Assembly: GCA_964580825.1 (NCBI GenBank)
Contig: CAZOLB010000001.1
Coordinates: 3,066-67,065, forward strand
Source of the DNA: an uncultured Gammaproteobacteria bacterium
GTDB taxonomy: Bacteria > Patescibacteriota > Patescibacteriia > UBA2591 > UBA6264
DNA: 64,000 nt
Direction: 5' to 3'
Below the pieces are notes generated by a model. It made no database searches, had not been told where the DNA came from, and saw nothing but the letters and a program-made list of their open reading frames with translations. The position numbers and the translations under genes were made by a program. Of the stretch, positions 1 to 64,000 are shown piece by piece (the stretch's first letter is position 1; every line of letters starts with the position of its first letter).

Positions 1-228
1 GAAAGGGGGGGAGATAAAAAATACAGCCAAAAAGCTTTTGAACGGGCACTGGAACTCCTTGATTTAACCATTGAAGATATAAAAAATAAATCAAAATTAA
101 AAGAAATCGTCAGATTGCGCGAAGTTTTAGTTGATTATTTTTTCGGCGACAACCAATACGGTTCTTCCAACCAACTTTGGCATAATTATTTTTACGCTTT
201 TAACTTCGCCGCCAGAAAAAACCGCTAA
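1..228 (+). CDS. C-terminal fragment (75 aa) of an unidentified protein; gene starts upstream of the window
   Basis: Frame 1 is open from nt 1 to a TAA at 226-228 (…KAFERALELLDLTIEDIKNKSKLKEIVRLREVLVDYFFGDNQYGSSNQLWHNYFYAFNFAARKNR*). It is convergent with recA and shares a hairpin terminator. No recognisable family. Confidence 0.3.
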   Translation, partial: ERGGDKKYSQKAFERALELLDLTIEDIKNKSKLKEIVRLREVLVDYFFGDNQYGSSNQLWHNYFYAFNFAARKNR

Positions 229-283
229 AAACTAATTTGCTTCAACAGCGGGCTTACCAATAAAAAAACCAATTTATTAAAAT

Positions 284-316
284 AAAAAAATCCCCTTTAA
301 AAGAGGGTTTTTTTAT
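284..316. terminator. Bidirectional Rho-independent terminator between the 5' partial CDS and recA
   Basis: aaaaaaa-TCCCCTTTaaaAGAGGG-ttttttt: short GC stem flanked by an A-run and a T-run, sitting between two convergent stop codons. Confidence 0.5.
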
Positions 317-335
317 TTAGCTCTATGATTTATCG

Positions 336-1391
336 TTATACTTTATTCTCCGTTTCTTCGGCCATTTTTAAAATATCCCTTTTTAAATCTCGCGCCACTT
401 TTTCATTATCTGTTAAAAATTTCTTGGCGTTTTCCCAACCGACTCCCAATTTATTTTCTCCATAATTCAGGGTATTGCCCGCTTTTTTAATCAAACCATA
501 TTTAGCCCCAAGACTTAATAAATCGCCAGCCCAAGATATCCCTTCATCGTACATGATCTCAAACTCGCAAACCCTGAACGGCGGCGCCACTTTATTTTTA
601 ACCACTTTAGCTTTGACTCTATTTCCGACTATTTGCTCCCCTTTTTTAATTTGAGCCGAACGCCTAAGCTCGACCCTGACCGAAGAATAAAATTTCAACG
701 CCAATCCTCCGGTTGTCGTTTCCGGATTGCCGAAAAAAACGCCAATTTTCATCCGAACCTGATTAATAAATATAACCGCAGTTTTAGTTTTACTGATAAT
801 ACCAGTCAGTTTCCGCAGAGCTTGCGACATCAAGCGCGCTTGAAGACCCATTTGCGAATCCCCCATTTCTCCCTCAATTTCCTTCTGCGGCGTTAAGGCG
901 GCAACTGAATCGACTACAATCACGTCCACGCCATTGGAACGAACCAAGGTTTCCACTATCTCCAACGCTTCTTCTCCACAAGAAGGTTGAGAAATCAATA
1001 AATCATCAATTTTTACGCCAATTTTCTTGGCATATTCGGGATCCAAAGCGTGTTCCGCGTCAATATAAGCCGCCGTACCGCCTTTTTTCTGGGTTTGAGC
1101 AATAATATGAAGAGCCAAAGTCGACTTTCCCGTCATTTCCTGTCCAAAAATTTCGATAATCCTGCCCCGCGGCACACCCCCGACGCCTAAAGCTAAATCT
1201 AAAGAAAAACAACCCGTAGGGATTACGTCCACAACCATTTTCTTCGCTTCTTTTAATTTCATAATACTCCCTTCCCCGAATCTTGACTTAATTTGCTCAA
1301 CAGCCATCTGAGCCGCCTTTTGACGACCATTTTTATTTTCGTCAACAGTAGATTTAGACGCTGAACCATTTTTCTCTTGTTTTTTAACCAT
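336..1391 (-). CDS. recA: Recombinase RecA
   Basis: 351 aa. Walker [10 protein letters not shown], the canonical RecA core (…[12 protein letters not shown]…VDSVAAL…) and L2 loop region give full-length RecA similarity. Confidence 0.95.
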
Positions 1392-1449
1392 ATAATTAAA
1401 AAATATTTATTATTTTGATTAATTTTATCTTTTCAAAAACTTTTATTTT

Positions 1450-2136
1450 TTATTCTGAATTTCCTTCCCTGTTTTCCGTCATGACTACCCGCCTATAAAT
1501 AACCCTTTCTTTTGAATATTTTTTTTTACCTGAAATTTCAATAATATTCAGTCCGGACAGAAGTTCAATTTTCTCTTTAAAATGACCGTTTATTTGGTCC
1601 ACGAGCTGCTTATTAATATAAATGTCTATTCCCTCTTCGGTCATACCCTCAACCACCAAGGACGAATCATTAGTTACCAAGTCGTCTAAAGGACTAATTA
1701 TCTCAATCTCCGGAACGGACAAAACCCTCATTATATTAAACCCCAAATAAGATAAAATCAAGAAAGTAATCGCCGCTAAAGGAATCGCTTTAGCGCTGAA
1801 TTTTTGAATAAAACGGGGTTTTAAATTTTTTTTAGAAGATTGATGAATTGCGGTAAAACGACTCGGGGCTAAAACTTGAGCGAATTCCCGTTCGAAACGG
1901 CTGGCAATCTCCCGGGAATCAAGACCTAAAAAATCCGCATAAAGAAGAAGCGAGCCGCGAATATGAACCGGGCTCGAAAACTTATGAAAATCATCAGCTT
2001 CTAAAAACTCCAAACATTTGACGGAAATATCCGTTTTTTTTTCAACGTCTTTTAATTTCAAACCTCGGTTGAGACGAGTTTGTTTTAAAATATCGCCAAG
2101 AGTATTACTTTTGATTGCGCGACGGGTAAAGGGCAT
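1450..2136 (-). CDS. RodZ-like membrane protein (N-terminal XRE-type HTH, single TM helix, C-terminal domain)
   Basis: The N-terminus LGDILKQTRLNRGLKLKDVEKKTDISVKCLEFLE is an HTH. It is followed by a juxtamembrane region and a hydrophobic helix (AIPLAAITFLILSYLGF), then a periplasmic-type C-terminal domain. This is the architecture of cytoskeletal protein RodZ. Confidence 0.55.
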   Translation of the reverse strand: MPFTRRAIKSNTLGDILKQTRLNRGLKLKDVEKKTDISVKCLEFLEADDFHKFSSPVHIRGSLLLYADFLGLDSREIASRFEREFAQVLAPSRFTAIHQSSKKNLKPRFIQKFSAKAIPLAAITFLILSYLGFNIMRVLSVPEIEIISPLDDLVTNDSSLVVEGMTEEGIDIYINKQLVDQINGHFKEKIELLSGLNIIEISGKKKYSKERVIYRRVVMTENREGNSE

Positions 2137-2299
2137 AATTAAAAATCAAAAATAAAATATAAAAAATAAAAAACACAAATAAAAAACTATAAAATATTTT
2201 TTATTGAGATGATTACCTTCTCGCTGCCTTCCCATTTCATAAAGTTCTTACGTTTTTACGTCCGTATTTTTTGTTTTTTGTTTTTTATATTTTATATTA

Positions 2300-4444
2300 T
2301 CAATATTCTTCGTCAGAAGAAGATTGAGTATATACTTCTCTTGGCTTGGCGCCGTCCGCCGGACCAATCGTCCCCTCTTCCTCTAATAAATCCAATAAGC
2401 GAGCGGCTCGAGCATAGCCAATCCGCAATCTCCGCTGAAGCAACGAAGCTGACGCTTTGCCAATTTGAAGAATCACCTCGCGAGCCTGAGGCAGCATTTC
2501 ATCCTCTTTTAACTCCCCCTTGGATCCCATAATCATCGACGACTGAGGCTCGATAATTTCTTGATTAAAATTGTATTCCGCCCCTTGAGCTAAATACTCT
2601 GTTAATCTCCCGACTTCTTCGTCGGAAACATAAGCGCCTTGGAGCCTTCTCGGTTTGGAAATTTCCGGCGAAATGAAAAGCATATCTCCCCTCCCCAAGA
2701 GTTTCTCTGCGCCGGCAAAATCCAGAATAGTTCTCGAATCAACCGCCGAAGCCACGGAAAAAGCCACCCTCGAAGTAATATTGGCCTTAATCAGTCCGGT
2801 AATAATATCCACTGACGGCCTTTGAGTCGCCATTACCAAGTGGATGCCCGTCGCTCTGGCCATTTGAGTTAACCTGATAATACAACCCTCGACCTCATGA
2901 GGCGCGGTCATCATTAAATCAGCCAATTCATCGACAATAATGACAATATAAGACAATTTTTTATCGGGATTCGCTTGGTTATAAGCGCTGATATCTCTTT
3001 TTTTGGCTTCGGACATAATCTCAAAACGACGCTCCATTTCGGTAATAGCCCATTTTAAAGCATTGATTGTTTTATCCACCTCAGTAATCACCGGAGTCAA
3101 TAAATGCGCCAAATTATTATAAAGAGTCAATTCGACTTTTTTGGGGTCGACAAGAATAAAACGCAATTCGTCGGCGAAATTTTGATAAACCAAACTGATA
3201 ATGACCGAATTTAAAAATATAGTTTTTCCCGAACCTGTAGCCCCGGCCACCAATAAATGAGGCATTTTCCCTAAATCAGCCAACCAAATATTACCCGAGA
3301 CATCCCGTCCCAAAGCGAGAGTTAGATTCGACTTTCTTTTCTTAAAAACCTCGCTATCCAAAATTTCCCTTAATCTGATAATCGCCACTTTTTGATTGGG
3401 AACTTCAATACCCACAAGAGATTGTCCCGGAATAGGAGCCTCAATACGAATAGGATGAGCAGCTAAAGCCATAGCCAAATCATTGTGAAGGGCGGTAATC
3501 TGAGATAATTTTATCCCCTCGGCCGGCTTTAACGTATATTGAGTAACCGTTGGACCCACTTTAACCTCCCCCATTTCTACCGGAATAGAAAAACTCTCCA
3601 AAGTTTTTTTTATTATCTCTTTATTTTCTCTAATGTCGCCGGCGTTAGGCTTGGTTGAGGTTTGTTCCAAAAGATTAAAAGGAAGATTAACTCTCTGATA
3701 AACTTTGGGAGGGGCGGTTAAAAATTCCTTTTCTTCGCCTTTCTTTTCTTTTTTAATCTTAATTCTAGTGAAAATAGATTCCGATTCTCTTGTTTTTTCG
3801 GCCGTTTCAATCACCTCCGACTGAATAACCATTTTCTTCTTTTTTTTGAAAATTAACAAAATCCTTTTTAGGATTCGGCGGAACGAATTTTCTTCGGTTA
3901 ATACTTCTTCATCGCTTTTACCCTGCCGCGCTTTGATTAAATCGCCAAAAACAATGACCATTAAAACAGCGAAAATGCCGGCAAAAACCACCCAACTAGC
4001 CCAAAACCCGAATGTTCCAACTACAATATAACTTAAACCATACCCAATATATCCGCCGCCTTGAAAATTTTGCAAAGCCGATTTATCATCAACAAAATAA
4101 ATATGCAATACGCCCGCTAAAACCGCCACTAACAAAACCAGCCCTAAAAACCTGCTTCTAAATCTAATTCTTAAATCCCCTTCTTTAAACTTATAATAAT
4201 TAAGACTTAGCAAGCCGGCAATCAACAAAACAATGGGAACAAACCATTTAGCAGCGCCAAAAAGAATCTCCAATCCCAAAACTAAAAATTCGCCGATAAT
4301 ACCCGCTAAATTAAAAAGCCCCAAAATCAGAACAATAGCGGCCGTAATAAAGATAATGGCGAATATCTGTTGTTGGAGTGGTGAAAAACTAAAAAAAATA
4401 GACCTCTTTTTCCTCTCATTTTTATGAGATTTCACTTTGGACAT
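2300..4444 (-). CDS. ftsK: DNA translocase FtsK/SpoIIIE
   Basis: 714 aa. Four or five N-terminal TM helices precede a linker and the FtsK motor domain (LLVAGATGSGKTIFLNSVI Walker A; VDELADLMM Walker B). The C-terminal gamma winged-helix is present (GYARAARLLDLLEEEG). Confidence 0.9.
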   Translation of the reverse strand: MSKVKSHKNERKKRSIFFSFSPLQQQIFAIIFITAAIVLILGLFNLAGIIGEFLVLGLEILFGAAKWFVPIVLLIAGLLSLNYYKFKEGDLRIRFRSRFLGLVLLVAVLAGVLHIYFVDDKSALQNFQGGGYIGYGLSYIVVGTFGFWASWVVFAGIFAVLMVIVFGDLIKARQGKSDEEVLTEENSFRRILKRILLIFKKKKKMVIQSEVIETAEKTRESESIFTRIKIKKEKKGEEKEFLTAPPKVYQRVNLPFNLLEQTSTKPNAGDIRENKEIIKKTLESFSIPVEMGEVKVGPTVTQYTLKPAEGIKLSQITALHNDLAMALAAHPIRIEAPIPGQSLVGIEVPNQKVAIIRLREILDSEVFKKRKSNLTLALGRDVSGNIWLADLGKMPHLLVAGATGSGKTIFLNSVIISLVYQNFADELRFILVDPKKVELTLYNNLAHLLTPVITEVDKTINALKWAITEMERRFEIMSEAKKRDISAYNQANPDKKLSYIVIIVDELADLMMTAPHEVEGCIIRLTQMARATGIHLVMATQRPSVDIITGLIKANITSRVAFSVASAVDSRTILDFAGAEKLLGRGDMLFISPEISKPRRLQGAYVSDEEVGRLTEYLAQGAEYNFNQEIIEPQSSMIMGSKGELKEDEMLPQAREVILQIGKASASLLQRRLRIGYARAARLLDLLEEEGTIGPADGAKPREVYTQSSSDEEY

Positions 4445-4538
4445 AATAATATTTCACCTCAAAATCCAAATAACGAACCATAAAAACGAATTTCAAAAAA
4501 ACGCATTCTTCAACTGTTTAAATCTCAATTATATTTGT

Positions 4539-7500
4539 TTATTGGGATTTTCGCGGTAAAACTGTGGCATACCCCGTTCCCGCCGGAATAAGACGACCAA
4601 CAATAACATTCTCTTTTAATCCCCGCAAATGATCCGCTCTACCGCTGACTGCCGTATTAACCAATATTCTTGAAGTTTCCTGAAATGAAGCCGCTGACAA
4701 CCAACTATCAATCGAAAGGGAAACCCTAGTCACGCCCAGCAATAATTCTTTAGCTTCAGCCGATTTTTTACCCCTTTTTTCGGCCAGTTTATTAACTTCC
4801 AATAAATATGATCTAGGAATCACCTCTCCGGGTAAGAGGTCGGTATCACCGGCGTCTTCGACCAAATATCGCGAAAACATCTGCCGAATGACCACTTCCA
4901 CATGCTTATCATTCAATCTCTGCCCTTGAGAGGAATAAATATATTGAATCTCTTTAAGAATATATTTCTCCACTTCTCTTCTGCCTCTTAGTTCATAAAG
5001 CTCATGTAAATCCAAACTTCCATCTGTTAAGCGTTGTCCTTTAACTACTTTTTCTCCATCCTTGACCCAAACGGAATAACCCGTTATATCATATTCTTCT
5101 TCATTCCCGGAGTCAATCTTTTTGGAAGTACGAGCAGTCTTTTTAAAGGAGGCGGGATTACGATTATTACGACTATATTTGACTATCAATTTCTGTTGGC
5201 CCGGTTCCCGAATAATTTTAATCACTCCGTCATCCAACGCCAAAACGGCTTTTCTTTTAATGGGGCGAACTTCAAAAAGCTCTTGAACCCTAGGCAAACC
5301 CTGAGTAATATCATGGCCGGCCACACCGCCGGTATGGAACGTTCTTAAAGTAAGCTGCGTCCCCGGTTCGCCAATGCTTTGAGCGGCGATAATTCCAACC
5401 GGAGCGCCGACTTTTACCGGTTGATTATATCCCAAATCGTAACCATAACACTGCGAACACACTCCCCTTACCGACTGACAAGTCAAAACCGAACGAATAA
5501 AAACTTCCTCTGGGTCGGCCGCCTCTATTTCTTTAGCTTTTCCCTGGCTAATAATTTCATCGGCTTTAACAATAATTTTTTTTGTTTTAGGGTTTCTAAT
5601 CGGTTGGGCGGCCACTCGACCAAACAATCTTTTTCGCCAACCCTCTCCTATTTCCCGATTATCTTCGCGCGTTACTTTGATGCCCTGAGTATCATGACAA
5701 TCCTTTTCAGTGATAATCACATCCTGACAAACATCGACTATTCTTCTAGTTAAATATCCCGCGCTCGCCGTTCTTAAGGCCGTGTCGGAAACGCCTTTTC
5801 GAGAACCGTGGGTGGAAATAAAAAATTCCAAAACGTTAAATCCTTCTTTAAACGAAGATTTAATGGGCAATTCAATTAAACGCCCGGTCGGCGAAGAAAC
5901 AATTCCTCTCATTCCGAACATCTGGGTAAGTTGCATCCATGAACCTCTAGCCCCCGATTCAACCATAGAAAAAACCGAATTGGAAGCCGGTTGATTTTTT
6001 TTGACCATTTCCGTAATTTTATCCTTGGCCGCGATCCAAACCTCGATACTCTTTAAATAGCGTTCTTGTTCGGACAATAAACCCATCTCGTATTGGGAAC
6101 GAATTTGGTCAATATCTTTCTCCGCTTGCTGAAGAATTTGACTTTTTTCCGGTAAACTCGGCAGGTCGTCCATTCCCCAGGAAAGCCCGGAATGAGTCAA
6201 ATACGAAAGAGTGGTTTCTTTTAAAAGGTCCAAAGATTCGACCGCTTTATCCGTCCCATATTTCTCTATAATATTGACGATAATCTCGTTTAATTTGCTT
6301 TTATTGACTATAGTATCCAAAGAATAAATATCCGGGGGCAAAATCGAGTTAAAAATAACCCTACCGACACTTACTTGCTTAACCTCGCCATTTATTCTGA
6401 CTTTAATTCGTTTTTGCAGACTTATTTTCCCAAGCTGGTAAGCTAAAATCGATTCGCCGACGCTCCCGAAAGTCAACATTTTCGACTTATTATCGGTCTC
6501 GTCTTCAATTGAAGTCATATAATAAGCGCCCCAAATCATATCCTTAGTCGGCGTTACGATCGGTTCGCCAGTGGCCGGTTTTAAAAGATTTTTTGTGGAA
6601 AGGATAATTTCTTTTGCTTCTTGTTGCGCCTTCGCAGTGATCGGCAAATGAACCGCCATTTGGTCGCCGTCAAAATCCGCATTAAAAGCGGCACAAACCA
6701 AAGGATGAATCTGAATTGCCTTACCTTCTATTAAGACTGGCTGGAACGCTTGAACGCCTAAACGATGAAGTGTTGGGGCGCGGTTAAGCAAAACATAAGT
6801 ATTTTTAGTGATTTCTTCCAAAATAGCCCAAACATCATCCGTCCCACTTTCAATCAATCGATTGGCGCTTTTAATATTATGAGTAAAGCCTCTTTCAATA
6901 AGTTTAGCGGCAATAAACGGCTTAAATAATTCAAGAGCCATAATTTTGGGCAAGCCGCACTGATGAAGTTTAAGGCGGGGGCCAACCACGATTACTGAAC
7001 GACCAGAATAATCGACTCTTTTACCAAGTAAATTTTGACGAAAACGACCCTGTTTTCCTTTTAAAATATCGGCTAAAGACTTTAACGAGCGACGCTGACC
7101 AGTGGAAGCAATGGTAGTTTTTCCCGATCTCATTTCGTTGTCTAATAAAGCGTCGACCGCTTCCTGAAGCATCCTTTTTTCATTGCGCAAAATCACCTCC
7201 GGCGCATGTAATTCATAAAGGCGTTTTAAACGATTATTGCGATTAATCACGCGGCGGTATAAATCATTTAAATCCGATGAAGCAAACCGTCCGCCGTCTA
7301 AAGGAACTAAAGGACGAAGATCTGGCGGGATAACCGGTACTATCTTTAAAATCATGTATTCGGGCTTAATTTTATTAACCATAAAATTACGAACATATTT
7401 TAATCTCTGAACTATCTTTTTTTTCTTCATCGGGTTGTCCGTCTCATTTTTTTCTTTTTCCAAATCTCGAGTCAATTCAACTAGATTGATATTTTGAAGG

Positions 7501-8261
7501 AGTTTTAGAACTGCTTCGGCTCCGATATCAGCTTCAAAAATATGACCATATTTCAAAGAAAGATCCCGATATTGCAATTCCGTCAAAAGCTTTTTCGGCT
7601 TCAAATCCATAATTTCCTGCCGCACTTTATGATAATTTTCCATCAATTCTTGACTTTTTAAATCGCCTTCTTTTGAAGTGCTTTCCTTATTTTTTTCTAA
7701 CTCTTTATCAGCTCCCTTAACTGAAAAATTATGACGGATTTGTTTAAGCTCTTTCTCCAAATTTTGGAGCGCCTCTTTTTTAAATTCCTCATTAACTTCG
7801 GTAATAATAAAATTGGCGAAATAAACCACTTTTTCCAAAGATTGAACAGATAAATCTAAAAGTAAACCGACTTTTGAGGGTACGCTTCGCAAAAACCAAA
7901 TATGAGCCACCGGCGCAGCCAAAGTAATATGCCCCATTCTCTCGCGTCTCACTAAACTTCTTGTCACCTCCACGCCGCAACGATCGCAAGTAATTCCTCG
8001 ATAGCGAAGTTTTTTATATTTACCGCAAGCGCATTGCCAATCTCTAACCGGACCAAAAATCTTTTCGCAAAATAACCCATCTCTTTCCGGCTTCCGACTT
8101 CGGTAATTAATCGTTTCCGGCTTGGTTACTTCTCCATGCGACCATTTCAATATCTCCTCCGGCGGCGCCAAACGTAATTTAATAGTGTCGAAATCCAAAG
8201 ACCGACGACGTTTTTCGCCGCTAGGCAAAGTCAAAGTAAAAATTGTCGATGGCGTAGGCAT
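4539..8261 (-). CDS. rpoC: DNA-directed RNA polymerase subunit beta'
   Basis: 1240 aa. Zn-binding CxxC…CxxC near the N-terminus and the catalytic NADFDGDQM motif are present, with full-length similarity. Confidence 0.97.
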   Translation of the reverse strand: MPTPSTIFTLTLPSGEKRRRSLDFDTIKLRLAPPEEILKWSHGEVTKPETINYRSRKPERDGLFCEKIFGPVRDWQCACGKYKKLRYRGITCDRCGVEVTRSLVRRERMGHITLAAPVAHIWFLRSVPSKVGLLLDLSVQSLEKVVYFANFIITEVNEEFKKEALQNLEKELKQIRHNFSVKGADKELEKNKESTSKEGDLKSQELMENYHKVRQEIMDLKPKKLLTELQYRDLSLKYGHIFEADIGAEAVLKLLQNINLVELTRDLEKEKNETDNPMKKKKIVQRLKYVRNFMVNKIKPEYMILKIVPVIPPDLRPLVPLDGGRFASSDLNDLYRRVINRNNRLKRLYELHAPEVILRNEKRMLQEAVDALLDNEMRSGKTTIASTGQRRSLKSLADILKGKQGRFRQNLLGKRVDYSGRSVIVVGPRLKLHQCGLPKIMALELFKPFIAAKLIERGFTHNIKSANRLIESGTDDVWAILEEITKNTYVLLNRAPTLHRLGVQAFQPVLIEGKAIQIHPLVCAAFNADFDGDQMAVHLPITAKAQQEAKEIILSTKNLLKPATGEPIVTPTKDMIWGAYYMTSIEDETDNKSKMLTFGSVGESILAYQLGKISLQKRIKVRINGEVKQVSVGRVIFNSILPPDIYSLDTIVNKSKLNEIIVNIIEKYGTDKAVESLDLLKETTLSYLTHSGLSWGMDDLPSLPEKSQILQQAEKDIDQIRSQYEMGLLSEQERYLKSIEVWIAAKDKITEMVKKNQPASNSVFSMVESGARGSWMQLTQMFGMRGIVSSPTGRLIELPIKSSFKEGFNVLEFFISTHGSRKGVSDTALRTASAGYLTRRIVDVCQDVIITEKDCHDTQGIKVTREDNREIGEGWRKRLFGRVAAQPIRNPKTKKIIVKADEIISQGKAKEIEAADPEEVFIRSVLTCQSVRGVCSQCYGYDLGYNQPVKVGAPVGIIAAQSIGEPGTQLTLRTFHTGGVAGHDITQGLPRVQELFEVRPIKRKAVLALDDGVIKIIREPGQQKLIVKYSRNNRNPASFKKTARTSKKIDSGNEEEYDITGYSVWVKDGEKVVKGQRLTDGSLDLHELYELRGRREVEKYILKEIQYIYSSQGQRLNDKHVEVVIRQMFSRYLVEDAGDTDLLPGEVIPRSYLLEVNKLAEKRGKKSAEAKELLLGVTRVSLSIDSWLSAASFQETSRILVNTAVSGRADHLRGLKENVIVGRLIPAGTGYATVLPRKSQ

Positions 8262-8268
8262 AATCTTT

Positions 8269-11200
8269 TTATAATTCCACTTTCTTCCCCTCCTTTGTCA
8301 TTTCAACATTTAAACACAAACCTTTAAGTTCGCGAACTAAAACGCTAAACGATTCAGGAATATTAATCTCTTTAACCGCTTCCCCTTTAATTATCGACTC
8401 ATACGCCTTACTTCGCCCAATAACGTCATCTGATTTAATCGTCAGCATTTCCTGTAGCGTGTAAGCGGCGCCATATCCTTCCAGTGCCCACACTTCCATC
8501 TCGCCAAATCTCTGACCGCCAAACTGGGCCTTGCCACCCAATGGTTGTTGAGTAATTAGAGAATACGGGCCAATGGAACGCTGATGGATTTTATCTTCAA
8601 CTAAATGATTAAGTTTAATCACATAAATATAACCGACAGTAACGGGCTCGATGAATGGCTCGCTACTCCGTCCGTCGTAAAGAGCAACCTTACCGGTTGA
8701 AGAAAAACCCGCTCTAACTAATTCTTGTTTGATTTTTTCTTCGTTTATTCCATTTAAAACCGGCGTTGCCACTTTATAGCCCAACTTCTTAGCCGCTAAA
8801 CCCAAATGTGTTTCCAAAATCTGTCCCAAATTCATTCTTGAAACGACTCCCAAAGGATTGAGAATAATATCAACCGGTGTCCCATCCTCCAAATACGGCA
8901 TATCTTCTTGGGGGATTATCATGGAAATAACTCCTTTATTTCCATGCCGGCCGGCTACTTTATCGCCTACCTGAATTTTCCGCATATCCGCAACCAAAAC
9001 ATGAATTGATTTAATAACGCCTGGCGGCAATTTATCTCCTTTCTCTCGAGAAAATACTTTTATACCAATCACCTTGCCATGCTCCCCATGTTCAAGATAA
9101 AGAGAAGAATCCCGCACATCGCGGGCCTTTTCCCCAAAAATCGCCCGTAAAAGTTTTTCCTCAGCGGTCAATTCAGCTTCGCCTCGAGGAGTAATTTTCC
9201 CCACTAAAATATCGCCTGACTTAACCTCGGCGCCGATTCTAATTATTCCCTCTTCATCCAAATTTCTCAATTTCTCTTCACTGACATTAGGTATATCGCA
9301 AGTGGTCATTTCCGGTCCGAATTTTGTTTCCCGAATATCAACCGCGTGTTCATCTATATGAATAGAAGTAAATTCATCATTTTGAACCACTCGCGATGAA
9401 ATCAAAATCGCGTCTTCATAATTTCCCCCCTCCCAGGCCATAAAAGCCACTAAAATATTCTGTCCCAAAGCCAATTCTCCATCTTCAATTGAAGAATCCT
9501 GGGCTAGAATATCACCGGCTCTGAATTTCTGATTTTTAGCTATCGCCGGACGTTGATTAAAACAAGTATCAAAATTTGAACGCTGATACTTATTAAGATA
9601 GTAAATTTCTGTTTTGCCCGAATTAAAAACAACGGAAACATGACTGGCATCAACCTCTTTAACCCGGCCACTTTCGGGAGCGATAATCAAATGACCGCTA
9701 TCCCACGCCACCCTGCTTTCAACGCCAGTACCAACAATTGGCGAGTGAGGTTTAATTAAAGGAACGGCCTGTCTCTGCATATTAGTTCCCATCAAAGCCC
9801 TAACTCCGTCATCATGCTCTAAAAACGGTATCAGAGAAGTGGCGATACTGACGATTTGATTGGCCGCTACGTCGATAAATTCCACTTCCTCCGCCCGACA
9901 AAATCCCGGCCGACCATAAATCCTCGCCTCTACCTTGTTTTCTAAAATTTTTCCCTTTTTGTCAATTTGAACGGAAAAGGGAGCTAAAATATGCTGATCC
10001 TCTTCATAAGCGGTCAAATAAACAATTTTTCCGGTTAATTTTTTATTTTTTATTTCTCTATAAGGAGTTTCAATAAACCCATATTCATTAAGGCGGGCGT
10101 AACAAGAAAGATGTCCAACCAGCCCAACATTTGGACCTTCTGGCGTGGCAATCGGACAAATTTTTCCATAAAAAGTCCGATGGACATCGCGAACTTCAAA
10201 ACCAGCCCTTTCGCGCGTCAAACCTCCCGGACCAACCACGGTCAATCTTCTTTTATGTTCCAACTCTGAGAGCAAATTTGTCTGATCCATAAACTGCGAC
10301 AACGGAGAGGACATAAAAAATTCTTTAACCACGCCGGCAATCGGCCGAATATTAATCAATTGGCCAGGAGATAAAATCTTGTTTTCCACAACACTCATCC
10401 TGTCCTTGATAATGCGTTGAAGTCGAAGCATCCCTACTCGCATTCTATTTTGAACTAATTCGCCTACAGCTTTAATTCTCCTATTAGACAAATGGTCTAT
10501 GTCATCCGGAGAAGATTGTTCAGTATTGAGTCGAACCAATTCATTAATAATGGCGACTAAATCCTCGCGACGAATTACTTTATCGTCTATTTTTTGACTA
10601 AAACCCAAACGTTGATTCATTTTATACCGTCCCACCCCGCTTAAGCTATAACGATTAGAACGGAAAAACATGGCGTAAATTAACGACTTAGCATTATCAA
10701 CCGTGGCTAAATCGCCCGGTCTAATTTTTCTGTAAACTTCAATTAATCCTTCTTCTTCAGAAGAGGAAGGATCTTTTTCCAAAGTCGCCTTGATATAATC
10801 GAGGATCGGGGGTTCTTTTTTGTCAGTGGCAATTTTCGACGCCGACGCGGACATCTCGGTTTTAGACGAAAAAACTTTCAAAATTTCTTTATCGGATCCT
10901 AAGCCGAAAACTCGCAAAAGAGCCGTCACTGCCGTTTTTCTTTGGCGATCAATTCTCGCCCAAATAACATTATGGGCGTCGGTTTCAAATTCAAGCCAAG
11001 CGCCTCTATCGGGAATAATTTTGGCGCTGTAAAAAAGTCGCCCCTTGATCGACTCAGCTGAAAAAAATACGCCGGGCGACCTAATAAGTTGCTGGATAAC
11101 AACTCTTTCAATCCCATTAATAATAAAAGTTCCTCTTTCGGTCATTAGAGGAATATCGCCAAAATAAACATCTTGATCGACTTTTTTACCAGTCCGTTTA

Positions 11201-11469
11201 TTAATTAAACGCACCTTTATATTTAAAGGTGCTTCAAATGTTAAATTCCTATTTCGGCTGGTAATCTCGTCAAATTTGGGCGTGCCCAGATAACAGTTCA
11301 AAAAATGCAGCTCAAAATTCCGACCAACCAAATCCTCGACGGGAGAAAACTCTTTTATCAACTCTTTTAATCCTCTTTTTAAAAACCAAGCATACGAAGA
11401 TTTTTGAATCTCCGTTAAATCGGGCAAGGGTAGATTAAAGGACGTATCCGAGAAAAATATGCGCTCCAT
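8269..11469 (-). CDS. rpoB: DNA-directed RNA polymerase subunit beta
   Basis: 1066 aa with conserved RpoB blocks (…GFEVRDVH…, …NMQRQAVPL…, C-terminal …GGQRFGEMEVWALE…). It lies immediately upstream of rpoC in the same orientation. Confidence 0.97.
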   Translation of the reverse strand: MERIFFSDTSFNLPLPDLTEIQKSSYAWFLKRGLKELIKEFSPVEDLVGRNFELHFLNCYLGTPKFDEITSRNRNLTFEAPLNIKVRLINKRTGKKVDQDVYFGDIPLMTERGTFIINGIERVVIQQLIRSPGVFFSAESIKGRLFYSAKIIPDRGAWLEFETDAHNVIWARIDRQRKTAVTALLRVFGLGSDKEILKVFSSKTEMSASASKIATDKKEPPILDYIKATLEKDPSSSEEEGLIEVYRKIRPGDLATVDNAKSLIYAMFFRSNRYSLSGVGRYKMNQRLGFSQKIDDKVIRREDLVAIINELVRLNTEQSSPDDIDHLSNRRIKAVGELVQNRMRVGMLRLQRIIKDRMSVVENKILSPGQLINIRPIAGVVKEFFMSSPLSQFMDQTNLLSELEHKRRLTVVGPGGLTRERAGFEVRDVHRTFYGKICPIATPEGPNVGLVGHLSCYARLNEYGFIETPYREIKNKKLTGKIVYLTAYEEDQHILAPFSVQIDKKGKILENKVEARIYGRPGFCRAEEVEFIDVAANQIVSIATSLIPFLEHDDGVRALMGTNMQRQAVPLIKPHSPIVGTGVESRVAWDSGHLIIAPESGRVKEVDASHVSVVFNSGKTEIYYLNKYQRSNFDTCFNQRPAIAKNQKFRAGDILAQDSSIEDGELALGQNILVAFMAWEGGNYEDAILISSRVVQNDEFTSIHIDEHAVDIRETKFGPEMTTCDIPNVSEEKLRNLDEEGIIRIGAEVKSGDILVGKITPRGEAELTAEEKLLRAIFGEKARDVRDSSLYLEHGEHGKVIGIKVFSREKGDKLPPGVIKSIHVLVADMRKIQVGDKVAGRHGNKGVISMIIPQEDMPYLEDGTPVDIILNPLGVVSRMNLGQILETHLGLAAKKLGYKVATPVLNGINEEKIKQELVRAGFSSTGKVALYDGRSSEPFIEPVTVGYIYVIKLNHLVEDKIHQRSIGPYSLITQQPLGGKAQFGGQRFGEMEVWALEGYGAAYTLQEMLTIKSDDVIGRSKAYESIIKGEAVKEINIPESFSVLVRELKGLCLNVEMTKEGKKVEL

Positions 11470-11745
11470 AAGTGATATTGCCTTTAAAAAACTTAAGTCC
11501 CAATCATTCTACTCGGCCGGATTAAACGTTTTAAATCAGAATAAAGAAATTAGCGCAAATTTACACTGATTTAGAACCTAAAATCGGATCTTTGGGCAAA
11601 ACTGGCCGAGTATACGCAAAATCCCCCTTCAGAAAAAAAATTCCTAGAGGGATAAGATTTAGCAATTTTATTTATTTTACGCCTCTATACAAGTTAATTG
11701 GGATTAAAATAGTAGAGATTAAAATTGTTGTAATAACCGTATTTT

Positions 11746-11773
11746 ATAATAGCAAATATTCTCTAAATGTCAA
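11746..11773 (-). promoter_or_regulatory. Candidate sigma-70-type promoter (TTGACA, 16 nt, TATTAT) about 270 nt upstream of rpoB
   Basis: On the minus strand the region reads TTGACATTTAGAGAATATTTGCTATTAT. The long leader before rpoB would be consistent with an rpoB 5' UTR. No experimental support. Confidence 0.3.
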
Positions 11774-11835
11774 GTTTTATTTTTTGGCTCTATAAAGCCA
11801 AAAAATAGGTTTTCCACATTCTATCCACAGCTAAA

Positions 11836-13209
11836 TTACACAAAATTTTTTAACTCTTTCCTTGCCGCCTCTCTGTCATCCCAAAAAACTCTTTTTCCGC
11901 CCGCAATCATAATACACTGTTCAGCTCCTTTCCCCGTGATTATAACCGCGTCTCCCGCTTTAGCCAAACTTAAAGCCTTTTTAATAGCCTGTCCGCGGTC
12001 AACGATTTTAAAAAGTCGTTTTTGAAAAATCATCTCCGAATTATCCTCTATACCCGTGATTACTTGATCAATAATCTCTTCAGGGTTTTCGTCATAAGGA
12101 TCCTCATTGGTAATAATGACATAATCTCCATACTTCATAGCGATTTTTCCAAGAACAGGCCTTTTCCACTTATCTCTTCCCCCACCAGTGGCTCCTAAAA
12201 CACAAATCAATTTAGATTCGCTAAATTTTTTTAAAGTTTGATAAACTTTCTCCAAATGGTCCGGCGTGTGAGCATAATCAACAATCACCATAAAAGGATT
12301 CTTTACCACTATCTCCATGCGTCCGGGCATTTCCCCAACCCGAGACAAAGCGTCTCGACAAACATTCAAGTCCACTCCTTGAGACGACGCAACGCCAATA
12401 GCCGCTAAAGCGTTGGCAACATTAAATTCTCCCAAAAGGTTTATTTTAAATTTTATCCCTTTAACCGTAAAATCCGAACCGTTCGGACCTAATTGTATAT
12501 TATCCGCTTTAACAAATTTAATTTTAAAATCTTTGTCTTGTTTTAATTCTCCTTTTGCCTGCCGGCAAACAGAAAATTCGGATTCCAAATTTTTTATTGT
12601 ATAGCCATATTTTTTATCAACTCTAAAATCCAAAAAATAACTACTATTTTCGTCATCTGCGTTAACGATTATTACTTTATCAATAATTCTACCCTCGATC
12701 TTCTTTCTCCCACTTCCGCTTAAATGTTGAAAAAGCTTTTGTTTCGCTTCCCGATACTTTTCAAACCCTCCATGAGCTTCGAGATGTTCAAAGCTTAACC
12801 CCGTAAAAACGCCCACATCGTAATTAATACCTAAATGCCGCGACTGAACTATACCCTGAGAACTTGTTTCTATTACCGCATATCGGCAACCGGACAAAAA
12901 CATTTTTTTCAATAACTTCTGCAGGGCAAAACGGCCGAGCATAGTCATTCTTGTTTTGTTGACTGTTTCTTGCCCGGCAATTCTAAAATTAAAAGTGGTG
13001 GCGATTCCCACTTTAAAACCCGCTTGTTCTAAAACTTTTCCAATCAAATTTACTACAGTCGATTTGCCTGAAGTGCCGGTCACGCCAATCACAATCATTT
13101 TTTTACTCGGCCAACCATAAATAAAACCGGCCAAATATGCCAGGAACCAGTGATAAATCAAAAAAACCGGCTTAGGAATTATTTTTTCAAAAATTTTTTT
13201 AACAATCAT
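11836..13209 (-). CDS. Mur ligase family protein (MurE-like UDP-N-acetylmuramoyl-tripeptide ligase type)
   Basis: It has an N-terminal hydrophobic segment, then the P-loop VIGVTGTSGKSTV, a central Mur ligase domain and C-terminal Mur_ligase_C (…DYAHTPD…). The ATG at 13209 (MIVKK…) is more plausible than the TTG at 13227 used by the ORF track. Confidence 0.7.
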   Translation of the reverse strand: MIVKKIFEKIIPKPVFLIYHWFLAYLAGFIYGWPSKKMIVIGVTGTSGKSTVVNLIGKVLEQAGFKVGIATTFNFRIAGQETVNKTRMTMLGRFALQKLLKKMFLSGCRYAVIETSSQGIVQSRHLGINYDVGVFTGLSFEHLEAHGGFEKYREAKQKLFQHLSGSGRKKIEGRIIDKVIIVNADDENSSYFLDFRVDKKYGYTIKNLESEFSVCRQAKGELKQDKDFKIKFVKADNIQLGPNGSDFTVKGIKFKINLLGEFNVANALAAIGVASSQGVDLNVCRDALSRVGEMPGRMEIVVKNPFMVIVDYAHTPDHLEKVYQTLKKFSESKLICVLGATGGGRDKWKRPVLGKIAMKYGDYVIITNEDPYDENPEEIIDQVITGIEDNSEMIFQKRLFKIVDRGQAIKKALSLAKAGDAVIITGKGAEQCIMIAGGKRVFWDDREAARKELKNFV

Positions 13210-13224
13210 ACAATCATAAATATG

Positions 13225-14045
13225 CAACTAATGCAACGTTAAACGTTGCACCTTTATTGCACCTTGCTACTCTAATATATATTTGGTAATATCCTCAAAA
13301 TCATCTTTAAACCATTTATCAATAAAATCTTCATAACCCTCAAAACCATTTTTATCAAATTCTACCTCGAATAATTCTGAAACTGTCTGATAATCAATTA
13401 AAAGTGAATGACGCTTACCCATATAGTCCAAATGAGCTGACCATTTATATGAATCAGTAAACTGTCTTATCTTAACACGATCCTGGAGACGATGTTCTTT
13501 CCAGTTTGGTTCGACCAACTTCGCATGGTTCAAATTAATATACCTTAACAAAACCATCGCATATTTAATATCTTTAACACCAATAGACTGGTAAGAATTT
13601 TGAAATAAACGACCACGTCTTTCATGTCGAGCATTAAAATATTTAGTATAAGCATTAGCAATCCTATTCATATATTTCGAGATTCCACCATCTATTAAAG
13701 AAATTAAGATGAAATGGAAATGATTTGGAAGGAGATTCCAAGTAATAAAAGTAGTTAAAGGAGATGATTCTCTGTTGTAAAAACTTTCAGGCGGCTCTTC
13801 GCTGGTTAATATTGCTTCAGCTGCTTGTATGGTTTCCTTTTGGGTCATATTCCTCTTGGGACTCCCTATTCTGTATACCCACATTAGAAATATAAAACGG
13901 CAATACTCGGCATAATCGTTGAAAATCTTACGTTCCTCCGTTCCGTGGTTAAATATATGAAACGGAATTTCTGCTTTTGTAAAATATTGACGCATAAATA
14001 AAATTGAATATTTATTATTCAATGCAACGTTTAACGTTGCATTAT
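13225..14045 (-). mobile_element. IS200/IS605-like (RAYT-like) insertion: HUH tyrosine-transposase gene bounded by two palindromic hairpins
   Basis: The left end carries TGCAACGTTaAACGTTGCA (13232-13250). The right end carries AATGCAACGTTtAACGTTGCATT (14021-14043). They are near-identical perfect palindromes and bracket a Y1-transposase ORF. The element sits between a housekeeping gene and a tRNA gene. Confidence 0.6.
13267..13995 (-). CDS. tnpA: IS200/IS605-family HUH (Y1) transposase, REP-associated tyrosine transposase-like
   Basis: It carries the HUH motif (NHFHFILI) and a catalytic-Tyr motif (FQNSYQSIG, compare the WQxSYY of IS200 TnpA). There are about 100 aa of C-terminal extension. 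The start is assigned to the ATG at 13995 (MRQYF…), because the ORF-track start at 14088 would run through the right-end hairpin. Confidence 0.65.
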   Translation of the reverse strand: MRQYFTKAEIPFHIFNHGTEERKIFNDYAEYCRFIFLMWVYRIGSPKRNMTQKETIQAAEAILTSEEPPESFYNRESSPLTTFITWNLLPNHFHFILISLIDGGISKYMNRIANAYTKYFNARHERRGRLFQNSYQSIGVKDIKYAMVLLRYINLNHAKLVEPNWKEHRLQDRVKIRQFTDSYKWSAHLDYMGKRHSLLIDYQTVSELFEVEFDKNGFEGYEDFIDKWFKDDFEDITKYILE

Positions 14046-14093
14046 TTTCTGGCACGCCAAATGCTCGCGAGAAAACTTTCACCCCCACACCAA

Positions 14094-14165
14094 TCCCCTC
14101 GACAGGAATCGAACCTGTATCCTAAGCTCCGGAAGCTTATATTCTATCCATTGAACTACGAGGGG
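14094..14165 (-). tRNA. tRNA-Arg (anticodon CCG)
   Basis: It folds as a 72-nt cloverleaf: acceptor CCCCTCG/CGAGGGG, D-arm GTTC…GAAT, anticodon stem TAAGC/GCTTA with loop TTCCGGA, and T-arm ACAGG-TTCGATT-CCTGT. CCA is not encoded. Confidence 0.8.
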
Positions 14166-14171
14166 AAAAAT

Positions 14172-14239
14172 TGGAGTGGGCAAAACCTCTATCCCGGACT
14201 CAGAAAAACTGTATTTTATCACCTCAACTACGAGGGCCC
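14172..14239 (-). pseudogene. Degenerate tRNA-like sequence (decayed partial copy of the adjacent tRNA-Arg)
   Basis: Its 5' half (GGCCCTCGTAGTTGAGGTGATAAAATA) is collinear with the acceptor and D-arm of tRNA-Arg (CCCCTCGTAGTTCAATGGATAGAATA). The 3' half retains GGATAGAGGTT but has no intact anticodon stem, T-loop (TTCGA) or acceptor complement. It cannot be folded into a cloverleaf. Confidence 0.35.
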
Positions 14240-14285
14240 AGACCATAACCAACAAATACATCGCCTGATTTTTAAGCGACTTCCA

Positions 14286-14873
14286 TTATTCGGTTAAAGA
14301 CAACAAAGGAATGTCTCGATTTAATTCCTTATAATCAGGCAATTCTTGCAAAGAATTAATGCCTAAATGGCGAATAAAATCCAGACTAACGCTATAAATT
14401 TCCTCCTTTATTTCAGGCCCCATTGATTCTTTCCCGCCATCCTCAACCTGGGCAGCATTATCCGAGGCGGAAAGCGATTGTTCGACTATTAAACCTTTAA
14501 TTAAAAGATTGCGTAAAATAATACTGCAATTAACGCCTCTAATTTGTTCTAAGTCGCTTTTGGTAATCGGCCCTCGATAAGCGATAATTGACAATGTTTC
14601 CAGCGAAGCCGGCGTCAATTCTTTATTAACCTCTTGTTTTAAAAATTCCTGAATGAATGGCGCGCTCTGGGCGTCGGTAACCATTTGAAATTCTTCGCCG
14701 TTGTTGATAATTTTAATTCCTCCTTGTTTTTTGTTATATTCCTCGACTAATTCCAATAAAACCCGTTCTATTTCTCCTTTTGTCCGGCCCGAGATTTTAC
14801 TCACTTCTTCTTTTGTCAAAGGCCTATTGGCGATAAAAAGCAAGCTTTCAACTATTGATTTTGGCGTTGTCAT
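14286..14873 (-). CDS. scpB: Segregation and condensation protein B
   Basis: 195 aa. The N-terminus SIVESLLFIANRPLTKEEVSKISG… and tandem winged-helix layout are typical of ScpB. It lies directly downstream of scpA. Confidence 0.85.
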   Translation of the reverse strand: MTTPKSIVESLLFIANRPLTKEEVSKISGRTKGEIERVLLELVEEYNKKQGGIKIINNGEEFQMVTDAQSAPFIQEFLKQEVNKELTPASLETLSIIAYRGPITKSDLEQIRGVNCSIILRNLLIKGLIVEQSLSASDNAAQVEDGGKESMGPEIKEEIYSVSLDFIRHLGINSLQELPDYKELNRDIPLLSLTE

Positions 14874-14891
14874 AAATTCATGATTTAAAAC

Positions 14892-15587
14892 CTACATTAA
14901 TTTTTTAATTACAATCTCTTTAAATAAACCCTCCTGGCTAACCGCTATCCGCCTTTCTTTCATTAATTCCAAAACTGCCAAAAATGCCACCCCTTGTTCC
15001 ACTTTGCTTTTCTGGCTGATAATATGGTTAAAAACAATTTCTCGATGTTTCTTAATTAAATTAAGCAACTCGGCTATTTTTTCTTTTAAAGAAACAATTT
15101 TCCTTCTGATAATTTTTTGAGATAGTTTTGTCTGATTTGTAACAGCAGAAATGATATTTTTAAAAACCCTTTTCAGCAGATTCGGACTTATTTCTATATT
15201 CAAAGAAAGTTCCGGAATATTTTTTAAAGAAATTTTATTTTTGGCAAATGCGTAATCGGAATTAACGAATATTCGATTGATCTTTTTGGCGGCCAGAGCG
15301 TAGTGGCGGTAAACTTTCAACTGATCGATTAAGGTTTCCTCTTCTTCCTCCGATTCCGCTCCGGGAATTAAAAGTTTCGATTTAAGCAAAACCAACCTGG
15401 CGGCAATATCCAAAAAATCGGCTAATTCATCAGGGTGAGATTGCTCAATATCGCCGAGATATTTAAGAAACTCATCAGTTACCTTTGATAAGGAAATTTC
15501 GGTAATATCCAATTTTTCTTTTTCAACTAACTGAAGTAATAAATCAAACGGTCCGCTAAATTGTCCTGTTTCCACTTGATAAGCCAT
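14892..15587 (-). CDS. scpA: Segregation and condensation protein A (kleisin)
   Basis: 231 aa. The N-terminus FSGPFDLLLQLVEKEKLDITEISLSKVTDEFLKYL is the ScpA family signature. The scpA-scpB pair is conserved. Confidence 0.85.
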   Translation of the reverse strand: MAYQVETGQFSGPFDLLLQLVEKEKLDITEISLSKVTDEFLKYLGDIEQSHPDELADFLDIAARLVLLKSKLLIPGAESEEEEETLIDQLKVYRHYALAAKKINRIFVNSDYAFAKNKISLKNIPELSLNIEISPNLLKRVFKNIISAVTNQTKLSQKIIRRKIVSLKEKIAELLNLIKKHREIVFNHIISQKSKVEQGVAFLAVLELMKERRIAVSQEGLFKEIVIKKLM

Positions 15588-15711
15588 AAACTCACTGCGC
15601 TTAAAATTCCAAGTTATAAAATCCTTTTAAATCTTAATTTGTCAATAGAAATTCTTAATTATTCTTAATCCTAATTTTATCTCTTAAATTTTGGCTGGTC
15701 ATTTTACATTT

Positions 15712-17538
15712 TTAGTTTCTTAAACTTATCACCGCTTTTATTCTCCTTACCCCGGCGCCGCTAGCTTCTTCTTTAATTATTTTAAATTTGCCGATTTCCT
15801 TAGTATTTTTGACATGAGGACCGGCGCAAATCTCTTTGGAAAAATCGCCAACCGAATAAACCCTGACCACTTTAGGATATTTTTCTTTAAAAAAAGCTAA
15901 AGCGCCCGATTCTATCGCTTGTTCATAAGACATTTCCTCCATTTTGACTTCCAAATTTCGACTTATCGCTAGATTTACCGCTTCTTCCACTCTTTTTAAT
16001 TCTTCTTTGGTTAACTTTTGCGGGTGAGTAAAATCAAATCTCAATCTTTCTGGAGTTAAGTCAGAACCTGCTTGCTGGACATGATTGCCCAAAATCCGAC
16101 GCAAGGCCTGATGCAAAAGATGGGTGGCGGTATGATGAGGCGCGACTTGATTTCCCCATTCACCCACGCCGCCAAATTTTTTCTTAACCCCGGCCCGAGA
16201 AACATCTTGATGATGACTAAATTCTTCTTTAAAATCTTCTTCCACCACTTTCAGATTCTTCTCTGCGGCTAATTCCTGCGTTAGTTCAAAAGGAAATCCA
16301 TAAGTATCATATAAATGAAAAACTGTTCTTTTGTCTATAATTTCAGATTCCGACTGCAAAGTTCTGTCCGTCGCTTTTTTAAATTCTTTTAATCCTTCAT
16401 TTAGAGTTTTGCTAAATTTCTCTTCTTCTTTTTGAATAATAGTTAAAATATCACTTTGTTTTTTTATAAGTTCCGGATAAATATTTTGGTAAATGCCAAT
16501 TACTTCGTCGGCAATTGGACTTAAAATATTTTTAACCTGACTGTCGGCCATAATTCGAGAATGACGAATAGCGCGTCTTAAAATACGGCGCAAAACATAA
16601 CCGCGATCTTCTTTGCTGGGAAGTATCCCGTCGGCGATTAAAAAAACCGCAGCTCTGAGATGATCGGCGATAATTCGACAACTCTTGGAGTTTTGCGTAT
16701 TTTCGCGGCTATTGCAATAAAATAACTTCTCAATCTTTTTAATTATCGGCGAGAATAATTCCGTTTCATAATCAGATTCTTTATTTTGTAAAACGCAGGT
16801 CAATCTCTCTAATCCCGCACCGGTATCGACATTTTGTGCCGGCAACTTTCTGTATTCTCCCTTTTCTGTTTTGTCATATTCCATAAAAACCAAATTCCAA
16901 ATTTCCACAAAGCGGCCGCAACCACAATTAGGCCCGCAACCCGGCAAAGTGCATTTTTTTTTCTGAAACTCTTTTCCTCGGTCGTAATGTATTTCCGAGC
17001 AAGGACCACAAGGACCACAAGAGCCGACCGGACCCCAAAAATTACATTCCGAACCAAATTCTTTGATTCTTTCCTTAGGAATGCCATTTTCTTGCCAAAA
17101 TTTCTTTGCCTCGCTGTCCGAAGGAATATTTCCCTCTCCTTTAAAAACCGTGACCCATAACCTGTCTTTTCTTAAATGATATTGATCGACTAATAATTCC
17201 AAGGCCATGGCGATCGCCTCTTTTTTAAAATAATCGCCAAAAGACCAGTTCCCCAACATCTCAAAAAAAGTGTGATGAAACTCATCTCCTACTTCATCAA
17301 TATCAGAAGTACGAAAACATTTCTGAACCGAACAAGCTCGACGATATGGCGGTTCAACCTTGCCACTTAAATAAGGAATGAACTGCTGCATTCCGGCTGA
17401 AGTAAAAAGAACGGTCGGATCGGCCGGAACCAAAGAAGAAGACGAAACCAATTGATGCTTCTTACTTTTAAAAAAATCTAAAAAAATCTCTCTGACGCGA
17501 CTAGATTCGAATTCGTATTTTTTATTTTCATCTAACAT
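15712..17538 (-). CDS. alaS: Alanine--tRNA ligase, short form (catalytic and editing domains, no C-terminal C-Ala/oligomerisation region)
   Basis: The class II AlaRS N-terminus is present (…LVPADPTVLFTSAGMQQF…, FRTSDIDEVGD, HHTFFEMLGNWSFGDYFK). The editing-domain motif HTATHLLHQALRRILG is also present. Total length is only 608 aa. Confidence 0.9.
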   Translation of the reverse strand: MLDENKKYEFESSRVREIFLDFFKSKKHQLVSSSSLVPADPTVLFTSAGMQQFIPYLSGKVEPPYRRACSVQKCFRTSDIDEVGDEFHHTFFEMLGNWSFGDYFKKEAIAMALELLVDQYHLRKDRLWVTVFKGEGNIPSDSEAKKFWQENGIPKERIKEFGSECNFWGPVGSCGPCGPCSEIHYDRGKEFQKKKCTLPGCGPNCGCGRFVEIWNLVFMEYDKTEKGEYRKLPAQNVDTGAGLERLTCVLQNKESDYETELFSPIIKKIEKLFYCNSRENTQNSKSCRIIADHLRAAVFLIADGILPSKEDRGYVLRRILRRAIRHSRIMADSQVKNILSPIADEVIGIYQNIYPELIKKQSDILTIIQKEEEKFSKTLNEGLKEFKKATDRTLQSESEIIDKRTVFHLYDTYGFPFELTQELAAEKNLKVVEEDFKEEFSHHQDVSRAGVKKKFGGVGEWGNQVAPHHTATHLLHQALRRILGNHVQQAGSDLTPERLRFDFTHPQKLTKEELKRVEEAVNLAISRNLEVKMEEMSYEQAIESGALAFFKEKYPKVVRVYSVGDFSKEICAGPHVKNTKEIGKFKIIKEEASGAGVRRIKAVISLRN

Positions 17539-17550
17539 AATTTGTTTGCG

Positions 17551-18567
17551 CTATTTACAAGCCGGTTCGCTATGATTTTTCCCGTTTATCTTATTGAATA
17601 AATGGCCCCCGAGATAATAAAATAATATTAAAATACCCAAAATGACAAAACTAAAATCAATTAATCTCGTCAATAAACTAAAACTCAACCCCGTTTCGGC
17701 GGTAGAATGAAACCACTGAAAAACCAAAGTGTTCGTACCTTCAAGAACTCCTAAGTTGGCCGGAAGAGGAACAAATCCGGCAACCACCATCAAAATTCTC
17801 ATTACCATTCCGCTGAATAATGAACAAGATTCTCTTAAAAAACTTAAAAAAAGCATCACTTGACAAACGCTGGCAAAAAAACTTAAAGCGGTAAATACCA
17901 TAATCGGACCGAGTTGCGAAAGAGGCCTCTCAAAGAAAACCGTAACGCTATGGCCGATACCTCGTAAATTTTCTCCGTTCCTTCTCACATATTCCAATTT
18001 TTCCAGACGGAAAATTTTGATTAAAAAATTTAGTATTCTCTCCAATCCGGGAAATTTAAAAATAAAAAAAAGTAAAAAAACAGGCAAAGACACTAAAATA
18101 GCCAAAAACAAAACAGCATTCAAATTTCTTTCCAAAAAGAAAATAATAATCCCGATAAAAATAAAAAGGCAAAAACCGATAATATCAAACAATCTGTCGA
18201 GGATAATCGAGACGACTCCTTTAGACAGGGATATATTAAAAAATTTCTTTAAAACAAAAATCCTAACGCCTTCGCCGCCCCAATAAATACCGGGGGTAAG
18301 ATAGCTGACAGCAAACTCTCCCAATCTGGCCGCGGCTAATTTTCTAAAAGGCAAATTTCCAAAACCCATCGTCCTTAATACTATTCGCCAACGAATTATC
18401 CAAAAAATAATTTTAAAAAAAGTCAGAATAAAAAGCGCCGCCATCTGCCACAAAAGCAAATCGCTAAATCTTAACAAAACACCTTTAAGACCGATGTGTT
18501 GATAAATCCAGACGGTTAAAAACACACCCACTATCAACGAAACGCTAAACAAAATAATTTTTCTCAT
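17551..18567 (-). CDS. Integral membrane protein, lysylphosphatidylglycerol-synthase-TM / UPF0104 (flippase-like) family
   Basis: 338 aa with about 8 predicted TM helices. The N-terminal R/K-rich loops and overall pattern (…WRIVLRTMGFGNLPFRKLAAARLGEFAVSYLTPG…) resemble LPG_synthase_TM-type proteins. The call rests on similarity only. Confidence 0.5.
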   Translation of the reverse strand: MRKIILFSVSLIVGVFLTVWIYQHIGLKGVLLRFSDLLLWQMAALFILTFFKIIFWIIRWRIVLRTMGFGNLPFRKLAAARLGEFAVSYLTPGIYWGGEGVRIFVLKKFFNISLSKGVVSIILDRLFDIIGFCLFIFIGIIIFFLERNLNAVLFLAILVSLPVFLLFFIFKFPGLERILNFLIKIFRLEKLEYVRRNGENLRGIGHSVTVFFERPLSQLGPIMVFTALSFFASVCQVMLFLSFLRESCSLFSGMVMRILMVVAGFVPLPANLGVLEGTNTLVFQWFHSTAETGLSFSLLTRLIDFSFVILGILILFYYLGGHLFNKINGKNHSEPACK

Positions 18568-18602
18568 ACCTGAATTTGCAATATAATTTCTTTATTACTC
18601 TA

Positions 18603-20099
18603 TTACTCTTGCTTATCTTTAAATGACTTTAAGCATTGCCGACAATAAACGGGCCTGATTCCATCGGGAATAAAGGGAACATAAATTTCTAGGCCGCATT
18701 TATCGCACTTCGACTTATATTTATTTGTTTCAATTTCCCTAATCTCTCCTTGCTTTTTCCCCTCCTTCCTCTTCTCTTTGGAGATCCCGAGCCAACGGCC
18801 TATTTTCTGCTCAACCAACCCCTGCGGTTCTGTATAACGTTCTCGCGAAATTTTTATTATCTTATCTTTATTTTCTTCCGGCTTCAGAGAAGACTCCGAT
18901 ATTCTGGCAAAAATAGGGTCGGAAATAGCGCCATTAACCGCCATTTTAACAAACAATTCATATCTCTTTAAATTAGCCAATTTATTTTTATTGAAACGTC
19001 GGCGCGCAACTTCCTTAGACAAAGATAAAGCGTCTTCGGCGTTCACTTTATAAGCGAGAATCGTTCCAATGTTATTAAAAATTGCATCTTTAATTCTCAA
19101 ATTCCGCTTTGTTTCGCTCAATTGCCCAAGATACTGATGCGCCAGGATTAAATTTACATAATGTTTATTTTCTTGAGAAATCATCTCTTTAAAAGAATCG
19201 GTAATCAGATCGGAGAACTCATCAATATATAAATAAAAATCGCGACGTTGATTTTCGGAAACACTAAGCCGCTCTATGGCAATCATCTGAATTTTTGTCA
19301 CCAACATCGCCCCGAAAAATGCGGCTATTTCTTCCCCAACTATCGCTTTTGACAAATTTACTATTAAAATTTTCTCTTTATTGATAACTTCATCGATGTC
19401 AACTTTCGAGCTAACTTGTCCGGCAATATTTCTCACTAAAGGAATAGAGAAAAAAGCGCCAATTTTCTCTTGTATGGGGATTATAACTTCAGTTCGTAAA
19501 CGCTCATCATATCGCGGATATTCCTTCTCCCAAAACGCTTTTACTCCCTCGTCGCTTACTCTCTCTACCACCTTCCGCCTATATTCTTCGTCGAGCAACA
19601 TTCTTTTAACACCTAAAAGTGTTGGGGACTGATATTCCAATAAAGCTAAAATAATATTGCGCAACACATGGATCACACGAGGATTAGGCAATTCACTTTT
19701 AATTTTCTCCAAAGCCGCAACAAGATTCGAAACAACCAAAAAATGCTGATAATTTCCCCCGACTCCCTTTAAAATATTAAAAGAAAAAGGATTTTTTACG
19801 TCCGCAAGATTAAGATAAATCGTATCATTAACGCGAGAAGAAGGAATAAAATCCACTACCCTTTTAGCCAAACCGCCATAAAAATCAATTAAAGCGACGC
19901 CATGGCCGGATAAAATGTCCTGACAAATCATTTTTTCCATCGTCCTTGACTTGCCGCTTCCCGCTACACCAATCAAATACATATGCCGCCGGCGGTCTTC
20001 CCTTTTAAGGCCCAGTTCGCGCCGAGGACCGTCGCCCTCCGTTTTGGCAAAAAAAACTATATCTTTTACTTCTTCTCCCTCTTTTTCGACTTCTACCAT
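18603..20099 (-). CDS. FtsK/HerA-superfamily P-loop ATPase (type IV coupling-protein/DUF87-like) with C-terminal Cys4 zinc ribbon; paralog 1 of 3
   Basis: Walker A is present (HMYLIGVAGSGKSRTM), as is Walker B (FYLYIDEFSDLI) and a downstream AHQYLGQL motif. The C-terminus is CDKCGLEIYVPFIPDGIRPVYCRQC. It has no TM helix. It is clearly paralogous to the ORFs at 48562 and 50296. The start is moved to the ATG at 20099 to avoid overlap with the upstream gene. Confidence 0.7.
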   Translation of the reverse strand: MVEVEKEGEEVKDIVFFAKTEGDGPRRELGLKREDRRRHMYLIGVAGSGKSRTMEKMICQDILSGHGVALIDFYGGLAKRVVDFIPSSRVNDTIYLNLADVKNPFSFNILKGVGGNYQHFLVVSNLVAALEKIKSELPNPRVIHVLRNIILALLEYQSPTLLGVKRMLLDEEYRRKVVERVSDEGVKAFWEKEYPRYDERLRTEVIIPIQEKIGAFFSIPLVRNIAGQVSSKVDIDEVINKEKILIVNLSKAIVGEEIAAFFGAMLVTKIQMIAIERLSVSENQRRDFYLYIDEFSDLITDSFKEMISQENKHYVNLILAHQYLGQLSETKRNLRIKDAIFNNIGTILAYKVNAEDALSLSKEVARRRFNKNKLANLKRYELFVKMAVNGAISDPIFARISESSLKPEENKDKIIKISRERYTEPQGLVEQKIGRWLGISKEKRKEGKKQGEIREIETNKYKSKCDKCGLEIYVPFIPDGIRPVYCRQCLKSFKDKQE

Positions 20100-20121
20100 A
20101 GTGGTTATTATACCATTTTCT

Positions 20122-21243
20122 TTATTTTTTTTCAACCGTCTTTTTAAAACCAAACTGCCGAAAGGAAAAGAAAACAATTAAACAGCTAGCTAAGGCAATT
20201 AAAAAAAACAAAGCAATCACTTTGCCCGTAGTCCTGGCAAATAAGGAAATAAATCCAAAAAAAACCGCAACTAACCAATAAAAGATAGCTGTCCCGCGAT
20301 GTGAAAATCCAATGTTTAATAAGCGGAAATGGAGATGTTTCTGATCACCTGAAAACGGCGAACGATGTTCAATAAAAATTCTTTGAATAACCACGCTAAT
20401 AAGATCGATGATTGCCAAGCCGAGAATTAAAAAAGTGGTTGCCAATTTGCCGCCTGAAATTATTGCCAAAATTCCCAATATAAAACCGGCAAAAAGACTC
20501 CCTCCTTCGCCTAAAAAAATCTTTGCCGGATGGAAATTAAAAACCAAAAATCCTAAACCAGCGCCGGCTAAAATCAAGGCCATTATTCCAATGTCAGGCT
20601 GATAAAACCTGGTTAAAAAACAAAGTCCGGCAATAGTTAAAGATCCGATAACCGTCATTCCCGAGACCAAGCCATCCAGTCCGTCGAGCAATTTGGTGGC
20701 ATACATTAAAACCATTAACCAAATAAAAGTTATAATATCAGCAAGAGGCGTAAAATAATATGGAATTCCGTTTAGACGGATTATCTCAATTTTTACCTTG
20801 TCAAAATATAAATAACCTTCTCTTAAAGGATTATTAATAAACTCAATGCCGATGCCGCTGGCAATAACCGCCAAACAAGCCAAAATCGGCCAAATAATCT
20901 GTTTCTGCGGTTTTACATTGTATTTATCATCTAAAAACCCCCCGACCATTAAAAACAAGCCGGCAATAAATATGCCCGCTAAATGTTTAATTGGGATTTT
21001 CCTGATAAATCCGCCTAATTCCGGAATTAAATTCCAGGGGTTAAAATAAATAATAAACAAAACAATAAAGAAAACGATGAAAATAGCCGTCCCGCCTAAA
21101 AGAGGCGTCGCTTCACGATGAATTTTACGCTCTATCACTCCCGCATAATCAAGAATTCGCCATTTTATAGCCAAACGGCGAATCAAAAAAGTAAAAACAA
21201 CCGAAAGAATAAAACCAATTAAAAATAAAATTAAGAACAACAT
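20122..21243 (-). CDS. Polyprenyl-phosphate N-acetylhexosamine-1-phosphate transferase (MraY/WecA, glycosyltransferase family 4)
   Basis: 373 aa with about 10 TM helices and the cytoplasmic loop motif GGFLDDKYN. This is family-level similarity; MraY versus WecA/TagO is not resolved. Confidence 0.65.
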   Translation of the reverse strand: MLFLILFLIGFILSVVFTFLIRRLAIKWRILDYAGVIERKIHREATPLLGGTAIFIVFFIVLFIIYFNPWNLIPELGGFIRKIPIKHLAGIFIAGLFLMVGGFLDDKYNVKPQKQIIWPILACLAVIASGIGIEFINNPLREGYLYFDKVKIEIIRLNGIPYYFTPLADIITFIWLMVLMYATKLLDGLDGLVSGMTVIGSLTIAGLCFLTRFYQPDIGIMALILAGAGLGFLVFNFHPAKIFLGEGGSLFAGFILGILAIISGGKLATTFLILGLAIIDLISVVIQRIFIEHRSPFSGDQKHLHFRLLNIGFSHRGTAIFYWLVAVFFGFISLFARTTGKVIALFFLIALASCLIVFFSFRQFGFKKTVEKK

Positions 21244-21253
21244 AATTAAGCAA

Positions 21254-21709
21254 TTAAGGATTAGAAATTAAATTATCCAACCTGTCGAGATAATCCTGTA
21301 AAATAATTGTTGCGGCGATAGCATGTTCATTTTTATCTTCGCCCGACAATCTCTTTGCTTCCTGGCTGGTCAATCGCTCGTCGAAACCAATAACTGGAAC
21401 ATTTATCTCCCTTTTCAGCGTCTCAATAAATCTGTCAATAACTTTTGTCTGCTCCGTAACCATCCCCGATAAACCTAATGGCCGACCGATAACAATTTTT
21501 TCTATTTTTTCTTTTCCAATGATTTCTTTTAAGGTCTTTAACAAAATAGAATTATTTTTGTTGGTTAAAATTTTGTACGGCATGGCGATTGGCGGACAGC
21601 TATTAAAACCTTTGTTCTCAATCAACGAACCAAAAGCAATGGCCACGCCTACCCATTTTTTTCCATAATCAACAGCTAAAATCATAATAATATTATAACA
21701 AAAGGACAA
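21254..21709 (-). CDS. ruvX: Putative pre-16S rRNA nuclease / Holliday junction resolvase-like YqgF
   Basis: It shows an RNase H-like fold signature (ILAVDYGKKWVGVAIAF… with D at position 4 of the motif, …IGRPLGLSGMVTEQT…). The true start may be the internal Met at about 21685. Confidence 0.8.
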   Translation of the reverse strand: MSFCYNIIMILAVDYGKKWVGVAIAFGSLIENKGFNSCPPIAMPYKILTNKNNSILLKTLKEIIGKEKIEKIVIGRPLGLSGMVTEQTKVIDRFIETLKREINVPVIGFDERLTSQEAKRLSGEDKNEHAIAATIILQDYLDRLDNLISNP

Positions 21710-21754
21710 AAGAACAAAAGAACCTCTGTTTCATATCTATTAATAATAATCGAA

Positions 21755-22008
21755 AAAATAAAAGACCGCTGGCAGTATCGTATCGCAGCGGTCATCTATC
21801 ACGACCCCATCGGGGATTACATACGGGACCAAGGGGAGTTTTCTTCGCCTTTTCTCAAGAGTTACTTGCTTCTTCACTCCTTAGAAACGTTCCCCCCTTT
21901 TAGCGGGTTGAGATCTCTTATGCGAAACCCTCACCCAACCCTCACCCCATGAAAACTCTCTCTTGTCCCGGGACAAGAGCTTTGATTTCATCCCTCGGTC
22001 CCTCTCAC
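21755..22008 (-). ncRNA. Structured small RNA of unassigned class with its own promoter and intrinsic terminator
   Basis: A 370-nt gap in an otherwise compact region. A minus-strand promoter (TTGTTT, 16 nt, TATACT) lies at 22017-22044. The 5' GGGACCGAGGG pairs with 3' CCCUUGGUCCC as a terminal helix, about 170 nt apart. There is an internal perfect hairpin CUCUUGUCC-CG-GGACAAGAG. A terminator (GACCGCUG…CAGCGGUC followed by UUUUAUUUUUU) sits at about 21755-21795. No coding capacity. Confidence 0.45.
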
Positions 22009-22078
22009 TATTTAATAGTATAGCACCTTAAATAAAAAAAACAAGGAGTTACCTGTGGATAATTCTGAAAAAATAACT

Positions 22079-22840
22079 TTAAATTTTTGTTAAAATCTCT
22101 GATCCAGTTTTAGTGACTAATATTGTATGCTCAAAATGGGCGGACAAACTGCCGTCGCTGGTAACAATAGTCCAACCATCGTCCAAAATTTTCACTTTCC
22201 AATCGCCAATATTAACCATTGGCTCGACGGCTAAGACCATTCCCGCTTTTAAAATTGGGCCGGCTCCCTTTTTTCCATAATTTAAAATAGTCGGCTCTTC
22301 ATGAAGTTCTTTACCAATGCCGTGGCCGGAAAGATGGCGAACAACCGAAAACCCCCTTTTTTCCACACAAGACTGGATTGCCTGAGATAAATCGCCTAAA
22401 TAGGCGCCTGGTTTTATTTTTTTTACGGCCAGCGCTAATGATTTTTCGGTCACCTTAATCAATTTTCCAGCTTTTTTTGAAATTTGCCCTATCGGAACAG
22501 TTACTGCCATGTCGGCGTAATAACCTTGGTATTTCAAGCCGCAATCCAAACCAATAATATCGCCGACTTTAAGAATTTGATTCTCTTCAGGAATCGCATG
22601 GACTACCTGATTATTGACCGAAGCGCAGAGAACGGCAGGATAAACTCTTCCCCTATCCTTAAAGCCTTTAAAAGCCGGCTCGGCGCCAGCCTTTAAAATT
22701 AAATCTTCGGCTAGTTGGTCTAAAAAAAAAGTAGAAACGCCTTCTTCTGTCCGCGAAACCACTTCTTTCATCACTCCTGCCAAAAGACGACCGGCTCGAC
22801 GCATTATTTCAATTTCCTTTTCCGTTTTTATGGGAATCAT
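22079..22840 (-). CDS. map: Methionine aminopeptidase, type I
   Basis: 253 aa. The pita-bread fold metal ligands are conserved (…DIIGLDCG…, …HGIGKELHEEP…, …EPM…), with full-length similarity. Confidence 0.9.
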   Translation of the reverse strand: MIPIKTEKEIEIMRRAGRLLAGVMKEVVSRTEEGVSTFFLDQLAEDLILKAGAEPAFKGFKDRGRVYPAVLCASVNNQVVHAIPEENQILKVGDIIGLDCGLKYQGYYADMAVTVPIGQISKKAGKLIKVTEKSLALAVKKIKPGAYLGDLSQAIQSCVEKRGFSVVRHLSGHGIGKELHEEPTILNYGKKGAGPILKAGMVLAVEPMVNIGDWKVKILDDGWTIVTSDGSLSAHFEHTILVTKTGSEILTKI

Positions 22841-22918
22841 ATTCCCTCGTTTCGCTCAATTAAATTCAAAGGTAAAACGCATCCTTTTTGTCTTCCTAAC
22901 CATTCTAATATTTTACCT

Positions 22919-23584
22919 TCAAATTTTTAATTTTTTCAAAATATCTTTAAAAACCTTTTTTACCGGCTGTTCGCCGTTAACTTTAATCAACATATCTTTT
23001 TCCCGATAATACTCGATAGCCGGCATCACTTTTTCGTCAAACCAGCTCAACCTTTTTCTAATTGCCACCCCGTCAATATCGTAATCCCTAACCACTATCT
23101 CGCCGCTGCATTTGGGGCACTTTTTTTTATTTCGGCCGGCAAATACCGTTTTACACCGACTGCAAACCGAGCGATTTAAAAGACGCCTAAGCGACTCTTT
23201 ATTACCCACGTTAATCCAAATGGCGTAAATCTCTCCCTGAATCCTCGAGTTATTCATTAATTTATCCAGATCTCTGGCCTGACCAATCGTTCGAGGATAA
23301 CCGTCTACAAGAATGCCTCTTTTGGTTTTTATTTTTCTAAACGCCTCTTGAACTAAACCTAACATTATTTTATCGGGACAATGTCGCCCACTTTTATGTA
23401 TTTTATGCACTTTTTTCCCCAATTCAGAATTCTCTTTTGCTTTTTGCCTCACCAATTCTCCCGCTTCTATCTTTTGCAGATTATATTTCTTAATTAAAAA
23501 CTCGGCTTGAGTACCCTTACCCGACCCAGCCGGCCCTAAAAGAATAATATTTAAAATTTTCTTGGACATAGAATCGTATTTCAC
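22919..23584 (-). CDS. adk: Adenylate kinase (long form with Zn-binding lid)
   Basis: P-loop LLGPAGSGKGTQAEF. The lid carries CSRC…CPKC. The start may be the downstream Met (MSKKIL…). Confidence 0.9.
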   Translation of the reverse strand: MKYDSMSKKILNIILLGPAGSGKGTQAEFLIKKYNLQKIEAGELVRQKAKENSELGKKVHKIHKSGRHCPDKIMLGLVQEAFRKIKTKRGILVDGYPRTIGQARDLDKLMNNSRIQGEIYAIWINVGNKESLRRLLNRSVCSRCKTVFAGRNKKKCPKCSGEIVVRDYDIDGVAIRKRLSWFDEKVMPAIEYYREKDMLIKVNGEQPVKKVFKDILKKLKI

Positions 23585-23595
23585 TAATTAATATC

Positions 23596-24873
23596 TTATA
23601 GCCCTTCGTACTCATGCATTGAAATTTGGGCCTGAATTTGCTTAACCGTTTCCAAAACCACGCTAACGACAATCAAAATCGCCGCTCCCCCTACAACAAA
23701 AGCAGACATTTTAAAAAGATTCTGCGTAATAATCGGCAGAACGGCAATCAATCCCAACGACAGCGCTCCCGCCAGCATTATTCGGTTGCTAACATTGGAT
23801 AAATATTTCGCTGTCGGTTGTCCAGGCCTTAAACCAGGAACAAATCCTCCTTGTTTCTGTAAATTATCGGCAATTTGGATTGGGTGAAAAATAATACTGG
23901 TATAAAAATAAGTAAAAGCCACCACTAATATAAAATAAGTAATGCCGTAAATCAATTGATTTTGCGTAAAATTTGCCAGAATTCGACCAATTCCCGCCAC
24001 TAAACCCGAACCAGATCTTGTCATAAGCTGCCCGATTAAGCCGGGGAAAAGAACAATGGAAATCGCAAAAATAATAGGAATCATTCCAGCCTGATTAACC
24101 CTCAAGGGCAAATAAGTATCCATGCCTCCATACATGCGGTTGCCGCGAATTCGGCGGGCATAAGTAACCGGAATATTCCGCTGTGCCTCCGTTATAATTA
24201 CCACGCCGGCGACGGTAATCAAAGCTAAAAACAGCAAAACCGCCATATTTATTAACTGCTCCTTGGAAAAAGTGGCGATGACCTGCTGTAAAGAAACGGG
24301 CAATCTTTCAACTATACCGGCGAAAATTATCAAGGAAATACCATTGCCTATTTTCTTTTCAGTAATCAGTTCTCCTAACCACATTAGAAACATTGTTCCG
24401 GCCGACATTACCACCAGCATGCGGATTAAGTCAAATTTTGACGAAAAACTGACAATCGACTGCGACGATTGCCGGAAAATCATTATCATTCCGTACGATT
24501 GCAATAAAGCCAAAGGAACGGTTAATAAACGAGAATATTGGTTAATCTTCTGGTATCCGCTCGACCCTTCTTTACTTAATTCTTCCAATTTGGGAAAAAT
24601 CATGGTCAAAAGCTGCATAATAATGGAAGCGGTAATGTAGGGAGCAACGCCCATCGCCACAATGGAAAAATTAGCCATAGCACCCCCGGAAAGAATATTC
24701 AACATCCCCAGCATTTCATTGCGAGAAAATAAATCTTTAAGATTGGCAAGGTTGATGCCCGGCAACGGAATATGAGAAGCGATTCTGAAAATCACCAACA
24801 TGGCGATAACAAAAATCAAATTATTTCTCAAATCTTTAATTTGCCAAATTTGTCTTATTTTCTCAAAAATCAT
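23596..24873 (-). CDS. secY: Preprotein translocase subunit SecY
   Basis: 425 aa with 10 TM helices and conserved SecY blocks (…GMQQFIPY…-like, …PGLRPGQPTAKYL…). It sits at the canonical position after rplO. Confidence 0.95.
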   Translation of the reverse strand: MIFEKIRQIWQIKDLRNNLIFVIAMLVIFRIASHIPLPGINLANLKDLFSRNEMLGMLNILSGGAMANFSIVAMGVAPYITASIIMQLLTMIFPKLEELSKEGSSGYQKINQYSRLLTVPLALLQSYGMIMIFRQSSQSIVSFSSKFDLIRMLVVMSAGTMFLMWLGELITEKKIGNGISLIIFAGIVERLPVSLQQVIATFSKEQLINMAVLLFLALITVAGVVIITEAQRNIPVTYARRIRGNRMYGGMDTYLPLRVNQAGMIPIIFAISIVLFPGLIGQLMTRSGSGLVAGIGRILANFTQNQLIYGITYFILVVAFTYFYTSIIFHPIQIADNLQKQGGFVPGLRPGQPTAKYLSNVSNRIMLAGALSLGLIAVLPIITQNLFKMSAFVVGGAAILIVVSVVLETVKQIQAQISMHEYEGL

Positions 24874-24886
24874 AAATCCCTTATTT

Positions 24887-25348
24887 TTATTTATTGATGA
24901 TGATGACCCGGCTGCCGGCTTTTTCTATGGCTTCTTTGGCTTTTTTAGAAAAAGCATGGGCTTCAATCCTCGCTGGCAACGATATTTTTTTGTCAGACAA
25001 GGGGTTATATAAAATTTTAACTCTTTGACGGCTGTTTTTTATCAATTCGGCGGCGATCAACTCTTTTAAGCCGACAACTTCGGTATTTTTGAATTTTTTT
25101 TGGATACCCTCTAAAGAAATAATTTGGAATTTGGGGATTAAAGATTTAAAACCGCTAAATTTGGGAAAACTTTTAATATTTCGTTTTAAACCTTTTATTT
25201 TAAGGCCCCTTTTTCCTCCTGATCTTGAACGTTGGCCCTTTTGGCCGCGACCGCAATAAGCACCATGCCCCGAAGCATTGCCTCGACCTCGGCGTTTACG
25301 ACGATGTTTTGAATTCGATTTTACTTGTAAATTAGAAAGGTTAATCAT
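24887..25348 (-). CDS. rplO: 50S ribosomal protein L15
   Basis: Glycine/arginine-rich N-terminus (…RKRRGRGNASGHGAYCGRGQKGQRSRSGG…); typical L15. Confidence 0.9.
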   Translation of the reverse strand: MINLSNLQVKSNSKHRRKRRGRGNASGHGAYCGRGQKGQRSRSGGKRGLKIKGLKRNIKSFPKFSGFKSLIPKFQIISLEGIQKKFKNTEVVGLKELIAAELIKNSRQRVKILYNPLSDKKISLPARIEAHAFSKKAKEAIEKAGSRVIIINK

Positions 25349-25377
25349 AAATACTTTAACTAAAAATTATCTGTTGC

Positions 25378-25878
25378 TTATTTGGCCTTTTTGTCAATTC
25401 TCGGCTTTAAAGCGCTTAAAGCATTAATAGCGGCGCGAACGTTATTAATTTTGTTCTTTGACCCTAATATTTTAGCCGTAACATTCTTCACTCCCGCCAA
25501 AGTTAAAATTGATCTTACTGCTCCGCCCGCGACGATTCCATGCCCTTTAGAGGCCGGTCTAAGCAAAATTCGAGCCGCTCCATATTTCATTTTAATCCAA
25601 TAAGGGATCGTGCCATTGATGAATTCGACATTTATTAAATTTTTATTGGCTTGACGCACTGCTTTTTCAATAGCCATTGATACGTCGGCCCCCTTAGCCA
25701 CTCCTACGCCGACCTTACCCTTGCGGTCTCCTATGGCAATACAAGCTCGAAAACTCAAACGTTTTCCCCCTTTAACCACTCTGGTTACTCGCGCCAAATC
25801 GATTAACCGCTGTTCAAACTCCGGTTTAGTGCCAACCTCGGGCAAAGATCTGCTTTTTACTCTCCTTTCTTTAACCAT
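25378..25878 (-). CDS. rpsE: 30S ribosomal protein S5
   Basis: …RVTRVVKGGKRLSFRACIAIGDRKGKVGVGVAKGADV… is the S5 dsRBD and C-terminal domain signature. Confidence 0.9.
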   Translation of the reverse strand: MVKERRVKSRSLPEVGTKPEFEQRLIDLARVTRVVKGGKRLSFRACIAIGDRKGKVGVGVAKGADVSMAIEKAVRQANKNLINVEFINGTIPYWIKMKYGAARILLRPASKGHGIVAGGAVRSILTLAGVKNVTAKILGSKNKINNVRAAINALSALKPRIDKKAK

Positions 25879-25949
25879 AATATTAAACTATCATCTTATA
25901 AAAATATATTTTAATTAAATCACCATAATCTCAATTCCAACGACTTTTT

Positions 25950-26321
25950 TTAAAATTCCAATCCGCCCGCCCTTGCCCCTTCGGCTACGGCCTTCACTCG
26001 GCCATGATATTTATATCCTCCTCTGTCAAAAACCGTTCGTCTTATCCCCCTTTCAAGCGCTTTCTGCGCCAAAAGTTTTCCTATCTCAAGAGCCACGGCT
26101 GTTTTGTTAATAGTCGCTTTTTCTTTTTTACCTTCGATTTTAGGCAGGACTTCCTGCACCCTAGCCGCCACCAACGTCTGTCCACGGCTGTCATCAATCA
26201 ACTGAGCATAAATATACCTATTGCTTCTAAAAACACAAAGTCTTGGCTTTTGAGTGGTGCCGTAAATCTTGCTGCGTCCCCGCCGATGCCGCATTTGCCT
26301 TTGATGATGTTTTATTAACAT
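25950..26321 (-). CDS. rplR: 50S ribosomal protein L18
   Basis: …[18 protein letters not shown]… is the L18 signature. Confidence 0.9.
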
Positions 26322-26348
26322 ATCTTTTTATTTAAATAAACCTGAACC

Positions 26349-26897
26349 TTATTTACTTGAAGCGACCGCTTTCTTTCCGGCTTTCCTTTTAATAAATTCG
26401 CCAAAATATTTAATCCCCTTGCCCTTGTAGGGTTCCGGTTTTTTTAAACGTCTAATCCGAGCGGCTGTTTCTCCCACCAACTGTTTATCAACGCCCCTAA
26501 TGATAATAATATTCTGTTCCACTTTTATTCCAATGCCTTGGGGAATCAAAAAATCAACTGAATGAGAAAAGCCGATATTAAGAGTCAATTTCCCATTACC
26601 GACCTGGGCTCGATAACCGACTCCAACCAATTCTAATTTCTTTTCAAATTCCTCATTCACTCCTTTAATCATATTTGAAATCAAACGAGCGAATGTCCCC
26701 CAAAGAGATCTTTGATTTTTTATTTCAGAATTTTCAACGGATAATTTTATTTGTTCGTCTTTTATTTCAATATTCAAAAAATCCGGCAATTTCTGTCTTA
26801 ATTCTCCTTTCGGACCTTTAACAAAAACCTCTTTTGCCTCCGCTTTTACTTCGACGGAGGAAGGGATAAAAATTACTTGTCTACCTACTCTCGACAT
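26349..26897 (-). CDS. rplF: 50S ribosomal protein L6
   Basis: MSRVGRQVIFIPSSVEVK… with the two-domain L6 layout. Confidence 0.9.
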   Translation of the reverse strand: MSRVGRQVIFIPSSVEVKAEAKEVFVKGPKGELRQKLPDFLNIEIKDEQIKLSVENSEIKNQRSLWGTFARLISNMIKGVNEEFEKKLELVGVGYRAQVGNGKLTLNIGFSHSVDFLIPQGIGIKVEQNIIIIRGVDKQLVGETAARIRRLKKPEPYKGKGIKYFGEFIKRKAGKKAVASSK

Positions 26898-26959
26898 ACA
26901 CTCTATAAAATAATTCCAATCTATATAAACACTTATATGAGATTATACTTTATCAAAAA

Positions 26960-27391
26960 CTAATATATCTCGCAAATTAATTCCCCTCCCAACCTGTTTT
27001 TGCGGGCCCTTTGACCGGTCATTAAACCTTGGGGAGTGGATAAAATAACCATTCCTAATCCGCTTAAAACAGACGGTATCTTATCTTTCTTTACATAAAT
27101 GCGTTGACCGGGGCGGCTAATCCTCTTTAAACTTTTAATCGCCGACTGTCCCTGTTTGTCATATTTCAGGGCGATTTTTATCTGCTTAAAAGACGTATTA
27201 TTAAAAATATCCTCTCCTGTCTCTCCTTCTCCCGCCGAAGAAAAAATTTCCGCCTTTTCAATCCAATGCTCTTCTTCCAGAATTTTAGCCAAGTCATACT
27301 TAATTCTGGAATAAGGCAAAATCACTTCCGTTTTTTTGACGGCGATAATATTACGCATTCTTGTTAACATGTCGGCTATTGGATCTGTCAT
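26960..27391 (-). CDS. rpsH: 30S ribosomal protein S8
   Basis: MTDPIADMLTRMRN… is the S8 N-terminal signature. Confidence 0.9.
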   Translation of the reverse strand: MTDPIADMLTRMRNIIAVKKTEVILPYSRIKYDLAKILEEEHWIEKAEIFSSAGEGETGEDIFNNTSFKQIKIALKYDKQGQSAIKSLKRISRPGQRIYVKKDKIPSVLSGLGMVILSTPQGLMTGQRARKNRLGGELICEIY

Positions 27392-27518
27392 AAGCGCATA
27401 CTAAAACTAAAAATAAAAAATATAAGAATATTTATTTGACAACTTTTTTAAATTAAGACTCCGATATTTTTTCATTTTTTTGGTATGTATTTTTTATATT
27501 TTATATTCTATTTAAAAA

Positions 27519-27704
27519 CTACCAACTACTCTTTCTAACTCCCGGGATAACTCCTTTTGAGGCTAGTTCTCTAAAACAAATGCGGCAAACGCCAAACTCT
27601 CTCAGATATCCACGTCTTCTCCCGCAACGCCAACAACGCCGGATAACCCGAGTAGAGTATTTCGGTTTTCTTTTAGCTCTAATTATTTGGGATTTTTTAG
27701 CCAT
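27519..27704 (-). CDS. rpsZ: 30S ribosomal protein S14, zinc-binding type Z
   Basis: 61 aa with [20 protein letters not shown]. Confidence 0.9.
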
Positions 27705-27812
27705 ATTAATAACTAATTTTCATGAATCAATGGCGAATTCCTGCGAATCACAAATTCATGATTAATGATGATTTGTTTTTCAAATTCGTGGTAATCCGTT
27801 ATATATTATTCC
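27705..27812. repeat. ACGAAT-box palindromic element, copy 1 (rpsZ-rplE spacer)
   Basis: This 108-nt spacer sits where most bacteria have fewer than 20 nt. It contains …cgaattcctGCGAATCACaAATTCaTGATTaatg… plus a downstream ttttcaaattcgtgg. The same ~80-nt pattern recurs at 28699-28801 and 29174-29234. Confidence 0.5.
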
Positions 27813-28364
27813 TTATCTGAATGGTATTCCAAATAACTTAAATAATTCTGTACCTTCTTCTTTATTTTTTGCCGTTGTCGATATCACCACCTGCAAACCG
27901 TGAACCTTTTCCATTTTCTCGGGATTTATCTCTGGGAAAACCGTTTGTTCTTTAAAGCCGATCGACAAATTTCCTCTTTCGTCCACGCTTTTTAGAGCAA
28001 TGCCGCGAAAATCTCTTATTCTTGGCAAGGCGATATTGATTAATTTTTCTAAAAAATCATACATTCTCGCCGACCTTAACACAACGCTCGCTCCCACGGT
28101 GCTTGAATCTCTTATTTTAAAACCGGCAATGGATTTCTTAGCTATGTTTAAAATCGGCCTTTGTCCGGTGATTCCCGATATTGTTTTCGCAACTATCTCG
28201 ACATACCGATGATCTTTTTCGGCCATATCCCGATTAATTCCAATATTAACGGTAATTTTTTGAATTTTAGGCACGGCCTGATTATTTTTATAACCAAAAC
28301 ATTTTTTCATTTCAGGGACAACTTCTTTCAAATATTTATGTTTAAAATTCATATTTATTAGCAA
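27813..28364 (-). CDS. rplE: 50S ribosomal protein L5
   Basis: …YKNNQAVPKIQKITVNIGI… and …FRGI… L5 motifs. Confidence 0.9.
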   Translation of the reverse strand: MLINMNFKHKYLKEVVPEMKKCFGYKNNQAVPKIQKITVNIGINRDMAEKDHRYVEIVAKTISGITGQRPILNIAKKSIAGFKIRDSSTVGASVVLRSARMYDFLEKLINIALPRIRDFRGIALKSVDERGNLSIGFKEQTVFPEINPEKMEKVHGLQVVISTTAKNKEEGTELFKLFGIPFR

Positions 28365-28389
28365 TAATAAACTTCACAAGTTATAACCG

Positions 28390-28698
28390 CTATATTATTT
28401 CTTTACATTTTCGACAAAACCTTTTTTTCGCGCCATCGGCTAGTATTTTATAACCCACCCTTATCGCCTTTTTACATCGAGGACAGACGAGCATAATATT
28501 TGAAGCCGCCAAAGGCATGGCCATTTTGATTTTTTGCCCCTTTTCCCCTTCTCTTTTAGGCCGAATATGTTTAGTGACTAAATTCATCCCTTCCACTACC
28601 ATTCTCCCCTCTTTACTCAAAACCTTAAGCACCCGCCCTTTCTGGCCGCGGTCTTTACCTGTCAAAATCTCGACTATATCGTCTTTTTTAATACGCAT
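28390..28698 (-). CDS. rplX: 50S ribosomal protein L24 (KOW), C-terminus carrying four Cys in a zinc-ribbon arrangement
   Basis: The KOW motif is present (KKDDIVEILTGKDRGQKGRVLKV). The C-terminus NIMLVCPRCKKAIRVGYKILADGAKKRFCRKCKEII aligns to the normal L24 tail but with CxxC…CxxC. Confidence 0.85.
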   Translation of the reverse strand: MRIKKDDIVEILTGKDRGQKGRVLKVLSKEGRMVVEGMNLVTKHIRPKREGEKGQKIKMAMPLAASNIMLVCPRCKKAIRVGYKILADGAKKRFCRKCKEII

Positions 28699-28801
28699 AT
28701 TAATAGCTAATTTTTACGAATCTATGACGAACTTCCACGAATCACGAATTCGCGATTCGTATTCTATTCGTTTCTAAATTTGTGACGATGTTGTGTATTA
28801 T
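28699..28801. repeat. ACGAAT-box palindromic element, copy 2 (rplX-rplN spacer)
   Basis: The core ACGAATCACGAATTCGCGATTCGT (28737-28760) is a 24-nt palindrome with 2 mismatches, centred on GAATTC. It is flanked by tattcgtttctaaatttgtg, as in copies 1 and 3. Confidence 0.55.
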
Positions 28802-29173
28802 TTATAATACCTCTGGGGCCATTGAAATAATTTTTAAATACCCCTTTTCGCGCAATTCCCTTGCCACCGCGCCAAAAAGACGCGTGCCTTTCGGTTCTTT
28901 GGTTTTAACATCAATAATCACCGCGGCGTTATCGTCGAATCTGATATAAGTCCCGTCGGGACGCCTTGTCTCCTTTTTTGTCCTGACTATTAGTGCTTGA
29001 ATGACTTCCCCTTTTTTAACCATAGTGTGAGGGACCGCCTTTTTAATGGTGGCGGTAATAATATCTCCTATCCCGGCGTAGCGCCTTTTATAACCGCCCC
29101 AGACGCGAATACACATTATCTCTTTGGCGCCTGTATTGTCGATTATTTTTATTCTTGATTGGGCTTGAATCAT
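28802..29173 (-). CDS. rplN: 50S ribosomal protein L14
   Basis: [24 protein letters not shown]… is the L14 signature. Confidence 0.9.
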
Positions 29174-29234
29174 ATAAACAACTAATCTCGAATTTAAAAC
29201 GAATTTTTAAGAATCACGAATCCGCGATTCTGTT
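29174..29234. repeat. ACGAAT-box palindromic element, copy 3 (rplN-rpsQ spacer)
   Basis: tcgaatttaaaacgaatttttaaGAATCACGAATCCGCGATTCtgttttattcgtttttcaaatccgcgg. It shares the core and the flanking ttattcgttt(t/c)t(c/a)aaat with copy 2. Confidence 0.5.
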
Positions 29235-29486
29235 TTATTCGTTTTTCAAATCCGCGGTAATTCGTTTAATTAATTTCCATTTTTTATCCCTTGATAAAGG
29301 CCGGCATTCCTCAAAAATAACTTTATCACCCACTTTGGCCTGATTATTCTCATCGTGAACTTTAAATTTTTTTCCGACGCGATATCTTTTTTTATATAAG
29401 GGATGTACTTTTATTCTTGTCACTCTAACAACAATAGTCTTTTTCATTTTGTCACTAATGACTTCGCCTTGAAACTTTTTTTTCAT
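29235..29486 (-). CDS. rpsQ: 30S ribosomal protein S17
   Basis: …GEVISDKMKKTIVVRVTR…HPLYKK… is the S17 OB-fold signature. Confidence 0.9.
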   Translation of the reverse strand: MKKKFQGEVISDKMKKTIVVRVTRIKVHPLYKKRYRVGKKFKVHDENNQAKVGDKVIFEECRPLSRDKKWKLIKRITADLKNE

Positions 29487-29522
29487 AGAAATTTACTTTT
29501 TATCGCGAATTAAAAACTGCAT

Positions 29523-29762
29523 TTATTCACTCTTGGATGGCACCCGTCTTGACATTTCTATTTGCGTTGATGAATAGTCTTTTGTATTCCGTAATACAGT
29601 GGCTATTTGGGCAATCGCCTTTTTTGCTTTTCTTATCTCGCGAACGTTCTTAAATTGTTTCAACTGAACGTCAAAACGCAATGTCCTTAATTTCTCTCGG
29701 CCTTCTCTTAGCATTCTTTCCAGTTCTTGTTTAGTTTTTTGTTTAATATCTTTTACTTGCAT
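29523..29762 (-). CDS. rpmC: 50S ribosomal protein L29 (with about 15-aa C-terminal extension)
   Basis: …ELERMLREGREKLRTLRFDVQLKQFKNVREIRKAKKAIAQIATVLR… is an L29 coiled coil. Confidence 0.85.
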   Translation of the reverse strand: MQVKDIKQKTKQELERMLREGREKLRTLRFDVQLKQFKNVREIRKAKKAIAQIATVLRNTKDYSSTQIEMSRRVPSKSE

Positions 29763-29775
29763 ATTTCAGAATAAA

Positions 29776-30189
29776 TTACGCTTTTTCGACGATTTTAGTT
29801 TTTATTGGCAACTTATGCGAAACAAGAATCAAGGCTCTGCGGGCAATAATTTTGTCCACGCCGGTAATTTCAAAAAGAATATTCCCCGCCTTGACTGGAG
29901 CCACATAATGATCGACTGCTCCTTTCCCCTTGCCCATTGGCATTTCCGCCCCTTTGAAAGTAACCGGTTTAGATGGAAATATCCTTATCCACATTTTACC
30001 TCCCTTTTTGAAGAAACGGGCAATAGTACGACGCGCTGCTTCAATTTGCCGAGCCGTAATCCATCTTGATTCCAAGGCCTTTAAGCCAAAATTTCCAAAG
30101 CTCAGTATATTTCCCCTACTCGCTTGTCCTTCCATTCTCCGCCTGCCTTTTTGGGACTTTCGATATTTTGTTCTTTTGGGCATCAACAT
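29776..30189 (-). CDS. rplP: 50S ribosomal protein L16
   Basis: [11 protein letters not shown]…GR… is the L16 signature. Confidence 0.9.
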
Positions 30190-30252
30190 AAGCGCTCCTC
30201 TAAATTAAAATCTAAAAATGAAAAATATAAAACATTAAAATTTAAATTACTT

Positions 30253-30921
30253 TTAAATATCGCTTTTATTTTTTTTACTTTTATTTTCAAATCGTTCCCC
30301 CCGGTAAATCCATACCTTAACCCCGACGCTTCCATAGATCGTCGCCGCCTTTCCTCGGGAATAATCTATGTCGGCTCGAAGGGTATGAAGAGGGAGCTGT
30401 CCCCAGATCAGCTTCTCCGGCCTGGCTATTTCCGAACCATCCAAACGCCCTTTGACGACTATTTTACAACCTTTAGCCCCGCCGGCCTTCACTTGCTTAA
30501 TAACCTTTTTCATCACTCGACGATAAGGGAGCCTTTTTTCTAAATCAATAATTGCGCCTTCTAAAACAACCGCGGCTGAAAGCATTGGAAATTTTTCTTC
30601 TATCACGTTTATTTCCAAAACAAAATTGTCAGATAAAAATCTTTTTTTAATTTCTTTTTTTATATCCTCAACGTCAAGTCCTCCGCGTCCGATAATCAAA
30701 CCCGGTTTAGCCGTGTGAATTATAATCCGCATCACATTGGCTAATATTTCAATATTGACGATTGAGATGCCACAATTTTTAAGCTTTCCTGACAAAAATT
30801 TCCTAATCTTCGTGTCTTGTTCCAAAAAATACCTAAACTTGCGTTCTGAGGCAAACCATTTTGATTCCCATTCTCTAATCATCGGGATGCGGAAAATTTT
30901 CGGATTTACTTTACGACCCAT
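30253..30921 (-). CDS. rpsC: 30S ribosomal protein S3
   Basis: MGRKVNPKIFRIPMIREWESKWFA… with KH and S3_C domains. Confidence 0.9.
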   Translation of the reverse strand: MGRKVNPKIFRIPMIREWESKWFASERKFRYFLEQDTKIRKFLSGKLKNCGISIVNIEILANVMRIIIHTAKPGLIIGRGGLDVEDIKKEIKKRFLSDNFVLEINVIEEKFPMLSAAVVLEGAIIDLEKRLPYRRVMKKVIKQVKAGGAKGCKIVVKGRLDGSEIARPEKLIWGQLPLHTLRADIDYSRGKAATIYGSVGVKVWIYRGERFENKSKKNKSDI

Positions 30922-31016
30922 AACAATAAACTCCTAATCCTACGAATATTATCGCTAATTATTGCTAATAAATATTTACGGTTATTCGCGATAAAATTAA
31001 TACGATTGACAACTTT

Positions 31017-31622
31017 TTAAATGCTTTTTCTTCTAAATATTTTTTTTAATCCTCCCCCTGTTTCTTTTTTTCTTACTTTATCAAGATGTTGTTTCGCGCG
31101 TCGTTTACTCCGGCGTCGGACGTCAAAAATTTCTCTATCCTCGTTTATTCTTTCTTTTAATTCGGCGGGTTGTCTGGATAAAGGCGCTTTTTTATCGGAA
31201 ACCATGACTTCTCCTGACGGTTTCATCTCAACCAGCGGAGATAATTTCTTCTGCGTCGTTATTTTTTTCAATCTCGATTTATCGCTTAATATTTTTCCCT
31301 CCAAAATAATTGACAAATGCGTCGTCCTTTTGCGAATTCGACCAGCTCGACCAAAAGCTCTCGCCCGCCATCTTTTAAGCATTGGACCGGGATTAACAAG
31401 GATTTCCTTAATAAAAAGATTTTCTTTTTTTAAATTAAAATCATGCTCGGCATTGGCGACGGCCGACGTTAAAACTTTCAAAATCAAATCTGACGCCTTT
31501 TTGGGAATAAATTTCAAATGATTAAGAGCGGCTACCGCGTTTTCACCCTTAATAAGGTCGGCCACCAGTTTTAATTTTTTAGGAGATATTTTAAGATATT
31601 TACTTGTCGCTCTTATTTGCAT
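31017..31622 (-). CDS. rplV: 50S ribosomal protein L22 with about 90-aa basic C-terminal extension
   Basis: The L22 core (…KISPKKLKLVADLIKG…ALNHLKF…) ends near residue 110 (…THLSIILEGK). The remaining 90 aa are K/R/E-rich. Confidence 0.9.
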   Translation of the reverse strand: MQIRATSKYLKISPKKLKLVADLIKGENAVAALNHLKFIPKKASDLILKVLTSAVANAEHDFNLKKENLFIKEILVNPGPMLKRWRARAFGRAGRIRKRTTHLSIILEGKILSDKSRLKKITTQKKLSPLVEMKPSGEVMVSDKKAPLSRQPAELKERINEDREIFDVRRRSKRRAKQHLDKVRKKETGGGLKKIFRRKSI

Positions 31623-31643
31623 AAATATTTCAATAAACTAAAA

Positions 31644-31937
31644 TTATTTTTTCTCTTCGGCCGCCTCTAATCCTCTTTGCATTTTACCGCCATGTCTGAC
31701 AAATTTTCTAGTCGGTGAAAACTCGCCCAATTTATAACCAACCATATTTTCCACGATAAGTACGGGAATATGAATTTTCCCATTGTGCACTCCGAGAGTA
31801 AAACCAACCATTTCCGGCGTAATTACAGAATCTCTTGACCAGGTTTTTATAACCGTTTTATCTCCCGGTTTTAATCGGGAAATCTTTTTTAGTAATTTTA
31901 GATCAACCCATGGACCTTTTTTTAGGGATCGAGACAT
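31644..31937 (-). CDS. rpsS: 30S ribosomal protein S19
   Basis: [19 protein letters not shown]…GHNGK… is the S19 signature. Confidence 0.9.
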
Positions 31938-31975
31938 AAATTATAAACTAATTTAATAAATTAGAAGCAAATTTT

Positions 31976-32824
31976 TTATTTCTTTTTTAATTTTTTCATC
32001 CGTCTTTTTATTATTAACTTATTGGTCCATTTCTTTCTTTTTCTTGTTTTAACGCCTCTGGCCGGCTTCCCCCATAAAGTTTTGGGGTGTTTTAAGCCGA
32101 TTGGAGAGACTCCTTCTCCTCCTCCGTGGGGATGTGAAACAGGATTCATCGCCTTTCCTCGAACTGTAGGTCTAATACCTCGATGACGCATTCGACCAGC
32201 TCTTCCCCAACGAATAAAACGCCTTTCCGGATTACTTACCTGTCCTAAACTAGCTAAACAAGAACTGGGTATTAAACGTATTTCACTAGAAGGCAATTTT
32301 ATTTGAGCAAATTTACCGTCCTCTGTAAAGCCCATCAAAACCGCAGAACTGCCAGCTGAACGGACAATCTTTCCTCCTTGACCGGGATTTAATTCAACAT
32401 TATGGACGGCCATACCTAAATTAATATATTTCAAAGGCATACGATTGCCAACCTTTGCTTCTATTTTATTTTTTGAATTCAAAAAATTGTCGCCAGCTTT
32501 TATTCCCCGCGGAGCAATAATATATCTTTTCTCGCCATCGAGATAATTTATCAAAGCAATCCAACAAGAACGATTCGGGTCATACTCGATACTTTTTACT
32601 TGTCCTGAAATGTCAAATTTATCCTGCCTAAAATCAATTTTTCTATAAAATCTCTTTTCCTGTCCCCCTTGATGCCTAACCACAATACAGCCCTTACTTC
32701 GACCCGCTTTGCGTTTTTTAATAATTATTAATTTTCTATAAGGCCTGCCTTTATTTATTTCTTCGGCGCGGACAACACTTGTCTTTCTCCGAGACGGAGT
32801 TGTTGGTTTATATATCTTTAACAT
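31976..32824 (-). CDS. rplB: 50S ribosomal protein L2
   Basis: 282 aa. …RNRSCWIALI…, …GRGG…, …HPHGGGEG… are L2 motifs. Confidence 0.95.
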   Translation of the reverse strand: MLKIYKPTTPSRRKTSVVRAEEINKGRPYRKLIIIKKRKAGRSKGCIVVRHQGGQEKRFYRKIDFRQDKFDISGQVKSIEYDPNRSCWIALINYLDGEKRYIIAPRGIKAGDNFLNSKNKIEAKVGNRMPLKYINLGMAVHNVELNPGQGGKIVRSAGSSAVLMGFTEDGKFAQIKLPSSEIRLIPSSCLASLGQVSNPERRFIRWGRAGRMRHRGIRPTVRGKAMNPVSHPHGGGEGVSPIGLKHPKTLWGKPARGVKTRKRKKWTNKLIIKRRMKKLKKK

Positions 32825-32826
32825 AT

Positions 32827-33150
32827 TTATTTCTTAACAAATTGTATTTTCTCTCCTTTTTTTAAAAAAACTACGGCCTTTTTTCTATCTTTTGTCCGAC
32901 CGATAAAACGGCCGTACCTGACTATTTTCCCTTTTTCTCGAATTATATTTATCTTGACTGGTTTTACGCCATAAATCTCTTCCACGGCTTCTTTCACTGA
33001 AATCTTATTTGCTTTCGGAAAAATTTCAAAAACGTAAGAATTAACTGTTTCGCCCGAAACAGCCTTTTCAGTGATTATTGGCCTTATTAAAACGCCCGGG
33101 GCGATATTAACCTTCCGCCTCAATAAATCATGTTTTGGCTTACTTTCCAT
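32827..33150 (-). CDS. rplW: 50S ribosomal protein L23
   Basis: The L23 core is …IRPIITEKAVSGETVNSYVFEIFPKANKISVKEAVEEIYGVKPVKINI…. The start is assigned to the ATG at 33150 (MESKPKH…). The 213-nt upstream extension in the ORF track overlaps the rplD C-terminus inside a lysine-codon-rich stretch, where several frames stay open. Confidence 0.85.
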   Translation of the reverse strand: MESKPKHDLLRRKVNIAPGVLIRPIITEKAVSGETVNSYVFEIFPKANKISVKEAVEEIYGVKPVKINIIREKGKIVRYGRFIGRTKDRKKAVVFLKKGEKIQFVKK

Positions 33151-33152
33151 TT

Positions 33153-34019
33153 TTACTTGTCCGCCGTTCTCTTTGCTCTCTTCGCCGATGACTCCTTGTT
33201 TTCCGGCTTCTTGGGGCCTGTTTTTTCCATTCCTCCCGCCTTTTTCTTTTCCGACTTCGGTTTCGATTTCTCGGTCTTTTTTGTCTTTGGCGATTTTTTT
33301 GTTGCCTTCGCCGGCTCTTTTTTTATCTGCCGACTTATTGTCTTTTCTTTTAAAGAAAAACATAATTTGCCAAAATATTCTTGTATTTTATCGACTCCTT
33401 CGACCGTGGTTAATAAATAATCCGCTCTCAAAAGGTCAAGAATGTTTAATCCAGTGACAGGAAGCATTTTAACTCCTTTTATATTCCGACCGGATTTGAT
33501 GACATTTTCATCTTTATTTGAGAGACTAATTAAAACATTTTGGGATTTATCACTATTTATCAAACTGGTGATAATTAAATTGATTCTTTTCGTCTTAATT
33601 TCCGGCATCACCAATTTATCCAAAATATACATCTTTTTTTCTTTTACTTTATCCGAAAGACACATTAATAAAACCTTTTTTTTGCTTTTCTTATTAAGTT
33701 TCTGGTCGTAAACTCTTTCTTTTCTCGGGCCAAAAATGATGCCGCCGCCGCGCCAAAGAGGGGAACGAATAGAGCCGGCTCTGGCTCGTCCCGTGCCTTT
33801 CTGGCGCCAGGGCTTTATGCCGCCGCCGCGAATTTCTCCCTTTACTTTTGTTTGCGCCCAAGGATGACGTTGATTGGCCAAAAGTCCGACCACTGCCTGA
33901 CGAATCAATTCTGATTTTGGTTCAACGCCAAAAATCTCAGGATTTAACTCTTTTTCTCCCACCACCTTCCCTTCTTGATTGTAGATATCAACCTTAATCA
34001 TATTTGACAATTCATTCAT
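33153..34019 (-). CDS. rplD: 50S ribosomal protein L4 with about 70-aa lysine-rich C-terminal tail
   Basis: The L4 core (…GGGIKPWRQKGTGRARAGSIRSPLWRGGG…) ends …YLLTTVEGVDKIQEYF. It is followed by a K/E/P-rich low-complexity tail. Confidence 0.9.
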   Translation of the reverse strand: MNELSNMIKVDIYNQEGKVVGEKELNPEIFGVEPKSELIRQAVVGLLANQRHPWAQTKVKGEIRGGGIKPWRQKGTGRARAGSIRSPLWRGGGIIFGPRKERVYDQKLNKKSKKKVLLMCLSDKVKEKKMYILDKLVMPEIKTKRINLIITSLINSDKSQNVLISLSNKDENVIKSGRNIKGVKMLPVTGLNILDLLRADYLLTTVEGVDKIQEYFGKLCFSLKEKTISRQIKKEPAKATKKSPKTKKTEKSKPKSEKKKAGGMEKTGPKKPENKESSAKRAKRTADK

Positions 34020-34088
34020 TTATTCGTAATTCGTAATTCGCGCCATTCACATGGTATTCGCCTGCCTACACCGGCAGGTAGTTCCGCA

Positions 34089-34703
34089 TTAGGCCGTAAC
34101 AATTTCCAACAAACCGCTTCTACTTCCGGGCACGGCGCCGCGAACCAATAATAAATTTTTTTCCGGTTTAACGTCTATGATTTCCAAATTTTTTACGGTT
34201 ATTCTTTTATAACCCATTCTCCCAGGCATCCTTTGCCCTTTAAGGACTTTAGCTGGACCGCCGGCGCCGATTGAACCGGGCATTCTTAATTGATCTTTAT
34301 GTCCATGAGTAGCCGGCGAACCATGAAAATGATGCCTTTTTACCACTCCTTGAAAACCTCTGCCTTTGGAAAAGCCGGCAATCTTGACTTTATCTCCGGG
34401 TTGGAAAATATCAACTTTAATCAAGTCCCCAATTTTTAGATCTGAACCGCTTGTCCTGAACTCTTTTAAATATCTGCTGATTTTTGCGTTTTTGTCTCCG
34501 ATTTTCTTAAAACGGCCGCGTTCGGCTTGGTTAGATTTATTTTTTTGATCAAAACCGACTTGGACGCTTTCATATCCGTCTTTGCCATTTGTTTTTATCT
34601 GCGTGACTAAACACGGACCAGCCTGAATTTCAGTTACCGGAAAAACCTTGTCATCTTTGAAAATCTGACTCATCTGTAATTTTTTTCCTATAATAAACTT
34701 CAT
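34089..34703 (-). CDS. rplC: 50S ribosomal protein L3
   Basis: MKFIIGKKLQMSQIF… and …GKGFQGV…-type L3 motifs (FSKGRGFQGVVKRHHF). Confidence 0.9.
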   Translation of the reverse strand: MKFIIGKKLQMSQIFKDDKVFPVTEIQAGPCLVTQIKTNGKDGYESVQVGFDQKNKSNQAERGRFKKIGDKNAKISRYLKEFRTSGSDLKIGDLIKVDIFQPGDKVKIAGFSKGRGFQGVVKRHHFHGSPATHGHKDQLRMPGSIGAGGPAKVLKGQRMPGRMGYKRITVKNLEIIDVKPEKNLLLVRGAVPGSRSGLLEIVTA

Positions 34704-34709
34704 ATTTAT

Positions 34710-34766
34710 AATAATATAAAAGCCGGGTCGCCGCCAAACTTCTTATATCCGGTCCAACCCCCGGCT
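34710..34766 (-). promoter_or_regulatory. GC-rich hairpin plus T-run (terminator/attenuator-like) immediately upstream of rplC, inside an atypical 227-nt rpsJ-rplC spacer
   Basis: The minus strand reads AGCCGGGGGUUGGACCGGAUAUAAGAAGUUUGGCGGCGACCCGGCU, followed by UUUUAUAUUAUUAU, then the rplC ATG. It is the only strongly GC-rich non-coding segment in the operon. Confidence 0.4.
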
Positions 34767-34930
34767 CTAATCAAATCTGGCTAAGTTGTTTCGCTTGCTT
34801 AGAATTTAACCTCTATAACGAAAAGGTACAACTGGTCGGACGATAATCGTCATAAATTCACTCTCGACCCGATATACTTTCATTAATTTATTAATGGCGA
34901 TTCGTGGCAAAAATTGGATAATCAAATTGA

Positions 34931-35296
34931 TTACATTTTTATCTCCACGTCCACGCCCGCGGGCAAATTCAAACTGGTCAAAGTTTCCAACGTCTGCTGA
35001 TTAAAATTAACTATATCAATCAGGCGTTTATGAACTCTTTTTTCAAATTGATCTTGAGAATCCTTATGGACGAAAGTTGACCGCAGAATAGTGTATTTTT
35101 TTTTCTCTGTGGGAAGAAAAATCGGTCCAATAATTTTTGCCCCCGAACGCTTCAAAGATTCAATAATATTCTTCAAGGCCTCATCAATAACCCGATGGTC
35201 ATAAGCCTTGATTTTAATGCGAATCCTGGGCCGATATTCGACTTCCTCATTCTTTTTTGCGTTCGCCACCCTTTTTTTATCTCTTTCTTCTGACAT
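34931..35296 (-). CDS. rpsJ: 30S ribosomal protein S10
   Basis: …[40 protein letters not shown]… is the S10 signature, with a short N-terminal extension. Confidence 0.9.
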
Positions 35297-35341
35297 TGCT
35301 AAAGAACTAAATTCATTTAAACATCAACTAAACGTCTTAAT

Positions 35342-36547
35342 TTATTTAATTATCTTAACTACCACTCCGGCTCCCACGGTTTTTCCGCCCTCTCTAAGAG
35401 CGAATCTCTGTTGTTCTTCTAAAGCAATCGGTTTATATAATTTTACCTTCAAATTCAAAGTATCTCCCGGCATGGCCATTTCCGTTCCTTCCGGCAATGT
35501 CACCTCACCGGTTACGTCGGTAGTCCGAATATAAAACTGAGGTTTGTAACCGCTAAAAAACGGGGTGTGGCGGCCGCCTTCTTCTTTGGAAAGAATATAA
35601 ACTTGACCTTCAAATTCGGTATGCGGCGTTACTGTTCCCGGTTTCACAATAACCTGACCTCTCTCAATATCGGTCTTCTTGGTTCCGCGTAAAAGAATAC
35701 CGGCATTATCGCCGGCCATTCCCTCGTCTAGGGATTTTCTAAACATCTCAATTCCGGTAACAACGGTTTTTTGGGTCGGCTTTAAGCCGACTATTTCCAC
35801 TTCTTCGTTTAATTTAATTACCCCTCTTTCTATTTTTCCCGTAACCACCGTTCCCCTGCCTTCAATTGAAAAAATATCTTCAATCGGCATTAAAAACGGC
35901 TTATCAATATCTCTTTTGGGCTCGGGAATGTAGCTGTCCAAAGTTTCCATAAGCTTCAATATCGGCCCGCAATGAGGGCAATCGACTTTACCGCAACCGC
36001 AACCCAAGGCCTTTAAAGCCGAACCTTCAATAATGGGAATTTCATCGCCGGGGAATTCGTATTTCTTAAGCAAATCCTTAACTTCTTCTTTAACCAAGTC
36101 GATTAATTCTTTATCCTCCACCATGTCGGTTTTATTTAGAAAAACAATCATCGTCGGAACTCCTACCTGATGAGCTAAAAGAATGTGTTCTCTGGTTTGG
36201 GGCATCGGCCCGTCAGCGGCGGAAATGACTAAAATAGCGCCATCCATTTGAGCGGCGCCAGTAATCATATTTTTAATATAGTCGGCATGTCCGGGACAAT
36301 CAATGTGAGCGTAATGCCGTTTGTCCGTTTCATACTCAACATGGGCCAAAGCAATAGTAATTCCCCTTTCCCTCTCTTCCGGAGCATTATCAATTTGGTC
36401 CACGCCTTTATCGTCGGCCCTTTTGCCGGACGCCCTTAGACATTTTAAAATTGCCGCCGTCAAGGTGGTTTTTCCATGATCAACATGTCCAATCGTCCCC
36501 ACGTTAACATGCGATTTACCTCTAACAAATTTTTCTTTTTCTGCCAT
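35342..36547 (-). CDS. tuf: Elongation factor Tu
   Basis: 401 aa. G1 motif GHVDHGKTT, with DCPGHADY and NKTD. An insertion carries [12 protein letters not shown]. Confidence 0.97.
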
Positions 36548-36690
36548 ATTAATTGCCTCATCTTCGCAAACTGACTATTCAAATATAATAAACAGTCGCG
36601 AATCGCTTAATTTAAATTACTTAATTAAAAAGTGTGGCTATTATAACACAAACAATTTTATTTAGCAACTATTTTTTCCACACCATAATA

Positions 36691-37161
36691 CTAATCGGAA
36701 TTCAAATCCTCCGGAGCGTAAACGGCGGGAAAATCTATTTTCTGATAATCAAAAATTTCATCTTGATTAAAAAACCTCCAAATTTCCTTATCCGCGCTTT
36801 CTTTCGAATCAGAGGCATGAACGATATTATATTGTCGACTCATAGAAAAATCGCCCCTAATACTGCCCGAATCCGCCTTTCTCCCGACTGTCGGCCCGCA
36901 AATCAAACGCACCGCCTCAATCGCCTCGACCCCCTCTAGGGCCAAAGCAATGATGGGCGAGCTTTCCATAAATTTGACCAAATCTTTGAAAAAAGGTTTA
37001 TTCTTATGATGAAAATAATGCTCTTTTAAAAGAGTGTCATTAAGCTTCATCATTTTTAAGCCGATTATTTTCAATCCCTTTTTTTCAAAACGAGAAATTA
37101 TCTCTCCTAAAAGATTTCTTTGCAAGGCATCCGGCTTTAATAAAACCAATGTTTTTTCCAT
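36691..37161 (-). CDS. ndk: Nucleoside diphosphate kinase
   Basis: …TLVLLKPDALQRNLLGEIISRFEKKGLKIIGLK… and the active-site NIVHASDS (His). Confidence 0.9.
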   Translation of the reverse strand: MEKTLVLLKPDALQRNLLGEIISRFEKKGLKIIGLKMMKLNDTLLKEHYFHHKNKPFFKDLVKFMESSPIIALALEGVEAIEAVRLICGPTVGRKADSGSIRGDFSMSRQYNIVHASDSKESADKEIWRFFNQDEIFDYQKIDFPAVYAPEDLNSD

Positions 37162-37194
37162 GTTTCTAAAAAATTCTCCTAATTATTAATTAAT

Positions 37195-37227
37195 AATAAT
37201 TAATAACAAATTATTCTTTAAATGTCA
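37195..37227 (-). promoter_or_regulatory. Candidate sigma-70-type promoter for ndk(-tuf-rpsJ…) (TTGACA, 17 nt, TATTAA)
   Basis: The minus strand reads TTGACATTTAAAGAATAATTTGTTATTAA. It is followed by a good SD (AGGAGAA) 9 nt before the ndk ATG. Confidence 0.35.
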
Positions 37228-37383
37228 AGATAAAAAATAAAATCCGTCGAATTAAATAAAACCTGACGGAAACCGCAGATTAATTTTAAAACCCGCATCT
37301 GCAATTCTCTCCACAGACACAAATCTTTAAAGCATTTCTATTTTTAGATTATTTTAAAAAATTAATTATTTCCCATATTAGGT

Positions 37384-38301
37384 TTATTTATATATTTTAT
37401 TGGTCAATTTTATTTTTTCTCCATCGCCGAGAAAAATAATATCACCTAATTCGTCTGTCCTTAGAATTTCCGCGCCCACTTCTTTTAAATTGTTCAAAAC
37501 CCTTAAACTGGGATGGCCGAAAGCGTTCTCACCCACGGAAATGACGCCGTATTGCGGCTCAACCAATTTTAAAAATTCAAGACCGGAAGAATATTTTGAC
37601 CCATGATGCCCGACTTTTAAAACATCTGCTTTCAAATTAACGCCCGATTTTATTATTTCTTCTTCCGCTTCGGTTATAGCGTCGCCGGTAAAAAGCAAAC
37701 TATTATTCTTATAAGTCAATTTTAAAACAAGGGAAGTAAAATTATCGTCTCCCTTTAACCTTTTAATTTGATTTTGAATCGGCCAAAAAAAATCCATTTT
37801 TATTTCTCCGTCTCCATCCTCCAAAACAATCCTCTGGGTAGCGTCGATTGCCTGCTGGGGGATATTTTTCTGCTCAATTATCTTCTTCCATTCCAAGGCG
37901 GCGAAAGTGTTATCTTTTAAACCGTTGCTCACCACTCGTTTAACGGGATAACGCTCCAAAACTTCGACTAAGCCGGTCAAGTGATCAAGTCCGAAGTGGG
38001 TTAAAATCATCAAGTCGATTCTCCGATTATTTATCGGGATATATTTGTCCAATTTATGAATAATATTCTTTTCCGGACCGCCATCAATCAAAATATTATA
38101 CCCTTTGGGGGTTTGGATTAAAGCCGCGTCCCCTTGCCCGATGTCAAAAAAAACAACCCTCAAACTATTTTTTGGCGGGAAAGAGACAAAAGAAAAATAA
38201 CCTAAAACCACCAAATTAATGAACAAGAGTAGGCCGACAAACAAAATCAACCACTTAAACAAAATTTTTCTTTTTATTTTATTTTTTATATTTTTTGTCA
38301 T
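37384..38301 (-). CDS. comEC: ComEC/Rec2 C-terminal part: metallo-beta-lactamase domain with an N-terminal TM anchor
   Basis: …VVFFDIGQGDAALIQTPKGYNILIDGG… and …LILTHFGLDHLTGL…HHGS… are the MBL metal-binding motifs typical of the ComEC C-terminal domain. It lies 15 nt downstream of the N-terminal ComEC ORF. Confidence 0.75.
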   Translation of the reverse strand: MTKNIKNKIKRKILFKWLILFVGLLLFINLVVLGYFSFVSFPPKNSLRVVFFDIGQGDAALIQTPKGYNILIDGGPEKNIIHKLDKYIPINNRRIDLMILTHFGLDHLTGLVEVLERYPVKRVVSNGLKDNTFAALEWKKIIEQKNIPQQAIDATQRIVLEDGDGEIKMDFFWPIQNQIKRLKGDDNFTSLVLKLTYKNNSLLFTGDAITEAEEEIIKSGVNLKADVLKVGHHGSKYSSGLEFLKLVEPQYGVISVGENAFGHPSLRVLNNLKEVGAEILRTDELGDIIFLGDGEKIKLTNKIYK

Positions 38302-38316
38302 AACGATCCCTAAAAA

Positions 38317-39807
38317 TTATTTTTTATCTGTCTGTTCGACTCTTTTTTGCCTTTGCAGAATTTGAACGACAAAAAATGCGATCAAAACGTACAGAATAAT
38401 AGCAATGATAAAATGAACTTTGCCGAAAGTAAAAGAAAGTCCGGGAATAGCGGATAAAAACTTCACTAAAAGAATAGTATACGTAAGAATTAGCCAACTG
38501 GGCCAAATTAAAATTTTAGCCAAGCCGACAACTCCGCCTAAAAAGAAAATAAAACCGAAAGCCATGCCAATCGGCAAAACCGGCAAAATCAAAATATTTG
38601 CCAAAACAGCGATTAAAGATAAATTTCCGAAATAATATAAAATCAAAGGAAAAACAAAAAGTTGAGCCGATAAACTCGCGCTTAAATAATGGCGTAGAGG
38701 GAAATAATGAAAATTAGGAATTTTTTGAAAAAGAGAATTAAAATAACTCCCCATTAAAGACATGCCTAAAACGGACATGAAAGACAGCTGGAAACCCACG
38801 TCTGATTTCAAAAGTTTGGGATTGAATAAAAGCATTAAAAAACCAGAAAAAACCAGTATTCTAAAAAAATCTTTGGGTCGGCCAATTTTCATCGCGTAAG
38901 CCGTTGCCAAACCCATAATAACCGCCCGTATCGCTGAAGGCGGCGCGCCGACTAAAACAACAAAAACAAAAATAATCGCAAAAATCAAATAAAACGCTTT
39001 TGAACGACGAAGATGCAGCGTTGTTACGAAAAAATACGAAAGCAAGGCGCAAAGCACACTGATATGCAAGCCGGAAACGGCCAAAATATGAGATACTCCC
39101 GCCCGGCTAAATTCGGCGCGTAAATCTTGAGGAATTTCACGCTGCCGGCCAAGCAATAAAGCCGATAAAATCGACCCCTGGGGTTCGGAAAAATTCAAAT
39201 CAATCAAACGCTCAAATTTATTTTTAACCACCAAAATCTTTGAATAAACATCCGAAACTTCGGATTTCTTTAAAATTTTGATTTCCGGCCAATAGCAAGT
39301 CGAATAAACGTCATAACGGGCCAGATACTCATAATAATTAAAATTTGCGAAAACTCCCGGTTCGTTTAATTGGCAATTTATTTCCACCAGATCCCCATAC
39401 TGGTAATCGGAATAAAGAGGAATATCAACCAACACCCTTCCTTGAAGCGGCAGATTTCCTAAAATTATATCGCCGATTGTAATTTTAATTTCATCAACCC
39501 TTTGATCGGGCTCTTTAATTACTTTTCCCCGAAAAACGACCCGAGAACCGTTATAATAAGAAATATGAGATTGGTCTATTTTAGGAAAACTTATTTGATA
39601 ACGAAATACGCCAAAAATGAAAAATAAAATTAAAAAAATTGCCGGCGAGATTCTCTTAGTGGGCAAAATCACCAGCCAAACAATCAAAAATAACAAAAAT
39701 AAAGGAATATAGACAAAAAACGGAAGAGATAAAAAAGAAGAAACGCCGACGCCAAGAATAAAAAAAATCAAGGACCAAGTAATGATTTTTGAAGTAAGGA
39801 TATTCAT
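38317..39807 (-). CDS. comEC: ComEC/Rec2 N-terminal part: DUF4131 (OB-fold) plus polytopic competence channel domain
   Basis: 496 aa. There are two N-terminal TM helices and a soluble OB-like segment. About 8 TM helices follow, with the competence-domain pattern (…RAGVSHILAVSGLHISVL…). Confidence 0.75.
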   Translation of the reverse strand: MNILTSKIITWSLIFFILGVGVSSFLSLPFFVYIPLFLLFLIVWLVILPTKRISPAIFLILFFIFGVFRYQISFPKIDQSHISYYNGSRVVFRGKVIKEPDQRVDEIKITIGDIILGNLPLQGRVLVDIPLYSDYQYGDLVEINCQLNEPGVFANFNYYEYLARYDVYSTCYWPEIKILKKSEVSDVYSKILVVKNKFERLIDLNFSEPQGSILSALLLGRQREIPQDLRAEFSRAGVSHILAVSGLHISVLCALLSYFFVTTLHLRRSKAFYLIFAIIFVFVVLVGAPPSAIRAVIMGLATAYAMKIGRPKDFFRILVFSGFLMLLFNPKLLKSDVGFQLSFMSVLGMSLMGSYFNSLFQKIPNFHYFPLRHYLSASLSAQLFVFPLILYYFGNLSLIAVLANILILPVLPIGMAFGFIFFLGGVVGLAKILIWPSWLILTYTILLVKFLSAIPGLSFTFGKVHFIIAIILYVLIAFFVVQILQRQKRVEQTDKK

Positions 39808-39877
39808 TATATTTCAAATTAACCCATTTCCGCAAAAGAGACAAGATAACTGTACAAGATAAATATATCAATAACGC

Positions 39878-39920
39878 CCCCTTGCAAAAAGAGTTTGGAG
39901 ACCGAGCCACCAAACTCTTT
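39878..39920 (-). terminator. Rho-independent terminator downstream of prfB
   Basis: AAAGAGTTTGG-(11 nt)-CCAAACTCTTT gives a perfect 11-bp stem. It is followed on the minus strand by UUUUUGC. Confidence 0.5.
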
Positions 39921-39929
39921 TAAATATGC

Positions 39930-41023
39930 TTATTCTTTTTTATTACGCAAATAACTTTCAATGATTTGTTCTAAGTCGCCGTCCAAAATTTTATCCACTT
40001 CGTTCGTCTCATAACCTGTCCTTAAATCCTTAACCAAATGATAGGGCTGGAGAACATAAGAGCGAATTTGATTACCCCAAGAAACCGATTTAAATTCTCC
40101 CCGCAGCTTCGCCTTTTCTTCCTCTTGCGCCGCCTGCGCGTATTGATAAAGCTTTGACTTCAATATCCTCAAGGCCCTTTCCTTGTTTTGGACTTGCGAT
40201 CTTTCCGCCTGGCAACTAACCGCAATTTTACTAGGCAAATGGGTAATCCTGATGGCGGTTTCATTTTTCTGGACATTTTGCCCGCCGTGGCCGGAAGCCA
40301 AAAAAGTGTCTATTTTTAAATCGTCCGGATTAATATCTACTTCTTCAATCTCATCCAACTCCGGTAAAACCTCTACTAAAGCAAAGGAGGTATGGCGCAT
40401 CTGTTCGGCGTCAAACGGCGAAATCCGAACTAGGCGATGAACTCCGGCTTCACTCTTTAAAAAACCGTAAGCGTACTCGCCTTCAACTTCAAAGACGACG
40501 CTTTTTATCCCCGCCTCAAGTCCTTTAGAGCGATCGATTATCTGTGTTCGCCAACCTCTTTTTTCCGCAAATCTCAAATACATTCTTAAAAGCATTTCCG
40601 CCCAATCCTGGGCGTCCACCCCGCCGGCGCCAGCGAAAATTGAAACCAAGGCGTTCCCTTGATCGTATTCTCCGTTTAAAAAAATCAGTTTCTCAAAATC
40701 ATTAAGCTGTTTTTCTATTTTAGAAAACTGCTTTTCTATTCCCTTATGCAAACTCGCTGTCTGATCTCGCTCGTCGAACCGGGCGATTTCCAAACAATCG
40801 TTAATGGACTTTCCAATGCCTTCCCATTGCTCGACTTTTTCTTTTAACCCGCTCAATTCTCTTGATATTTTTTCCGCCCTAATTCGGTTCTGCCAAAATT
40901 CCGGCCGAGCTATTTCCTCTTCTATTTGCTTTATTTTCTCCCTCTTTTCCGCCAAGTCAAAGATAGTCTCCGACTTTGCGGAGCCTCTTTTTAAAACCTT
41001 CTAATTGAATAATTAATTCCTGC
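39930..41023 (-). CDS. prfB: Peptide chain release factor 2, expressed through the conserved programmed +1 ribosomal frameshift
   Basis: The main ORF carries the SPF motif (RISPFDA) and GGQ (SGHGGQNVQKNETA). Upstream ORF0 is ATG(about 41023)-MQELIIQLEGFKKRLRKVGDYL and ends CTT TGA C. The +1 frame then continues LAEKREKIKQ… An SD-like GGAG lies just upstream of ORF0. Confidence 0.9.
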
Positions 41024-41027
41024 ATTT

Positions 41028-42386
41028 TTACTCCTTGTATTCTTCCAAAACGACCTTTACTGTTTTTTCCTCTCCTTGATGATAAATTTTCAAATTCAAT
41101 TCTTCTCCGGGTTTGTATTTCTGAATTTCTTTAACCAACGGTTTTTCTTCGGTAATTTTTTGCCCATTCATTTCCAAAATAATGTCATTCTCGACCAGGC
41201 CGGCCTTATTGGCCGGAGAACCGGGAATCACCGCCAATTCAGTCACGCTATCTCCTCTAACAATTAAAACTCCGTAATCATAAGGGAGCTTATTGTCCTT
41301 GGCAATTTGTTCGTTAATCAAAAGATACCTTACGCCTAAAAACGGCCTGACAATGCGACCATATTCTCTAACGCTCTCTACAACCTGCCTAATTTGATTA
41401 ACAGGAATGGCAAATCCTATTAATTTACCCTCATTATTAATGGCGGTATTTATCCCGATTACTTCTCCTTGTAAATTAATCAATGGGCCGCCGGAATTGC
41501 CGAAGTTAATAGCGGCGTCGGTCTGAATGACGTCTTCCAAAACCTCTGAATTGCCCATGGCGTCACCGGCTACCACCCGCCGACTAATTCCACTGATTAC
41601 ACCGCTGGTAACTGTATTACGATATTCTCCCAAGGCGTTACCAATGGCAATTACTGTTTGGCCTATTTTAAGATCATCCGAATTGCCCAGCTTAACCTCG
41701 GGTAAACTTTCAACCTCAACTTTTAAAACCGCTACATCATTAAAAGGGTCTCTGGCTAAAACTTTGGCCTCATATTTTTCTCCGTCATTAGTGACGACTG
41801 TATATTCCGCTTCTTCATCACTTACCACGTGTTTATTGGTCAAAATCAAGCCGTCTTTAGATGAGATAACAAAGCCCGTTCCTCCGCCGATTTCTTGTTT
41901 TTCTTTTTTCTGCTTATCCGGTAAAATATTCTGTCCCGACCCAAAGTCAAAAGGAAAATTAAAAAAGGGATTATCAAAAAAATCATTAGGAAATTGGTCT
42001 CCCCAAGGACTATAATAACGAGAAACATATTTACTGACGACAATGCTGACTACCGAGGGATTTATATTTTCAACGGCCCTAATAACCATCCCTTCCTGAC
42101 TGGTATCCTGATCAATTGTCCGAGGAATTTCTGAAGAACGGAGATTAACGACATTGGACAAAAAATAAGGAGTAAAATTGCTAAAAATATAACTCGAAGT
42201 AAAGATTCCTGCCACCGCGCCGGCTCCAATACCAATCAACAAACTGATAATTGCCACCATAATAATCGGCTTTTTAACAAAAAATCGGGCTGATTTCTTT
42301 TCTGAATGTAAATCCGCTTCCGTTTTTACTCCCTCCTGTCCGAGTCCGAAAATCATATCAATTTCTTTTTTTGTATCTTTATTCAT
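41028..42386 (-). CDS. htrA: HtrA/DegP-family serine protease with PDZ domain, membrane-anchored
   Basis: It has an N-terminal TM helix and a trypsin-like domain (GTGFVISSKDGLILTNKHVV; catalytic GNSGGPL). A C-terminal PDZ is present (…GVLIVRGDSVTELAVIPGSPANKAGL…). Confidence 0.85.
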   Translation of the reverse strand: MNKDTKKEIDMIFGLGQEGVKTEADLHSEKKSARFFVKKPIIMVAIISLLIGIGAGAVAGIFTSSYIFSNFTPYFLSNVVNLRSSEIPRTIDQDTSQEGMVIRAVENINPSVVSIVVSKYVSRYYSPWGDQFPNDFFDNPFFNFPFDFGSGQNILPDKQKKEKQEIGGGTGFVISSKDGLILTNKHVVSDEEAEYTVVTNDGEKYEAKVLARDPFNDVAVLKVEVESLPEVKLGNSDDLKIGQTVIAIGNALGEYRNTVTSGVISGISRRVVAGDAMGNSEVLEDVIQTDAAINFGNSGGPLINLQGEVIGINTAINNEGKLIGFAIPVNQIRQVVESVREYGRIVRPFLGVRYLLINEQIAKDNKLPYDYGVLIVRGDSVTELAVIPGSPANKAGLVENDIILEMNGQKITEEKPLVKEIQKYKPGEELNLKIYHQGEEKTVKVVLEEYKE

Positions 42387-42428
42387 ATGATTTTAACATT
42401 ATTATTCAAGTTATCAACGACTGATATT

Positions 42429-43253
42429 TTATATCCTTATTTTTACATTGTCAAGTTTAAACAAATTCTTGATTTTCCGAACCGTTTTTTTAAACCATTC
42501 CGGAGAATATGGTTCCTTTGCCGCCATTTTCTTTTCAATCATATTGTTATTTGATCGAAACTGCTGCAAATAATATACTTTAGCGCCTTTTAAACTCCGA
42601 GCAATGGATAAAATATCGCCTTGATTCAATAACCCGGGAACGACCGTTGTCCGAAATTCATAGTCAATCATCGGGTTATCAATAATAATTTTGATACTCT
42701 TTTTAATATTTGACAAATCAGTTTCTACTCCCGCCAATCTCCTGTATTTTTCCGATCTAAGCGGAGCTTTGATATCCATCGCCACATAATTAACCAAATT
42801 ATTCTTTATCAGATATTCAATTGCTTTAGGATTGGCGCCATTTGTTTCAATTCCCACCCCCAACCCAATTTCTTTTATTTTTTTTATAAACTCAACTAAC
42901 GCGCTTTGAGTCTCCTTTGTCTCACCAACGGACCTGTTTTTTATATTCAATTTTTTATTTTTTATATCTAATTTTTGGTCTTTCAACGGTTCTCCGCCGG
43001 TAATCATTAAGCCGTCTAACAGATTTCGATTTCTTTTAAGAAAATTTAAAATATTCCCCTCGTCAATATCGGGCAATTTTTGCGGGTTTAAAACTAAATC
43101 CGTGTTATAGCAAAAAGGGCATCTAAAATTGCATCCTGGTAAAAAAACGACGGTGCAAATTTTGCCCGGCCATTCGATTAAGGACTCTTTTTGCCAACCC
43201 TTAAATTTCATAAAAAAACCGTTAAGGCGATAACAAAAAAAATCAAAAAACAA
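42429..43253 (-). CDS. nrdG: Anaerobic ribonucleoside-triphosphate reductase activating protein (radical SAM)
   Basis: Cluster motif CNFRCPFCYN. It lies immediately downstream of nrdD. It carries a lysine-rich insertion (…KDQKLDIKNKKLNIKNRSVGETKETQ…). Confidence 0.8.
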   Translation of the reverse strand: MFFDFFCYRLNGFFMKFKGWQKESLIEWPGKICTVVFLPGCNFRCPFCYNTDLVLNPQKLPDIDEGNILNFLKRNRNLLDGLMITGGEPLKDQKLDIKNKKLNIKNRSVGETKETQSALVEFIKKIKEIGLGVGIETNGANPKAIEYLIKNNLVNYVAMDIKAPLRSEKYRRLAGVETDLSNIKKSIKIIIDNPMIDYEFRTTVVPGLLNQGDILSIARSLKGAKVYYLQQFRSNNNMIEKKMAAKEPYSPEWFKKTVRKIKNLFKLDNVKIRI

Positions 43254-43287
43254 AAGAATTAAAAATCAAAAAGCAAAAGCGATTCTC

Positions 43288-45375
43288 CTACTCTTTCACT
43301 ATCTCATATACTTTTCTTTGTTTGAATTCTTCTTGTTTGCCCAAATTAAACTGCTGGACCGGACGAAGATAACCGACGATTCTCGAATAAACCTCTGTTT
43401 TTGCTTGGCATTGGGAACAAGTATATTGCTCTCCTTTTAGATATCCGTGTTCCGGGCAAATACTGAAAGTCGGAGTAAAAGTAAAATAAGGCAAGCGGAA
43501 TTTTTCAAATATCTTCTTAATTAATATTCTAACCGTCGCGTTATCACTGACCATTTCCCCTAAAAATGCGTGGAAAACCGTACCCCCGCTATATTTCACT
43601 TGCAAATCATCCTGAGAATCCAAATCCTCAAAAAGTCCCCGACTGGAATCGACCGGAAGTTGGGTGGAGTTGGTATAATACGGTTCATTGTGCCCAGCCG
43701 TGATTATCCGCGGATAAATCTTTTTATCCATTTTTGCCAAACGATAACTCGTGCCTTCCGCCGGCGTCGCTTCTAAATTATAAATATTGCCGGTCTGCTT
43801 TTGGTAAAAAAGCAAACGGCGGCGCATAAAATCTAAAATCTTTAAGGTGAAATTTCTTCCTTTCTCGCAAAGAATATTTTCGCCCATAAAATTCAATAAA
43901 GCTTCATTCATTCCTACCAAACCAATGGTTGAAAAATGATTTGCCCAATAGCGCCCGCGCATCTTTTTTATATTGCGCAAGTAAAACTTAGAGTAAGGAT
44001 AAAGACCCTTCTCAATAAAATTTTCCAACATTTTTCTTTTTATCTCCAAACTCTCTTCGGCTAAATCCATTAAATATTTCAATCTATCCAAAAAATTTCT
44101 CTCATTCTTGGCTAAATAACCGATTCTAGGGAGATTTATAGTCACTACCCCCAAACTGCCGGTTAAAGGAGCGCTGCCAAAAAGACCGCCTCCTCGATGA
44201 TATAATTCCTTGCTATTCAATCTCAGTCGGCAACACATTGAACGGATATCTTCGGGATTCATATCCGAATTAATAAAATTGGCAAAATAATTGGTGCCGT
44301 ATTTCGCCGTAGCCTCCCACATCGGCTCATAAGCCGGGTTGTCCCAATCGAATTTTTTGGTGATATTGATGGTCGGAATAGGAAAAGTAAAAACTCTTTG
44401 TCTGGCGTCGCCGAGAGCCATAACTTCGTAAAAAGCCCGATTAAACATATCCATTTCTTTTTGAAACTCCCCATAAGTTTTTTTCTGGGATTTACCTCCG
44501 ATAATAACCGGCATCTTGGAAAGGGTTGACGGCGGTTTAAGATCAAGAGTGACGTTTTCAAATGGCGTTTGAAAACCAACTCTGGTCGGCACATTGCAAT
44601 TGAATAAAAATTCCTGCATTGCCTGCTTAACTTGCTGATAATTCAGCTTATCGTAATAAATAAACGGCGCCAAATATGTGTCAAATGATGAAAAAGCGAT
44701 AGCGCCAGCCGCTTCTCCCTGAAGGGTATATAAAAAATTAACCACCTGTCCCAGAGCTGTTCGGAAGTGTTTTGCCGGCGTCGACTGTATTTTGCCCGCG
44801 ACCCCGGTAAACCCCTGGGATAGCAAGTCATAAAGATCCCATCCGACGCAATAAGGAGCTAAACTGCCAAGATCGTGAATATGAAAATCTCCTGATTCGG
44901 CCGCCTGCCTAATTTCCGGCGGATAAATTCTGTTCAGCCAGTATTTTTTAGTAACGGCATTGTCGACATAATTATTCAAACCCTGCAGAGAATAAGTCAT
45001 ATTGGCGTTTTCTTTGATTTCCCAATCGCTCTCGGCTAAATATTTTTCAATCATTCCTAATCCGTCTTTCATAACTCGAGCTTCTTCTCTAATTCGACGA
45101 TGCTGGTCGCGATAAATAATATAAGATCGGGCGATATCGGCTAAATCGGACTGAATTAAAACTTCTTCGATAATATCTTGCACTTCTTCCACTTCCGGCA
45201 CCCTGCCTTTGAAACGGCGATTAAGGATTTTTACCACTTTATCGGCTAAATCATCCGCCAAATTGCCATCTTTATCCGAAGAAGCAGTTATGGCTTTAAA
45301 AATGGCCTGGGTAATTTTATTCTTATTGAACTTTACTACCCGGCCATCTCTTTTCGCAATTTTACTTATTCCCAT
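43288..45375 (-). CDS. nrdD: Anaerobic ribonucleoside-triphosphate reductase (class III), with N-terminal ATP-cone
   Basis: ATP-cone (…RDGRVVKFNKNKITQAIFKA…). There is a C-terminal Zn site CPEHG…CSQC and a glycyl-radical motif RIVGYLRP. Confidence 0.9.
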   Translation of the reverse strand: MGISKIAKRDGRVVKFNKNKITQAIFKAITASSDKDGNLADDLADKVVKILNRRFKGRVPEVEEVQDIIEEVLIQSDLADIARSYIIYRDQHRRIREEARVMKDGLGMIEKYLAESDWEIKENANMTYSLQGLNNYVDNAVTKKYWLNRIYPPEIRQAAESGDFHIHDLGSLAPYCVGWDLYDLLSQGFTGVAGKIQSTPAKHFRTALGQVVNFLYTLQGEAAGAIAFSSFDTYLAPFIYYDKLNYQQVKQAMQEFLFNCNVPTRVGFQTPFENVTLDLKPPSTLSKMPVIIGGKSQKKTYGEFQKEMDMFNRAFYEVMALGDARQRVFTFPIPTINITKKFDWDNPAYEPMWEATAKYGTNYFANFINSDMNPEDIRSMCCRLRLNSKELYHRGGGLFGSAPLTGSLGVVTINLPRIGYLAKNERNFLDRLKYLMDLAEESLEIKRKMLENFIEKGLYPYSKFYLRNIKKMRGRYWANHFSTIGLVGMNEALLNFMGENILCEKGRNFTLKILDFMRRRLLFYQKQTGNIYNLEATPAEGTSYRLAKMDKKIYPRIITAGHNEPYYTNSTQLPVDSSRGLFEDLDSQDDLQVKYSGGTVFHAFLGEMVSDNATVRILIKKIFEKFRLPYFTFTPTFSICPEHGYLKGEQYTCSQCQAKTEVYSRIVGYLRPVQQFNLGKQEEFKQRKVYEIVKE

Positions 45376-45453
45376 ATTGAATCTATAAAAATTTATTTAA
45401 AAAAATAAAAAATTTAAACAAGTCCGCTGACTGACGATAATTTTTACCCCGAC

Positions 45454-45963
45454 TTATATCAATGATTGAATTTGTTTGATCGCCTCGGGAATGAAGGGTA
45501 ATAAGATTTTGCCGGCGCCGGTCAAAAATGGAACCACGACAGAAGTGTCCAAAAGGTTCGTCCAGCCAAAACCCAAAGGCAATTTGGCGGAAAAATACAA
45601 AATTAACCCCATAAACAGAATCCCTTCAATAAAGCCAAAAACGGCTCCGGCAAGACAATTTAATGTTTTTAAAATTGGAAAACTGAAAATCTTATTAATT
45701 ACCTTAAGTAAAGAAATAATAACAAACTGGGCAACGGCAAAAATAATAATGAAAGCCAAAATGCGGGCTAATCCCAAGTTGTCGCCCAAAAAACTCAAAA
45801 TTTTCAAAGATAAAGATTCGTACCAACGGCTGGAAATAAAAACAGATAAAACAACGCCGACAATTCCGCCGAGCGTTCTTATCAACCCGTTCCAAAAACC
45901 GAACCAAACAAAACCGAATAAAATTAAAAGAAGAATGACGTCAAAAAATGTCATAAGCGCCAA
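45454..45963 (-). CDS. cvpA: CvpA-family membrane protein
   Basis: 169 aa with 4 TM helices; the N-terminus …FDVILLLILFGFVWFGFWNGLIRTL… matches the CvpA family pattern. Confidence 0.65.
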   Translation of the reverse strand: MALMTFFDVILLLILFGFVWFGFWNGLIRTLGGIVGVVLSVFISSRWYESLSLKILSFLGDNLGLARILAFIIIFAVAQFVIISLLKVINKIFSFPILKTLNCLAGAVFGFIEGILFMGLILYFSAKLPLGFGWTNLLDTSVVVPFLTGAGKILLPFIPEAIKQIQSLI

Positions 45964-46009
45964 AATTAAGTTTAAAAAACGAAATTGCCATTTTATTTAT
46001 CAAATCGTC

Positions 46010-47518
46010 TTATAGTCTGGGGAAAAGTGCTTTTCCTTGTTTAACGTTAGTAAATTTTACCTTTCCCCATTTTTGTCCTTGTTCTAAAGATTTTATTTTT
46101 TCTTTTCCCAAAAGCCCCAGAGATTCAAAAATTAGATCGCTTTTCGAAGGCATAAACGGCAACAGCATCCACCCTAAATGCCTTAAAACTTCCAATAAAT
46201 TATAAATTGTTTTTTGATATTCGGGCTGATTATTTTTAAACAGTTCCCATGGCTTTTTCGCGTCTACATAACGGTCGCAAAAGGCGACTAAGTCGGAAAT
46301 ATTATCCAGGGTGGTTTCGAATTTAAAATCCTCAAGAGCCGCCTCATATCCCTGCCAAATTTTGGCAATCTTATTTTTAAAGTCGGCATTCGAAGATTTA
46401 TCCGGGAAAAAACTATTTTTTTTATTTTTCGCGGCTAAAACCAGGACTCGCCTCACTAAATTACCCAACCCATTGGACAAATCGCTGTTATATTTATCGT
46501 AAAGCCGAGATTGGGAAATATCCCCGTCCGAACCAAAAGAAAAAGAGGAAACAATTAACCAACGAAAGGCATCCGAACCGAAAACCAATGCTAGTTCTTC
46601 CGCGTCAATCGCATTGCCCAACGACTTGCTCATTTTTTGTCCATTAACGGTAAAGTATCCGTGAACATATAATTTTTTAAAAAGAGGAGCGCCTAAACTT
46701 AAAAGTATGGCTGGCCAGAGAACAGCATGAAATCTCAAAATATCCTTGCCGATTAATTGCACTTCCGGTGGCCAAAATAAAGGCCATTTTTGCCCCGGCC
46801 CTTTCCAGCCGATTCCAGACAAATAATTCAGAAGGGCGTCAACCCAAACGTAAACGCTCTGCGACTTATCCCAAGGAATGGGAACGCCCCATTCTACTTT
46901 CTCCCGGGAAATAGCCAAGTCCTCCAATTTTTCCGACGTTAAAAATCCTAAAATTTCATTTTTTCTTGACTCAGGTTCAATAATCAACGCCTTTGTTTTA
47001 ATAAGATTCAATAATTGTCTTTGAAAACTTGACAACTTCAAAAAATAACAATCTTCGGCCAAAGTAATCGGCTCTTGCTGATGGATCGGGCACTTGCCGT
47101 CAGACAACTCCTTATTGGTATAATACCTTTCGCAACCAACACAGTAAAGACCCTTGTAAACTCCCGAATAAATCAACTTTTTTTTATTCAGCTCGTTTAA
47201 AACCTTAGATACTAATTTCTCGTGGTCCGCTTCCGTCGTTCTAATAAACCTATCGTAAGAAATATCTAAAATATCAAAAACCTTGCTAAATCGAGACGAA
47301 TTCTGGTCGCATATTTCCCGGGGCGTGATATTTTTTTCCCTTGCCGATTTAGCCACTTTTTCTCCGTGCTCATCCGTCCCGGTCAAGAAAAAAACTCTTT
47401 CTCCCTTCATCCGATGCCAACGAGCTAAAATATCAGCCGCAATTGTCGTATAAGCATGACCGAGGTGCGGCTTATCATTAACATAATAAATTGGTGTAGT
47501 GATGTAAAATTTTTTCAT
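46010..47518 (-). CDS. metG: Methionine--tRNA ligase (short form)
   Basis: HIGH motif (PHLGHAY). A Zn knuckle carries CVGCERY…CPIHQ, and KMSKS is present (KMSKSLGN). At 502 aa it lacks the C-terminal tRNA-binding extension. Confidence 0.9.
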   Translation of the reverse strand: MKKFYITTPIYYVNDKPHLGHAYTTIAADILARWHRMKGERVFFLTGTDEHGEKVAKSAREKNITPREICDQNSSRFSKVFDILDISYDRFIRTTEADHEKLVSKVLNELNKKKLIYSGVYKGLYCVGCERYYTNKELSDGKCPIHQQEPITLAEDCYFLKLSSFQRQLLNLIKTKALIIEPESRKNEILGFLTSEKLEDLAISREKVEWGVPIPWDKSQSVYVWVDALLNYLSGIGWKGPGQKWPLFWPPEVQLIGKDILRFHAVLWPAILLSLGAPLFKKLYVHGYFTVNGQKMSKSLGNAIDAEELALVFGSDAFRWLIVSSFSFGSDGDISQSRLYDKYNSDLSNGLGNLVRRVLVLAAKNKKNSFFPDKSSNADFKNKIAKIWQGYEAALEDFKFETTLDNISDLVAFCDRYVDAKKPWELFKNNQPEYQKTIYNLLEVLRHLGWMLLPFMPSKSDLIFESLGLLGKEKIKSLEQGQKWGKVKFTNVKQGKALFPRL

Positions 47519-47821
47519 ACTAATTTATTCGTCTTACTTTTTGAAACCTTATTATATTAACTTAATATTAATATTTGTCAAAATCCGACTATTGAAAATT
47601 TTTAAAAAAAATCTATCTATCACCATACCTCTTCTAATTTCTTCCTTTTACATCGTCAGTCTAAAATACAAATTTTTTATTTCTAAAATTGGTTTAATCC
47701 AAAATATCTTTGTATTGTCCTTTAGTTAAACCGTTGATTTAAAAATAATAATTTTTATTTCATAAATTCTCCCTCGGGATAAACCCTAAATTATAAAATT
47801 CTGTTCTTTTTGAACGCCAAA

Positions 47822-48490
47822 TTATTTTGGCGCGACAACCACGACAAACTCACCCTTCAGATTTCCTTGTTCCATTTTTTCTAAAACCTCTTCTATTTTT
47901 CCCCGATAAACAGTTTCAAATTTTTTAGTTAATTCGCGACAAACAACCATCCGTTTATTTAATTCTAATTCTTTTAATCTCTTTAAGGTTTTAACGATTC
48001 GATAAGAAGATTCGTAAAAAACCGCGGTTATTTTACTCTCAATCATCTCCTCCAATATTTTTTCTTTCCCTTTTTTATGAGGAATGAAGCCGTAGAAAAT
48101 AAATTTATCCGTCGGAAAACCGGAGATACTCAAAGCGGCAATAGCGGCGCAAGGCCCGGGCACTGGTATAACTGCTAAATCTTTAAAACGTTTAACCGCT
48201 AAATCTATCAACTGGTTTCCGGGGTCGGCAATACCCGGCGTGCCGGCATCGGAAACAAGAGCGAGTTCTTTATTTTGCGAAAGCAAATCCAAGATATAAT
48301 CCATTTTTCCCAACCTTGAATGTTGATGATAACTGATTACTGGCGTTGCTATTTTGTAATAATCCAAAAGGAGCTTTGTCCGACGAGTATCCTCGCATAA
48401 AATAAAATCGACACTCTCGAGCGTTTTAACAGCTCTTTTGGCAAAATCTTCAAGATTGCCAATAGGAGTGGCAATAATATATAACTTCAT
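47822..48490 (-). CDS. rsmI: 16S rRNA (cytidine1402-2'-O)-methyltransferase
   Basis: MKLYIIATPIGNLEDFAKRAVKTLESVDFILCEDTRRTKLLL… is the tetrapyrrole-methylase fold of the RsmI family. Confidence 0.85.
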   Translation of the reverse strand: MKLYIIATPIGNLEDFAKRAVKTLESVDFILCEDTRRTKLLLDYYKIATPVISYHQHSRLGKMDYILDLLSQNKELALVSDAGTPGIADPGNQLIDLAVKRFKDLAVIPVPGPCAAIAALSISGFPTDKFIFYGFIPHKKGKEKILEEMIESKITAVFYESSYRIVKTLKRLKELELNKRMVVCRELTKKFETVYRGKIEEVLEKMEQGNLKGEFVVVVAPK

Positions 48491-48561
48491 CTATGTTTGC
48501 TTTATTTATTTTTTGACTGTCGATAGACTCGCCAATTCTTATTTAAAACAACAAAAAAATA

Positions 48562-50154
48562 CTAACGACGAGGGCGTGGAGGATTATCTTTTTTAAATTC
48601 TATACCTAATTCCGAGAGTTCAGCAACGCCGCTTGTATTTCTATAAGATGTTCTCATTTGGGGGTTTTTGATTATTGGTTTGACTTCGCCACTTTTTATT
48701 TTTTCCAAACAATCATGACAATAGACCGGTCGGCGTGAGTCTGGCTTAAAAGGCACTTTAGTTTCCTTTTTGCAAGCCGAACATTCGGCCAAATAAAGCC
48801 CTGAAGCCGTAGTGCTTATCCCACTACTCCACTCCCTAATTTCATCTTCAATCTCCTGTCGAGGCCGGGTATAAAGACGGCGAGACGTCTCAATCAACTT
48901 CTGAGGATCCACTACTCTATCTTCTTTTAATTCAAAAGGGGGCATAGTCTTAGCTGAAAAAGGACGGCTAGTAACGCTGTTAACCATTAATTTAATATAA
49001 ATGCGATAGTTGGGTAAATTAACGATATCTTGGGCGGTAAACTCCGGACTAAATTCTTTTTCTAAAAACTCGGCATCGGCTGCGCCAACCCGAAAAGAAA
49101 TCATCGTGCCAACGTTGCCAAAAACCGAATCGCGAACTGTCGAAGACGATTCCGTGCTTAACTGTCCGATATATTGATGAACAATAGTCAAGTTGAGATA
49201 ATATTTTCGCGCTTCAGAAAGAATGCCGGCAAACGACTCAGTCACAAAATTTTGAAATTCGTCAACATACAAATAAAAATCTTTGCGTTCTTTTTCGGGA
49301 ATACGCACTCGCTCCATGGCGGAAAGCTGAATTTTAGTAATCAACATCGCTCCCAACAAAGCCGAATTATCTTCACCGATTCTCCCCTTGGAAACGTTAA
49401 CTAAAAATATCTTTCCTTTATTCATAATGTCGAAAAGGTCGATAGTGCTTTCTTTTTGTCCGACCACATTACGCACTAGAGAGGTGGAAAGAAACTGTCC
49501 GACTTTATTTTGAATCGGCGCGATCGCTTCACTCCTAAAACTGTCTTTCCATTCTTCATATTCATTAATCCAAAACGCTTTAACTACAGGGTCTTTAAGA
49601 TTTTTAACAATCATTTGTCTATATTCTTTATCAACTAATAACCTCGGTATTCCCAAGAGGGTCGTATTCGGCGTATCCAAAAGGGCCAAAATGGCATTAT
49701 TAAGAATATATTCCATTCTCGCTGACCAAACATTAGCCCAAAGTTTAGTAAAAATCCCCATTAAGCCAGAGGCGACTAAATGTTTATATTTTGGGTCGGG
49801 TAGGGCTAAAATATTGAAGCCAGCATGATAATCTGTATCGGCGGGATTAAAATAAATAACGTCTTTTTCTCTTTTTGTGGGTATTTTTTTTAAAATCGAC
49901 TCGACTAATTCGCCATGAGGATCAATGACACAAACCCCCTCGCCATTCATAATATCCTGCAAAATCATATTATGGATAAAAACCGATTTACCAGTACCGG
50001 TTTTACCGACCACGTACATATGTTGGCGCCTATCTTTTCTTTTAATGCCAAAAATTCTTTCGGTGTTGCGAAAGTCCGTTTTGGCTAAATAAATAATATC
50101 TTTATTTTCCTCTCCGGCCCCGAGAGAATTGCTATTTTTATTTTCTTCTGCCAT
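48562..50154 (-). CDS. FtsK/HerA-superfamily P-loop ATPase (coupling-protein/DUF87-like) with C-terminal Cys4 zinc ribbon; paralog 2 of 3
   Basis: Walker A RQHMYVVGKTGTGKSV, then VIDPHGELV. Walker B is FYLYVDEFQNFV, followed by TIVHQYIGQLS. The C-terminus is CSACKKETKVPFKPDSRRPVYCHDCL. It has no TM helix. Confidence 0.7.
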   Translation of the reverse strand: MAEENKNSNSLGAGEENKDIIYLAKTDFRNTERIFGIKRKDRRQHMYVVGKTGTGKSVFIHNMILQDIMNGEGVCVIDPHGELVESILKKIPTKREKDVIYFNPADTDYHAGFNILALPDPKYKHLVASGLMGIFTKLWANVWSARMEYILNNAILALLDTPNTTLLGIPRLLVDKEYRQMIVKNLKDPVVKAFWINEYEEWKDSFRSEAIAPIQNKVGQFLSTSLVRNVVGQKESTIDLFDIMNKGKIFLVNVSKGRIGEDNSALLGAMLITKIQLSAMERVRIPEKERKDFYLYVDEFQNFVTESFAGILSEARKYYLNLTIVHQYIGQLSTESSSTVRDSVFGNVGTMISFRVGAADAEFLEKEFSPEFTAQDIVNLPNYRIYIKLMVNSVTSRPFSAKTMPPFELKEDRVVDPQKLIETSRRLYTRPRQEIEDEIREWSSGISTTASGLYLAECSACKKETKVPFKPDSRRPVYCHDCLEKIKSGEVKPIIKNPQMRTSYRNTSGVAELSELGIEFKKDNPPRPRR

Positions 50155-50295
50155 AGCTAATATTATAACCTCTTTATTTTATTAAGACAACTATTTTATC
50201 GCTTTTAAAAAATAAAAAGGGATTAAACTCCCAAAAAACCGATAACAATATCCGCCAAGTATCATAACAAAATGACATTAAAATTAAAACGATTA

Positions 50296-51759
50296 CTAAA
50301 TGAGAGGTCGGGGATTGTCAGTATCTTTCTTATCTTCTTTACCGCTTTCGCTTGAGCCTTCTTTTTTTTCTTTAATCGCCGCTTTTTCTTGAGCGCTTCG
50401 CAAAATTTGCGCTTCTTCTTCCTCAATTAATTTTTTTGCCGCATCGGCAGAAATACTATACTTGCGTCGAGAAGATTCGATAATTTCCTCTTTATACGAT
50501 GGGTGATTAGGGGACAAGACGCTTAAAGTTTGGGCGGAAAAGGGATCATAGGACTCGCCATTAATCATCAATTTAATATAAAATTCCCTTTTACCCAAAT
50601 TAATCATATCTTTGGCTTTAAAAATCGGGGCCATATCCGATTCCAGCGCTCCCGCATCGTCGCCGCCGACTCGAAAAATAATAATCGTAGCCACATTGCC
50701 CAAAACCGAAGCCTGTACTCGCGGCAAAAGTTGACTCAAATATTGGTGGGCGACTGTCAAACAAATGCCATACTTTCTTGACTCCGACAATAAATTCTCA
50801 AACGTCTCGGTTACCAAATTATGAAACTCATCAACATATAAATATAATGGCTTTCTCTCTTTTTCCGGAATATTCGCCCTTCCCATGCCGGCTTGTTTGA
50901 TTTTAGTGACAAATATCGAGCCAAAGAAACTGGAATTCTCCTCTCCCAACCTACCCTTGGAAAGATTAATAAAAATTATTTTTTCTTGATTCATTAATTT
51001 TTCTAAATCTACCTTATTCTCTTTTTGTCCAAAAATATTCCTCAACATCGGGTCGGCTAAAAATTGTCCGAGTTTATTGACTAAAGGAATAATAGCGTCG
51101 GTATCGAATTTTTCCGACCAATCGGCAAACTCAATCGCCCAAAAACGTTTAACCATATCGTCGGTTATATACTCGACCACTTTCTGGCGATAATTACGGT
51201 CAGTAAGCAGAGAAATCATCCCCCTCATCGTCGCATAAGGATAATCCAGAAGAGCCAAACAGGTAAAACGGAAAACGTGTTCCAGGCGCGGTGTCCAATT
51301 AGCGCCAAATTGTTTTTTTATCACTTCGATTAAACCTTGGGTTAATTGAAATTTGAAGCCTGGATCGACGTTAGATAAAGGATTAAAAGAAACGGGGTGC
51401 TCATTGTCGGAAGGGTCAATTAATACCACGTCGTCAATCCTTTCCTTGGGAATAAAGTCCAAAAGAAGCTCAATAACGTCACCGTGGGGGTCGATAAAAC
51501 AAACTCCCTTGCCATAAGCAATATCCTGACGAACAAGAAGTTCCAAAAGTTTTGATTTTCCCACACCGCTCTTGCCAATAATATAAATATGGCGATCTCG
51601 ATCTTCGCGTTTTATTCCAAAAACAAACAGTTTCTCTTCAAGGGCGGCCACATAATTTGTCCGCCCGATAAAAGAAACGTCTTTTGGATCAACGTTCCCC
51701 AATACCGGCAACTCCGGCGGCGGCGGAGCGTAACGAATAATCTGAATTTTTTCAGCCAT
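50296..51759 (-). CDS. FtsK/HerA-superfamily P-loop ATPase (coupling-protein/DUF87-like); paralog 3 of 3, without zinc ribbon
   Basis: Walker A RHIYIIGKSGVGKSKL, then FIDPHGDVI. Walker B is LYLYVDEFHNLV, followed by TVAHQYLSQL. The C-terminal tail is acidic and K-rich instead of Cys4. It is collinear with paralogs 1 and 2 over about 400 aa. Confidence 0.7.
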   Translation of the reverse strand: MAEKIQIIRYAPPPPELPVLGNVDPKDVSFIGRTNYVAALEEKLFVFGIKREDRDRHIYIIGKSGVGKSKLLELLVRQDIAYGKGVCFIDPHGDVIELLLDFIPKERIDDVVLIDPSDNEHPVSFNPLSNVDPGFKFQLTQGLIEVIKKQFGANWTPRLEHVFRFTCLALLDYPYATMRGMISLLTDRNYRQKVVEYITDDMVKRFWAIEFADWSEKFDTDAIIPLVNKLGQFLADPMLRNIFGQKENKVDLEKLMNQEKIIFINLSKGRLGEENSSFFGSIFVTKIKQAGMGRANIPEKERKPLYLYVDEFHNLVTETFENLLSESRKYGICLTVAHQYLSQLLPRVQASVLGNVATIIIFRVGGDDAGALESDMAPIFKAKDMINLGKREFYIKLMINGESYDPFSAQTLSVLSPNHPSYKEEIIESSRRKYSISADAAKKLIEEEEAQILRSAQEKAAIKEKKEGSSESGKEDKKDTDNPRPLI

Positions 51760-51874
51760 AAGTGCTTTACTAATATGAAAAACTAAAAAATCTTTCTTTC
51801 CATGGTCATAACTTTTATCTCATCTTTTTGTTCTATAAAATTTTTATGTTTTTAAGTATGTGTTTTTTTATTTT

Positions 51875-52531
51875 TTATTTTTCTGGCAAAGCACCCAATT
51901 CTTTTAAAAAATTCTCGAAGGCCATTACCGCTATTTTTGCTTCCGTCTCGCTAACTGCGGAGCCAGAAACATGAACCAAACCATTCCGAAGAATATGGGC
52001 GTCCCAAACGCCATTCAAACTTTTCACGTCAGAAATAACATGCGATAGGCGTTCGGCCATATAATCGCCGGCATATCCCGCTTTTTTTAGAAAATTATCC
52101 ACTAAAGCATCTGCTTCAATAATCGCCAATTTCAAATTGGACGGAGTCGGCAAAGATAATTTATTTTTTACTTTTTGCCATTGGCTTACAAATTTTTTGT
52201 CCACGTAAACAACTTTTTCCCTCTCTTCTTTTAACCAATGGAAAAGTTTAATTTTATGTCTTAATGGCCAAACTTTGGTAAAAACATATAATATGCAAAA
52301 AATCAATAAAATGTCCAAAATAATTATACAAGGACGAGCCGTATATCGCCAAAAAACCAAGAAATTCTGAAACCATTCATATTTTCCCAGGGGAAAATTC
52401 AAAATAGAAGCAATATCGGTCATGAATACCGCGCCAATCGCGATAAAAAACACAATAAATAAAAATATGACATACCACATAAAAATCCGATTAAATAATA
52501 AACCAATAAGATTCTGTTTCTCTCTCCTCAA
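51875..52531 (-). CDS. Hypothetical membrane protein (2-3 N-terminal TM helices plus about 110-aa cytoplasmic domain)
   Basis: Hydrophobic segments IFMWYVIFLFIVFFIAIGAVFM and IIILDILLIFCILYVFTKVW. No recognisable family. It is co-directional with, and 12 nt from, the upstream 442-aa gene, and 115 nt upstream of the ATPase pair. Confidence 0.4.
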   Translation of the reverse strand: MRREKQNLIGLLFNRIFMWYVIFLFIVFFIAIGAVFMTDIASILNFPLGKYEWFQNFLVFWRYTARPCIIILDILLIFCILYVFTKVWPLRHKIKLFHWLKEEREKVVYVDKKFVSQWQKVKNKLSLPTPSNLKLAIIEADALVDNFLKKAGYAGDYMAERLSHVISDVKSLNGVWDAHILRNGLVHVSGSAVSETEAKIAVMAFENFLKELGALPEK

Positions 52532-52542
52532 ATTAAATTCTT

Positions 52543-53871
52543 TTATTGCCCAAATTTTTCTAAGGCTTTTTCTTCGCCAAAAATTGGCAATCCGACTTCC
52601 GGCGCCACTTTACGCCCTTCCAACCTTTGAATATAAGGAGTGACCATTACAGCGCTTGTTGGCGGATGAAAGAGAGTGGCAACCGCCCTTACTGTCAATT
52701 TAACAACTCTTGAATGAAAATTCCAATTTAAAAAATGAGAAGTTAAAATTCGACCCATAAACGTTTCTTCGGGCATTTCTCGTCTCCGATAAAATGATAG
52801 AATCCGCTCTTTACGCAATTTATTGCGGGACTTTGGAAAGATATACGGACTTACCCAAATTTTCGTTCTCGTGCTCATTCTGTGATTCTGCCGAAAAGAA
52901 TTTAAATTAGGCGCAGCATATTGATTAAAAGCTCCAATCAATCCTCGACGGGCATAACTATCAAAAAAAATTGTCTGGGGAGAAATATAAACAAAACGAA
53001 TTAAAGTATCAAAGGCTTGACTGGAAAGATTTTCATCTATTGATTTAATGGCAGCAACCTCCCCCGGGGTGCTTGGTATTTTTTCAATTTTCGATTCTCC
53101 GTCTTTTGTCGTTCCCGTTTTAATTTCTTTTGGTTTTTGCAAATCCCTAATAAACTTTTCCCATCGTTTATTCCAATTGGGTTCAGCCGGCGCGATATTT
53201 ATCTGAATGCCGACCATTTCTCCGTCTCTTACTTCGCCCAAAACTTCCAAAAATGAAGAAATTGGATCAGCCGCTTCTTTTTCTTTCCCCTCAAATTCAT
53301 TATACATTTTAATGGGATAAGCCTCCGGCCGGGCAAGAACTATTTCGCTTCCCCATAAACCAAGGCCTTTTTTTTCTAAATCATTTACATCTTTAGGCAA
53401 AGAAGAAATATAATCTTCCACCTCCACTATCTCTATTTCCGTATAATATGAAAGAAAGGCGGCTTTAACTAAATCCTTTTGTCTTTTTTCCGTTCTAATG
53501 TAGAAATGAATTTTACCGGCAAGACTAACCATTTCAAGGGTAAACCACTTGGTTATTTCTCCTTTCCAATATCTCTCGCTAACATCTTCAGGCCAATTTC
53601 GCAACCCCCAAATCGCCTTTAAAGCTTGCTCCATACTCGCGGGACTCCTTGAAATCTCTCTGGGAATTAATATTTCCATAAGCACGTACTCCCTGCTTCT
53701 TTTATAAAGAGTCTGCCGCCAAAAAAGCCAAATTGAATGATTAATCGGCAATAAAATAATAAAAAGCAAAAACCACCAGGTTTCGCTTAAAAATAAATAA
53801 ATAAAACGCCAGATATCCGTCGGTATGTTTAAAAAAACATCGAATAATTGTTGATGTATTGCCTCGTTCAT
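52543..53871 (-). CDS. Hypothetical membrane-anchored protein (N-terminal TM hairpin plus about 380-aa soluble domain)
   Basis: The TM region is IWRFIYLFLSETWWFLLFIILLPINHSIWLFW. The large soluble region has no motif I can assign. It is the first gene of the co-directional block 53871 to 48562. Confidence 0.4.
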   Translation of the reverse strand: MNEAIHQQLFDVFLNIPTDIWRFIYLFLSETWWFLLFIILLPINHSIWLFWRQTLYKRSREYVLMEILIPREISRSPASMEQALKAIWGLRNWPEDVSERYWKGEITKWFTLEMVSLAGKIHFYIRTEKRQKDLVKAAFLSYYTEIEIVEVEDYISSLPKDVNDLEKKGLGLWGSEIVLARPEAYPIKMYNEFEGKEKEAADPISSFLEVLGEVRDGEMVGIQINIAPAEPNWNKRWEKFIRDLQKPKEIKTGTTKDGESKIEKIPSTPGEVAAIKSIDENLSSQAFDTLIRFVYISPQTIFFDSYARRGLIGAFNQYAAPNLNSFRQNHRMSTRTKIWVSPYIFPKSRNKLRKERILSFYRRREMPEETFMGRILTSHFLNWNFHSRVVKLTVRAVATLFHPPTSAVMVTPYIQRLEGRKVAPEVGLPIFGEEKALEKFGQ

Positions 53872-53991
53872 CTTCGTATTAGGTGCTAAAAATTAAACAC
53901 TTACGACGTAAACTTCGAATCATCAATTATTCTATCACATTTTCCATTTAAAAACCAGAATTAACCCTTATTCTCAATCCTTTTAAAATCA

Positions 53992-55146
53992 TCACAAACC
54001 CTCTTGATTTAATCCTTCCAGCAATTCTTTTTGTTTTTTGGTTATCTTTTTGGGAATTTTAATTTTAATAATAACTATCTGGTCGCCCCGTCCGCGGCTT
54101 AATCCTCTTAAAGATAAATACGGAACTCCTTTTCCTTTTAAACGGATTTCTTGGCCTGAAGATGTGCCAGCGGGAATTTTTAATTCCACTAGCCCATCAA
54201 CTGTTTCTACTTCAACTCTGCCGCCCAAAATGGCTTGAGAAATAGAGATTTCCTTTTCATAAAAAATATCGTTTCCACGACGCTCAAATCTCGGATGAGG
54301 ACGAATTAAAATAGTAACGTATAAATCCCCTCTCGTTCCCCCCTTTTCTCCAACATGGCCCTGTCCGGAAAGCCGAATAGACTGACCCTGATCGATTCCC
54401 GCCGGAATTTTTATTTTTATCTCCGACGATTTGATTTCTTTGCCCGCTCCGCGACACCGACGGCATTCTTTTTCCGGCACTTGGCCTCGCCCTCCGCACC
54501 GAGAACAAACGGTACTGCTCCTAAAACTCCCAAGAAAAGTCGACTGAGTATGGACAATTTGCCCTTTGCCATTACAATTTTTGCAAACGACTAAATTAAC
54601 CCCTTCTTCATAGCCAACCCCTTTACAAACATCACATAACGCGTATTTTTCCAATCTAATATCTTTTTCCACGCCGAAAATCGCCTGCTGAAATTCTATA
54701 TTTAATTTTATCTCTATGTCTTGTCCTCGGCGGGGACGACTTGTTTTTGAAGAACGACCAAAACTTCCATCAAAAAAAGATTCGCCACCGGAAAAAAAAT
54801 CCGCAAAAATATCGCCAAGATTGCCAAATCCAAAATTAAGATCTCTCCCCCCTTCCTCTCTCATCGCCTCAGCCCAATTAGCCCAATCGCCAAAATTATC
54901 AAATCCGCTAAATCCTCCTTGTGCTTGAGCTTGTTCAAAAGCGCTGCCGTACTGATCGTACATTTTTCTTTTTTCCGGGTTGGAAAGAATTTGGTAAGCT
55001 TGATTAATTTCTCTGAATTTTTCCGCATCGCCGCCGCTTTTATCGGGGTGGTATTTCTGGGCTAATTTTCGAAATGCAGTTTTAATCTCGTCAGGAGAAG
55101 CGCTTTTATCAACGCCTAAAACCTGATAATAATCTTTTTCAGCCAT
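53992..55146 (-). CDS. dnaJ: Chaperone DnaJ
   Basis: J-domain (DYYQVLGVDKSASPDEIKTAFRKLAQKYHPDK). A G/F-rich linker and four CxxCxGxG repeats follow. A C-terminal substrate-binding domain is present. Confidence 0.9.
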   Translation of the reverse strand: MAEKDYYQVLGVDKSASPDEIKTAFRKLAQKYHPDKSGGDAEKFREINQAYQILSNPEKRKMYDQYGSAFEQAQAQGGFSGFDNFGDWANWAEAMREEGGRDLNFGFGNLGDIFADFFSGGESFFDGSFGRSSKTSRPRRGQDIEIKLNIEFQQAIFGVEKDIRLEKYALCDVCKGVGYEEGVNLVVCKNCNGKGQIVHTQSTFLGSFRSSTVCSRCGGRGQVPEKECRRCRGAGKEIKSSEIKIKIPAGIDQGQSIRLSGQGHVGEKGGTRGDLYVTILIRPHPRFERRGNDIFYEKEISISQAILGGRVEVETVDGLVELKIPAGTSSGQEIRLKGKGVPYLSLRGLSRGRGDQIVIIKIKIPKKITKKQKELLEGLNQEGL

Positions 55147-55190
55147 AACCGCTAATTGTAATTATAAAATTAATCTAAAAACGAAAGAAG

Positions 55191-55261
55191 CGGGGGCACA
55201 GGGAATCGAACCCCGGACTAAAATTTTGGAGATTCTCGTGATACCACTTCACCATACCCCC
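55191..55261 (-). tRNA. tRNA-Trp (anticodon CCA)
   Basis: Cloverleaf: acceptor GGGGGTA/TGCCCCC, D-arm GTGA…TCAC, anticodon stem AGAAT/ATTTT with loop CTCCAAA, and T-arm CGGGG-TTCGATT-CCCTG. CCA is not encoded. Confidence 0.8.
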
Positions 55262-55268
55262 AATTTTC

Positions 55269-55424
55269 TTATTTCGTTTCTTTATGAAGAGTATGTCTTT
55301 TGCACCAACGGCAATATTTTTTCAACTCCAAGCGATTTTTAATATTCTTTTTATTTTTCCGGGAATAATAATTTATCCGATGGCATTCCGGACACTCAAA
55401 TTTGATTAAATTGTCTTGACTCAT
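55269..55424 (-). CDS. rpmG: 50S ribosomal protein L33 (51 aa; below the ORF-track length cutoff)
   Basis: Manual translation of the minus strand gives [51 protein letters not shown]. This has the L33 Zn-ribbon and the RLELKKYC…HTLHKE signature. It sits between tRNA-Thr and tRNA-Trp. Confidence 0.8.
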
Positions 55425-55534
55425 AATAGTTAAATTACTTAAATTTCTTATTTCTAAAAAATTAATAAACCTAAAATTTTAATCTTAGAATCTCTAATTT
55501 TAGAGATTAGGACTCCCGCGCTAGCGTGGCTATA

Positions 55535-55610
55535 TGGAGCCGAGGGCGAGAGTCGAACTCGCGACCCACTGTTTACAAAACAGTTGCTCTGGCCACTGAG
55601 CTACCTCGGC
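55535..55610 (-). tRNA. tRNA-Thr (anticodon TGT), CCA encoded
   Basis: Acceptor GCCGAGG/CCTCGGC, D-arm GCTC-AGTGGCCA-GAGC, anticodon stem ACTGT/ACAGT with loop TTTGTAA, and T-arm GCGAG-TTCGACT-CTCGC. The 3' end is TCCA. Confidence 0.85.
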
Positions 55611-55615
55611 CCGCT

Positions 55616-55644
55616 TTTATAACTTAATAACGAATTTTTCTCAA
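55616..55644 (-). promoter_or_regulatory. Candidate sigma-70-type promoter for the tRNA-Thr–rpmG–tRNA-Trp(–dnaJ?) unit
   Basis: The minus strand reads TTGAGA-(17 nt)-TATAAA, ending 6 nt before the tRNA-Thr 5' end. Confidence 0.45.
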
Positions 55645-55905
55645 GTTATCCTCTGTGTATTTCAGTTATTAACTTCCGATACCTTCTCTGAAAAGTCGGG
55701 CTCCGACCGCAATATCGGAAAACTGCCTCGGCGCTAAATATAGTAAGCGGATTCCTCTTTTTAAAATTCCTTAGGCCCTCTGCTCTTATTGCTTAATATT
55801 TTAAACAAAAAATATAAATTCCGCAAGATACTTGACCGACGCAATAAAAAAATGCTATGACTAATAACGGCTGCCCTAAAAAAATAATCTTTTAAAAAAG
55901 ATTTT

Positions 55906-56400
55906 ATGAAATTAGCCATTTTCTCTGATTCCCACGACAATATTCCCAACCTGAAAAAAGCTTTAATTTACTGCCAAAATGAGAACATCGGCGTTATTCT
56001 TCATTGCGGAGACCTTTGCAAAATAGAATCTCTGATTGAATCTTGGCCTAAGAGCTCGGGAATTAAAATGCATTTGGCAGTCGGCAACGCCGATATTCTG
56101 AAAAAATCCGATTATGAATCTTTTTTTCCGTTAAAAATCCATGGTCCGGTCGGAGAATTTACTTTTGAAAACAAAAAAATCGCCTTTACTCATTTTCCAG
56201 ACAAGGCGAAAGAACTCGCTAAACAGCAAAAACACGATTATATTTTCTACGGACACACCCATAAACCCTGGGAAGAAACAGTTGAAAAAACAAAATTGGT
56301 TAATCCCGGAGAGATTGGCGGAATGCCCTATCAGTCAACGTTCGCCGTTCTGGATCTTGAAAAAAATAAATTATCGCTTAAAATATTAGGAGAAATATAA
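55906..56400 (+). CDS. Metallophosphoesterase, YfcE/MJ0936-family
   Basis: DSHDN motif (IFSDSHDNIP), with GD (HCGDL), GNAD and GHTH motifs, arranged as in calcineurin-like phosphoesterases. Confidence 0.75.
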   Translation: MKLAIFSDSHDNIPNLKKALIYCQNENIGVILHCGDLCKIESLIESWPKSSGIKMHLAVGNADILKKSDYESFFPLKIHGPVGEFTFENKKIAFTHFPDKAKELAKQQKHDYIFYGHTHKPWEETVEKTKLVNPGEIGGMPYQSTFAVLDLEKNKLSLKILGEI

Positions 56401-56404
56401 GTAA

Positions 56405-56490
56405 GCCGGGGTGGTGAAACGGTAGACACGCAAGACTTAAAATCTTGTGGACGCAAGTCCATGCGGGTTCGATTCCCGCCCCCGGCACCA
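56405..56490 (+). tRNA. tRNA-Leu (anticodon TAA), long variable arm, CCA encoded
   Basis: Acceptor GCCGGGG/CCCCGGC, anticodon stem CAAGA/TCTTG with loop CTTAAAA, and variable arm TGGACGCAAGTCCAT. The T-arm is GCGGG-TTCGATT-CCCGC and the 3' end is ACCA. Confidence 0.85.
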
Positions 56491-56641
56491 GTATTAAACT
56501 TTCCGATTTTTCGCCAACCGAATTGGCCACGCGAAGCGCGCCATCAGTTCCATTCAAAAAAGGTTCGGATTTCGTCAAACAAACGCACTCTAAAACTAAA
56601 ATTTCAATTTATATAATCGTTCATTTAAAAAAGGAGGAAAA

Positions 56642-57319
56642 ATGTACAAAATTCTTTATGCTTTAATCTACTGGGTCTTCCGACCGCAAACGGCAATGAG
56701 CAAGATCGAAGGGTTGGAAAATTTGCCGAAGAAAGAAGGTTTTATTCTGGCAGCCAATCATCAAAATTCTCATGACCCCTTAATTATGATTGTGGCTTTG
56801 AAAAAATTCTTTTTTAGTTATGTCTGGGCAAAAAAGAAAAAAATGTATTTTATCGGCTCGCTTGATTTAAAAAGACAATGGCTTAGATACAGTTTTATAT
56901 CTTTAATCTTCGGTCTTTTTGAGGAAAGGGTTGGATACTTAACGGCTGATAAAAAGGGTTTAAAAAAAGCGCTCGCCAAGCTTCAAAAAGAAAACATCGT
57001 GGTAATTTTTCCCGAAGGCAGACGAAATATCACTTCAATCTTGAAGCCGGGCAAAAAAGGAGCAGCGGTTTTAGCCCTTCTGTCCGGGAAAAAAATTATT
57101 CCCGTCGGCTGTTTCGGCCCCGCTATCTTCTGGCTCGGACAAATTACCGGATTTTTCAAAAAAAAATGGATAAAATTCGGCAAACCTTTCTGTTTCCCAA
57201 AAGCCGACCAAAAAAAAATCGACCAAGAACCGGAAATTTTAAAACAGGCAACCGCTGAAGTTATGGGAAAAATCTCTCTTGTCTGCGGTAAAAGTCGATA
57301 TGAATCCACAAATCTCTAG
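56642..57319 (+). CDS. plsC: 1-acyl-sn-glycerol-3-phosphate acyltransferase
   Basis: HX4D motif (NHQNSHD) and FPEGRR motif. There is an N-terminal hydrophobic anchor. Confidence 0.8.
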   Translation: MYKILYALIYWVFRPQTAMSKIEGLENLPKKEGFILAANHQNSHDPLIMIVALKKFFFSYVWAKKKKMYFIGSLDLKRQWLRYSFISLIFGLFEERVGYLTADKKGLKKALAKLQKENIVVIFPEGRRNITSILKPGKKGAAVLALLSGKKIIPVGCFGPAIFWLGQITGFFKKKWIKFGKPFCFPKADQKKIDQEPEILKQATAEVMGKISLVCGKSRYESTNL

Positions 57320-57354
57320 GCTCCTATGACCTCGTCAATAGGAGCCATTTTTTC
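57319..57354 (+). terminator. Rho-independent terminator after plsC
   Basis: GGCTCCTAT-(10 nt)-ATAGGAGCC gives a 9-bp stem. It is followed by ATTTTTTCTT. Confidence 0.55.
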
Positions 57355-57383
57355 TTGCCTGAAAAGATCTTAAATGTTAAAAT
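57355..57383 (+). promoter_or_regulatory. Candidate promoter for tRNA-Leu(TAG)
   Basis: TTGCCT-(17 nt)-TAAAAT, with the TSS about 8 nt before the tRNA 5' end. Confidence 0.4.
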
Positions 57384-57391
57384 AAAAACGG

Positions 57392-57474
57392 GCTGGAGTG
57401 GCGGAATTTGGCAGACGCGCATGGTTTAGGACCATGTGGGGAAACCCATGGGAGTTCGATTCTCCCCTCCAGCA
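57392..57474 (+). tRNA. tRNA-Leu (anticodon TAG), long variable arm
   Basis: Acceptor GCTGGAG/CTCCAGC, anticodon stem CATGG/CCATG with loop TTTAGGA, and variable arm TGGGGAAACCCAT. The T-arm is GGGAG-TTCGATT-CTCCC, with discriminator A. CCA is not encoded. Confidence 0.85.
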
Positions 57475-57517
57475 CTCTCGAAAATAAAATAATAATAAAA
57501 ATTACTAAATTAAAAAA

Positions 57518-58483
57518 ATGATTAAAAAGGGTGTTATAAATTCGGAATTGATTGTCGCCGGCGACGGAAGCGTATATCATCTCAATTTGAAAAAAAGCGA
57601 TAATCTGCCAAAAGACATTTTTTTAGTCGGCGACCCGCAAAGAGCTTACCAATTAGCCGGATATTTTGATAATAAAAAAATTATTTTTGAAAGAAAAAAT
57701 CGGGAATTTGTCACTTTAGTCGGTTTTTATAAAAAAATTCCGATAACAGTTATCGGCACTGGTATCGGGCCGGGCAACGCGGAAATCGTCGGAACTGAAT
57801 TGCACATTTTAAATGAATACGACCATAAAAGAAAAATTTGGGAAAAAAACTTTTCTCCCTTAAATATTATCCGTCTGGGTACGGCCGGATCGGCGCAAAA
57901 AAATATCGCCGTCGGCAGTCTGGCCATCTCCCAATACGCCATTGGTTTGGACAATATCGGCATTTTTTATCCTCATACTTCAACGGATCCGATTATTAAA
58001 GCCGTACAAAAAAAACTTAACCGCACTAAAATAGCAAAAGTCCATCCATACGTGACGGCCGGTTCGCCTGAAATAATCAAAGCCCTAATTCAAAGCTGTC
58101 AAAATATCGGATTAAAACAAAACAAAAAACGGGGTTTTTATTGCGGTCTGACTTGTTCAGCGCCGGGATTCTACGGACCGCAAGGCAGAAAAATCGGCCG
58201 AATCGGCAAAATTCTGATCCCTGATCTGCAAAAAATTTTAGAAACTCTTAATGTCAATAATTTAAAAGTAATCAATAACGAGATGGAAACGAGCGCCATT
58301 TTTAGAATCTTGGGAGAAATCCTTAATTATAAAACCGGTTCGATTTGCGCCGTTATCGCCAATCGAAATAAAAAAGAAGTCGTTTCGCCTCAAGAATACG
58401 AAAAAGCCGTCAATCGCTGTCTTAAAGTTGGTTTAGAGGCGATGAAAATATTAAACTCCGCCGCAAAAACTTTAATGAAATAA
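57518..58483 (+). CDS. Nucleoside phosphorylase, PNP/UDP family 1 (uridine/purine nucleoside phosphorylase-like)
   Basis: 321 aa. The glycine-rich phosphate-binding region is TVIGTGIGPGNAEI. The NEMETSAIF motif is characteristic of PNP_UDP_1 enzymes. Substrate specificity cannot be assigned from sequence. Confidence 0.65.
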   Translation: MIKKGVINSELIVAGDGSVYHLNLKKSDNLPKDIFLVGDPQRAYQLAGYFDNKKIIFERKNREFVTLVGFYKKIPITVIGTGIGPGNAEIVGTELHILNEYDHKRKIWEKNFSPLNIIRLGTAGSAQKNIAVGSLAISQYAIGLDNIGIFYPHTSTDPIIKAVQKKLNRTKIAKVHPYVTAGSPEIIKALIQSCQNIGLKQNKKRGFYCGLTCSAPGFYGPQGRKIGRIGKILIPDLQKILETLNVNNLKVINNEMETSAIFRILGEILNYKTGSICAVIANRNKKEVVSPQEYEKAVNRCLKVGLEAMKILNSAAKTLMK

Positions 58484-58505
58484 ATTAATAGAAATAAATA
58501 AAAAA

Positions 58506-58545
58506 ATGGCCTAACAATAACAGTAGGTCATTTTTTTATTTTGGG
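58506..58545. terminator. Bidirectional terminator between the convergent nucleoside phosphorylase and mnmA genes
   Basis: aaaaaaATGGCCTA-(10 nt)-TAGGTCATttttttt. The stem has one G·U pair and is flanked by an A-run and a T-run. Confidence 0.45.
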
Positions 58546-58563
58546 GAAATTTTAAACTTTGAT

Positions 58564-59676
58564 TTACTCGACTATTATTCCGCCGCCTAAAACCTCTTCG
58601 CCAGCGTAAAAAACCGCTGATTGGCCGGGGGTAACGGCGCGCTGGGCTCTTTTAAATTCCGCCTTTAATTCTTTGGCGGACAAAATCCGTTCAGAAAATT
58701 TTACCAAAACGCCCGGATGTTGATATCTTATTTTAACCGTTATTTTTCCGTCTTTTTTTATTTTTTCTCTATTAAGCCAATTTATATCTTTAATTGAAAA
58801 ATATTTTTTGTATAAGTCTTTTTCCCGTCCCACAATTAACGCATTGTTTTTTTTATCTATCTTAATTACATAAAAGGGCCTGTTTAAACCGCTTAACAAG
58901 CCTTTTCTCTGGCCGACAGTATAAAAAGGCAAACCCCGATGTTCGCCTAAAATACAACTCTGTAAATCCTTAATTGGCCCGTTCTTAATGCCGCAAAAAT
59001 CGCACAGCCGTGAATCTTTGACAGCGGATTTTTTAAAGAATTTTCTAAGAAAATTTCGATAGTCGTTGTCGGGAATAAAACAAATTTCCCGCGATTCTTT
59101 TTGCCCCTTGATTGCCAAATTATTTTTCGCGGCAATCCTTTTAACTTCATTCTTAGTCAAGTCGCCCAAAGGAAAAATGATTCTTTTTAACTGATTTTGT
59201 TTTAAGCGATACAAAAAATACGACTGATCCCGAGTTTCATCTTTAGCTTTTTTTAAAACAAATTTTGAAAATTGAGAATTAGGAATTGAAAATTCACGCG
59301 TTACACGCGCGTAGTGTCCGGTTGCCAGATAATCAGCGCCTAATTTTCTCGCCCGTTTTAATAATAAACCGAATTTTATTTTTTCATTACACCAAACGCA
59401 GGGATTGGGAGTTTTTCCATTCAGATATTCGCGGCAAAACGGCTGAATAATTCTCTTTTTAAACTCATTTTTTAAATTAACCGTATAATGAGGGATTCTC
59501 AATCTTCTACAAATAATTTTTGCGTCTCTAACCGCTTGTCTTTCAAAGTCGCCCAATAACATTGTCAGGCCAAAAACTTGATATTTTTTCAATAATAAAA
59601 AGGCGGCGACCGACGAGTCGACACCGCCCGACATCGCCACGGCCACAATACTGCTTTCCTTATTCTTTCTGGCCAT
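58564..59676 (-). CDS. mnmA: tRNA-specific 2-thiouridylase
   Basis: PP-loop (VAVAMSGGVDSSVAAFLL) and catalytic cysteines (…PNPCVWCN…, …EICFIP…), with full-length MnmA similarity. Confidence 0.9.
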   Translation of the reverse strand: MARKNKESSIVAVAMSGGVDSSVAAFLLLKKYQVFGLTMLLGDFERQAVRDAKIICRRLRIPHYTVNLKNEFKKRIIQPFCREYLNGKTPNPCVWCNEKIKFGLLLKRARKLGADYLATGHYARVTREFSIPNSQFSKFVLKKAKDETRDQSYFLYRLKQNQLKRIIFPLGDLTKNEVKRIAAKNNLAIKGQKESREICFIPDNDYRNFLRKFFKKSAVKDSRLCDFCGIKNGPIKDLQSCILGEHRGLPFYTVGQRKGLLSGLNRPFYVIKIDKKNNALIVGREKDLYKKYFSIKDINWLNREKIKKDGKITVKIRYQHPGVLVKFSERILSAKELKAEFKRAQRAVTPGQSAVFYAGEEVLGGGIIVE

Positions 59677-60073
59677 TTTTCTTTTGATAATCCTCTATCG
59701 CCGCTTTAAGTGCTTGCTCGGCCAAAACCGTGCAATGATATTTATGAGTGGGCATCTCTCCCAGAACCTCTTTAATCTTCTTATTCGATATTACCAACGC
59801 CTCGGTAATAGTTTTTCCTTTAACCAATTCGGTTAAAACCGAAGTCGAAGCAATTGCGGCAGCGCAACCGTAAGTTAAAAACTTGGCGTCAGTTATTTTA
59901 CCGTCCTTCACTTTAATATAAAAATCCATAATATCTCCGCATGTCGGATTGCCGACATGGCCGACGGCGTCAGCGTCGTCAATTTTGCCCACGTTCCGCG
60001 GATGGAGAAAATGATCCATTATTTGGCTATTTTCATCAAAACAACCCATATATTTATAAATTCTAAAATCCAA
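59660..60073 (-). CDS. iscU: Fe-S cluster assembly scaffold, IscU/SufU/NifU-N-like
   Basis: Three conserved Cys (NPTCGD, …TYGCAAAIAS…, …HCTVLA…). It lies immediately downstream of the cysteine desulfurase gene. Confidence 0.8.
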   Translation of the reverse strand: MDFRIYKYMGCFDENSQIMDHFLHPRNVGKIDDADAVGHVGNPTCGDIMDFYIKVKDGKITDAKFLTYGCAAAIASTSVLTELVKGKTITEALVISNKKIKEVLGEMPTHKYHCTVLAEQALKAAIEDYQKKNGQKE

Positions 60074-60132
60074 ATTCCAAATCCTAAAAAATTTGAAATT
60101 ATTTATAACCTTTTAACGTTTATTTTAAATTT

Positions 60133-61329
60133 TTAATTTTTTATTTTCAAAGGGGAAATATTTCTTAATCTTTCAACCACAAAAATTAATTTTTGAACCG
60201 TATAATCCAAATCTCTTTTTTGAGTCCAACGGCCAAGCGTAAAACGCAAAGAAGAATGAGCCAACTCGGGTCCCAGTCCTATGGCCATTAAAACGTGGGA
60301 CGGCTCCAAGGTGGCTGAAGAACAAGCCGATCCAGTAGAACAAGCGATACCAAAACGATCCAGGTCAATCAACATCGATTCCCCTTCGATGCCCTTGATA
60401 CTCACATTGACATTATTGGCCAACCTTGTTTTCGGCTGGCCGTTTAAACGGCTTTCTTTAACGCTTTTTAAAATTTTTTCAATTAAATAATCTCTTAATC
60501 CGCTCAGCCGTTTTATTTCTTTATCCATTTCTTTGTCCGCCAGTTCTACCGCCTTGGCAAATCCGACAATACCGGGAATATTTTCTGTGGAAGCGCGACG
60601 GCCTCGTTCATGCTCTCCACCATGGACCAAAGATTCGATTTTAATTCCTTTTTTTAGAAAAAGTAAGCCGACTCCTTTAGGCCCATAAAGCTTGTGCGCC
60701 GAAGCTGAAAGCATGTCAACAGACAAATCATTAACGTCAATCGGTATATGTCCAAAAGTCTGAACCGCATCGGTATGAAAATAAATAGGAAAATTGATTC
60801 CTTCTTTTTTCCTTCTTTCTCTTTCTCTCCGGACAATTTCACCGATTTCTTTAATTGGCTGAATAGTCCCTATTTCATTATTGGCGTGCATGACGGAAAT
60901 CAAAACCGTTTCATTTTTTATTTCTTTTTCCAATCTCGACAAATCAATCAACCCATGTTCATCAACCGGCGAATAAAAAATTTCCGCGCCTTGTTTTTCT
61001 AAAAATTTGCAGGTCTCCAAAACGGCATGATGTTCTATTCTTGAAACGATAAAATGCGAACGAGAAATTTTTAAAGAATAAAAAAGCCCTTTTAAAACTA
61101 AATTATCCGATTCGGTGCCACCGGAAGTAAAAATAATTTCCTCCGGTTCGGCTTTAATAAAACTAGCGATTTCTTCTCTTGCTTTATTCATCGCCTTTCT
61201 GGCCATTTGGCCAACCTCGTGTAAACTTGAAGCATTACCGTAAATTTTTAAAAAATATGGCTTCATCGCCTTGAGCACCCGCGGATCAGTTGGCGTCGTC
61301 GCCGCGTAGTCAAGATATATTCTTCTCAT
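60133..61329 (-). CDS. iscS: Cysteine desulfurase (class V aminotransferase, NifS/IscS type)
   Basis: PLP-lysine (SASAHKLYGPKG) and active-site Cys loop (GSACSS), with full-length similarity. Confidence 0.9.
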   Translation of the reverse strand: MRRIYLDYAATTPTDPRVLKAMKPYFLKIYGNASSLHEVGQMARKAMNKAREEIASFIKAEPEEIIFTSGGTESDNLVLKGLFYSLKISRSHFIVSRIEHHAVLETCKFLEKQGAEIFYSPVDEHGLIDLSRLEKEIKNETVLISVMHANNEIGTIQPIKEIGEIVRRERERRKKEGINFPIYFHTDAVQTFGHIPIDVNDLSVDMLSASAHKLYGPKGVGLLFLKKGIKIESLVHGGEHERGRRASTENIPGIVGFAKAVELADKEMDKEIKRLSGLRDYLIEKILKSVKESRLNGQPKTRLANNVNVSIKGIEGESMLIDLDRFGIACSTGSACSSATLEPSHVLMAIGLGPELAHSSLRFTLGRWTQKRDLDYTVQKLIFVVERLRNISPLKIKN

Positions 61330-61466
61330 AATTCTAGTATAATATTATTATCCGAACGCTACAAATAATAATATAAATCCATATCATTATTATATTATTA
61401 CATCAATCATTATATTATAAACTTACAAATCCTGTCAATCTCCGTTTAAAAATCCCTTTTTAAAAG

Positions 61467-61495
61467 TTTGGGAACTTAGTTCCCAAACTTTCTTA
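61467..61495 (-). terminator. Rho-independent terminator after the EndoQ-like gene
   Basis: AAAGTTTGGGAAC-TTA-GTTCCCAAACTTT gives a 13-bp perfect stem. It is followed on the minus strand by UUUUAAAAAG. Confidence 0.5.
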
Positions 61496-61501
61496 TTGGA
61501 A

Positions 61502-62791
61502 TTAAAACAAACTTTTCTGATTGCGCGGCGTCTTCTTTTTTCTGACTATTTCTCTTTTTATCTCAGGCTTTCCAAAAATGCCGATTTCCCCATAAACGCC
61601 GTCATATCCCGGTTTAATAAACAATTCTTCTCGCCTAACCCGATCTATCCCTTGTATAATTCTCTCGTCAATCCCCTTGGATTTCATTTCCGCCAAAGGA
61701 CAATCTATTAGGATAAAAAGTTCATTACCCAAAATTTTAACCATCTTAAAATAAGCATCCATCACCGTCCGCGATTCGCGCGTTTTAATCTCAAAAGACT
61801 GAGCGATAATTTTATCCAATTCAATTAATCTTTTGTATCTCGGTTTATTCTTGGGCGTATATCCCAACTCACGATCGGCCAACTCCTCCACCCGATAACT
61901 AACCCCTGCCGTCAAAGGTTTTTTACATTTTGGACAAATACCTTTATATTTAACCGTCTGTTTTGGCTCTAAAGAAACGCCGCAATCCCGATGGCCGTCA
62001 AAATGATACCGCCCTTCTTCGGGAAAAAATTCAATAGTGTATAAAAATTTGTTAATATCCTTTTGTTTTAAAATCCTAATCAACTCGTCATAAGAAAAAT
62101 CCGCTTCTTTAATTTCAAAAACATTCGCTTCCCGGCCGATATTCTTCAATGAATGGGAATCGGAATTAGAAACCAAAATATATGGATCAAGAGCCGAAAC
62201 CCGCCAATTCATCGGCGGATCGGAACTAATGCCGGTTTCCAAAGCGAAAATATACGGCGCCATATCTTCAAAACACTCTTTAATGCTATTGAAGCCGGAT
62301 TTTGAACCAAATAAAGAAAACCAAGGAGTCCAAATATGCGCCGGAATAATCTCTATTTTTTCATCAACGCTTTTTACCAATTCCAGAAAATTTCTATCAG
62401 ATAATCCCAAAATTGGCCGGCCATCCGATTTTAAATTAAAACCCCTATCTTGCAGGGTTTTATTTAATTTCTTGACCGCTTCAATAGAGGGCGCTAAAAC
62501 AATTTCATGAACTCTCCTGGTTTTTTCATTCTTTCGATAAATAAACGACAGTTCGGTGGTAAAAATAAAATAAACGCTTTTGACGCTGTTTTTAAGCCGA
62601 TAAAAGCCATTGCCGACCGCGGTCAATTGTTCTTCACACTCCTTAATCCAAGTCGGATGAGTAAAATCGGCTGTAGTCAACAAATTAACTCCCTTAATCT
62701 CGCCCCATTTTTCAAGATTAGGCAAAGTTAATTGAGGGGAACAAGCCCGAGAAAAACGAGAATGATTATGAATATCGGCTATAACGCGCAT
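61502..62791 (-). CDS. PHP-domain nuclease of the Endonuclease Q (EndoQ, TIGR00375-like) family with C-terminal zinc finger
   Basis: The N-terminus RVIADIHNHSRFSRACSP matches the EndoQ PHP metal-binding start (DLHIHSRYSRA). Further His/Asp ligands are spread along the protein. The zinc finger is CPKCKKPL. Confidence 0.65.
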   Translation of the reverse strand: MRVIADIHNHSRFSRACSPQLTLPNLEKWGEIKGVNLLTTADFTHPTWIKECEEQLTAVGNGFYRLKNSVKSVYFIFTTELSFIYRKNEKTRRVHEIVLAPSIEAVKKLNKTLQDRGFNLKSDGRPILGLSDRNFLELVKSVDEKIEIIPAHIWTPWFSLFGSKSGFNSIKECFEDMAPYIFALETGISSDPPMNWRVSALDPYILVSNSDSHSLKNIGREANVFEIKEADFSYDELIRILKQKDINKFLYTIEFFPEEGRYHFDGHRDCGVSLEPKQTVKYKGICPKCKKPLTAGVSYRVEELADRELGYTPKNKPRYKRLIELDKIIAQSFEIKTRESRTVMDAYFKMVKILGNELFILIDCPLAEMKSKGIDERIIQGIDRVRREELFIKPGYDGVYGEIGIFGKPEIKREIVRKKKTPRNQKSLF

Positions 62792-62931
62792 AGCGACAAT
62801 TTTAGTTAAAAAAACAAAATAAGTCCAGAGACAAATAAATCAAAAATAAAAATAGGCCTATTATTTTTCTCTTGTTTTCCGTTTTAAATGGACTGTTTTT
62901 AAAATTCGTATTCGACCTATTCCAGTGCAAA

Positions 62932-63044
62932 ATTCTCGGCATCGACCTACTCTCGCCCTTACAGACTACCATCGGCCCTAGAGAGCTTAACTTCTGTGTT
63001 CGAGATGGGAACAGGTGTAACCTCTCTGGTAAAGACACCGAGAA
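62932..63044 (-). rRNA. rrf: 5S ribosomal RNA
   Basis: The minus strand matches the 5S consensus (…ACCUGUUCCCAUCUCGAACACAGAAGUUAAGCUCUCUAGGGCCGAUGGUAGUCUGUAAGGGCGAGAGUAGGUCGAUGCCGAGAA). Helix I is formed by 5' UUCUCGGUGUC and 3' GAUGCCGAGAA. Confidence 0.85.
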
Positions 63045-63299
63045 TATTGCACTTAAATCGGCGATAAGACGAATAAAAAACAGAAATAAAATTCGAAAAT
63101 CAAAATATTATATGCCTATTTTTACTAATCCTAATTTTCAATCCTTCTCATTTCAATATAATCCGCTTAGGGACTAAAACCCTAAATTGCGGCATTGTGA
63201 GTTAAATGGTGAATTAGAAATTTGACCTATTAGGACTTCTCGGCTAAATTTGTTGCCAAACTTACACCTAAAGCCTATATACCCGGTAATCTTCCGGGG

Positions 63300-64000
<701 letters not shown>

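Follow-up and report, generated by a model that had tools for sequence, protein, structure and literature searches.

The question raised by this locus is what two membrane proteins and the pair of paralogous ATPases encoded behind them do together. Within the stretch of DNA that was analysed, a window of 64,000 nucleotides, four intact co-directional ORFs lie in series on the minus strand, as the first-pass annotation had described: M1 (52543..53871, 442 aa), M2 (51875..52531, 218 aa from a TTG start, against 201 aa in public gene calls), A1 (50296..51759, 487 aa) and A2 (48562..50154, 530 aa). A scan finds no terminator-like sites in the three intergenic gaps, and a promoter-like site, TTGTCT-17-TATAAT (50162..50190, minus strand), is placed immediately 5′ of A2 by a consensus scan only. 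A third paralogue, A3 (18603..20177, minus strand, 524 aa), which had previously been missed, is located outside this interval. The module probably, though far from certainly, encodes a coupling ATPase of conjugative origin that docks at the membrane, is divided among separate genes and delivers its substrate to a channel encoded elsewhere.

A1 and A2 are T4CP-type ASCE ATPases, of the TrwB/VirD4/TraD type, without a membrane domain. They are 44% identical over 416 residues (BLASTP, E 3e-129), which upholds their paralogy and slightly lowers the earlier by-eye estimate of 45–50%. The motifs noted before are all present, namely HIYIIGKSGVGKS or HMYVVGKTGTGKS, IDPHGD/E, (L/F)YLYVDEF and AHQYLSQL or VHQYIGQL, together with the Cys4 finger of A2. 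In A1, the Walker A motif GKSGVGKS (residues 62–69, 51553..51576) and the Walker B motif LYLYVDEF (50824-50847), both on the minus strand and read from the sequence, occupy columns that are invariant in the alignments of paralogues and orthologues alike. Both proteins exceed the Pfam gathering thresholds for TrwB_AAD_bind (42–45.5 bits versus a cut-off of 20.5), T4SS-DNA_transf (37.5–38.2 versus 20.1), TraG-D_C and DUF87, with A1 matching the first three at 7.3e-11, 1e-9 and 3.4e-7, and fall below the NCBIfam cut-offs for SXT_TraD (53–57 bits versus 366) and conju_CD1115 (46–50 versus 250). The nearest solved sequence is TrwB, whose residues 118–393 are matched by the ATPase family profile at 93.9% (hhalign), starting past the TrwB TM domain; the corresponding value is 88.9% for TrsK and only 17.8%, around the P-loop, for the VirB4 protein TrwK. 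The proposed placement in the FtsK/HerA-related T4CP clade is therefore sustained by these searches. A3 belongs to the same type, with intact Walker motifs, 35% identity to A1 and a TrwB_AAD_bind match of 2.7e-5.

With the T4CPs (TrwB of R388, VirD4, TraD and TrsK of pSK41) the A-type ATPases share a nucleotide-binding domain and a Walker A–B region that align over 267–300 columns. T4CPs are typically hexamers, and they possess an N-terminal two-helix membrane domain that A1 and A2 lack: hydropathy analysis detects no hydrophobic segment in either protein, as had been claimed, and a single marginal internal one (283–302, score 1.61) in the otherwise TM-less A3. Other ATPase families fit less well. 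The match of A2 to FtsK_SpoIIIE reaches 21.6 bits, below the cut-off of 24, and covers the P-loop only; a separate gene at 2300-4444 encodes a complete FtsK, so that division or segregation can be dismissed as the role of A1 and A2. The archaeal Ced/Ted import ATPases are equally distant, with 31–36 bits for CedD against a cut-off of 600 and 13 for CedB against 700.

The paralogues differ most at their C-termini. A1 finishes with a charged low-complexity linker followed by the tip RPLI (50299..50310, minus strand), a candidate docking motif that reads EPLI in most species; the pattern (E/Q)P(L/I)(I/V) forms the C-terminal end of 57 of the 61 complete A1-type orthologues and is not found in A2, A3 or the ABY1-type ATPases. 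Such a disordered tail with a conserved tip recalls that of TraD, which binds TraM. A2 instead has a CxxC-x17-CxxC treble-clef zinc finger (residues 454–486, 48697..48795, minus strand; motif scan 48709-48783) in its C-terminal CSACKKETKVPFKPDSRRPVYCHDC, which is recognised by both TIGR04272 (2.6e-14, 52.7 bits against a cut-off of 36) and PF23477, zf_Tbcl_2 (8.9e-14, 51.3 against 27). The finger occurs in 10 of 13 full-length A2-type orthologues versus none of 68 A1-type proteins, and A3 also ends in one (18633-18707; PF23477 9.9e-11, 41.6 bits). The CxxC-x17-CxxC domain is zinc-binding in small proteins of M. mazei (PMC12704099).

The two membrane proteins had been regarded as members of unknown families; their TM segments are confirmed, whereas both can now be given a fold, on the basis of predicted structures plus motifs. 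M1 is predicted to be a single-pass membrane protein whose cytoplasmic domain adopts the fold of a VirB4 N-terminal domain. Its anchor (residues 22–51, 53719..53808, minus strand) is predicted from hydropathy and flanking charge to run N-out/C-in, with no K/R and a net charge of −3 on the N side and five K/R on the C side; it sits within a long helix (2–59) of the AF2 model, and W48 and R52 are conserved in the family. Public gene calls begin at M65 and so lose this helix. The remainder forms an alpha/beta domain without a P-loop (residues 62–400, 52672..53688, minus strand). The model has a pLDDT of 88.4, and the top 13 Foldseek matches are all to TrwK, one of them an N-terminal-only chain, at low TM-scores of 0.31–0.35; similarity of M1 to TrwK or TrsD at the sequence level was not detected. 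The precomputed PF26449 (DUF8128) annotation is attached to an identical protein (P0001) and to nearly all homologues, and this family comprises 2,546 cluster representatives, nearly all of full length.

M2 is predicted to combine a TM hairpin with a HEPN domain on the cytoplasmic side, in which the R-x4-H motif is intact. The hairpin covers about residues 18–44 and 62–90 (52262..52480, minus strand), as judged from hydropathy (within 7–48 and 62–90) and flanking charges, and corresponds to AF2 helices 2–44 and 52–97; many of the orthologues possess just the second of these TM helices. The putative HEPN domain (residues 112–211, 51899..52198, minus strand) contains A-H-x2-R-N-x3-H together with I-I-E-A-D (137–141), the R-x4-H motif itself extending from R182 to H187 (51971-51988). 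R182-N183-x3-H187 is invariant in 21 aligned sequences, AH..RN...H is found in 69 of 79 orthologues, and the AF2 model (pLDDT 85.9) shows the helical-bundle HEPN fold. No Pfam, NCBIfam or PADLOC family matched M2, and similarity to HEPN entries in the PDB was not detected at the sequence level. The charge distribution predicts that the soluble domains of both M1 and M2 are cytoplasmic, with almost no extracytoplasmic residues.

Gene order indicates that these proteins belong together. The loci compared were the 80 best M1 matches, each from a different species of Patescibacteria in GTDB, plus six distant ones, a sample that is non-random for the phylum. M2 adjoins M1 directly downstream in 77 of 77 loci, an ATPase follows M1–M2 directly in 63 of 69, and A1 comes directly after M2 in 61 of 69, so that the suggested linkage of the membrane genes to an ATPase in related genomes is borne out. 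M1–M2–A1 is thus a conserved syntenic unit. In most species this trio is flanked by a sigma-like gene and secDF but here by dnaJ and rsmI, and it has been kept through relocation in this genome. The four-gene module as first drawn holds only in part, since A1 and A2-type paralogues occur together within 8 kb in just 9 of 45 loci; the broader conserved unit is M1-(M2)-ATPase. In five of the six distant loci a DUF8128 gene is directly followed by an ATPase gene, and these lineages have no HEPN gene. For two such loci, L087 and L089, the ATPase beside DUF8128 gives 586 and 533 bits against A2 but 417 and 416 against A1, which places A2 closest by sequence and suggests that it resembles the ancestral DUF8128 partner. 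Across classes the module is single-copy in a core context of secDF, the sigma-like gene, mnmA and alaS. Relaxase and mating-pair-formation genes, virB4 among them, were found neither in the 64-kb window nor in the 80 loci, and virB6 was likewise absent from the window.

A link between M1 and the ATPases comes from proteins in which the two are fused. The profile phrog_5156 matches M1 at positions 78–213 and A1, A2 and A3 at 396–819 (A3 at 2.5e-42). In gp156 of Bacillus phage G (825 aa), a phrog_5156 protein, residues 8–253 match M1 (93.1%) and about 380–773 match A1 (E 8e-36), and in a 904-aa ‘DUF87 protein’ of a Bacillus plasmid (NZ_CP086062) M1 is matched by residues 54–179 (94.0%) and A1 by about 303–747. 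Homology at the profile level therefore extends to both halves, and M1 and A1 appear as two halves of one machine. The plasmid protein occupies the place expected of a coupling protein, in a cluster of a Tcp-type conjugation plasmid that also holds a relaxase-family gene (Replic_Relax), TcpC, TcpE and an AAA_10 ATPase resembling VirB4. Unlike the module, with its separate genes and the anchor of M1, the fused proteins are single polypeptides without an N-terminal TM anchor, have neither a HEPN partner nor a zinc finger, and reside on mobile elements rather than on the core chromosome.

The same arrangement recalls VirB4, as M1 shares the N-terminal-domain fold of TrwK of R388, and the domain order and size of a VirB4 protein (TrwK, 823 aa) recur both in M1 plus A1 and in the fused gp156. 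The N-terminal domain of VirB4 contacts the membrane partners VirB3 and VirB8, as is also described for PDB entries 8rtb and 8rtd. Unlike VirB4, however, the module is divided between two genes, M1 has a TM helix of its own, and the ATPase half is T4CP-like, with the 17.8% match to TrwK accompanied by a TIGR00929 score of 17 bits versus a cut-off of 643. The module also departs from the T4CPs in that membrane attachment is assigned to a separate VirB4-NTD-like protein, in that its genes lie on the chromosome, occur almost universally across the phylum and are unlinked to relaxase or virB4, and in having three paralogues, of which two carry zinc fingers. A further parallel is offered by VBP of Agrobacterium, a dimeric HEPN protein that binds VirD4, VirB4 and VirB11 and carries substrate to the coupling protein (PMC3953389). 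Both VBP, which works with T4SS ATPases, and M2 are HEPN-domain proteins, but the likeness is one of fold alone: VBP is soluble with an N-terminal nucleotidyltransferase domain, whereas M2 is membrane-anchored, lacks that domain and keeps the RNase-type R-N-x3-H. The EccE and EccC proteins of mycobacterial type VII secretion give a much weaker structural score than VirB4; EccC is moreover triple-domain while the A-type ATPases are single-domain and T4CP-type, and no other Esx components are present.

Since channel protein, virB4 and relaxase are all missing from the module, it looks like a membrane-docked substrate-receptor motor rather than a self-sufficient secretion apparatus. M1 would tether an A1 oligomer at the cytoplasmic face of the membrane, by analogy with the N-terminal domain of VirB4 and its motor. 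M2, probably a HEPN dimer, may sit beside M1–A1 either as an adaptor like VBP or as an RNase, processing a substrate made of nucleic acid, and the conserved ...EPLI tip on the disordered tail of A1 could recruit a partner. The zinc finger of A2 might make it a second substrate-binding motor, used instead of A1 or alongside it and possibly sharing the M1 dock. The assembly is envisaged to use NTP to recognise a macromolecular substrate at the membrane and deliver it. Nucleic acid or nucleoprotein is the most plausible candidate substrate, and the receiving channel, specified by genes outside the module, would most plausibly be the chromosomal MPF-FATA-like T4SS of Patescibacteria.

The link to a T4SS is weak. 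ATPases of this kind were already catalogued by a 2025 survey, in which 96% of Patescibacteria genomes have VirD4-like T4CP homologues, about two apiece, and 80% have VirB4, with only 148 of 5,713 T4CP genes near virB4; in Southlakia the T4CP is non-essential and the T4SS essential (PMC12102498). The weakness of the link follows from these observations together with the lack of virB4, virB6 and relaxase in the window. The module gives a genomic context to the unexplained ‘orphan’ coupling ATPases of almost all Patescibacteria, which are ultra-small bacteria.

The same figures lend some weight to a less probable alternative, in which a nucleic-acid motor acts independently of any T4SS, either drawing in or processing DNA or RNA that enters by way of ComEC and type IV pili, for the scavenging of nucleotides, or exporting RNA or DNA, with the HEPN RNase trimming the substrate at the membrane. 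T4CP-like genes are commoner than VirB4 and almost never beside it (PMC12102498), M2 retains a catalytic-type R-N-x3-H motif, A2 and A3 have zinc fingers, and the 74–83% identity of A1 orthologues (M1, 47–62%) suggests a core function. As previously stated, comEC is kept in the window (38317-39807), and it lies two to four genes downstream of the module in the distant loci L089 and L099. Its adjacency is inconsistent, however: here about 9 kb, occupied by unrelated genes, separate it from the module, and in those distant loci its proximity falls within a long conserved housekeeping run. ComEC is also dispensable in Southlakia (PMC12857230), the closest fused homologue stands in a conjugation cluster and so points to export-type coupling, and distant lineages with DUF8128 and the ATPase have no HEPN gene, so that RNase action cannot be the core activity.

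A self-sufficient apparatus, the original proposal, would need oligomeric M1 and M2 to build a pore from their TM helices. Such oligomers could supply many helices, and the four genes run closely packed in one direction, the gaps free of terminator-like sites, but the TM helices number just one in M1 and one or two in M2, the soluble domains of both are predicted to be cytoplasmic, and the conserved unit includes no VirB6-, ComEC- or FtsK-4TM-like polytopic protein. With the anchorless fused proteins, one of them beside a full Tcp channel set, this makes the proposal quite improbable. A role in anti-phage or anti-plasmid defence, whereby an FtsK/HerA-like ATPase senses or translocates the invader and activates the membrane HEPN RNase to cause abortive infection, is also improbable. 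The ATPases do match PADLOC mad8 (2e-15) and HerA, weakly and in part, whereas M1 and M2 match no catalogued PADLOC system and M1 has no match on IMG/VR viral contigs. The module is moreover single-copy in a conserved core context rather than in variable islands, the similarity of A1 between species is unlike that of fast-evolving defence genes, T4CP-like genes occur in 96% of genomes (PMC12102498), and distant lineages lack the HEPN gene but have the remainder. Conjugative ancestry and the absence of a nearby relaxase would also suit a decaying, now functionless remnant of an integrated conjugative element, a reading that is barely credible and already largely refuted by the intact ORFs and conserved order: the Walker motifs are complete, the DUF8128 family is nearly all full length, and both sequence and gene order show strong conservation in 80 species and further afield.

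The module comprises four genes in series on the minus strand, M1 (52543-53871, 442 aa), M2 (51875-52531, 218 aa), A1 (50296-51759, 487 aa) and A2 (48562-50154, 530 aa), separated in that order by gaps of 11, 115 and 141 nt; the ORF listing bears out the co-directional arrangement described in the first-pass annotation. Promoter and terminator calls at the module are consensus matches only. The window belongs to the core chromosome of an uncultured member of the Patescibacteria, which account for a large share of bacterial diversity and depend on host cells. It contains 23S and 5S rRNA genes, five tRNA genes and rpoB/C-sized ORFs, together with recA (336-1391, minus strand), ftsK, alaS, metG, dnaJ, comEC and mnmA, and several metagenome contigs carry the identical locus. 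The module is best read as a coupling ATPase that descends from monoderm conjugation, is split into separate genes and is tethered to the membrane. M1 would form the dock and A1 the motor, with M2 acting as an accessory adaptor or RNase, whilst A2 and a more distant gene, A3, would represent zinc-finger paralogues.

A1 and A2 share 44% identity over 416 residues (E 3e-129), contain all of the motifs initially quoted for them and have no TM segments by hydropathy. Both exceed the Pfam gathering thresholds for TrwB_AAD_bind, T4SS-DNA_transf, TraG-D_C and DUF87, and both lie below the NCBIfam equivalog cut-offs. By sequence, TrwB, the type IV coupling protein (T4CP) of R388, is the sole relative of solved structure; the ATPase family profile aligns to it in hhalign at 93.9% across residues 118-393, with an onset just past the TM domain. 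TrsK, the Gram-positive T4CP of pSK41, is matched at 88.9% over 300 columns. The VirB4 protein of R388, TrwK, gives 17.8% and aligns at the P-loop only, and the VirB4-like TrsE of pSK41 gives 87.7% over just 106 C-terminal columns. The earlier placement of the pair in the FtsK/HerA/coupling-protein clade is upheld by the Pfam domains and the TrwB alignment and, by the Pfam, TrwB and TrsK results, A1 and A2 are T4CP-type ATPases that lack the membrane domain.

The Cys4 tail of A2 corresponds to the catalogued CxxC-x17-CxxC / zf_Tbcl_2 domain, for which zinc binding has been shown in small proteins of Methanosarcina (PMC12704099). The finger is found in 10 of 13 full-length A2-type proteins versus none of 68 A1-type proteins, and the two form clean orthologous groups. 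A1 terminates in an RPLI tip (50299-50310, minus strand), and an (E/Q)P(L/I)(I/V) ending that follows a charged low-complexity linker is present in 57 of 61 complete A1 orthologues; the short motif looks like a docking tip. A3, overlooked in the first pass, is a third TM-less T4CP-like paralogue of 524 aa (18603-20177, minus strand) with intact Walker motifs and 35% identity to A1, and it ends in a CxxC-x17-CxxC finger like that of A2 (18633-18707). It is flanked by an MraY-like GT4 gene on one side and an LPG-synthase-TM gene on the other, with alaS one gene off.

The homologues of M1 are all Patescibacteria proteins carrying PF26449 (DUF8128), the nearest named relative being from Patescibacteria bacterium AH-259-L07 (63% identity); a literature search found no papers on DUF8128 or PF26449. 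Among 1.84 billion cluster representatives, 2,546 match the family profile, nearly all of them full length at 400-480 aa, which together with the intact Walker motifs of the ATPases excludes a decayed remnant. M1 has a single TM segment by hydropathy, and its AF2 model (pLDDT 88.4, pTM 0.85) places this in a long N-terminal helix followed by an alpha/beta domain, predicted to be cytoplasmic from the charge distribution. All of the 13 best Foldseek matches to the model are chains of TrwK (probability 0.95-1.0), including an N-terminal-only one of 457 residues, and for this reason M1 is modelled as a TM-anchored domain with the fold of the VirB4 N-terminal domain. The relationship would be a structural one only, as the M1 profile aligned to TrwK and to TrsD of pSK41 gave 0.3% and 0.1% in hhalign, a weak test with single target sequences. 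The predicted fold gives a structural identity to a DUF family of more than 2,500 sequence clusters.

Public gene calls of the identical locus begin M1 at Met65 (378 aa), cutting off the N-terminal stretch at 53680-53871 and with it the TM helix; orthologues conserve this N-terminal region, which supports the longer form. The same calls begin M2 at Met18 (201 aa), affecting 52481-52531. A phage or viral origin of M1 was rejected: tblastn gave no match in 50,697 phage records, IMG/VR contigs held none, and the sole phage link is a profile-level match to gp156 of Bacillus phage G.

M2 has two TM segments by hydropathy. It matches no family in Pfam, NCBIfam or PADLOC, and searching the PDB by profile returned nothing relevant; a HEPN assignment by sequence was dropped, and the assignment stands on fold and motif. 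Invariant I-I-E-A-D and A-H-x2-R-N-x3-H motifs are found in the alignment, the latter being retained in 69 of 79 orthologues, and in the AF2 model (pLDDT 85.9) a TM hairpin precedes a helical bundle at the C-terminus whose pLDDT exceeds 90. M2 is thus predicted to be a HEPN domain that is anchored in the membrane, faces the cytoplasm and carries a motif of the RNase type. The initial description of both membrane proteins as being of unknown family can be replaced, on these models, by a DUF8128 protein resembling the VirB4 N-terminal domain and a probable HEPN protein. A functional precedent for pairing HEPN and T4CP, although not evidence of homology, is provided by VBP of Agrobacterium, a substrate-recruiting HEPN protein with VirD4, VirB4 and VirB11 as binding partners (PMC3953389).

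The association of M1 with the ATPase is also seen within single polypeptides. In phrog_5156, a profile of unknown function with 824 positions, M1 matches 78-213 and A1, A2 and A3 match 396-819. In gp156 of Bacillus phage G (825 aa) the M1 profile matches residues 8-253 (93.1%, E 3e-7) and A1 about residues 380-773 (E 8e-36), and the neighbouring gp155 is a VirB4/TraG-P-loop-like ATPase. An independent fusion is a 904-aa Bacillus plasmid protein, matched by M1 at residues 54-179 (94.0%, E 1.5e-7) and by A1 at about residues 303-747, whose gene lies in a Tcp-type conjugation cluster with Replic_Relax, TcpC, TcpE and a VirB4-like AAA_10 ATPase. The fusions resemble VirB4 in domain order and size (TrwK has 823 aa), but their motor sequence is T4CP-like instead. 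Such fusions, with the synteny described below, argue strongly that M1 and the ATPase work as one machine. A 620-aa Microcystis phage homologue does not qualify as another fusion, since its N-terminal part is unlike M1 (0.2%). With gp155 and gp156 (L090:2196-6338), a jumbo phage encodes two adjacent ATPases of the T4SS family. Outside the Patescibacteria, A1 has its closest relative (38.8% identity) on an alphaproteobacterial plasmid that is non-mobilizable, Sulfitobacter NZ_CP081110. This gene (L092:5989-7176) encodes a TM-less T4CP-like protein of 395 aa and stands alone amid transposases, and the annotation shows no M1-like gene in its vicinity.

Scanning GTDB species genomes with the M1 family yielded 80 loci, a sample skewed towards close M1 relatives, and counts were made by ORF calling and phmmer. 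M2 directly follows M1 in 77/77 loci and an ATPase directly follows M2 in 63/69 (61 A1-type and two A2-type), whereas both ATPase paralogues lie within 8 kb in only 9/45; linkage therefore holds for M1, M2 and one ATPase, and A2 is linked only sometimes. Identity between orthologues is 74-83% for A1, where it is 47-62% for M1 and 25-40% for M2. In Kerfeldbacteria and relatives, the ATPase gene comes right after DUF8128, with no HEPN gene, in five of six loci, and the DUF8128-adjacent ATPase of distant lineages is A2-like (586 and 533 bits versus 417 for A1). Because of these distant loci, DUF8128 and an A2-like ATPase are read as the old core, with M2 and the A1 duplicate as later additions.

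In most species the genes upstream are secD, secF and then a sigma70_r4 + HARE-HTH gene, and those downstream encode tandem Cys-rich zinc-finger proteins of ~580 aa. Here the module lies between dnaJ upstream and rsmI downstream, and the M1-M2-A1 trio has therefore survived rearrangement; the secDF and sigma-like genes, like the Cys-rich family, are absent from the window. The sigma-like protein (~340-385 aa) has an N-terminal sigma-70 region 4 and an RNAP-delta-like HARE-HTH near its C-terminus, and adjoins DUF8128 at position -1 in 60/63 loci from Paceibacteria and distant lineages, with secD and secF before it (for example L007:6680-7699, L087:5859-6977, L089 and L097-L099). The Cys-rich family is unannotated and occurs in one to five tandem copies (L001:11529-17407, L005:11598-13376 and 47 other loci). 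At the N-terminus its proteins have a treble-clef finger of the pattern CPxCRxxRRxxxRNxxxLYKRxCDLC, and at the C-terminus there is often a zf_Tbcl_2 finger, as in A2. The match of the family to A2 and A3 is confined to its zinc-finger part; its members are possible substrates or partners of the module.

The proposal that the module is a self-sufficient minimal translocation apparatus is unlikely, given one TM segment in M1, two in M2 and none in A1 or A2. As there is no channel component, the module must either pass its substrate on or act only at the cytoplasmic face. The Patescibacteria T4SS may be its partner. Ancestry speaks for this, but strict dependence is opposed by published data: VirD4-like T4CPs number 5,713 in 2,918 of 3,035 genomes (about two per genome, in 96% of Patescibacteria) against VirB4 in 2,417, only 148 of the 5,713 lie near virB4, and in Southlakia, the one species tested, the T4SS is essential and t4cp is not (Quinonero-Coronel et al. 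2025, PMC12102498). TrsD-like (VirB4-N-terminal-like) proteins occur about once per genome, mostly beside virB4; exaptation of the VirD4-like genes was left as a possibility, and the neighbours of orphan T4CPs were outside that analysis (PMC12102498). The main text of Wang et al. 2023 (PMC10633639) does not mention VirD4 or T4CP.

It is rather doubtful, though conceivable, that the near-universal orphan T4CP-like ATPases of Patescibacteria, DUF8128 and, in Paceibacteria, a membrane HEPN RNase constitute a hitherto unrecognised core machine independent of the T4SS. Its task at the cell membrane would be to translocate nucleic acid, perhaps RNA, or to process it. Such a machine would represent a third lineage of T4SS-family ATPase combining a VirB4-type N-terminal domain with a VirD4-type motor, and would suit a host-dependent life, for instance through exchange or scavenging of nucleic acid with the host cell. 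A defence system is unlikely, since PADLOC gives no matching system, A1 is 74-83% identical between species and the module has a conserved core context. An FtsK-like role, or substitution for FtsK, is excluded by a complete FtsK with 4TM, alpha, beta/motor and gamma domains at 2300-4444 (minus strand).

The split coupling ATPase gives the orphan ATPases a new architecture and a predicted partner, DUF8128, with evolutionary anchors in the fused relatives of Gram-positive Tcp-type plasmids and jumbo phage G, and lineage-specific accessories in the membrane HEPN protein, the zinc-finger paralogues and the candidate docking tip. It also points to the VirB4 N-terminal domain as a portable module for membrane docking, common to VirB4 and a subclass of coupling proteins. 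The role of orphan T4CPs is thereby turned into a directly testable question.

Elsewhere in the window, comEC shows up as two ORFs (37384-39807, minus strand), with DUF4131 and Competence domains at 38317-39807 and a separate metallo-beta-lactamase ORF at 37384-38301. A 429-aa ORF without a Pfam match (61502-62791, minus strand), beside the 5S rRNA gene, might be the element that was first called an IS. GC skew is negative in all 2-kb bins but one (about -0.1 to -0.25) and the minus strand holds nearly all genes, so the window appears to be read against the leading strand.

What the first reader, a model, noticed from the sequence alone, without database searches (positions are those of the whole stretch)
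61502..62791. Endonuclease Q-type PHP nuclease encoded directly downstream of 5S rRNA
The N-terminus (RVIADIHNHSRFSRACSP) closely matches the metal-binding start of archaeal EndoQ, which cleaves DNA 5' of deaminated or abasic bases. A C-terminal CPKC zinc finger is also present. EndoQ homologs are uncommon in bacteria. Here it is co-directional with the rRNA operon and may be co-transcribed or share its terminator (hairpin at 61467-61495).
Basis: partly seen in the sequence, partly recalled or inferred. Interest (0 to 1): 0.5.

Follow-up and report, generated by a model that had tools for sequence, protein, structure and literature searches.

The report
EndoQ-type DNA repair nuclease gene
This gene encodes an ordinary bacterial member of the endonuclease Q family, which nicks DNA next to deaminated or missing bases; its only mildly unusual feature is that related ultra-small bacteria keep it just after the 23S-5S ribosomal RNA genes.

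Summary
The ORF at 61502-62791 (minus strand, 429 aa) is real and belongs to the endonuclease Q (EndoQ) family. It aligns end to end with Pyrococcus furiosus EndoQ (E=5e-51). A confident AlphaFold model superposes on the crystal structures 5ZB8/7K30 at TM 0.82-0.89 across all three domains. Ordinary PHP esterases match only the catalytic barrel (TM about 0.3). Every catalytic residue tested by mutation in PfuEndoQ is conserved, as is the lesion pocket apart from two conservative changes.

The zinc site is His-Cys3 rather than Cys4, and this holds across the bacterial clade. The protein ends in QKSLF after a disordered linker. This looks like a beta-clamp-binding motif, the bacterial counterpart of the archaeal PCNA-binding box, and it was already noted in the literature.

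The family is not rare here. It is widespread in Patescibacteria and other candidate phyla, and NCBI already names homologues "endonuclease Q family protein".

The gene lies 142 nt downstream of 5S rRNA. That position is kept in all 7 closer relatives examined and in 8 of 80 distant ones, while downstream neighbours change. Co-transcription with rRNA remains untested. Relatives have terminators after 5S, and the window has a degenerate one plus a weak promoter-like site. Low interest: a new member of a known kind.

The parts
61502..62791 (-). endoQ-family gene, 429 aa, including the TAA stop at 61502-61504
   Evidence: ORF list. phmmer against PDB: PfuEndoQ E=5e-51, query 3-405 vs chain 3-382. 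TIGR00375 E=2e-49. AF2 model pLDDT 92.4. Foldseek TM 0.82-0.89 to 5ZB8/7K30.
62024..62791 (-). PHP catalytic domain, about residues 1-256. Metal ligands are H8, H10, E80, H95, H152 and D211, plus the essential R125 and H213. Lesion pocket residues are T155, E185, T186, G187, I188 and N209, plus W157.
   Evidence: Mapped column by column onto PfuEndoQ H8, H10, E76, H84, H139, D193, R114, H195, T142, E167-L170, N191 and W144. Residue roles come from PMC5961232.
61820..62023 (-). Zn-binding domain, about residues 257-324, with the His-Cys3 site H267, C270, C286, C289
   Evidence: Aligned to PfuEndoQ C249, C252, C268 and C271. His occupies the first position in 116 of 119 close homologues and in 67 of 72 species-level relatives from several phyla; 3 keep Cys and 2 have His at both of the first two positions.
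61562..61819 (-). C-terminal helical domain, about residues 325-410
   Evidence: The sequence alignment to PfuEndoQ runs to residue 405. The model shows helices 325-386 and a beta hairpin 391-404 at high pLDDT. This region is covered by the Foldseek alignment.
61505..61561 (-). Low-confidence Lys-rich tail (residues 411-429) ending in Q425-K-S-L-F429 (nt 61505-61519), a putative beta-sliding-clamp-binding motif
   Evidence: pLDDT is below 50 for residues 413-421. Qxx[LMIF][FLIM] occurs in the last 10 residues of 108 of 119 homologues and at the exact C-terminus in 97. Aminicenantes and Omnitrophota members carry the canonical QLSLF. DPANN archaeal members instead carry PIP-like QKSLDEFF and QRGLGEYL. 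The motif was noted earlier for bacterial homologues in PMC4858679.
61462..61492 (-). 14-bp hairpin followed by UUUU, a probable intrinsic terminator of the endoQ transcript
   Evidence: Fold -25.4 kcal/mol, z=-5.6. It begins 10 nt after the stop codon. The simple terminator scan missed it because the T-run is short.
62799..62827 (-). Weak promoter-like site TGGACT-17-TAAAAT. The -10 box ends 7 nt before the ATG, and no Shine-Dalgarno is visible, so a leaderless mRNA is possible.
   Evidence: Pattern scan, 9 of 12 matches. Sequence read directly. L081 has a TAAAAT in a similar position; the other relatives are not consistent. This is pattern-level evidence only.
62841..62862 (-). AATAGGCCTATT palindrome plus a T-rich run, apparently the degenerate remnant of the terminator that follows 5S in relatives
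   Evidence: It aligns with the strong hairpins of L081 and L085. The folds of L081, L085 and L092 have z = -4.9, -7.1 and -3.8, whereas the window's spacer has z = +0.5 to +1.0.
62934..63042 (-). 5S rRNA gene, 142 nt upstream of endoQ
   Evidence: Rfam RF00001, 88.8 bits.
63209..64000 (-). 3' part of the 23S rRNA gene, cut off by the window end
   Evidence: Rfam RF02541, 425 bits.

Best explanation
The gene encodes a stand-alone, bacterial-type endonuclease Q.

Inferred mechanism, by homology with P. furiosus EndoQ: the enzyme scans duplex DNA and bends it. It rotates a deaminated base (uracil, hypoxanthine or xanthine) or an abasic sugar into a small rigid pocket beside the PHP-domain metal centre. 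It then hydrolyses the phosphodiester bond immediately 5' of the lesion. [quoted passage not shown]

The flexible Lys-rich tail ending in QKSLF most likely tethers the enzyme to the beta sliding clamp, as the archaeal PIP box tethers EndoQ to PCNA.

The nick is then probably processed by strand displacement or helicase unwinding. This is suggested by the many relatives in which EndoQ is fused to a UvrD-type helicase.

For expression, the most likely arrangement is a short monocistronic unit. It would have its own weak, possibly leaderless promoter just downstream of the 23S-5S genes and would end at the hairpin at 61462-61492. Some read-through from the rRNA genes is possible, because the post-5S terminator is degenerate in this genome.

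What is shown: homology, conserved residues, fold, motif conservation and synteny. What is inferred: the enzymatic activity, clamp binding, the downstream pathway and the transcript structure.
For: - Full-length sequence match to PfuEndoQ, with no other significant PDB family. TIGR00375 is the only NCBIfam hit.
- All six metal ligands, plus R125 and H213, are identical and invariant in 119 homologues. Of the lesion-pocket positions, T155, E185 and G187 are identical; Pfu L168 is T186 here and L170 is I188. The W144 equivalent (W157) is also identical. Their roles are established by mutagenesis in PMC5961232.
- The AF2 model has pLDDT 92.4 and pTM 0.90. Foldseek gives TM 0.82-0.89 and rmsd 2.6-3.3 A to 5ZB8/7K30 over 407-412 columns. 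The next hits are PHP esterases at TM about 0.3.
- C-terminal motif: Q at position -4 in 98 of 98 sequences, L at -1 in 97 of 98, and F/L/I at the last residue. The motif follows the host's clamp type: QLSLF or QKSLF in bacteria, Qxx[L]xx[FY][FL] in DPANN archaea of the same clade. The tail is low-confidence in the model.
- EndoQ-UvrD fusions occur among representatives 44-51% identical to the query.
- The gene's GC content equals that of its neighbours.
- The 3' hairpin has z=-5.6.
- A consensus promoter for the next operon follows it.
Against: - The TIGR00375 score (168.9 bits) is below the curated equivalog cut-off (326.6). By that criterion this clade is a divergent subfamily, not an equivalog.
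- Two PfuEndoQ DNA-backbone contacts whose mutation lowers activity, R201 and K276, are N217 and T294 here.
- The first Zn ligand is His rather than Cys.
- No member of this Patescibacteria clade has been assayed. I found no paper in the held library that mentions EndoQ together with Patescibacteria or CPR.
- Clamp binding rests on a 5-residue motif whose second position is Lys rather than the consensus Leu.
- The promoter call is only 9 of 12 matches in AT-rich DNA, and it is not consistently placed in relatives.
Confidence: 0.85

Rival explanations
1. The gene is functionally tied to the rRNA genes. It would be expressed mainly as the 3' extension of the 23S-5S primary transcript and released by rRNA processing. 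Its conserved position after 5S would then be selected for, either for constitutive high expression or for protection of the heavily transcribed, deamination-prone rDNA.
For: - 23S-5S lies directly upstream on the same strand in all 7 closer relatives looked up. The gaps are 88-718 nt, or one or two co-directional genes.
- The same arrangement occurs in 8 of 80 species-level relatives at 46-53% identity, at 0.1-3.4 kb. No rRNA hit was found downstream or on the other strand.
- Downstream neighbours differ (nifS-nifU-mnmA, the rplS side, or EPSP synthase), so the rRNA link outlasts other synteny.
- The window has no stable structure between 5S and the ATG.
- Rough expectation by chance, assuming a ~1 Mb genome with one 23S-5S unit: 4 kb / 1 Mb x 0.5 = 0.002 per independent genome (inference).
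Against: - L081, L085 and L092 have strong terminator-like hairpins with U tails right after 5S.
- Protein genes are inserted between 5S and endoQ in many relatives.
- 72 of the 80 distant loci show no rRNA nearby.
- The relatives are not independent, so retained ancestral gene order in streamlined genomes would produce the same pattern.
- Nearly all genes in the window share this strand anyway.
Confidence: 0.12
2. It is a generic PHP phosphoesterase or an RNase AM-like 5'-3' exoribonuclease that matures rRNA ends. This would fit its position after the rRNA genes.
For: It has a PHP fold. RNase AM PHP domains appear as distant structural hits (7ug9 at E=7e-4, 9etk). The gene is adjacent to 23S-5S.
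Against: - Those hits cover only the barrel, at TMq about 0.3 and 12-13% identity, whereas PfuEndoQ scores TM 0.82-0.89 and 32% identity over three domains.
- The EndoQ-specific Zn-binding and helical DNA-binding domains are present, and the lesion pocket is conserved apart from two conservative changes.
- PfuEndoQ lacks the third-metal ligands of the PHP esterase BadPE (S14 and R114 in their place; PMC5961232), and S14 and R125 occupy the same positions here.
- The sliding-clamp motif and the helicase fusions point to DNA as the substrate.
Confidence: 0.02
3. It is an anti-phage or anti-mobile-element nuclease that targets uracil-containing or otherwise modified foreign DNA, rather than a housekeeping repair enzyme.
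For: EndoQ cuts dU-containing DNA, as established for the family (PMC4357722, PMC5961232). Nothing in the window tests this idea.
Against: - No PADLOC defence model matches.
- The neighbours are housekeeping genes: rRNA, Fe-S cluster assembly and tRNA thiolation.
- The gene is single-copy and its position is conserved across relatives, with the same composition as the host genome.
- No defence-island context is present.
Confidence: 0.01

Closest known systems
Pyrococcus furiosus / Thermococcus kodakarensis endonuclease Q (archaeal 'family 1'; PDB 5ZB8, 7K30-7K33)
   Same: - The three-domain architecture is the same: PHP barrel, Zn-binding domain, C-terminal helical domain.
- About 32% identity over about 410 columns, TM 0.82-0.89.
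- The metal ligands H8, H10, E, H, H, D are identical, as are the essential Arg and His, the G169 equivalent and the W144 equivalent.
- Both have a flexible C-terminal tail carrying a sliding-clamp peptide.
   Different: - The first Zn ligand is His (H267) instead of Cys249.
- Pocket L168 is T186 and L170 is I188.
- The DNA-contact residues R201 and K276 are N217 and T294.
- There is an 11-residue insertion between the E76 and H84 equivalents, and other small insertions (429 aa vs about 424 aa).
- The tail ends in the 5-residue bacterial-type QKSLF rather than the 8-residue PIP box QRTLLQYI.
- The host is presumably a mesophilic bacterium rather than a hyperthermophilic archaeon.
Bacterial EndoQ of Bacillus pumilus / B. 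subtilis (bacterial families 2 and 3 of Shiraishi et al. 2017, as summarised in PMC5961232)
   Same: It is a bacterial homologue. The Bacillus enzymes have reported EndoQ-like activity. Beta-clamp-type motifs at the C-terminus of bacterial homologues were noted in PMC4858679.
   Different: I could not obtain the Bacillus sequences or the 2017 paper. The assignment of this protein to family 2 or 3, and its identity to BpuEndoQ, are therefore untested. The window protein belongs to a very large, uncharacterised clade covering Patescibacteria and other candidate phyla.
EndoQ-UvrD helicase fusion proteins (about 1000-1200 aa) found among metagenomic relatives
   Same: The N-terminal ~420 residues are 44-51% identical to the window protein over its full length.
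   Different: The window protein is stand-alone (429 aa) and ends with the clamp motif, where the fusions continue into a UvrD/REP helicase. None of the larger window ORFs scanned against Pfam is a UvrD-type helicase; not every ORF was scanned.
Generic PHP-family phosphoesterases (BAD_1165, TM0559, RNase AM/YciV, the Pol III alpha PHP domain)
   Same: They share the PHP barrel and the two-metal core ligands.
   Different: They lack the Zn-binding and helical DNA-binding domains and the lesion pocket. Structural overlap is limited to the barrel: TMq about 0.3, 12-15% identity.

Membership tests
Endonuclease Q (EndoQ) family | Full-length sequence homology to characterised EndoQ, not only to the PHP domain | tested here: met
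   phmmer gives E=5e-51 with query 3-405 aligned to PfuEndoQ 3-382. No other PDB family scores below E=0.9.
Endonuclease Q (EndoQ) family | PHP two-metal centre: His8, His10, Glu76, His84, His139, Asp193 (Pfu numbering) | tested here: met
   The query has H8, H10, E80, H95, H152 and D211. E, H, H and D are invariant in all 119 homologues; H8 and H10 are present in 118 of 119 (the other is a gap).
Endonuclease Q (EndoQ) family | Arg114 and His195, essential in PfuEndoQ, with Ser14 replacing the third-metal Asp of other PHP esterases | tested here: met
   The query has R125, H213 and S14. Their roles are described in PMC5961232.
Endonuclease Q (EndoQ) family | Lesion-base pocket (H139, T142, E167, L168, G169, L170, N191, D193) and the W144 loop | tested here: met
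   The query has H152, T155, E185, T186, G187, I188, N209, D211 and W157. The two differences are L168 to T (a main-chain contact in Pfu) and L170 to I.
Endonuclease Q (EndoQ) family | C4 zinc-binding domain (Cys249, Cys252, Cys268, Cys271) | tested here: inconclusive
   The query has H267, C270, C286 and C289. Three of the four Cys are kept and the first is His, which is also a zinc ligand. This holds across the bacterial clade. The domain superposes in the model. Metal occupancy cannot be tested here.
Endonuclease Q (EndoQ) family | Three-domain fold: PHP, Zn-binding and C-terminal helical domains | tested here: met
   The AF2 model has pLDDT 92.4. Foldseek gives TMq 0.82 and TMt 0.88 to 5zb8_A over 407 columns, and 0.80/0.87 to the DNA complex 7k30_A.
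Endonuclease Q (EndoQ) family | C-terminal sliding-clamp-interacting peptide on a disordered tail | tested here: met
   The protein ends in QKSLF after a low-pLDDT linker. The motif is conserved in 108 of 119 homologues and switches to a PIP-like form in archaeal clade members. This is sequence-level evidence only; binding was not tested.
Endonuclease Q (EndoQ) family | Cleavage of the phosphodiester bond 5' of dU, dI, dX or AP sites | not testable with these tools
   This needs a biochemical assay.
NCBIfam TIGR00375 (hypothetical equivalog) | Score at or above the curated cut-off of 326.6 bits | tested here: not met
   The score is 168.9 bits at E=2.2e-49, covering model positions 2-374 of 374. 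The protein is homologous over the full length but falls outside the equivalog threshold, so it is a divergent subfamily.
Pfam PF27218 (MJ0043_C) | Match to the family model | not tested
   The hit is precomputed on nearly all close homologues, including the 100%-identical P0001. The model is absent from the local Pfam copy, which returned only a sub-threshold PHP_C hit.

The most novel reading that the evidence does not exclude
The conserved placement of endoQ immediately 3' of the 23S-5S genes in a broad set of Patescibacteria may be functional. The nuclease mRNA would be made by read-through of the rRNA transcript and released by rRNA processing, possibly as a leaderless message. This would couple the level of a deaminated-base repair enzyme to rRNA transcription in organisms with very few regulators.
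Probability: 0.1. Interest if true: 0.5.

Novelty: new member of a known kind. Interest (0 to 1): 0.2.

Why it matters
For genome annotation the result is routine. The gene can be labelled an EndoQ-family lesion-specific endonuclease, and NCBI already names homologues this way.

Three points give it modest value.
- EndoQ, usually described as archaeal with only a few bacterial homologues, is in fact a very large family in Patescibacteria and other uncultivated phyla. It often occurs fused to a UvrD helicase. This suggests an EndoQ-initiated excision pathway is a mainstream way of handling uracil and hypoxanthine in these reduced genomes.
- The clamp-binding tail changes form with the host's clamp (beta-clamp motif versus PIP box) within a single clade. 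This is a neat natural experiment supporting clamp tethering.
- The retained position behind 23S-5S is a testable hint about how tiny genomes express housekeeping repair genes.

None of these would surprise a DNA-repair specialist.

Tried and rejected
- The local Pfam scan gave only a sub-threshold PHP_C hit. The relevant model, PF27218, is newer than the local copy.
- The PADLOC scan found no defence-system match, so I dropped the defence reading.
- I tried to read Shi et al. 2021 (PNAS, the 7K30 paper) and Shiraishi et al. 2017 (Bacillus pumilus EndoQ). Neither is held. As a result, lesion contacts from the DNA complex and the family 2/3 definitions could not be checked first-hand.
- A literature search for EndoQ together with Patescibacteria or CPR listed no paper holding both.
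- Multi-locus Rfam searches failed twice. I replaced them with blastn and nhmmer using the window's own 23S and 5S, plus single-locus Rfam confirmation for L081, L088 and L094.
- The simple terminator scan found nothing relevant between 5S and the gene or after the gene. Folding showed that the 3' hairpin is real but has a short U run.
- I looked for a consistently placed -10 box or leaderless start across relatives. It is suggestive in the window and L081 and inconsistent in L085, L088 and L064, so I left it as a weak inference.
- P0001 (479 aa, 100% identical) looked like an N-terminal extension. It is a gene-calling artefact: a 1-nt deletion fuses a spurious ORF lying over 5S.
- Cluster look-ups gave no organism names.
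- Composition shows no sign of recent horizontal transfer.
Full report
**Observation**

The six-frame ORF list shows one long ORF at 61502..62791 on the minus strand: 429 aa, ATG start, TAA stop.

Rfam places a complete 5S rRNA at 62934..63042 (-) and the 3' part of 23S at 63209..64000 (-). The gene therefore starts 142 nt downstream of 5S on the same strand.

The hairpin after the stop codon is real. It has a 14-bp stem at 61462-61492, an energy of -25.4 kcal/mol, z = -5.6, and none of 200 shuffles fold as well. It is followed by UUUU.

**What the protein is**

- Sequence against solved structures: the only significant matches are the P. furiosus EndoQ entries 5ZB8 and 7K30-7K33. The E-value is 5e-51, with query residues 3-405 aligned to chain residues 3-382. 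The next hit has E=0.95.
- NCBIfam returns only TIGR00375, at E=2e-49 and covering model positions 2-374 of 374. The score of 168.9 bits is below the curated equivalog cut-off of 326.6.
- The local Pfam copy gives only a sub-threshold PHP_C hit. Close homologues, however, carry the precomputed PF27218 (MJ0043_C) hit.
- An AlphaFold2 model built on a 90-sequence alignment is confident: mean pLDDT 92.4, pTM 0.90.
- Foldseek against the PDB puts PfuEndoQ first, at TMq 0.82-0.83 and TMt 0.88-0.89, rmsd 2.6-2.8 A, 407-412 columns and 32% identity. The DNA complex 7K30 scores 0.80/0.87.
- Generic PHP esterases (TM0559, BAD_1165, RNase AM, the Pol III PHP domain) follow at TMq about 0.3, covering only the barrel.

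**Active site and domains**

I took residue roles from the PfuEndoQ structure paper PMC5961232 and mapped them through a 121-sequence alignment.

- Metal ligands H8, H10, E76, H84, H139 and D193 correspond to H8, H10, E80, H95, H152 and D211.
- The essential R114 and H195 correspond to R125 and H213.
- S14 is kept.
- The lesion pocket T142, E167, L168, G169, L170, N191 corresponds to T155, E185, T186, G187, I188, N209.
- W144 corresponds to W157.

Almost all of these are invariant across 119 homologues.

The Zn-binding domain aligns, but its first ligand is His. The query has H267, C270, C286 and C289, against Pfu C249, C252, C268 and C271. His is found at this position in 116 of 119 close homologues. 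It is also found in 67 of 72 species-level relatives drawn from Patescibacteria, Aminicenantes, Omnitrophota, WOR-3, Nitrospirota and others; 3 of the 72 keep Cys and 2 have His at both of the first two positions. The His-Cys3 site is therefore the norm for this bacterial clade, not a peculiarity of this gene.

Two Pfu DNA-backbone contacts, R201 and K276, are not conserved; they are N217 and T294 here.

**C-terminal tail**

After the last structured strand, the model loses confidence (pLDDT below 50 for residues 413-421). The protein ends in ...KKKTPRNQKSLF.

Among the 119 best homologues, 108 have Qxx[LMIF][FLIM] within the last ten residues, and 97 have it exactly at the C-terminus. Q is invariant at position -4, L is nearly invariant at -1, and the last residue is F, L or I.

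In Aminicenantes and Omnitrophota members the motif is the textbook beta-clamp pentapeptide QLSLF. In the DPANN archaeal members of the same clade the tail is PIP-box-like instead: QKSLDEFF and QRGLGEYL. This switch with the host's clamp type supports a clamp-tethering role.

The idea is not new. Shiraishi et al. showed that the archaeal C-terminal PIP box binds PCNA (KD 55 nM) and that PCNA stimulates cleavage. They also remarked that bacterial homologues carry beta-clamp consensus sequences at the C-terminus (PMC4858679).

**How common the family is**

- The word-indexed search hit its 8000-candidate ceiling, and all 8000 were significant. Many named hits are [quoted passage not shown].
They span Patescibacteria and several other candidate phyla, plus DPANN archaea.
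- The exhaustive scan of 50%-identity representatives found 3161 at E<=1e-3 and 926 at E<=1e-30.
- Many of those representatives are 1000-1200 aa proteins in which the EndoQ module is fused to a UvrD/REP helicase. One contains an intein.

The statement "uncommon in bacteria" reflects the literature on cultivated organisms (PMC5961232). It does not hold for this lineage. I found no held paper that discusses EndoQ together with Patescibacteria.

**Genomic context and expression**

The window looks like a typical Patescibacteria chromosome segment. Scanned genes include recA, ftsK, alaS, comEC, nrdD, metG, T4SS coupling-protein homologues and dnaJ. Almost every gene is on the minus strand, so being co-directional with the rRNA carries little information.

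Downstream of the endoQ terminator hairpin lies a perfect TTGACA-18-TATAAT promoter at 61438..61409. It is followed by nifS/iscS-like, nifU-like and mnmA genes.

Between 5S and the endoQ ATG there is no stable structure (z = +0.5 to +1.0). The region holds only an AATAGGCCTATT palindrome with a T-rich tail. This aligns with strong terminator-like hairpins in relatives L081, L085 and L092, which fold at z = -4.9, -7.1 and -3.8.

A weak promoter-like site, TGGACT-17-TAAAAT, ends 7 nt before the ATG, and no Shine-Dalgarno sequence is visible. This is compatible with a leaderless mRNA, but it is only pattern-level evidence and is not consistently placed in relatives.

My best reading is an independent short transcription unit with some possible read-through from the rRNA genes. 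Only RNA data can settle this.

**Synteny**

I looked up seven closer relatives, 66-79% identical, on long contigs. All have 23S-5S directly upstream on the same strand.

| Locus | What lies between 5S and endoQ |
|---|---|
| L081 | 118 nt |
| L085 | 188 nt |
| L088 | 195 nt |
| L092 | 88 nt |
| L091 | 718 nt |
| L094 | IMPDH gene |
| L093 | LytR_C gene plus IMPDH gene |

These come, and Rfam confirms L081, L088 and L094.

Their downstream neighbours fall into three different arrangements: nifS-nifU(-mnmA); a convergent rplS cluster; and EPSP synthase.

Among 80 species-level loci at 46-64% identity, eight have 23S-5S 0.1-3.4 kb upstream on the same strand. None has rRNA downstream or on the opposite strand. 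The intervening genes vary and are mostly co-directional.

For a ~1 Mb genome with one such rRNA unit, the chance expectation is roughly 0.002 per independent genome (my estimate). However, the genomes are related, so retained ancestral order explains much of the pattern. I rate a genuine functional coupling at about 10%.

**Rivals**

- An RNase AM-like rRNA-maturation role is tempting given the location. The EndoQ-specific domains, the lesion pocket, the clamp motif and the helicase fusions all argue against it.
- A defence role has no support: no PADLOC hit and a housekeeping context.
- Composition gives no sign of recent transfer.

**Verdict**

The gene is an ordinary, apparently intact, bacterial-type EndoQ family member. 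It is divergent from the archaeal equivalog model and has a His-Cys3 zinc site and a beta-clamp-type tail, both typical of its clade. Novelty: a new member of a known kind. Interest is low (0.2). The only mildly unexplained feature is its conserved position behind the 23S-5S genes.

Noticed in passing
window 63736-64000 (-); L095 1412-2068: The last ~265 nt of the window, on the 23S strand, do not match the 23S of relatives. In the near-identical contig L095, a LAGLIDADG_2 homing-endonuclease ORF (218 aa) ends at the position equivalent to window ~63875. The 23S rRNA gene therefore appears to carry an intron with a homing endonuclease, as reported for CPR bacteria. The window holds only the intron's 3' end.
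   Followed up: partly
window 62792-63042 (-); P0001 / L095 3001-4440: The public 479-aa protein that is 100% identical to this ORF is a gene-calling artefact. A 1-nt deletion in the T-run at about 62819 in contig L095 fuses a spurious ORF lying over the 5S rRNA to the true start.
   Followed up: yes
window 61409-61438 (-): A perfect sigma-70 consensus promoter (TTGACA-18-TATAAT, 12/12) sits right after the endoQ terminator hairpin and about 80 nt upstream of the nifS-nifU-mnmA genes at 58564-61329. In relatives L081 and L085 the endoQ-nifS spacer is only 40-60 nt and has no hairpin.
   Followed up: partly
P0124, P0129, P0133, P0161 and others: A large share of the 44-51% identical representatives are 1000-1200 aa fusions of an N-terminal EndoQ module to a UvrD/REP helicase. 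P0127 carries an intein with a LAGLIDADG domain inside EndoQ. The fusions suggest that helicase unwinding follows the EndoQ nick, and they explain older 'DNA helicase UvrD' labels on stand-alone homologues such as P0067.
   Followed up: partly
L021, L052 (DPANN archaeal MAGs) vs bacterial loci: Within the same EndoQ clade, archaeal members end in PIP-box-like peptides (QKSLDEFF, QRGLGEYL). Bacterial members end in the beta-clamp pentapeptide (QLSLF or QKSLF). The clamp-binding tail therefore appears to have been swapped to suit the host domain.
   Followed up: partly
L081 1-1640; L088 1-1503: In relatives, the 23S gene is preceded by a tRNA and a protein-coding gene rather than by 16S. The 23S-5S unit therefore seems to be unlinked from 16S in this lineage. 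This could not be checked in the window, which ends inside 23S.
   Followed up: no
window 1-64000: There is an extreme strand bias. Of 62 ORFs of at least 120 aa, only three credible genes (55906-56400, 56642-57319, 57518-58483) are on the plus strand, and GC skew is negative across the scanned 58-64 kb stretch.
   Followed up: no
window 48562-50154, 50296-51759 and 18603-20177 (-): Two adjacent TrwB/VirD4-like type IV coupling-protein homologues are present, one with a C-terminal treble-clef zinc finger (zf_Tbcl_2). A third protein, of 524 aa, carries the same zinc finger.
   Followed up: no
window 63304-63391 (-): A stretch of about 88 nt near the 3' end of 23S is AT-rich and self-complementary. 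It has no blastn counterpart in relatives; L081 has about 50 nt at that position. It looks like a lineage-specific expansion hairpin.
   Followed up: no
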